DNA from: Candidatus Micrarchaeia archaeon
Lineage (GTDB): Archaea; Micrarchaeota; Micrarchaeia; Burarchaeales; JAVZCV01
Length of the DNA: 14,832 nucleotides
Reading direction: 5' to 3'
NCBI GenBank assembly: GCA_038874215.1
Contig: JAVZCV010000026.1
Coordinates: 1 to 14,832, forward strand
Shown: in pieces, positions 1 to 14,832 of the stretch
How positions within the stretch are numbered: position 1 is the stretch's first letter
Layout of the letters: each line of letters begins with the position of its first letter
Position numbers and translations under genes: made by a program
Notes under the pieces: generated by a model
The model's input: only the letters and a program-made list of their open reading frames with translations
What the model was told of the DNA's origin: nothing
Databases searched by the model: none

Positions 1-3000
1 CCCACGGCTCAAAACCGGTGCTCTTGCAACAATAGAGCATACCATCTTGCTCGTAGCAGTACTCAGTAGAGCAGTATTTCTCGTACGGCTCTAAGCCGCA
101 GTTGTGCCCTCCGTCGGATAATAAAATTATAACCTTCTGGTTATCCGTTACGTTATCGTCCTTCTCTGGGCAACCAAGAACACCACAATCGGGCTGGCAG
201 TTGTAACAATCTTCTTTTGCGGAATCACAAATCGCATCGCCACAAAATCCGCAATCTTTCAAACAATTCTCGGGTGTCTCCGTTGGGCTACATATTCCAT
301 CCCCACACACCACACCGGGCCCTCCCCCACACTCCGATCTCCTGCATGGCAGACAATCCGTACATGATGGACAACTCTCCCCAGCATCACAAACACAATC
401 ATAATCACATCCTGGCCCACCACCCCCACAATCACCCGGGCAGTTCATAGCTGTCTCCCCCAACCCAGGCTCACAAACCCCATTGTTATTACAAGGCGTC
501 CCAGGCCCTCCCCCACACTCCGATCTCCTGCATGGCAGACAATCCGTACATGATGGACAACTCTCCCCAGCATCACAAACACAATCATAATCACATCCTG
601 GCCCACCACCCTGTTGAAGCAACAACCCATTCCACTTTTTTGCTAACATAACGGGTTTAGTTTGAGTGCAAGCAAAACCAGCAGGAAGCCCACTCCAATA
701 GCCCCCGACCCCCAACTCCCCCAAAACAAGTTTTACTGATGCGTTTAGCGCAGCGCCGAGGTTCGTTTCTCCGCTTGTCTGATCAACAAGCCCGTCCAAA
801 ACACCCTCCACATATTCTTTTGAATCATCCGTCGCCATCACAAGCGGCGTTACGGCAGAAGCCTTACAGTTCCTGAATGATACAACACCAAGGTAGTTCC
901 CATTCGGAGTTTTGTTAACAAACTTCTTCGCGGCATCAACCGCATACGTTATCTTGTCCTCCGTTACTGTTCTCATACTGGCAGTCGTATCTATCGTAAG
1001 AACAATATTTGATCTCGTTATCCTCTCAAAATATGCTTCAGCCCTCAAATTCATGTCAAACCATGCGCCCTCAGAAACTTTCTTTTGCTGTTTATCCTCA
1101 AAAAGCCATGCATCCTTCGGGCCAGCCCACTTATACGTTTCTATAACTGAAAGCGGCTTTGCTGTTATCGGTGTGCTGCATATTTGCGCCCAGCCACCCT
1201 GCCACGATACCCAAACTGATGCCCTTCTCGTTTCTCTATGAAACGGTGGAGATTCTATTGTACATTTATGCACTAGGTTGCTTGAAGCAGGTATACTGTA
1301 CTCCGTCCCGGGATCGTCTGGCGTGCATTTTACAAGCAGTTTTGCATTAGAATATGGTGCTTCGCTGTTCAATTGGATATAGAGATTTGTATCAAACGTT
1401 CCCCAGCCAGCGTTGGGCCACGCTGTCATCGTGCATGTTATCGGCTTATCTGTAATCGTTGTGCGGCACACATAGTTTTTCTCATTGGGCAACCTTATTG
1501 TTGCGTTCCCTTCTGGGGCAAAGCCTGCCTGCGCCAAAACCTGTGGGTATGTGCAATCCCTGACAGCAACAGCATGGAAAACATCATTTGGATCTCCCAG
1601 CCCCCACACCATGTAACCGTAATTACTTTCATAATACGGGTCGCTTGGGTTTGTTGGGTCAAACTCCACCATTCTAACCAGCTCTGTTGTACCACCTCTC
1701 GTGCAATTTATCTCGGCGTATATGCCCTTTGCAGGATCGTTGAATTCTGCTTTTAACTCATTCGGTATGTTGTAGAGTTTGTACATCACCCTGCCCACCG
1801 CCTCCCCAGAGAACGTGGTTATGTTCGCCCCGATGCTGCAGAAAGGCTTCGGGGTATATACAACTTTCGGATAATCGCTAACCTTTCCAGTGCAGTTTAT
1901 CGGCAGAAATTTTATTCCCAACTCTTCAAGATATTCAAGAGATGTGTTAGCCCACGTTGTGAAGTTAACAGGTTTTACCTCTATATTCGGGTCCATTGGG
2001 TCTTCAATGACCACTGTCCCAACATACGGATACGTACACCGAAGTTTTGCGTAGATAGGTTTAACAAGGGCGTTTTTTGGAGTGCACTCCGCACACGGCG
2101 GGCAATCAGCAGGGCAGCTCGTGCAGTTTTCAAAGAACTCCATGCCAGAATCACATACTCCGTTCCCGCATGTTGCAGGCGGGACGATGACTTCAACAAT
2201 CTCGCCACTATCCCTGAACGTGCAATCCCCGATACCGCACGTAGTTTTTGGGTTGCATATACCATCGTTGCATACTGTGTCATCGGGATGCGCAGGAATC
2301 GGAGAATTCGTAAATGTGTATTCGCCACTCTGCAATTTTTCATCTTTGTACTCATCATAGTAATAGCACGTCATGTTTATGCGCAGCTTTTTCCCGCTGT
2401 ACTGCCTCGGTATGTCTCTTATCTCCACCCAAGTATCAACACTAAACTCGCCAGTGCCGATATACGGGGGCGTGTATCTATAGTAGTTGAGCGGATAATA
2501 GTAAACGCAGCTTGGTTGTGGAAGCGCCAAATCCCCTATCCCTATGCTCTTCCAGCACTCTGAATTAGGGAAGTTGTACCATATTCTCTCTGGTATATTC
2601 TGTATCCTCGCCCTCGCCGTGTATGTTTTTGTTATATTGACTTGGGGGTAGCTGCAGTTCCGTGCAGCCCAAGCAAGGCGCTCGTTAGGCACATATGTCA
2701 TAACGGATTCTACACCCATATCTGCTGGGTCTTCTACATCACACCATATCATGGCATTCAGAGGCTTATTCACTATATCATCCCCAAGCGCAGGATTTGG
2801 GTAATCCTCTGGCAGATTGCGTATTGTCGCATTAACTACAGTCGTGAATGGCCCGTACTCCCCACCGCCTCCTCCCAGCTCCCCCCATATCCCGCCCAAG
2901 CAAGAATACAATGAGCAGTAGGGCGTATTCGGCGGATAATCCCTAACTTTGCCATTCGCAGAACAAGAAGTTTTAGCGTAATACTCATTCGCAGGAAAAC

Positions 3001-4084
3001 TCAAAACGCCCGATATCATATAGTCTGTTGTGTGCGTAACAAGCGGATATTCGCACTGGATTTTCGCATAGCCACACGTAGGGCATTCCGGGCCTGGGCA
3101 AAGCCTGCTCGGCCATGTTCCATCATCATACCACCAATATTGGTCCCACCAACTCCACCAACAACCACCCATCACAGAATAGTCGGTTCTCGTTAATGCT
3201 ACTTCCCTCCCCTCATCGCTATCGCTGCACTTCATGTTCACTTTAAATTCAGTGTTTTCGTCAAGGTAGCTGTAAGGAGGCAAAGCCCACGCATAAAAAG
3301 TTATCTCCTGCGTTTTCGGGCCAATTAATTCATAAGAAAGGCCCGTAGTCGGGTTGTATGGGAAACTACAAAATGGACCTGGTGGTGAGGAAACCAAAAC
3401 AGCAACATCACACCCGATCGTCTTCAACTGCCCCTCCTCATAATAATCCCTCTCCGCCCTCACCGTATACGTCCTGCCATACTTCACATGCGGGTATGAG
3501 CATATATGCGATGCCTTGCTTTCAAAAAACGGCTCCTCATGCCAACCATCATCTTCGTGGCATTTGAACCGCACCGTTCCATACTCCCCCACATACCTAA
3601 GGGTAGCGGTTATGTTTGACTCATACGGCCCTATCCATCCATTCGGCTTTGCGCCAATAGCACAAGAAGGCTGTACCTTTGGGCTGTCATATACAGGGAA
3701 ATCACATGCAACCCCGTCCGAATCCCACGTTGCCTCCGCGCTCGCCGTGTACAAGGTCTGCTTGCTCACTTCGGGGTATGTGCATGAGCGAGAGGCGTAC
3801 CCTTTCGTATTATCGTTCTGGTCCCTTACTATGTCAACAATCAGGCCTGCCTCTGACTCTGTGCAGCGGATTTTTGCCTGCGTAACGCTTATCGGCAAAT
3901 CCGTAAAATTGACCTTCGCCTGCCATGTGAATTCACCAACATCGGCTATATACCCCCCTTCCTCATCAAAAACGCAGGAGGGAACAGAAAAAGCGAGCGA
4001 AACCATCACGATAACCATGACTGCTTCCCACAGACCCCGAGATAAACAAAAACCTTTCAATACGGAATGCCCCCCTTCTCCCAA
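1..4084 (-). CDS. Giant secreted cysteine-rich surface protein/putative adhesin (>=1361 aa, 3' end outside window): signal peptide, seven 4-Cys repeat domains, VWA domain with Cys-rich insertion
   Basis: Manual translation of the minus strand gives one stop-free frame from the start region to position 2; the ORF track omits it, presumably because no stop is in the window. Start chosen at TTG 4084 (GGGGTGA-N4-TTG, same spacing as other genes here); in-frame alternatives 4114, 4087, 4060, 4018. Signal-like N-terminus (..EAVMVIVMVSLAFS/VPSC). VWA motifs NIVLTIDTTASM (1009-974), GETNLGAAL, KVIILLSDG (136-110). CGDGIC/CGNGVC-type repeats and several N-x-S/T sequons. Confidence 0.92.
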   Translation of the reverse strand, partial: MGEGGHSVLKGFCLSRGLWEAVMVIVMVSLAFSVPSCVFDEEGGYIADVGEFTWQAKVNFTDLPISVTQAKIRCTESEAGLIVDIVRDQNDNTKGYASRSCTYPEVSKQTLYTASAEATWDSDGVACDFPVYDSPKVQPSCAIGAKPNGWIGPYESNITATLRYVGEYGTVRFKCHEDDGWHEEPFFESKASHICSYPHVKYGRTYTVRAERDYYEEGQLKTIGCDVAVLVSSPPGPFCSFPYNPTTGLSYELIGPKTQEITFYAWALPPYSYLDENTEFKVNMKCSDSDEGREVALTRTDYSVMGGCWWSWWDQYWWYDDGTWPSRLCPGPECPTCGYAKIQCEYPLVTHTTDYMISGVLSFPANEYYAKTSCSANGKVRDYPPNTPYCSLYSCLGGIWGELGGGGGEYGPFTTVVNATIRNLPEDYPNPALGDDIVNKPLNAMIWCDVEDPADMGVESVMTYVPNERLAWAARNCSYPQVNITKTYTARARIQNIPERIWYNFPNSECWKSIGIGDLALPQPSCVYYYPLNYYRYTPPYIGTGEFSVDTWVEIRDIPRQYSGKKLRINMTCYYYDEYKDEKLQSGEYTFTNSPIPAHPDDTVCNDGICNPKTTCGIGDCTFRDSGEIVEVIVPPATCGNGVCDSGMEFFENCTSCPADCPPCAECTPKNALVKPIYAKLRCTYPYVGTVVIEDPMDPNIEVKPVNFTTWANTSLEYLEELGIKFLPINCTGKVSDYPKVVYTPKPFCSIGANITTFSGEAVGRVMYKLYNIPNELKAEFNDPAKGIYAEINCTRGGTTELVRMVEFDPTNPSDPYYESNYGYMVWGLGDPNDVFHAVAVRDCTYPQVLAQAGFAPEGNATIRLPNEKNYVCRTTITDKPITCTMTAWPNAGWGTFDTNLYIQLNSEAPYSNAKLLVKCTPDDPGTEYSIPASSNLVHKCTIESPPFHRETRRASVWVSWQGGWAQICSTPITAKPLSVIETYKWAGPKDAWLFEDKQQKKVSEGAWFDMNLRAEAYFERITRSNIVLTIDTTASMRTVTEDKITYAVDAAKKFVNKTPNGNYLGVVSFRNCKASAVTPLVMATDDSKEYVEGVLDGLVDQTSGETNLGAALNASVKLVLGELGVGGYWSGLPAGFACTQTKPVMLAKKWNGLLLQQGGGPGCDYDCVCDAGESCPSCTDCLPCRRSECGGGPGTPCNNNGVCEPGLGETAMNCPGDCGGGGPGCDYDCVCDAGESCPSCTDCLPCRRSECGGGPGVVCGDGICSPTETPENCLKDCGFCGDAICDSAKEDCYNCQPDCGVLGCPEKDDNVTDNQKVIILLSDGGHNCGLEPYEKYCSTEYCYEQDGMLYCCKSTGFEPW
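318..425. repeat. 108-bp perfect direct repeat, copy 1 (encodes a GGGPGCDYDCVCDAGESCPSCTDCLPCRRSECGGGP module on the minus strand)
   Basis: Base-by-base identical to 504-611; offset 186 nt, so in frame. Confidence 0.97.
504..611. repeat. 108-bp perfect direct repeat, copy 2
   Basis: Identical to 318-425; separated by 78 nt encoding a different 4-Cys module (CNNNGVCEPGLGETAMNCPGDC). Confidence 0.97.
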
Positions 4085-4088
4085 CACC

Positions 4089-4607
4089 TCACCCCAAACC
4101 AAAACCCACCACATCAAGAGCGTTCCTCGGCCCGTTTATCTCATATACCCTTGTGCCATTATGCACTATATAAACGTATGTTGTTCCATTCATGCCTGCT
4201 ATGCTGGCATAAAATACGCGCAATCCACCATACAGGTAGCTTGCCGTTTTAATGTTATCGTACTTCCCTTCCTTCTCACGCCTGAACATCTCTTGCTTGT
4301 TTGCATAACTTGCAGCATCCTCTATATTCCTAAACTCATATACCCTCTCATAGATTAGCGGAGTTTCATCAATTTTGTAGATTCTCTGCAACGCCCGCAC
4401 AATACCTGCCCTCTTCATGCTACTTGTTAAGTTAAACTCCTCATAGTTTCCCTCCATCCTACCGTATGGAGTAGAGCCACCCTGCAAAACCTTCTCCCCC
4501 TCACTGTATTCAGCTTCAACCCCTTGCTGGGTGCTCACCATCAAATAAACAGCCAAAGCGAATAAAACAAGAAGGAACACAAGCGCAGCGCCTTCACCAA
4601 AATTCAT
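4089..4607 (-). CDS. Hypothetical protein with N-terminal membrane anchor/signal (172 aa)
   Basis: Hydrophobic N-terminus (AALVFLLVLFALAVYLMV); ATGA overlap with the upstream response regulator stop; GGAGG upstream; ends 4 nt before the giant ORF start. Confidence 0.85.
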   Translation of the reverse strand: MNFGEGAALVFLLVLFALAVYLMVSTQQGVEAEYSEGEKVLQGGSTPYGRMEGNYEEFNLTSSMKRAGIVRALQRIYKIDETPLIYERVYEFRNIEDAASYANKQEMFRREKEGKYDNIKTASYLYGGLRVFYASIAGMNGTTYVYIVHNGTRVYEINGPRNALDVVGFGLG

Positions 4608-5824
4608 CGTGTTCCCTCCTCACCCCCCTCATTGCGGGGTTTGGAAAGCGAGAGCCTAACCCCTCTTGCATCCCGTGTTATTGATACATCCGCATCGGTG
4701 CCCCCAAGCATTTCAAGCAACTCCTGATAGGTGTAAGAGCCTATATCTTTAATCCCCGCATCTTTCCCAATACCCCTCCTTTCCAGTATCTCGCCACGCT
4801 TTGCCAGCAGTTTCTCAGGCGGTACAAACTCATAACTTATAGCGAGCCTGTTTTTTGCTCCTTCATGTGCGTCAAACATTCCCTCAATACCTTCTGCGAA
4901 ATCAACAACCATCTTCTCCTGGTATATAAACGGCAGAACCCTCTCAAACTCCTCAATCACATCCGTTACCATTGCCTCAATCTTGCCTTTGCAACCACCA
5001 ACGATAAACTCGCCGTTTCCCACATAGCCGACGAATGCACATGCCTCCTTCCACCTTCCCGCTTTCTCTTGTATTATCTGCGAGACAAGCCTCACTATTA
5101 CCTCCGCAGCACGCTCCCCATGCTCAACAGCATACATGCCAATGTTCTCTATTCTTACCCTGCATATTTCAAAGTTCCCCTCCCCTATCAATTCCTCCAT
5201 CTCCCTTGAAATTCTCTCCTCATCGGGCAAATCTATCAGAGGGTCAAACCTTTTGCCCTTCTTTTTTAGAAATATGTTTACGAGCGAGCGAAGCTCTTTT
5301 GGGTCAAAGGGTTTTCTTATGTAGTAATCTGCACCCAACCTTATTCCTTCAAAGCGATTTTTCGCAGCATCAGCGGCAGAAACGATAACCACCGTAATAT
5401 CTTTGAGAGCTACGTCTGTCTTTATCGCTTGGCATATCTCAAGCCCATTCATACCCGGCAGCATAAGATCCAGAATTACAAGGTTAGGCTTATGCTCCCT
5501 CACCATCTTCATTCCTTCATTGCCATCATATGCCTGCAGAATTTCAAAGCCCCTCCCCAAAGAGAGCTTTATCAGCCTATTTATGTCCCTGTCATCCTCA
5601 ACGATAAGAACCTTCATCGGCTTCTCCTTTTCAAGCGCGTAGTACATTTCTTGGCTGCCGACGATGCGTTTTTCAATAGCGCCAGATTCAAGCAAGCGCA
5701 AAAGGGCGTTATCAATTCTCTCTTTATGCTCTGGCAATAGCTTAACAATCTCGTTTTTAGATAGCTCATCGCTTTTCTCAAATACCTGCAATATAAGGGA
5801 TTCAACCATTAACGGCTCGCCCAT
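4604..5824 (-). CDS. Response regulator: N-terminal winged-HTH-like domain, receiver (REC) domain, degenerate GGDEF-like domain (406 aa)
   Basis: REC motifs KVLIVEDD, LVILDLMLPGMNG (phospho-acceptor Asp codon 5468-5470), VSA, GADYYIRKPF. C-terminal part follows the GGDEF template (DPLIDLPD ~ DxLTGLPN; FVGYVGNGEFIV ~ FVGHIGGDDFVV). N-terminal ~60 aa has helix-turn-helix plus wing pattern. GGGTGA-N4-ATG ribosome site. Confidence 0.9.
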   Translation of the reverse strand: MGEPLMVESLILQVFEKSDELSKNEIVKLLPEHKERIDNALLRLLESGAIEKRIVGSQEMYYALEKEKPMKVLIVEDDRDINRLIKLSLGRGFEILQAYDGNEGMKMVREHKPNLVILDLMLPGMNGLEICQAIKTDVALKDITVVIVSAADAAKNRFEGIRLGADYYIRKPFDPKELRSLVNIFLKKKGKRFDPLIDLPDEERISREMEELIGEGNFEICRVRIENIGMYAVEHGERAAEVIVRLVSQIIQEKAGRWKEACAFVGYVGNGEFIVGGCKGKIEAMVTDVIEEFERVLPFIYQEKMVVDFAEGIEGMFDAHEGAKNRLAISYEFVPPEKLLAKRGEILERRGIGKDAGIKDIGSYTYQELLEMLGGTDADVSITRDARGVRLSLSKPRNEGGEEGTR

Positions 5825-5895
5825 GCAATCACCCTTCTCACATTCATCTCAACCTATTTATATTAGAACTATATTAATCTATTTGGGACCAGCCA
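5825..5895. promoter_or_regulatory. Compact divergent promoter region between response regulator and histidine kinase
   Basis: 71-bp AT-rich gap with TATA-like elements: TATAAAT on the minus strand (5862-5856) and TATATTAAT on the plus strand (5870-5878), the latter starting 26 nt before ATG 5896, suggesting a leaderless kinase mRNA. Confidence 0.55.
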
Positions 5896-8556
5896 ATGGA
5901 AAGACCAATCACAGAACTTGAAAGCATAGAATCAATCCTGAACGACATACCAGAAAACATACTCATCGTAGCAGACGGTAGGATAACCTTTATGAACAGG
6001 TTTGCGATAGCCGAATTCGGGAATCTCGTAGGAAAAGCGCACCCATCCCTTTTCGGCTTTGTGCAGAATGCCCCAATGGAAGAGCGTAAGGAGAACAGCA
6101 ACCACATCAGAATCGGCTCAAAATACTACGAGCCCTGCTTCTCCCCCTTTCTCGCCAACAGCAAGCTGGTTATATTGCGTGATATTACGCAAAAAATTTT
6201 GCTTGAAAAGAAGAACTCAGAAAACAGCAAAAGGCTCATTCTTTTAAACGAGCTTGCAAAGCTTTTCACGCTACGGCTTTCAGAAGACGAACTGCTCTTG
6301 CGCCTACCTCTAGAACTCAGGAAAGTGATAAATTTTACAAGCTCGCAGATTTTTCTGATAGAGAACGACGCCTGCATCTCTATTGAACTTGAAACGCAAA
6401 AAAAGGCGCCATTCACGCTTGCGGGCAGCTCTGCTGCATACTGCGTTGAAGCAAAAAAACCCTTCCTCCAAAACAACGTTGGCGCATACTCCGAGTTCTA
6501 CGATCTGCGCGAAAAGCATGAGCAAGGAATCCGCTCAATCCTTATCGCACCGCTCTTAATTGCAGACAAGCCGATAGGCGCTCTTGTTTTAAATAGCACA
6601 TCAGAAAATGCGTTTTCAGAGGACGACGCGCATTACCTGCAGCTCATCGCCGGTGATGTTGCGAGCGCTCTTGAAAACGCTCGCCTTTTCAAGCATGCCC
6701 GCATCTCTGAAAAACTCCTCCGCGTTCTTTTTGAGAAATCAACGGATGCGATATTCGTTTTTGACTCATCTACTGGCGAGATTTTAAGCGCGAACGAAAT
6801 GGCTGAGAAAATAACAGGCATCCCGCGCCCAGAACTCCTAAAAAAAACATTCCAGAGTTTGTTCGGCAGGCGTAGCATAGGAGAGCTTGGGCTCATGAAG
6901 GAGCATGTTCTCAGCCTTGAGATGCTTCCAGACTCTGATGCGCCGCGCATAGTTGAAATCCACACAAGCGAAATGGAAATAGACGGTAGAAAAATAACAA
7001 AGGCATCATGCATAGACGTAACGAAGCGAGTTTTGGCCGAAGCAAACTACAAGGAAATAATTGAGAATATCCCTACGATAGTTTTTTCTTTGAACAGCAG
7101 GAGCGAGCTTGTCTCAATAAACGAAGAAGTGACATGCCTGCTCGGTTATTCAAAAGAAGAGCTTTCTGGCGTTTTGTTCCCGAAAATAATACACCCAGAG
7201 GACTTCCGCATGTTTAGCAATGCAATAACGGAGTTGCAGGGAGGCAAAAAAACAGTGAGCAATCTCGTAGTTCGCGTTTTTGCCAAAAATGATGAGCTCA
7301 GATACTTTGAGATGCATCTGCGGGGGAAATACAACGCAAAAGGAGAGCTCATCGGAGTAAACGGGATTATGTCTGACATAACAGAGAAGAAAAAAGCATA
7401 CGAGCACGAGCAGATGCTCGCAAAGATAATAACCAACTCATCGGATGCGATATACTGGATAGACGGTTCAGGCACAGTCCGTTTCTGGAATGTAGGAGCA
7501 GAGAAAATATTCGGCTACACGAGCGAAGAGATGCTCGGCGGGAGCATACTCCTTACCTACCCATACGAATCCCGCCACGAGCTTACCGAAATGATAAACG
7601 AGCTTGGGGCTGGGAAAACGATAGACGGGCTTGAGACAACGAGAATAAGCAAGAGTGGGGAAGAGGTAATGGTAAAGCTATACGCAAGCGCGATAAAAGA
7701 TGAGGACGGAAGGACGTTGGGCTACCTGCATATCTGCCGTGATATGTCATCGCAGAAAAAGATTGAGGAGGGCGAGGAGGCAAGGCGCAGGCTTGAGCAG
7801 AAAACGCAAGAGCTCATGGAGCTTAACAGAATGAAATCAGAGTTCATCTCGGATGTTTCGCACGAGTTCAAGACTCCACTCACAAACATACACGGATATG
7901 CGCGCCTTCTATACGATGGGGAGTTCGGCGAGCTAAATGAAGAGCAGATGGAGTTCGTGAGGATAATACAGAATGAGTCTGAGCGGCTCGCCCGCTTGAT
8001 AAACGACGTGCTTGAACTCTCCCGCATAGATGCAGGAAAGATAACTCTGAAAATGCAGGAGCTTGACATCAGAGACCTCATAGACAAATGCTCGTGCAAA
8101 TCAATGGCGGACGAAAAGGGCCTATACGTGAAATGGGAGATAAGCGAAGATGTCCCGAAAATAGAGGCAGACCCAGACCGAATAGCGCAGGTTCTCATAA
8201 ACCTAATATCAAACGGGATAAAATTCACGGAAAAAGGAGGCGTGACGGTTAGGATTTTTGTAGCTGGGAAAAACAAGATACAGGTTGATGTGAGCGATAC
8301 GGGAATAGGCATAGCGCCAGAGCATAGGGACAAAATATTCAGGCGTTTCTACCAAGTTTATAGGGGCGGGGATGAAAAACGAAAGGGCACAGGGCTCGGC
8401 CTTACGATAGTGAAAGAGATAGTGAGGCTCCATGGCGGAAAAATCTGGGTAAATTCAGAAGTCGGCAAGGGCTCAACATTCAGCTTTACACTCCCCATAA
8501 GGAGAAAGCAGAAGCAACCGAAAACAGAAGAAAAAAATGCCGAAACGGGGGCGTAG
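5896..8556 (+). CDS. Soluble multi-sensor histidine kinase (PAS-GAF-PAS-PAS-PAS-HisKA-HATPase_c), 886 aa
   Basis: H-box [11 protein letters not shown] (His codon 7861-7863), N-box [15 protein letters not shown]1 [18 protein letters not shown]2 GTGLGL; GAF motif [33 protein letters not shown] motifs ([22 protein letters not shown]). No obvious TM helix. Confidence 0.96.
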
Positions 8557-8619
8557 TGGTGCTGTTTGCAAACGATTATATACCCCCAAGCACCTAATTT
8601 TTATGCGGCCAGTGGTAGC

Positions 8620-10002
8620 ATGAAAATGCAAAGAAATAATCCCCAGCGTGCCCTCTTCATATTTCCAGCGTTGCTCATCCTTCTCTCCTCACTCTCCTTT
8701 TCTGCAGATTTGCGGGACTATTTCAAGGCTGATGAAAAATACTCTCTTGAAAACTTCGGCGAATACCAACTTGTGAGGATTGGTGGCCCAATCGCATTCA
8801 TAATAGACGGCAAAGGCATCGCCATTGAGAATGCGGCACTGATAGAGGAAATCATATCTGAATATGTGCATGAGAAGTCAATAAACGAATCTACTCTAAC
8901 AACCCGTGAGCTGAACGAGCTCGCATACCTGATTGGAAAGTTCAACGAATCTCGTGGCGGGGAGCTTGAATGCCGTTTTTACACCGGCACAGACAGGTTC
9001 CCGTGCGATGATAGGGGGGGATGCCAGTCCTCTTGCTACACCCCAGTATGCAAGGATGCGATGATGGGCTATGGCTGGGGCTTCCTTGATGCAGTCGCAA
9101 ACTTCTCAAAGCAAAGCCGCGTTATTGACGAAAAGGTTTCTAAACTCATCTTCGTTCTCAGAAACGGCGGGCTTGACGATGCAGAATCCGCATCATCCAT
9201 CCTCAAAGAAATACGCAATACGTCTTCCTCTCTATCAAGCAACCCACTATTTACGCACACATTCCTCTTCTGCCCAAGCCCAAAATACGATATGCAGTCA
9301 CTTAGCGAAGCCGAGAGAACAATAAACAACGCCATCCAGAGAATAAAGATGCTCACAAAACCGCGCCTTTATGCAAACGAACTTGCGGACATGGGAAGGG
9401 AGCGGAATTCCTTCAGAAAAAGCGTTGAGGCATGCCGAGATATGGCTGCGCTCTCCGAGAAAAATATCGCCGATTTGGAAAACAGGAGCAGGGACATGCC
9501 TTCTTTTGTTGAGATAAGTGGAGAAATAACAATCCTCAGACAGTCGCTGAGAAAGCTTGAGGAAGAATGCAAGGGATACGATTTCAGGAGTGCGAACAGA
9601 ACTTATTCCAGCCTTAACGAAATGGCAAACCACACAGCCGAGAAGCTGGAAACATTCGCATCGCTTTACCAAAACATAACCGCTCTCTACAACGAAACTC
9701 TTGCGCTTCTTGAAAGCGCAAACTCATCAGTAAAGGAGCAGGTTTCAGTATCTCTTTCCCTAATCGCCAGAGACCTCCCAACAGCAACGACGATAGATGA
9801 CCTAATGAATATAAAGAATGCCCTGAATGAGAACATTGCGAAGCTCCGCTCTCTACCCCAAGCCAGCGCTTCGGGAACGGTTGAAGGGCAGAAGAATCCT
9901 ATGGTTATCCAGGCTTTATTAGTAATCCTCCTCCTCATCCTCATCTCTACATTCGCCTACCACCGTTGGAGGAGGAAAAGGTATCCCCTTGAATATGTGT
10001 AA
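8620..10002 (+). CDS. Hypothetical single-pass membrane protein with extracellular Cys cluster and helical/coiled-coil stalk (~460 aa)
   Basis: Start placed at ATG 8620 (or 8626) because a signal peptide follows (RALFIFPALLILLSSLSFS/A); Cys cluster ECRFYTGTDRFPCDDRGGCQSSCYTPVC; about ten N-x-S/T sequons; C-terminal TM (ALLVILLLILISTFAY) then basic tail HRWRRKR. Confidence 0.87.
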   Translation: MKMQRNNPQRALFIFPALLILLSSLSFSADLRDYFKADEKYSLENFGEYQLVRIGGPIAFIIDGKGIAIENAALIEEIISEYVHEKSINESTLTTRELNELAYLIGKFNESRGGELECRFYTGTDRFPCDDRGGCQSSCYTPVCKDAMMGYGWGFLDAVANFSKQSRVIDEKVSKLIFVLRNGGLDDAESASSILKEIRNTSSSLSSNPLFTHTFLFCPSPKYDMQSLSEAERTINNAIQRIKMLTKPRLYANELADMGRERNSFRKSVEACRDMAALSEKNIADLENRSRDMPSFVEISGEITILRQSLRKLEEECKGYDFRSANRTYSSLNEMANHTAEKLETFASLYQNITALYNETLALLESANSSVKEQVSVSLSLIARDLPTATTIDDLMNIKNALNENIAKLRSLPQASASGTVEGQKNPMVIQALLVILLLILISTFAYHRWRRKRYPLEYV

Positions 10003-10025
10003 TTTCATAGGAAGCGAAGCGATAC

Positions 10026-10142
10026 ATATATTAACATTCTATTCCATAATCAAACCGCGGTGGTTTCATTATTCCACAAAGAGAAAAAGAATAGCGCGTT
10101 TCGCTTTTCTCTACTTCTGCAAATCTCTTGGAGGTTGGTTTT
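10026..10142 (+). promoter_or_regulatory. Putative cimA promoter and structured 5' leader
   Basis: TATA-like ATATATTAA at 10026-10034; inverted repeats at 10046-10072 and 10080-10112; GGAGG at 10130-10134. Confidence 0.45.
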
Positions 10143-11609
10143 ATGAAAAGGGTTAGGATACTAGACACAACACTGCGAGACGGGGAGCAGACGCCAGGCA
10201 TGTCGCTCACGCCAGAAAAGAAAGTCGTAATAGCGAAGAAGCTTGACGAGCTCGGCGTTGACATAATAGAAGCGGGCTCTGCGATAGCGAGCGCAGGAGA
10301 AAGGGATGCGATAAAGAAAATAGCAAACCTTGGCCTCAACGCAGACGTTGCAAGCTTTTGCAGGATTCTGAGAGGGGACATAGATGCAGCGCTCTCGTGC
10401 GATGTTGATATGATATGTCTCGTTGTTTCAACATCAGACCTTCACATAGAGAGAAAGCTTAGGAAAACTAGGGAGCAGGTTGTGGAGATGACAATTGATT
10501 CGTTAAACTATGCAAAGGAGCACGGTTTGAAGGTTGAGGTTCTCGCCGAAGATGGGAGCAGGACCGATAAAGAATTTCTGCGAGACATATTCCTTAAGTG
10601 CGAGCAGAACAAGGCTGATGCGGTATGCGTTTGCGACACCGTTGGAGTAATGACACCAGAGCGCACCGAAGAGCTCTACAAGTTCCTCCTTGAAAAGATA
10701 AAACTACCGCTTGCCGTCCATTGCCATAACGACCTCGGGCTTGCGGTTGCGAACTCTCTCGCTGCTTTCAGGGCTGGTGCGAGCGAGATACACTGCACCG
10801 TTAATGGGTATGGGGAGCGGACGGGAAACGCAGCGCTTGAGGAGGTTGTAGTAGGGCTTGAATACTTTTATGGAGTAAAAACAGTGAAAACGAAAATGCT
10901 TGCAGAGGTATCAGAGCTTCTTGAACTTTTGACTGGCGTTAAGGTTGCACCCAACAAGCCCGTGGTAGGGAAAAACGCATTTGCTCACGAATCTGGCATA
11001 CATGTTGACGGAATACTGAAAGACGCATGCACATACGAGCCGATAACACCAGAGATGGTTGGGCAGAAGCGCAGGTTTGTTTTAGGAAAGCATTCTGGGA
11101 GAAAATCAATAGAGATGAAGCTGAACGAGATGGGAATAAAGGTTAGCGAGGAGCAACTGCGGTGGATAGTTGACAAGGTTAAGGAGGTTGGCGATACAGG
11201 GAAGGAAGTTACCGATGCGGATTTCACACTTATAGTTTTCACAGCGCTCGGAATAGAGGATAAGCCAAAAGTAAAGCTGAAGGAGCTCGTAACAGTAACG
11301 GGAACGACTATAACCCCAACCGCTTCTGTGAGATTGGAAATAGACGGAAAAACAGTGGTTTCTGCTGGCACTGGAAACGGGCCAGTGGATGCAGCAATAA
11401 ATGCGATAGAGAATGCACTTGGGGGGACGGGTGTAGAGCTCATAGGCTACCATGTTGATGCCATAACGGGCGGAACGGATGCTCTCGTTGATGTGAAGAT
11501 ACAGCTCCGAAAGGATGGCAGGGAAATTTCTGCCGCTGGTGCGGGCACCGACATAGTCCGCGCTAGCGTTGAGGCTATGTTGAGGGGGCTAAACCTCCTT
11601 TTGAAGTAG
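10143..11609 (+). CDS. cimA: (R)-citramalate synthase CimA, archaeal type (LeuA/DRE-TIM family), 488 aa
   Basis: [19 protein letters not shown] (as recalled for methanogen CimA, versus EAGFP in LeuA), [31 protein letters not shown]-terminal regulatory domain [26 protein letters not shown] 10143 follows GGAGG. LeuA activity not excluded. Confidence 0.88.
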
Positions 11610-11610
11610 C

Positions 11611-11808
11611 TCATTTCTTCGCATTTGGAAACACGAGCAGCTTCATCTTCCCTATTCTCATAGTGTAAAAAACATTCCCGTTTTTGCTTTCGTTTTTCCA
11701 TAGCGCACCCACATTCGTGTACTTCGTGTTTCCCTCAGCATCAACTTCGGGCTGGACAACCCTGAAGTCTGGCTGGGGCTTCTCTTCTTCAGCCTCAATC
11801 TCATCCAT
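11611..11808 (-). CDS. Small hypothetical protein (65 aa), DUF736-like motif
   Basis: Start reassigned to ATG 11808 (GGTGA-N4-ATG; TTTTTAA box at 11848-11842). Sequence PDFRVV..VGALWKNESKNGNVFYTM resembles the PD(Y/F)RV..IGAAW..S..G..Y pattern I recall for DUF736. Confidence 0.75.
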   Translation of the reverse strand: MDEIEAEEEKPQPDFRVVQPEVDAEGNTKYTNVGALWKNESKNGNVFYTMRIGKMKLLVFPNAKK

Positions 11809-11908
11809 AAAATCACCACACCCAAAAAGAATTAACCAACTTAAAAAGCATGCGAAAGGGCGATTTTCCAGTGATACCAATTTAAAATCCATCCTGCATA
11901 ATATAACT
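11809..11908. promoter_or_regulatory. Divergent promoter region (small gene / LarA-like gene)
   Basis: TTTAAAA at 11881-11887, starting 28 nt before ATG 11909 (plus strand); TTTTTAA on the minus strand near 11842-11848. Confidence 0.5.
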
Positions 11909-13654
11909 ATGCAAGCCCACAGACCTAACTCTAACTCAAACAGGAAAATGAATGCCCGCAAACCAAGTTTTCCGCATGCAACCAACGATATGTGGAATAA
12001 GAGGCGCATCACATTAGACTACGGAGCTGGCAAGGGAAACGAGCTTGAACTCCTCGTCCCAGGGCATGCAGTGATGATTAAGAGCAGGGGCTTTAAGGAC
12101 AAGCCAACGATTGAAAACCCACCAGCAGTTATTGAAGAAGAGCTCCGCATTCAGCTATTCCCTAAGAACTCCCTCGTTCCACGTTCCCTCCTCGTGCTCA
12201 TACCAGACAACACAAGGCCGCCAACATCTGCGCGCGCGGGCCTTCATGCCCTTCTTTCAATCCTCGCCGACCCAGAGCTCCGCCCAGAAAAGACTACCAT
12301 ACTCGCCGGCGGCGGCACCCACAAACCAATGAGCGAGCAGGAGCTGCGCGAATTTCTTGGAGCAGAGCTTTTTGAGAGGCTGAAGGCATGCGCAAAAGAA
12401 TACAACATAACAATCGGCAAAGACGGGCTTCCGATTATGCAGCACGATTGGAAAGACGAGAATTCACTAAAAAAGTTCAATACGAGTTTTGAGGGAAGGA
12501 ATGTCGTAATGTCCGCAAACAAACTCCTCTTTGAGCACGAGGCTCTTCTCAACATAGCCGATGTTGACCTTCATCCATACATGGGAGCAAGCGGCAGCAT
12601 ATACAAAATGTGCATAGTCGGAGTAGGCGGTCCAGAAAACATTTACCTCACCCACTCCCCCTCCCTCCTTCTTGACGAGGCGACATATCCTGGGAGGATA
12701 ACGGGAAACCGTTTCTTCAACGCGGTAAAAGAAGCAGCCCTTTCCCTATTTGAGGCTATGCGAAGGGAAGGCATGCTAAGGTACGAGCCGCTTTCAGTAA
12801 ATCTCGTTTGCGAGCATGGAGAAAAAACGCGCGTTGTTGATGTTCTCGTAGGACCAGCGGCACAGAAGTGGGAAGAAAGCGCAGATATAGTTTTCACTTC
12901 ATACACTGGCATGATTGACAGGGGAGTGCACATAATAATCGGAGGTGTTGACAAGGGCAAGGACCAAGCCCTTGACCAAGGGGCGAGGCTGATAGACTTC
13001 TTCATACGCCTGCACGACCCACACGGCAACCCCATTCTACTCGGCGAAACGCTGCACCGCGTTGCCATTCTATTCACGCCATGCAGCAAAGCAGAATACA
13101 GCGGCGGAATAGCAACTCCTTCAAGCTTCAAGCACCTTGAAAAGCTGAGAGAGATAGTGAATGCCAACATAGACCAGATAAACTCTGAAATCTCGCGCAT
13201 GAGCGATGCCCGAGAGGCACAGGCAAAAATCCATGACTTCAAGCAGCGTGTTCTTGATTCTTGGGAGGCATACCTAAACCAAGTCTATGAAGCAGAGCGG
13301 GGGTTCGGCGGCGGTGGCCAACGTGCCCTCCGCATGCTCTACATAATGCGCAACTTCGGCCTCTTCATCGTAGGCACTCCAAACAGAAAAGTCGTTGATT
13401 ATCTTGCCCAGATAAGCCCGCCAGTAAAGCTCCACCCAGAAGCGCAGCGTTCATTCGAACAGGCTCGCGTTGATCCTTTGCTCCTCGGAGTAAAGGGTGT
13501 TTTGCTCAGAAACGGAAGAAAAAACGAGGATGCGATGAGTGCGGTTGATGTAGCAGTGAGATACTTTGAATGGGCTCGTGGCGGCGATCCGATAGAGCCA
13601 GAAATCGTTATAGTGCCAAACATGCACATACTGCCAAAGCGTGCCCATCGCTAA
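11909..13654 (+). CDS. Lactate racemase (LarA)-family nickel-pincer-type enzyme, divergent (~581 aa)
   Basis: Motifs LIPDNTRP, AGGGTHKPM, QHDW, DLHPYMGASGSIYK, IYLTHSP, GRITGNRF, DQALDQGAR align in order with LarA motifs (DxTRP, TGTHR, NHD, EPHFFAGFSGGRK, NHS, GxLxGNP, DxNxYQxxK). Start moved from 11684 to ATG 11909 (alt 11948) to avoid overlap with the opposite-strand gene. Confidence 0.85.
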   Translation: MQAHRPNSNSNRKMNARKPSFPHATNDMWNKRRITLDYGAGKGNELELLVPGHAVMIKSRGFKDKPTIENPPAVIEEELRIQLFPKNSLVPRSLLVLIPDNTRPPTSARAGLHALLSILADPELRPEKTTILAGGGTHKPMSEQELREFLGAELFERLKACAKEYNITIGKDGLPIMQHDWKDENSLKKFNTSFEGRNVVMSANKLLFEHEALLNIADVDLHPYMGASGSIYKMCIVGVGGPENIYLTHSPSLLLDEATYPGRITGNRFFNAVKEAALSLFEAMRREGMLRYEPLSVNLVCEHGEKTRVVDVLVGPAAQKWEESADIVFTSYTGMIDRGVHIIIGGVDKGKDQALDQGARLIDFFIRLHDPHGNPILLGETLHRVAILFTPCSKAEYSGGIATPSSFKHLEKLREIVNANIDQINSEISRMSDAREAQAKIHDFKQRVLDSWEAYLNQVYEAERGFGGGGQRALRMLYIMRNFGLFIVGTPNRKVVDYLAQISPPVKLHPEAQRSFEQARVDPLLLGVKGVLLRNGRKNEDAMSAVDVAVRYFEWARGGDPIEPEIVIVPNMHILPKRAHR

Positions 13655-13697
13655 TACAACGAGCAACAAAATATAAACCAAACTGAGATTTACTTAT

Positions 13698-14159
13698 ATG
13701 GCTTCTGGCGAAACGATACATGAAAGGTCCGCCGGGATAATCGTTTATAATATTGATGATTGTGTTGTCTCCTACCTCCTTCTCCACTACGGTGCTGGGC
13801 ACTGGGATTTCCCAAAAGGGCACATTGAGGAAAACGAGGATGAGAAAAGCGCAGCAATACGAGAGACGAGTGAGGAGACGGGCATTTCAAACTTAGAGTT
13901 TGTGGATTTCAGGGAAAAGCTTTCCTACTGGTATTGGAAGGGGAAAGAGCGGAGCTTTAAGGAAGTGGTTTTCTTTCTCGCCCGTACGGGCACGAAAGAA
14001 GTCAGGCTTTCGCATGAACACATAGGCTACATCTGGCTTCCATACGAGTCGGCACTAAAAAAGCTTACATACGACACCGCAAAAGAAATGTTAAAGAAGG
14101 CTTACAATCGGCTCGTTGAGCTTCGGGTTGAGAAAGGTCCGCTCTCAAAATTTTTTTAA
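13698..14159 (+). CDS. Nudix hydrolase, probable asymmetrical Ap4A (bis(5'-nucleosyl)-tetraphosphatase) type, 153 aa
   Basis: Nudix box GHIEENEDEKSAAIRETSEETGI; SAGIIVY, YLLLHY, HWDFPKGH, LSHEH..Y.WL pattern of NUDT2-like enzymes; ATATAAA at 13671-13677 suggests a leaderless transcript. Confidence 0.92.
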   Translation: MASGETIHERSAGIIVYNIDDCVVSYLLLHYGAGHWDFPKGHIEENEDEKSAAIRETSEETGISNLEFVDFREKLSYWYWKGKERSFKEVVFFLARTGTKEVRLSHEHIGYIWLPYESALKKLTYDTAKEMLKKAYNRLVELRVEKGPLSKFF

Positions 14160-14168
14160 TTTGTTTTT
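14151..14168 (+). terminator. Possible archaeal oligo-T terminator after the Nudix gene
   Basis: TTTTTTTAATTTGTTTTT spanning the stop codon; overlaps a TTTTTAAATA TATA-like element for the next gene. Confidence 0.35.
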
Positions 14169-14206
14169 TAATATACATAAATGACTTGCAGGTTGGGGGT
14201 GCCGAA

Positions 14207-14485
14207 TTGGCTGAAAAACGCATTCATCTCATAATCAGCGGAATAGTCCAAGGCGTTTTTTTCAGGGCGCATACTCGCGAGAAGGCGAGGCAGCTCGGGC
14301 TCGTTGGCTGGGTGATGAACAGGGAAGATGGAAGCGTTGAATGCGTTGCAGAGGGGGAGGAAAGCGCACTTCGCTCCTTTCTTGAATGGTGCAAGGTCGG
14401 GCCTCCTTCTGCACGTGTGAGCGATGTAAAAGTAGAGCGGGAAGAGCCAAAGGGAGAATTCTCATCATTTTTTATACGCTACTGA
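14207..14485 (+). CDS. acyP: Acylphosphatase (92 aa)
   Basis: GIVQGVFFR, GWVMNREDGSVE, GPPSARV, F..F.IRY signature; TTG start after GGGGGTG ribosome site. Confidence 0.95.
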   Translation: MAEKRIHLIISGIVQGVFFRAHTREKARQLGLVGWVMNREDGSVECVAEGEESALRSFLEWCKVGPPSARVSDVKVEREEPKGEFSSFFIRY

Positions 14486-14752
14486 ATCGCTACACAAGGA
14501 CAACTTTAAAAACCTCATTTTTTCCAAATATCCAACATACTCCCTATTCAAATAGAAAGCGGCCACCTTTTTCCGCACTTTCCCAACATCCGCCATAATA
14601 TTCCTTCTCGCATATAAAATAAGCAATCCAATCTCTCATTCCCTATCCGCATACCCCCCCACTTTTTTAGCCCTTTTGGGGTATGCCACAAACTATTAAA
14701 AAAACAAGCCATTATATTTCTCTGTTTGCCAAACAAAGCATTTTCACCCGCT
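14486..14752 (+). promoter_or_regulatory. Putative CRISPR leader
   Basis: About 267 bp, AT-rich, homopolymer runs, no convincing ORF, TATA-like elements (14613-14620, 14694-14704, 14712-14719), directly abutting a CRISPR-like repeat. Confidence 0.6.
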
Positions 14753-14832
14753 GTTAGAAAACCAGTCCCGATGGAAAGGGAACTGTGACCTCATTTAACC
14801 TCCTCCACAACCATGTTTTTAGCCGTTAAGTT
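14753..14832 (+). CRISPR. Probable start of a CRISPR array truncated by the window edge: repeat 14753-14789, spacer 14790-14829, first 3 nt of next repeat 14830-14832
   Basis: 37-mer GTTAGAAAACCAGTCCCGATGGAAAGGGAACTGTGAC: GTT start, TCCC/GGGA stem, 3' octamer ACTGTGAC resembling ATTG(A/C)(A/G)AC tags. Followed by 40 nt of unrelated sequence and then GTT. Only one full repeat is visible and no cas genes are in the window. Confidence 0.7.

Follow-up and report, generated by a model that had tools for sequence, protein, structure and literature searches.

The window, i.e. the whole 14,832-nucleotide stretch of DNA that was analysed, is an entire contig from a Micrarchaeia genome bin, and we read the locus on it as a composite of two units that differ in age: a conserved kinase-regulator pair (unit A) and a rare surface cassette directly behind the regulator gene (unit B). 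We assign a probability of about 0.55 to this reading, in which the regulator and the cassette would be controlled together as a single transcript.

Gene organisation of the locus

The Micrarchaeia labels of the bin show that the organism is a DPANN archaeon, and the ORF list places the four genes of a sequence-only reading of this DNA where that reading had put them. These genes, the spacer between the divergent pair and a fifth gene beyond the range covered by that reading are as follows.

2 to 4117 (ORF; feature 2 to 4087), minus strand: large surface protein gene, truncated by the contig end (>1361 aa)
4089 to 4607, minus strand: gene for the 172-aa anchored protein (ORF; stop codon 4091-4089)
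4604 to 5824, minus strand: response regulator gene, 406 aa (ORF and Pfam REC)
5825 to 5895, no strand: 71-bp divergent spacer between the kinase and regulator genes, as first described, with TATA-like boxes back to back
5896 to 8556, plus strand: sensor histidine kinase gene, 886 aa (ORF, Pfam and NCBIfam)
8566 to 10002, plus strand: gene for a 478-aa protein that carries a signal peptide and is anchored in the membrane at its C-terminus (ORF)

The sequence at the junction bears out the ATGA shared by the regulator stop and the 172-aa gene start, and the tight coupling of the regulator, 172-aa and large genes likewise holds, the overlap being followed by a gap of at most 28 nt. The size of this gap depends on which of three candidate starts the large gene uses: GTG 4087 (1-nt gap), TTG 4084 (4-nt gap) or TTG 4060 (28-nt gap). 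The 4-nt gap originally proposed corresponds to TTG 4084, which yields the 1361-aa form on record; we prefer TTG 4060, because 26 residues then precede the conserved 'PSCVF', compared with 20 in P0126 and 25 in P0125. On the other side of the pair, the 478-aa gene starts 9 nt past the kinase gene and is coupled to it. Its product matched no Pfam or NCBIfam family, and no relative of it was found among the neighbours of the kinase-regulator pair in other genomes. The stretch itself was present in one DNA run, a hot-spring metagenome.

A conserved kinase-regulator pair

The kinase contains a GAF domain (nt 6394-6675), three PAS domains (nt 6715-7758), HisKA (nt 7831-8037; 80.1 bits) and HATPase_c (nt 8170-8502; 111.9 bits), the last two both over the Pfam cut-offs, with His656 in an HEFKTP motif within HisKA. 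Of the approximately five sensor domains suggested earlier, four were therefore recognised; the fifth, at aa ~20-100, looks PAS-like by eye only. The kinase is predicted to be soluble, as no 19-residue window was hydrophobic enough for a transmembrane segment (maximum Kyte-Doolittle value 1.83). It is the sole strong HisKA match in the genome, which has only two REC matches. The regulator is built as follows.

aa 1-65 (nt 5630-5824), minus strand: winged helix-turn-helix (wHTH) domain (Pfam matches in many family members; model)
aa 70-190 (nt 5255-5617), minus strand: REC domain (Pfam match aa 72-182; E76/D77, D119, S149, K171)
aa ~195-335 (nt 4820-5242), minus strand: GGDEF-like domain, signature GNGEF, predicted to be catalytically dead
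aa ~355-395 (nt 4640-4762), minus strand: small conserved C-terminal domain (family alignment)

Its Response_reg match scored 90.5 bits, and E76, D77, D119, S149 and K171 are invariant across an alignment of 45 family members. The two proteins therefore have the make-up of a two-component system, i.e. HisKA with its His plus HATPase_c in one, and a receiver with acidic pocket, Asp, Ser and Lys in the other.

The regulator was found in 22 of 40 relatives and in 76 of 200 other genomes of the class (one unpublished genome, G098, counted in). A kinase gene lay within ~3 kb of it in 19 of 20 fetched loci, divergently in 18, and beside it in 21 of 29 further fetched loci. Micrarchaeia thus have a conserved signalling pair that consists of a GAF/PAS kinase and a wHTH-REC-GGDEF-like regulator, and the adjacency of the two supports phosphotransfer from the one to the other as their probable relationship. 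Part of this had been catalogued: the census of Galperin et al. 2018 (PMC5847659), in the portion available to us, lists a 'WspR-like (REC + inactivated GGDEF)' regulator of Ca. Micrarchaeum acidiphilum and describes the first complete Micrarchaeota genome as having a single two-component system, its output counted as HTH. Those proteins resemble the present pair in lineage, in joining a receiver to an inactive GGDEF domain and in occurring as few or single pairs per genome, but the same portion lists proteins without their gene neighbourhood or a link to surface proteins.

The regulator has a degenerate GGDEF-like domain

The wHTH and GGDEF-like assignments, both made in the sequence-only reading, were upheld by an AlphaFold2 model (pLDDT 82.5), Foldseek, Pfam matches within the family and profile alignment. 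The top Foldseek matches of the model were WspR, PleD and DgcR (E 8e-13 to 3e-11), with low TM-scores (0.24-0.28) because the domain arrangement differs. WspR (3bre, 3i5a), PleD (1w25, 2v0n) and DgcR (6zxb) resemble the regulator in having a receiver followed by a GGDEF fold; however, they make c-di-GMP, whereas the regulator has lost the GG(D/E)EF signature together with the positions for substrate and metal, and has an additional N-terminal winged helix. PF00990 had no match in the regulator at E <= 1 and matched weakly in 20 of the 45 family members (best 6.7e-6). A single-sequence search of the C-terminal half against PDB sequences returned chance-level rows only (E ~2), and a profile search was used instead, in which the family profile aligned to two solved GGDEF domains, with E 0.0066 for 6eib and 0.04 for 4zve. 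In the 6eib alignment 'DIDNFKLIND' stands opposite 'lrienldeyae' and GGEEF opposite 'Gegef'; the signature, GNGEF here, varies across the 45 members. The aligned positions that we take to be metal- and guanine-binding are replaced, and the domain has lost its catalytic residues.

This result bears on the earlier parallel with Pseudomonas LapA, i.e. on the proposal of a giant adhesin under the control of a GGDEF/c-di-GMP circuit. A REC-GGDEF fold like that of WspR and PleD, in a regulator with a VWA surface protein gene downstream, speaks for such a circuit. However, the GNGEF signature with its replaced positions and the lack of a PF00990 match argue against it, as do the N-terminal Sec-type signal peptide of the surface protein and the genome as a whole, which is 91% complete and gave no match at E <= 0.1 to PF00990 (GGDEF), PF00563 (EAL) or PF07238 (PilZ). 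The LapA-type model is therefore largely refuted for this locus, and a c-di-GMP circuit of any such kind seems extremely improbable.

The residues that are invariant across the 45 members in the GGDEF-like and C-terminal domains are many, and include R245, S248, Q249, Q252, F273, F299 and Q302, which suggests that selection acts on a function other than catalysis. The regulator could accordingly act mainly through these domains, binding a protein or nucleotide and controlling pilus or secretion machinery post-translationally, while the winged helix would contribute little. The genome does encode seven T2SSE-type ATPases, and archaeal two-component signalling appears, from the part of the census at hand (Galperin et al. 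2018, PMC5847659), to operate mainly through protein-protein interactions. We nevertheless consider this unlikely, as the N-terminal winged helix is a constant feature of the family, with matches to DNA-binding families (MarR_2, GntR, Penicillinase_R) in many members, and no interaction partner was identified.

A rare surface cassette

In the large protein, an N-terminal Sec-type signal peptide precedes the features listed below.

nt 1136-3982 (aa 46-994 of P0003), minus strand: seven tandem Cys-containing beta-sandwich repeats of ~100 aa each (repeat HMM)
nt 2-1030 (from aa ~1030), minus strand: VWA domain (VWA_2, Pfam)
nt ~170-670, minus strand: Cys-rich insert interrupting the VWA domain (alignment with P0125 and P0126)
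nt 315-425 and 501-611, minus strand: 111-nt direct repeat inside the Cys-rich insert (repeat search)

The protein had been called giant. It exceeds 1361 aa and is cut by the contig end, but its full-length relatives measure 1496-1627 aa, making it large rather than giant; a search of the other contigs of the bin did not recover the missing C-terminus. The VWA_2 match, at 36.8 bits, cleared its cut-off of 27, and the alignment with P0125 and P0126 showed that the second half of the domain resumes past the insert. The metal-site (MIDAS) motif of VWA domains has the form DxSxS ... T ... D. The corresponding position here reads D-T-T-A-S (DxTxS rather than DxSxS), and its Asp and last Ser, the Thr (G-x-T-N) and the Asp (S-D-G) are invariant in three full-length relatives (alignment A2).

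The repeat HMM found seven copies in each of three proteins, and the repeat model was all-beta (pLDDT 80.5). Foldseek returned no PDB match for it at E <= 0.001, the best rows being generic Ig-like domains, and Tandem Repeats Finder reported nothing in nt 1-4200. Only six relatives were retrieved from 1.84 billion representative proteins; a word-based search recovered the protein itself only, and a profile search of the genome contigs with alignment A2 found no relative. The Ig-like Cys repeats of the large protein are previously undescribed and constitute a new extracellular repeat domain, whose relatives are very few. The domain is found in two settings, alongside a VWA domain or in fusion with a pilin-like N-terminus; read by eye, three of the six relatives (P0127, P0128 and P0130) seem to start in the latter way. 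VWA adhesins tied to pili are familiar from bacteria, e.g. PilY1 of Pseudomonas and the Gram-positive pilus tip adhesins RrgA and GBS104. The present protein is like them in being large and secreted, in combining Ig-like repeats with a VWA domain that has candidate residues at the MIDAS positions, and in having relatives beside pilus genes; it differs in that no sequence similarity to them could be detected beyond the VWA domain, and in showing no sortase or pilin motif in the part of the protein present (the C-terminus is missing).

In the 172-aa protein, a single hydrophobic helix at the N-terminus (Kyte-Doolittle 2.77), taken as a membrane helix, is joined to an outside domain of ~140 aa. 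Sequence searches returned itself alone, there was no Pfam match, and the archaeal type IV pilin motif is absent, the N-terminus reading MNFGEGAALVFLL. In its ESM Atlas structure the protein is similar to the PknH_C sensor fold (TM 0.56-0.58), a predicted likeness that we treat as a lead only. Its gene occupies the same position as the genes for 188- and 152-aa anchored proteins at locus L059, where two tandem cassettes each consist of a small anchored protein gene and a gene for a 1499- or 1627-aa VWA protein related to the large protein, overlapping at the junction. One of these small proteins gave a BLASTP E value of 0.008 over 35 residues only, the other was unmatched and the hhalign probability was 5.9%, so that we claim likeness in position and build and nothing more. 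Genes for a PilB-type ATPase and a KaiC-like ATPase, as well as pilin-like ORFs, precede the L059 cassettes, and neither kinase nor regulator is present in the 25.8 kb of this locus, the one cassette-relative locus fetched.

Homologs of the 172-aa or large gene lay beside the pair in none of the 20 loci and none of the 29 further loci; the proposed four-gene synteny thus recurs widely as far as the pair is concerned, while the full arrangement was encountered in this genome alone (0 of 49 relatives' loci). By the refuting criterion set beforehand, that kinase and regulator homologs never accompany the surface gene in relatives, this result largely counts against the four-gene proposal. We conclude that the 172-aa and large genes form a separate, very rare, lineage-specific cassette, independent of the pair. 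The earlier statement that the arrangement was not recognised from archaea accordingly does not apply to the pair, catalogued in 2018 (PMC5847659, in the portion cited above), and stands for the surface cassette behind it.

Transcription of the locus

Sequence inspection of the divergent spacer revealed three TATA-like boxes.

5857, plus strand: TATA-like box TTTATATT
5877, minus strand: TATA-like box TTAATATA
5864, minus strand: TATA-like box AATATAAA

Comparison by eye of the spacers of 20 relatives showed no shared operator, only paired TATA-like boxes upstream of the regulator gene. A scan for sigma-70 promoters and intrinsic terminators gave counts no higher than in shuffled sequence, these models not being applicable to archaea. 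Because unit B lies directly behind the regulator gene, a single transcript for the regulator and the cassette is the most likely arrangement. It is nevertheless possible, though clearly less probable, that the neighbourhood has no regulatory meaning, i.e. that the cassette came to lie behind the regulator by chance and owes its expression to a promoter of its own or to constitutive read-through, and that the regulator has its targets elsewhere. The 0 of 49 count and the L059 cassettes without a nearby kinase or regulator are consistent with this, as are the regulator's downstream neighbours in relatives, which vary widely, are often housekeeping genes and are convergent in 13 of 20 loci; no relative from the taxonomic order to which the window belongs had a surface gene co-oriented behind the regulator. 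In addition, a perfect TTTATATA at 4174-4167 within the 172-aa gene, 87-114 nt ahead of the large-gene start, and three T5 runs at 4052-3968 make an internal promoter or partial termination possible. However, that word covers Val-Tyr-Ile codons and is farther upstream than the 20-40 nt ahead of start codons at which TATA-like words peak in this genome, there is no T5 run on the coding strand from 5824 to 4053, i.e. from the regulator start to the large-gene start, and the ATGA overlap and short gap are typical of translational coupling.

A further argument against chance placement is that the regulator independently precedes pilin-like genes. Archaeal type IV pilins carry a motif consisting of a basic residue, Gly/Ala and Gln, then a hydrophobic N-terminal helix. 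In 14 of 15 loci of family f13, the regulator gene is followed, at a distance of -35 to +31 nt, by a co-oriented pilin-like gene with this class III signal peptide motif; a pilin-like gene is also found behind the regulator in L043. The recurrence in f13 lends some indirect support to a link between the regulator and surface structures, as do the pilin-like N-termini seen in distant relatives of the repeat domain.

A model for signal-controlled surface display

In the composite reading, His656 of the cytoplasmic multi-PAS/GAF kinase of unit A would first take up the phosphate by autophosphorylation, and Asp119 of the regulator would then receive it; the regulator joins a winged helix, a receiver and a dead GGDEF fold. 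The regulator would probably control the 71-bp bidirectional promoter through its winged helix, including its own expression, and a transcript started there would encode the regulator, the N-terminally anchored 172-aa protein and the Sec-exported seven-repeat protein with its putative metal-dependent VWA binding domain. Kinase input would in this way set the amount of adhesin-like protein at the cell surface. Signal-controlled attachment is therefore plausible at this locus, and of the phosphorelay-controlled attachment module envisaged earlier, the operon-like link between regulator and surface cassette stands for this one genome but does not extend to the 49 loci of relatives.

In bacteria, the PilS-PilR pair controls the pilin gene pilA, PilR being an NtrC-type sigma-54 activator and PilS a membrane-bound kinase. 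The present pair is similar in lying next to a surface-filament or adhesion gene that it presumably controls, as with the pilin-like gene in f13, but differs in its wHTH-REC-dead-GGDEF regulator, its soluble kinase and the downstream genes in the window, which are not pilins. More tentatively, the one conserved two-component system of Micrarchaeia might be a dedicated switch for surface attachment structures, with different lineages plugging different surface modules in behind the regulator, i.e. a pilin-like operon in f13 and, here, an anchor plus a VWA adhesin composed of the new Cys-repeat domain.

Cultivated DPANN archaea need contact with a host cell. The accessible part of a published study describes the molecular details of DPANN host recognition as open and notes that thin filaments on a Micrarchaeon 'could represent archaeal pili'. 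The value of our model is that of a hypothesis from purely genomic evidence in one genome, not of a demonstrated mechanism; even so, where a reduced genome has kept essentially one kinase-regulator pair and placed it ahead of surface genes, regulated attachment can be approached in a concrete way and put to the test. If the switch proposal is true, host-dependent archaea would time the display of their host-binding structures by an intracellular signal read by a multi-PAS/GAF kinase.

Domains of the kinase and the regulator

ORF calls confirmed the four genes of the sequence-only reading with their strands and junctions: a soluble kinase (5896..8556, plus strand) and, on the minus strand, a 406-aa regulator (4604..5824), a 172-aa anchored protein (4089..4607) and a large VWA surface protein (2..4087), whose gene is incomplete, extending past the contig start. 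The contig is 15126 bases long, of which the window spans 1-14832, and belongs to a genome bin of 1.13 Mb (38 contigs, 91% complete). The sole public sequencing run containing the stretch is a hot-spring metagenome, and close relatives of the regulator carry the labels Candidatus Micrarchaeota/Micrarchaeia. Other features referred to below are as follows.

Features of the window beside the four genes
8566-10002, plus strand: gene beginning 9 nt past the kinase gene; its 478-aa product has a signal peptide and is membrane-anchored at the C-terminus
5825-5895: divergent spacer of 71 bp, with TATA-like boxes on both strands
4930-4923, minus (sense) strand: perfect TTTATATA inside the regulator gene, at a conserved Phe-Ile-Tyr motif
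4174-4167, minus (sense) strand: perfect TTTATATA inside the 172-aa gene, in Val-Tyr-Ile codons
4087 (GTG), 4084 (TTG; the recorded form, 1361 aa) and 4060 (TTG), minus strand: candidate starts of the large gene
315-425 and 501-611: 111-nt direct repeat, 99% identical, spaced 186 nt, inside the Cys-rich VWA insert

Pfam assigned GAF, three PAS stretches, HisKA and HATPase_c to the kinase, which has no transmembrane segment and carries His656 within HEFKTP. The receiver of the regulator covers aa 72-182 (Pfam), and in an alignment of 45 family members its residues E76, D77, D119, S149 and K171 are invariant. The N-terminal domain is conserved in the same alignment and matched the winged-helix families Penicillinase_R (20/45 members), MarR_2 (9/45) and GntR (5/45). 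PF00990 weakly matched the C-terminal half in 20 of the 45 members; the window's own regulator gave no PF00990 match there. Its AlphaFold2 model (pLDDT 82.5, pTM 0.81) had WspR, PleD and DgcR as top PDB matches, and a profile of the C-terminal half, built from 18 loci with L032 omitted for a stop codon, aligned with the solved GGDEF domains 6eib (E 0.0066) and 4zve (E 0.04). In this alignment the 'DIDNFKLIND ... GGEEF' of the solved domains, at positions that we take to be catalytic, lies opposite 'lrienldeyae ... Gegef', the window's version being GNGEF. Because the fold matches and the signature positions are replaced, the C-terminal domain is predicted to keep a GGDEF fold without catalytic residues.

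The genome has no matches to GGDEF, EAL or PilZ at its 91% completeness, two REC matches, and one strong and one weak HisKA match. The earlier analogy with LapA and c-di-GMP control is therefore rejected, as the regulator appears to lack the catalytic residues and the genome has none of these matches. In their treatment of Micrarchaeota, Galperin et al. (PMC5847659) describe a Micrarchaeum acidiphilum regulator as 'WspR-like (REC + inactivated GGDEF)', and record one two-component system for the first complete Micrarchaeota genome. The main text of a 2026 paper on active archaeal GGDEF proteins (PMC13725321) does not contain 'Micrarchae'.

Distribution of the pair and of its neighbours

The kinase-regulator pair itself is not new, having been catalogued before. 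The regulator was present in 22/40 relatives and in 76 of 200 other genomes of the class (a count that includes one unpublished genome, G098), and its distribution depends sharply on family: f13 30/31, f17 20/20, f12 8/9, f15 0/21 and f22 0/27. Family f1 is represented in the sample by the present genome alone. A kinase homolog adjoined the regulator in 19 of the 20 fetched loci (divergent in 18, tandem in one). Of 29 further loci, sampled one per genus, 21 had a kinase in the 3.5 kb retrieved upstream. In the f13 and f17 loci the kinase is upstream on the same strand as the regulator, not divergent.

The expected recurrence of the four-gene synteny was not borne out. Homologs of the 172-aa or the large protein were found neither in the 20 relatives' loci (tblastn and phmmer) nor among up to four ORFs downstream of the regulator in the 29 further loci, so that 0/20 and 0/29 loci carry them. 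The gene 3' of the regulator was convergent in 13 of the 20 loci; the other seven have a co-oriented ORF, and some of these look like artefacts of crude ORF calling. Judged by these comparisons, the two downstream genes are not part of the conserved kinase-regulator unit. On the other side of the pair, the 478-aa protein gave no Pfam or NCBIfam match and had no relative among the pair's neighbours in other genomes; as it adjoins the kinase gene, lineage-specific envelope proteins would lie on both sides of the conserved pair. Further along, a 656-aa protein (11684-13654, plus strand) has a LarA N-terminal domain as its sole match (aa 167-326), scores far under every NCBIfam racemase cut-off and carries a long N-terminal extension that no match accounts for.

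Possible transcriptional coupling in the window

The regulator stop and the start of the 172-aa gene share an ATGA, and the stop codon of the 172-aa gene occupies 4091-4089. Of the candidate starts of the large gene we prefer TTG 4060, because 26 residues then precede the conserved 'PSCVF'; its relatives P0126 and P0125 have 20 and 25 there. The coding strand has no T5 run from 5824 to 4053; around the large gene's start it has three, at 4052-3968, and the TTTATATA copy at 4174-4167. TATA-like words in this genome are most frequent 20-40 nt upstream of start codons. The frequency of TTTATATA per base is 7-fold lower in coding sequence than outside it. At that coding density of the genome, ~0.06 copies would be expected on the sense strand of the regulator and 172-aa genes, and two were observed. 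The large gene may have a start of its own.

The large surface protein and its relatives

The large protein contains 6% Cys and 16 N-glycosylation sequons. Its VWA domain reads DxTxS...T...D at the MIDAS positions and is interrupted by a Cys-rich insert, which is missing from two full-length relatives. An iterated HMM found seven copies of a repeat of ~100 residues in this protein and seven in each of two relatives. The model of repeat 1, for which 19 of the 21 copies were used and two partial ones omitted, is all-beta with eight strands (pLDDT 80.5); it had no PDB match at E <= 0.001, the best rows being generic Ig-like domains.

When 1.84 billion representatives were searched exhaustively with HMMER, just six relatives came up. 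P0125 (1496 aa) and P0126 (1625 aa) have the whole architecture and ~230 aa more after the VWA domain, a stretch with no membrane anchor. P0127, P0128 and P0130, proteins of 625-959 aa from other archaeal contigs, carry the same Cys-containing Ig-like repeat after N-termini that are pilin-like by eye, which points to a kind of large pilin-like adhesin made up of this repeat.

The 172-aa protein had no relative in the 40 relatives' genomes or in a collection of 5.8 billion proteins. At L059, the sole fetched locus of a large-protein relative, one strand carries (986-17716) a T2SSE/PilB-type ATPase, a KaiC-like ATPase, three pilin-like ORFs and then two cassettes in tandem, each encoding a small anchored protein (188 and 152 aa) and a large one (1627 and 1499 aa, respectively). 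The genes of each small/large pair overlap at their junction. The small proteins are homologs of one another (E 3e-25), and one of the two large VWA proteins has an extra Laminin_G_3 domain. Compared with the window's 172-aa protein, one small protein gave BLASTP E 0.008 over 35 residues and the other no match, and hhalign gave a probability of 5.9%. Neither kinase nor regulator occurs within the 25.8 kb of this locus. As the paired genes lie near pilus genes without the kinase and regulator, we interpret the small anchored protein and its large VWA partner as an independent cassette, one that elsewhere is associated with pilus genes.

The regulator and surface structures

In f13 (L078-L092), 14 of 15 loci have a same-strand pilin-like gene (176-305 aa; 11 flagged by motif, three by eye) at -35 to +31 nt behind the regulator, the exception being L086; the L043 locus is arranged likewise. 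In f13 and L043 a secreted ~278-aa protein and then a ~230-aa protein often follow. Such a same-strand pilin-like gene was found in 0/11 f17 loci and in none of the loci of the window's own order. In the genome under study the pilin-like genes and the 275-aa partner genes lie outside the window, on contigs C1 and C10, and there are seven T2SSE/PilB-type ATPase matches (C2, C5, C8, C12, C13, C16 and C27). The C12 match (27097-27495) is weak, and lies ~2 kb from a VWA-like match at 29513-30049.

The proposed phosphorelay-controlled adhesion module is thus partly supported, as a hypothesis for one genome, and its new elements are the surface cassette and the place of that cassette behind the regulator. 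Surface genes stand behind the regulator in two unrelated arrangements, and relatives of the cassette lie by pilus genes; together these raise the odds, short of proof, that the regulator and surface structures would share a functional theme.

Follow-up and report, generated by a model that had tools for sequence, protein, structure and literature searches.

The end of a micrarchaeal contig very probably carries the start of a cas-remote type III-A CRISPR array

Dispersed CRISPR arrays that have a common leader and are served in trans by one cas locus are known from Methanocaldococcus jannaschii, Pyrococcus furiosus and Sulfolobus. A 36-37-nt repeat that forms a hairpin and ends in GAC, in turn, is the layout seen in other type III-A (Csm) systems that have been studied. 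The genome considered here, that of a DPANN-type archaeon of about 1.1 Mb, combines these features: its 37-nt repeat is of the hairpin type and ends in GAC, like type III-A repeats, and it contains an array that lies remote from cas genes but agrees with the array beside them in the repeat and, at 102 of 103 positions, in the leader. Compared with the archaea named above, it has only two, possibly three, such arrays, and the genome is much smaller. CRISPR systems are likewise on record for a small archaeon of the Micrarchaeota type, ARMAN-1, which harbors CRISPR-Cas9 (Burstein et al., 2017, cited in PMC5864196 and PMC6349945), but that system is of class 2, type II, whereas only class 1 systems (III-A and I-B) are known from the present genome, which gave no Cas9 match. 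For the ancestor of the DPANN archaea, a loss of CRISPR-Cas has been inferred (PMC5498576).

The stretch of DNA that was analyzed, referred to as the window in the following, consists of the first 14,832 nt of contig C26 (15,126 nt), and its end coincides with a 10-N scaffold gap in this contig. The assembly comprises 38 contigs with 1.13 Mb and is 91% complete. At the very end of the window, a 37-nt repeat (GTTAGAAAACCAGTCCCGATGGAAAGGGAACTGTGAC, 14753-14789, forward strand), which is identical to 18 further copies in the genome, is followed on the same strand by a unique 40-nt spacer (spacer 1, 14790-14829) and by GTT, the first 3 nt of a second repeat (14830-14832), which is interrupted by the gap. 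This architecture was found exactly as a preliminary description of the sequence had given it for 14753-14832, where it suspected the start of a CRISPR array at the window edge. The same description regarded the 37-nt unit as hairpin-forming, in line with a predicted fold of -9.4 kcal/mol (z = -2.19), which 4 of 200 shuffled sequences equaled in stability; the opposite strand folds slightly more weakly (-9.1 kcal/mol, z = -1.89). Its remark that array finders would overlook a single repeat also applies, in that the edge is missed if the window alone is scanned.

Past the ten Ns, C26 continues with ACTGTGAC, the final 8 nt of the 37-nt unit, and a 42-nt spacer, and further on with three perfect repeats and spacers of 37, 38 and 38 nt, until the contig ends in GTTAGAAAAC. 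Both visible ends of repeat 2 thus fit the unit, while its predicted continuation, AGAAAACCAGTCCC, is masked by the Ns. Between GTT and ACTGTGAC, the gap should contain AGAAAACCAGTCCCGATGGAAAGGGA, possibly plus further units; that is, additional repeat-spacer units may be hidden in it. Taking these findings together with those on the other contigs described below, we consider it very probable that positions 14650-14832 of the window represent the leader and the leader-proximal end of a genuine CRISPR array, which belongs to a type III-A (Csm) system and is located away from its cas genes. As spacer 1 is leader-proximal, it is presumably the newest spacer.

The preliminary description had allowed for the case that the 37-mer occurs only once, which does not hold. 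Across the genome, the repeat has 21 matches with at most three mismatches, 19 of them perfect, while a reversed control pattern yielded none, so that its multi-copy status is far above chance. These matches fall into three array segments. The segment on C26 has four copies, of which the visible ones are all perfect, and possesses a leader but no trailer. The one on C4 (45221-45785, reverse strand) has eight copies and is complete from leader to trailer within the contig. The one on C8 (37375-38026, reverse strand) has nine copies and a trailer but no leader, and reaches the contig end. The only imperfect copies are those that close the C4 array (three mismatches) and the C8 array (one mismatch), both leader-distal, and the orientation of the arrays is fixed by this degeneration of the terminal repeats at the leader-distal end. 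The spacers measure 36-42 nt and are all different, except for one 39-nt spacer that is found twice in the C8 array, in the third and in the last position (C8:37412-37450 and C8:37790-37828), which points to either a duplication inside the array or an assembly repeat. Consequently, the segments have what characterizes CRISPR arrays: at least three near-identical direct repeats in the range of 23-50 nt with unique spacers of similar length, an A+T-rich leader common to arrays with a degenerate terminal repeat at the opposite end, and, on C4, cas1 and cas2 genes that adjoin an array with the same repeat.

Both the C26 and the C8 arrays run to the ends of their contigs. A scripted scan for prefixes and suffixes of the repeat at contig ends flagged only C26; the end of C8 lies inside a spacer and escapes such detection. 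On grounds of parsimony, the leader end on C26 and the trailer end on C8 are probably parts of one array with at least 15 repeats, and no bridge between the two was found among reads or contigs. Accordingly, the genome has two, possibly three, arrays with the 37-nt repeat.

The sequence upstream of repeat 1, which had been described as leader-like, was found to match the leader of the C4 array. This CRISPR leader (14650-14752, forward strand) is 103 nt long with 60% A+T, and it is identical at 102 of 103 positions to its counterpart upstream of the first C4 repeat (C4:45786-45888, reverse strand). The two leaders differ only at position -17, and their similarity breaks off sharply at position -104. 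Their distal edge is formed by an 8-bp inverted repeat, CATACCCC ... GGGGTATG (14650-14685, forward strand), present in both leader copies, and a TATA-box-like element, TTATATTT, is located 41 to 34 nt upstream of repeat 1 (14712-14719, forward strand). As a general property, CRISPR leaders of this kind act as promoter and integration site (PMC7694759), and TTATATTT may well be the archaeal promoter of the pre-crRNA. In each leader copy searched (C26 and C4), the inner hairpin also gave a match to the Rfam family CRISPR-DR17, which, at 23.6 bits versus a gathering score of 42, lies below the threshold and was taken as chance.

Given the position of the array at a scaffold gap, it could be argued that the genome possesses just a single leader and array, namely the one on C4, and that the end of C26 was joined to it in error. 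The gap does fall inside repeat 2, and leader and repeat are both shared sequences, which de Bruijn graphs collapse. The stretch is found in a single sequencing run (share 0.71) and in no listed RNA run, and the DNA unitigs provided by Logan for the former are interrupted both in the leader and in the repeat, so that neither the N gap nor the contig ends are bridged by them. On the other hand, two distinct unitigs enter the leader at equal depth. The first, of 11,311 nt and with a depth of 10.9, extends from the unique flank in C26, on the side of the acylphosphatase gene, to 30 nt into the leader, and the second, of 1,082 nt and with a depth of 10.6, leads from the C4 flank into the leader. 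The depths of the C4 trailer (10.2) and of the C8 trailer (11.6) are similar, that of the repeat core is 255, and the similar depths of the flanks agree with a single genome in which the leader is entered from two separate places. Moreover, the leaders of C26 and C4 differ at position -17, as described above, and a second array must exist, since the C4 array has both its leader and its trailer and yet C8 has another trailer. We therefore regard an erroneous join as extremely unlikely and retain the view that C26 carries a leader and array of its own. Because the assembly is split into 38 contigs and is 91% complete, binning errors may nonetheless have occurred.

To which system the array belongs is indicated by the surroundings of its counterpart on C4, where cas2 and cas1 lie immediately upstream of the leader. 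With one exception, the genes of this locus are encoded on the reverse strand of C4. They are cas2 (45925-46197; Pfam Cas2, 63 bits), cas1 (46197-47198; Pfam Cas1, 217 bits), a cas4-like gene (47170-47730), whose NCBIfam score of 30.6 bits lies under the cut-off of 65, cas6 (48468-49391; 307 aa; PADLOC Cas6 model over the full length, 213 bits), csm6 with CARF, 6H and HEPN domains (49396-50796; TIGR02710 CARF protein, 173 bits, cut-off 84) and csm5 (50797-51924; a RAMP protein, NCBIfam 64 bits, cut-off 38). The exception, on the forward strand (47814-48545), encodes a Csa3-like CARF-wHTH protein, recognized by a domain match. The locus continues on C24 with csm4, which extends across the overlap with C4 (NCBIfam 135 bits, cut-off 55), csm3 (NCBIfam 206 bits, cut-off 90), csm2 (NCBIfam 46 bits, cut-off 30.6) and cas10/csm1 (TIGR02578, 397 bits, cut-off 170). 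The csm operon, in the order cas10, csm2, csm3, csm4, csm5, spans this overlap, in which the right end of C4 and the left end of C24 share about 100 nt with three mismatches within csm4, the latter being in frame throughout. The break between the two contigs looks like a strain-level difference that interrupted the assembly.

In its composition (cas10/csm1, csm2-csm6, cas6 and cas1-cas2, with the csm genes above the NCBIfam equivalog cut-offs), the locus shares the gene set of type III-A (Csm) loci. The catalytic motifs are retained as well: Cas10 has the GGDD motif and the HD motif LLHDLGK, and Csm6, when aligned to its nearest solved relative, Thermus thermophilus Csm6 (PDB 5fsh), has the R-N-x4-H motif of HEPN domains. 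The nearest solved relative of Cas10 is Thermococcus onnurineus Cas10/Csm1 (PDB 6kc0, 6mua and others), with low similarity in two stretches (E = 3e-37), and for the Cas6 encoded on C4, no solved relative was found at E <= 0.01. The HD motif of Cas10 (C24:4300-4422, reverse strand) is in frame but lies upstream of the first ATG, GTG or TTG of the reading frame, which means that the start codon is unusual or miscalled; cas10 may have a non-canonical start codon, or the sequence may contain an error. A GGAGGTG motif is found a few bases ahead of an in-frame ATT in this gene. With a cas10 that encodes HD and GGDD motifs, csm2-csm5 in an operon and a CARF-HEPN protein Csm6, the genes on C4 and C24 form what, judged by sequence, is a complete and apparently functional type III-A locus.

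The preliminary description had guessed at a link to type III systems from the appearance of the repeat, and had proposed a look for cas genes elsewhere in the genome. The complete locus on C4 and C24 bears out the guess, because an identical repeat and leader adjoin it. It had further stated that no cas genes are found on the leader side of the array, and indeed searches with Pfam and PADLOC found none among the ten ORFs of the window. Seven of these ORFs could be assigned to families: a 1371-aa VWA protein, a response regulator, a PAS/GAF histidine kinase, a LeuA/homocitrate-synthase-like enzyme, a LarA-N-domain protein, a NUDIX hydrolase and an acylphosphatase (about 14186-14485). One of 62 aa overlaps the leader and is probably spurious. 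A 478-aa ORF (8566-10002, forward strand) and a 172-aa ORF (4089-4607, reverse strand) have no family in Pfam and PADLOC, and for the former, the ESM Atlas returned nothing above 0.76 and no resemblance to cas genes.

By contrast, its suggestion that a class 2 association, such as type V, or a compact effector downstream of the array might come to light was not borne out. Neither TIGR01865 (Cas9) nor PF07282 (Cas12f1-like_TNB) has a match in the 91%-complete assembly, the genome-wide search covering the Cas9 and the Cas12f/TnpB-like families, and no class 2 effector was found among the ORFs that flank the arrays. Likewise, in searches with Pfam and PADLOC, no cas genes were detected beside the C8 trailer, whose neighbors include nrdR, an endonuclease III gene, a DUF123/GIY-YIG gene, the gene for SHMT and folD. 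The notion that the array serves an unrecognized compact or class 2 effector could at best appeal to three ORFs without a family match in the libraries scanned, namely the 478-aa and 172-aa ORFs of the window and one of 1806 aa on C7 (C7:23430-28850, forward strand; NCBIfam and PADLOC). As these do not adjoin the array, while its repeat and leader are found directly beside a full Csm locus with cas6 and cas1-cas2, and as the assembly gave no match for Cas9 or Cas12f/TnpB-like domains, we assign this notion a negligible probability. Instead, we infer that the window contains the leader end of a second, cas-remote array of the type III-A system, with a duplicated leader, and that this array is served in trans by the locus on C4 and C24.

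A cas-remote array might also be a silent relic, that is, an orphan left behind by a rearrangement and no longer transcribed or extended. Such an origin would agree with the lack of any cas gene within 14.7 kb on the leader side and, if C26 joins C8, on the trailer side. Decayed arrays, however, normally carry diverged repeats, whereas all visible repeats on C26 are perfect, the leader departs from the one next to the cas genes at just one of 103 positions, and the cas locus is intact and has retained its catalytic motifs. We therefore deem a relic very unlikely and favor an array that is still in use by the type III-A system.

How the array would operate can be outlined from what is known about this family of systems. 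The leader promoter, with the TATA-like box at 14712-14719, would drive the synthesis of a pre-crRNA, in which the Cas6 encoded on C4 would cleave each repeat near the 3' base of the hairpin, leaving an 8-nt 5' tag, ACUGUGAC. By analogy, the window array is thus predicted to be transcribed and its RNA to be cut by Cas6 so as to bear the 8-nt tag, and it would supply crRNAs to the Csm complex. This complex, composed of Cas10/Csm1 and Csm2-5, would load the crRNAs and recognize complementary transcripts. Target binding would then lead to RNA cleavage by Csm3 and switch on both the HD nuclease and the GGDD cyclase of Cas10, and the cyclic oligoadenylates made by the latter would activate the CARF-HEPN RNase Csm6 and probably also the CARF-wHTH protein Csa3. 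Finally, the Cas1-Cas2 module on C4, possibly together with the Cas4-like protein, could add new spacers at either array, since the leader-repeat junction is identical in both.

Some of the spacers are of interest in this context. The reverse complement of spacer 1, GGAGGAGGTTAAATGAG, resembles, by eye, a ribosome-binding site followed by ATG. Several spacers on C26, C4 and C23, including spacer 1, appear by the same visual comparison to be reverse complements of a Shine-Dalgarno-like GGAGG or GAGGTG followed by ATG. Anecdotally, then, protospacers appear to be concentrated where genes begin, in antisense orientation to the mRNA, and such antisense spacers over gene starts would be compatible with transcripts being targeted by RNA guides in the orientation given above. 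In total, at least 45 spacers are visible in the genome. Of these, 44 entries were compared with the genome itself, and none has a full-length protospacer there; the set was compiled without spacer 1 and the spacer that follows the gap, which form one entry spanning the Ns, and without partial spacers of less than 20 nt. One C23 spacer has 17 nt in common with C19:7618, within a glycosyltransferase-like ORF, and this match was taken as chance. The spacers of the C23 and C8 arrays have no match in GenBank phages, and three spacer cores, including a 26-nt core of spacer 1, have no exact match in IMG/VR.

Among the relatives of this archaeon, whose genomes range from 0.7 to 1.8 Mb, such systems are rare. 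Counting the present genome, 4 of 29 members of the order gave a match for Cas1; for Csm1, the count is 4 among 201 genomes sampled across the class, with none in the 28 others of the order. One relative, G199, has a Csm locus with a different repeat. The 37-nt repeat itself has no match with up to three mismatches in 40 genomes of relatives, none in IMG/VR, none in JGI metagenome contigs (with a 26-nt pattern and a looser 37-nt family pattern) and none to the CRISPR-DR families of Rfam; its 23-nt core has two single matches in five cas-bearing relatives, no more than the reversed control. A synteny search of named genomes with a neighboring 656-aa protein returned only an irrelevant Flavobacterium fragment with 32% identity. 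The archaeal character of the genome is apparent from markers such as an aEF-1beta domain, a member of the eRF1/pelota family, an ABCE1-like protein, ADP-PFK, an archaeal Pth2 and a D-aminoacyl-tRNA deacylase. A narrow full-text search of the literature yielded no description of type III-A systems in Micrarchaeota, and we claim no priority in this regard.

The array in the window is thus an ordinary case, remote from the cas genes and part of a standard type III-A system, and it reveals neither a new mechanism nor a new effector. What changes is the annotation, as a one-repeat edge that array finders skip is assigned to a multi-array type III-A system. In addition, a DPANN-type hot-spring archaeon of only about 1.1 Mb is seen to carry two complete class 1 CRISPR-Cas systems, which is of use to those who study the viruses and mobile elements that small symbiotic archaea harbor.

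The second of these systems, of type I-B, is separate from the type III-A system and lies outside the window, in C7:30010-38830 and C23:1-1652. On C7, it consists of cas6, a family-less gene for a 619-aa protein in the position of cas8, cas7, cas5, cas3, cas4, cas1b and cas2, followed by its own leader and by a 30-nt repeat, GTTTGAATAGGGCTATAGTAGGATTGAAAT, of which two copies are located at the end of C7 and 25 on C23. Two of the I-B spacers resemble the repeat of the other system. In the 3' part, spacer 3 of C23 (C23:179-216) and the 37-nt repeat agree at 24 of 26 positions, compared with a maximum of 18 in 300 shuffles, and the spacer represents a diverged, near full-length repeat of the 37-nt family. 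In this variant, a C-A mismatch in the stem is changed to a T-A pair, for which reason it looks like a real sister repeat. In spacer 11 (C23:717-752), 26 nt are followed by GTTAGAAAAC, the initial 10 nt of the 37-nt repeat, and the spacer thereby resembles a spacer-repeat junction of the family; junctions of at least 10 nt occurred in 2 of 2000 shuffles. By these similarities, spacers 3 and 11, two of the 24 complete ones on C23, are derived from arrays of the 37-nt-repeat family. That I-B spacers were copied from III-A-type arrays remains as a modest curiosity.

In other archaea, type I and type III systems that reside together are known to share crRNAs, which raises the question of whether the type I-B system on C7 uses the crRNAs of the window array, or has a share in them, so that they would not serve Csm alone. 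A complete I-B locus is indeed present in the same genome, and spacers from overlapping protospacers are found in both systems: spacers 4 and 6 of C8 and spacers 6 and 7 of C4 have cores of 18, 22 and 17-19 nt in common, in the same orientation, with spacers 6, 7 and 14 of C23. Such overlaps indicate that both systems have sampled the same invader. The I-B locus, however, is equipped with a cas6 and a leader of its own, and its 30-nt repeat is a different one, with ATTGAAAT at the end. The 37-nt repeat, which ends in ACTGTGAC, occurs only next to the csm locus or at a distance from cas genes. Hence, we judge a use by the I-B system to be highly improbable and hold to the assignment of the window array to Csm.

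The two C23 spacers allow for a more far-reaching idea. The acquisition of spacers from foreign prokaryotic genomes has been described in a study that masked CRISPR arrays (PMC12612501). Conceivably, arrays of the 37-nt family are mobile, either between strains or on mobile elements, and are themselves CRISPR targets, with the array in the window, whose duplicated 103-nt leader has sharp bounds, being a recently arrived or transposed copy and not a long-standing resident. We consider this unlikely, though less so than the alternatives discussed above; if true, a tiny archaeon would turn one of its CRISPR systems on those that carry the other.

Further observations concern the I-B array itself. 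Within C23, spacers 5 and 20 sample the same site, as do spacers 10 and 24, in variant form or from the opposite strand. Finally, a partial third spacer at the end of C7 (C7:38818-38830) corresponds to the start of C23 spacer 9 (C23:584-596), not to the start of C23, and the population probably holds I-B array variants that differ at the leader end.
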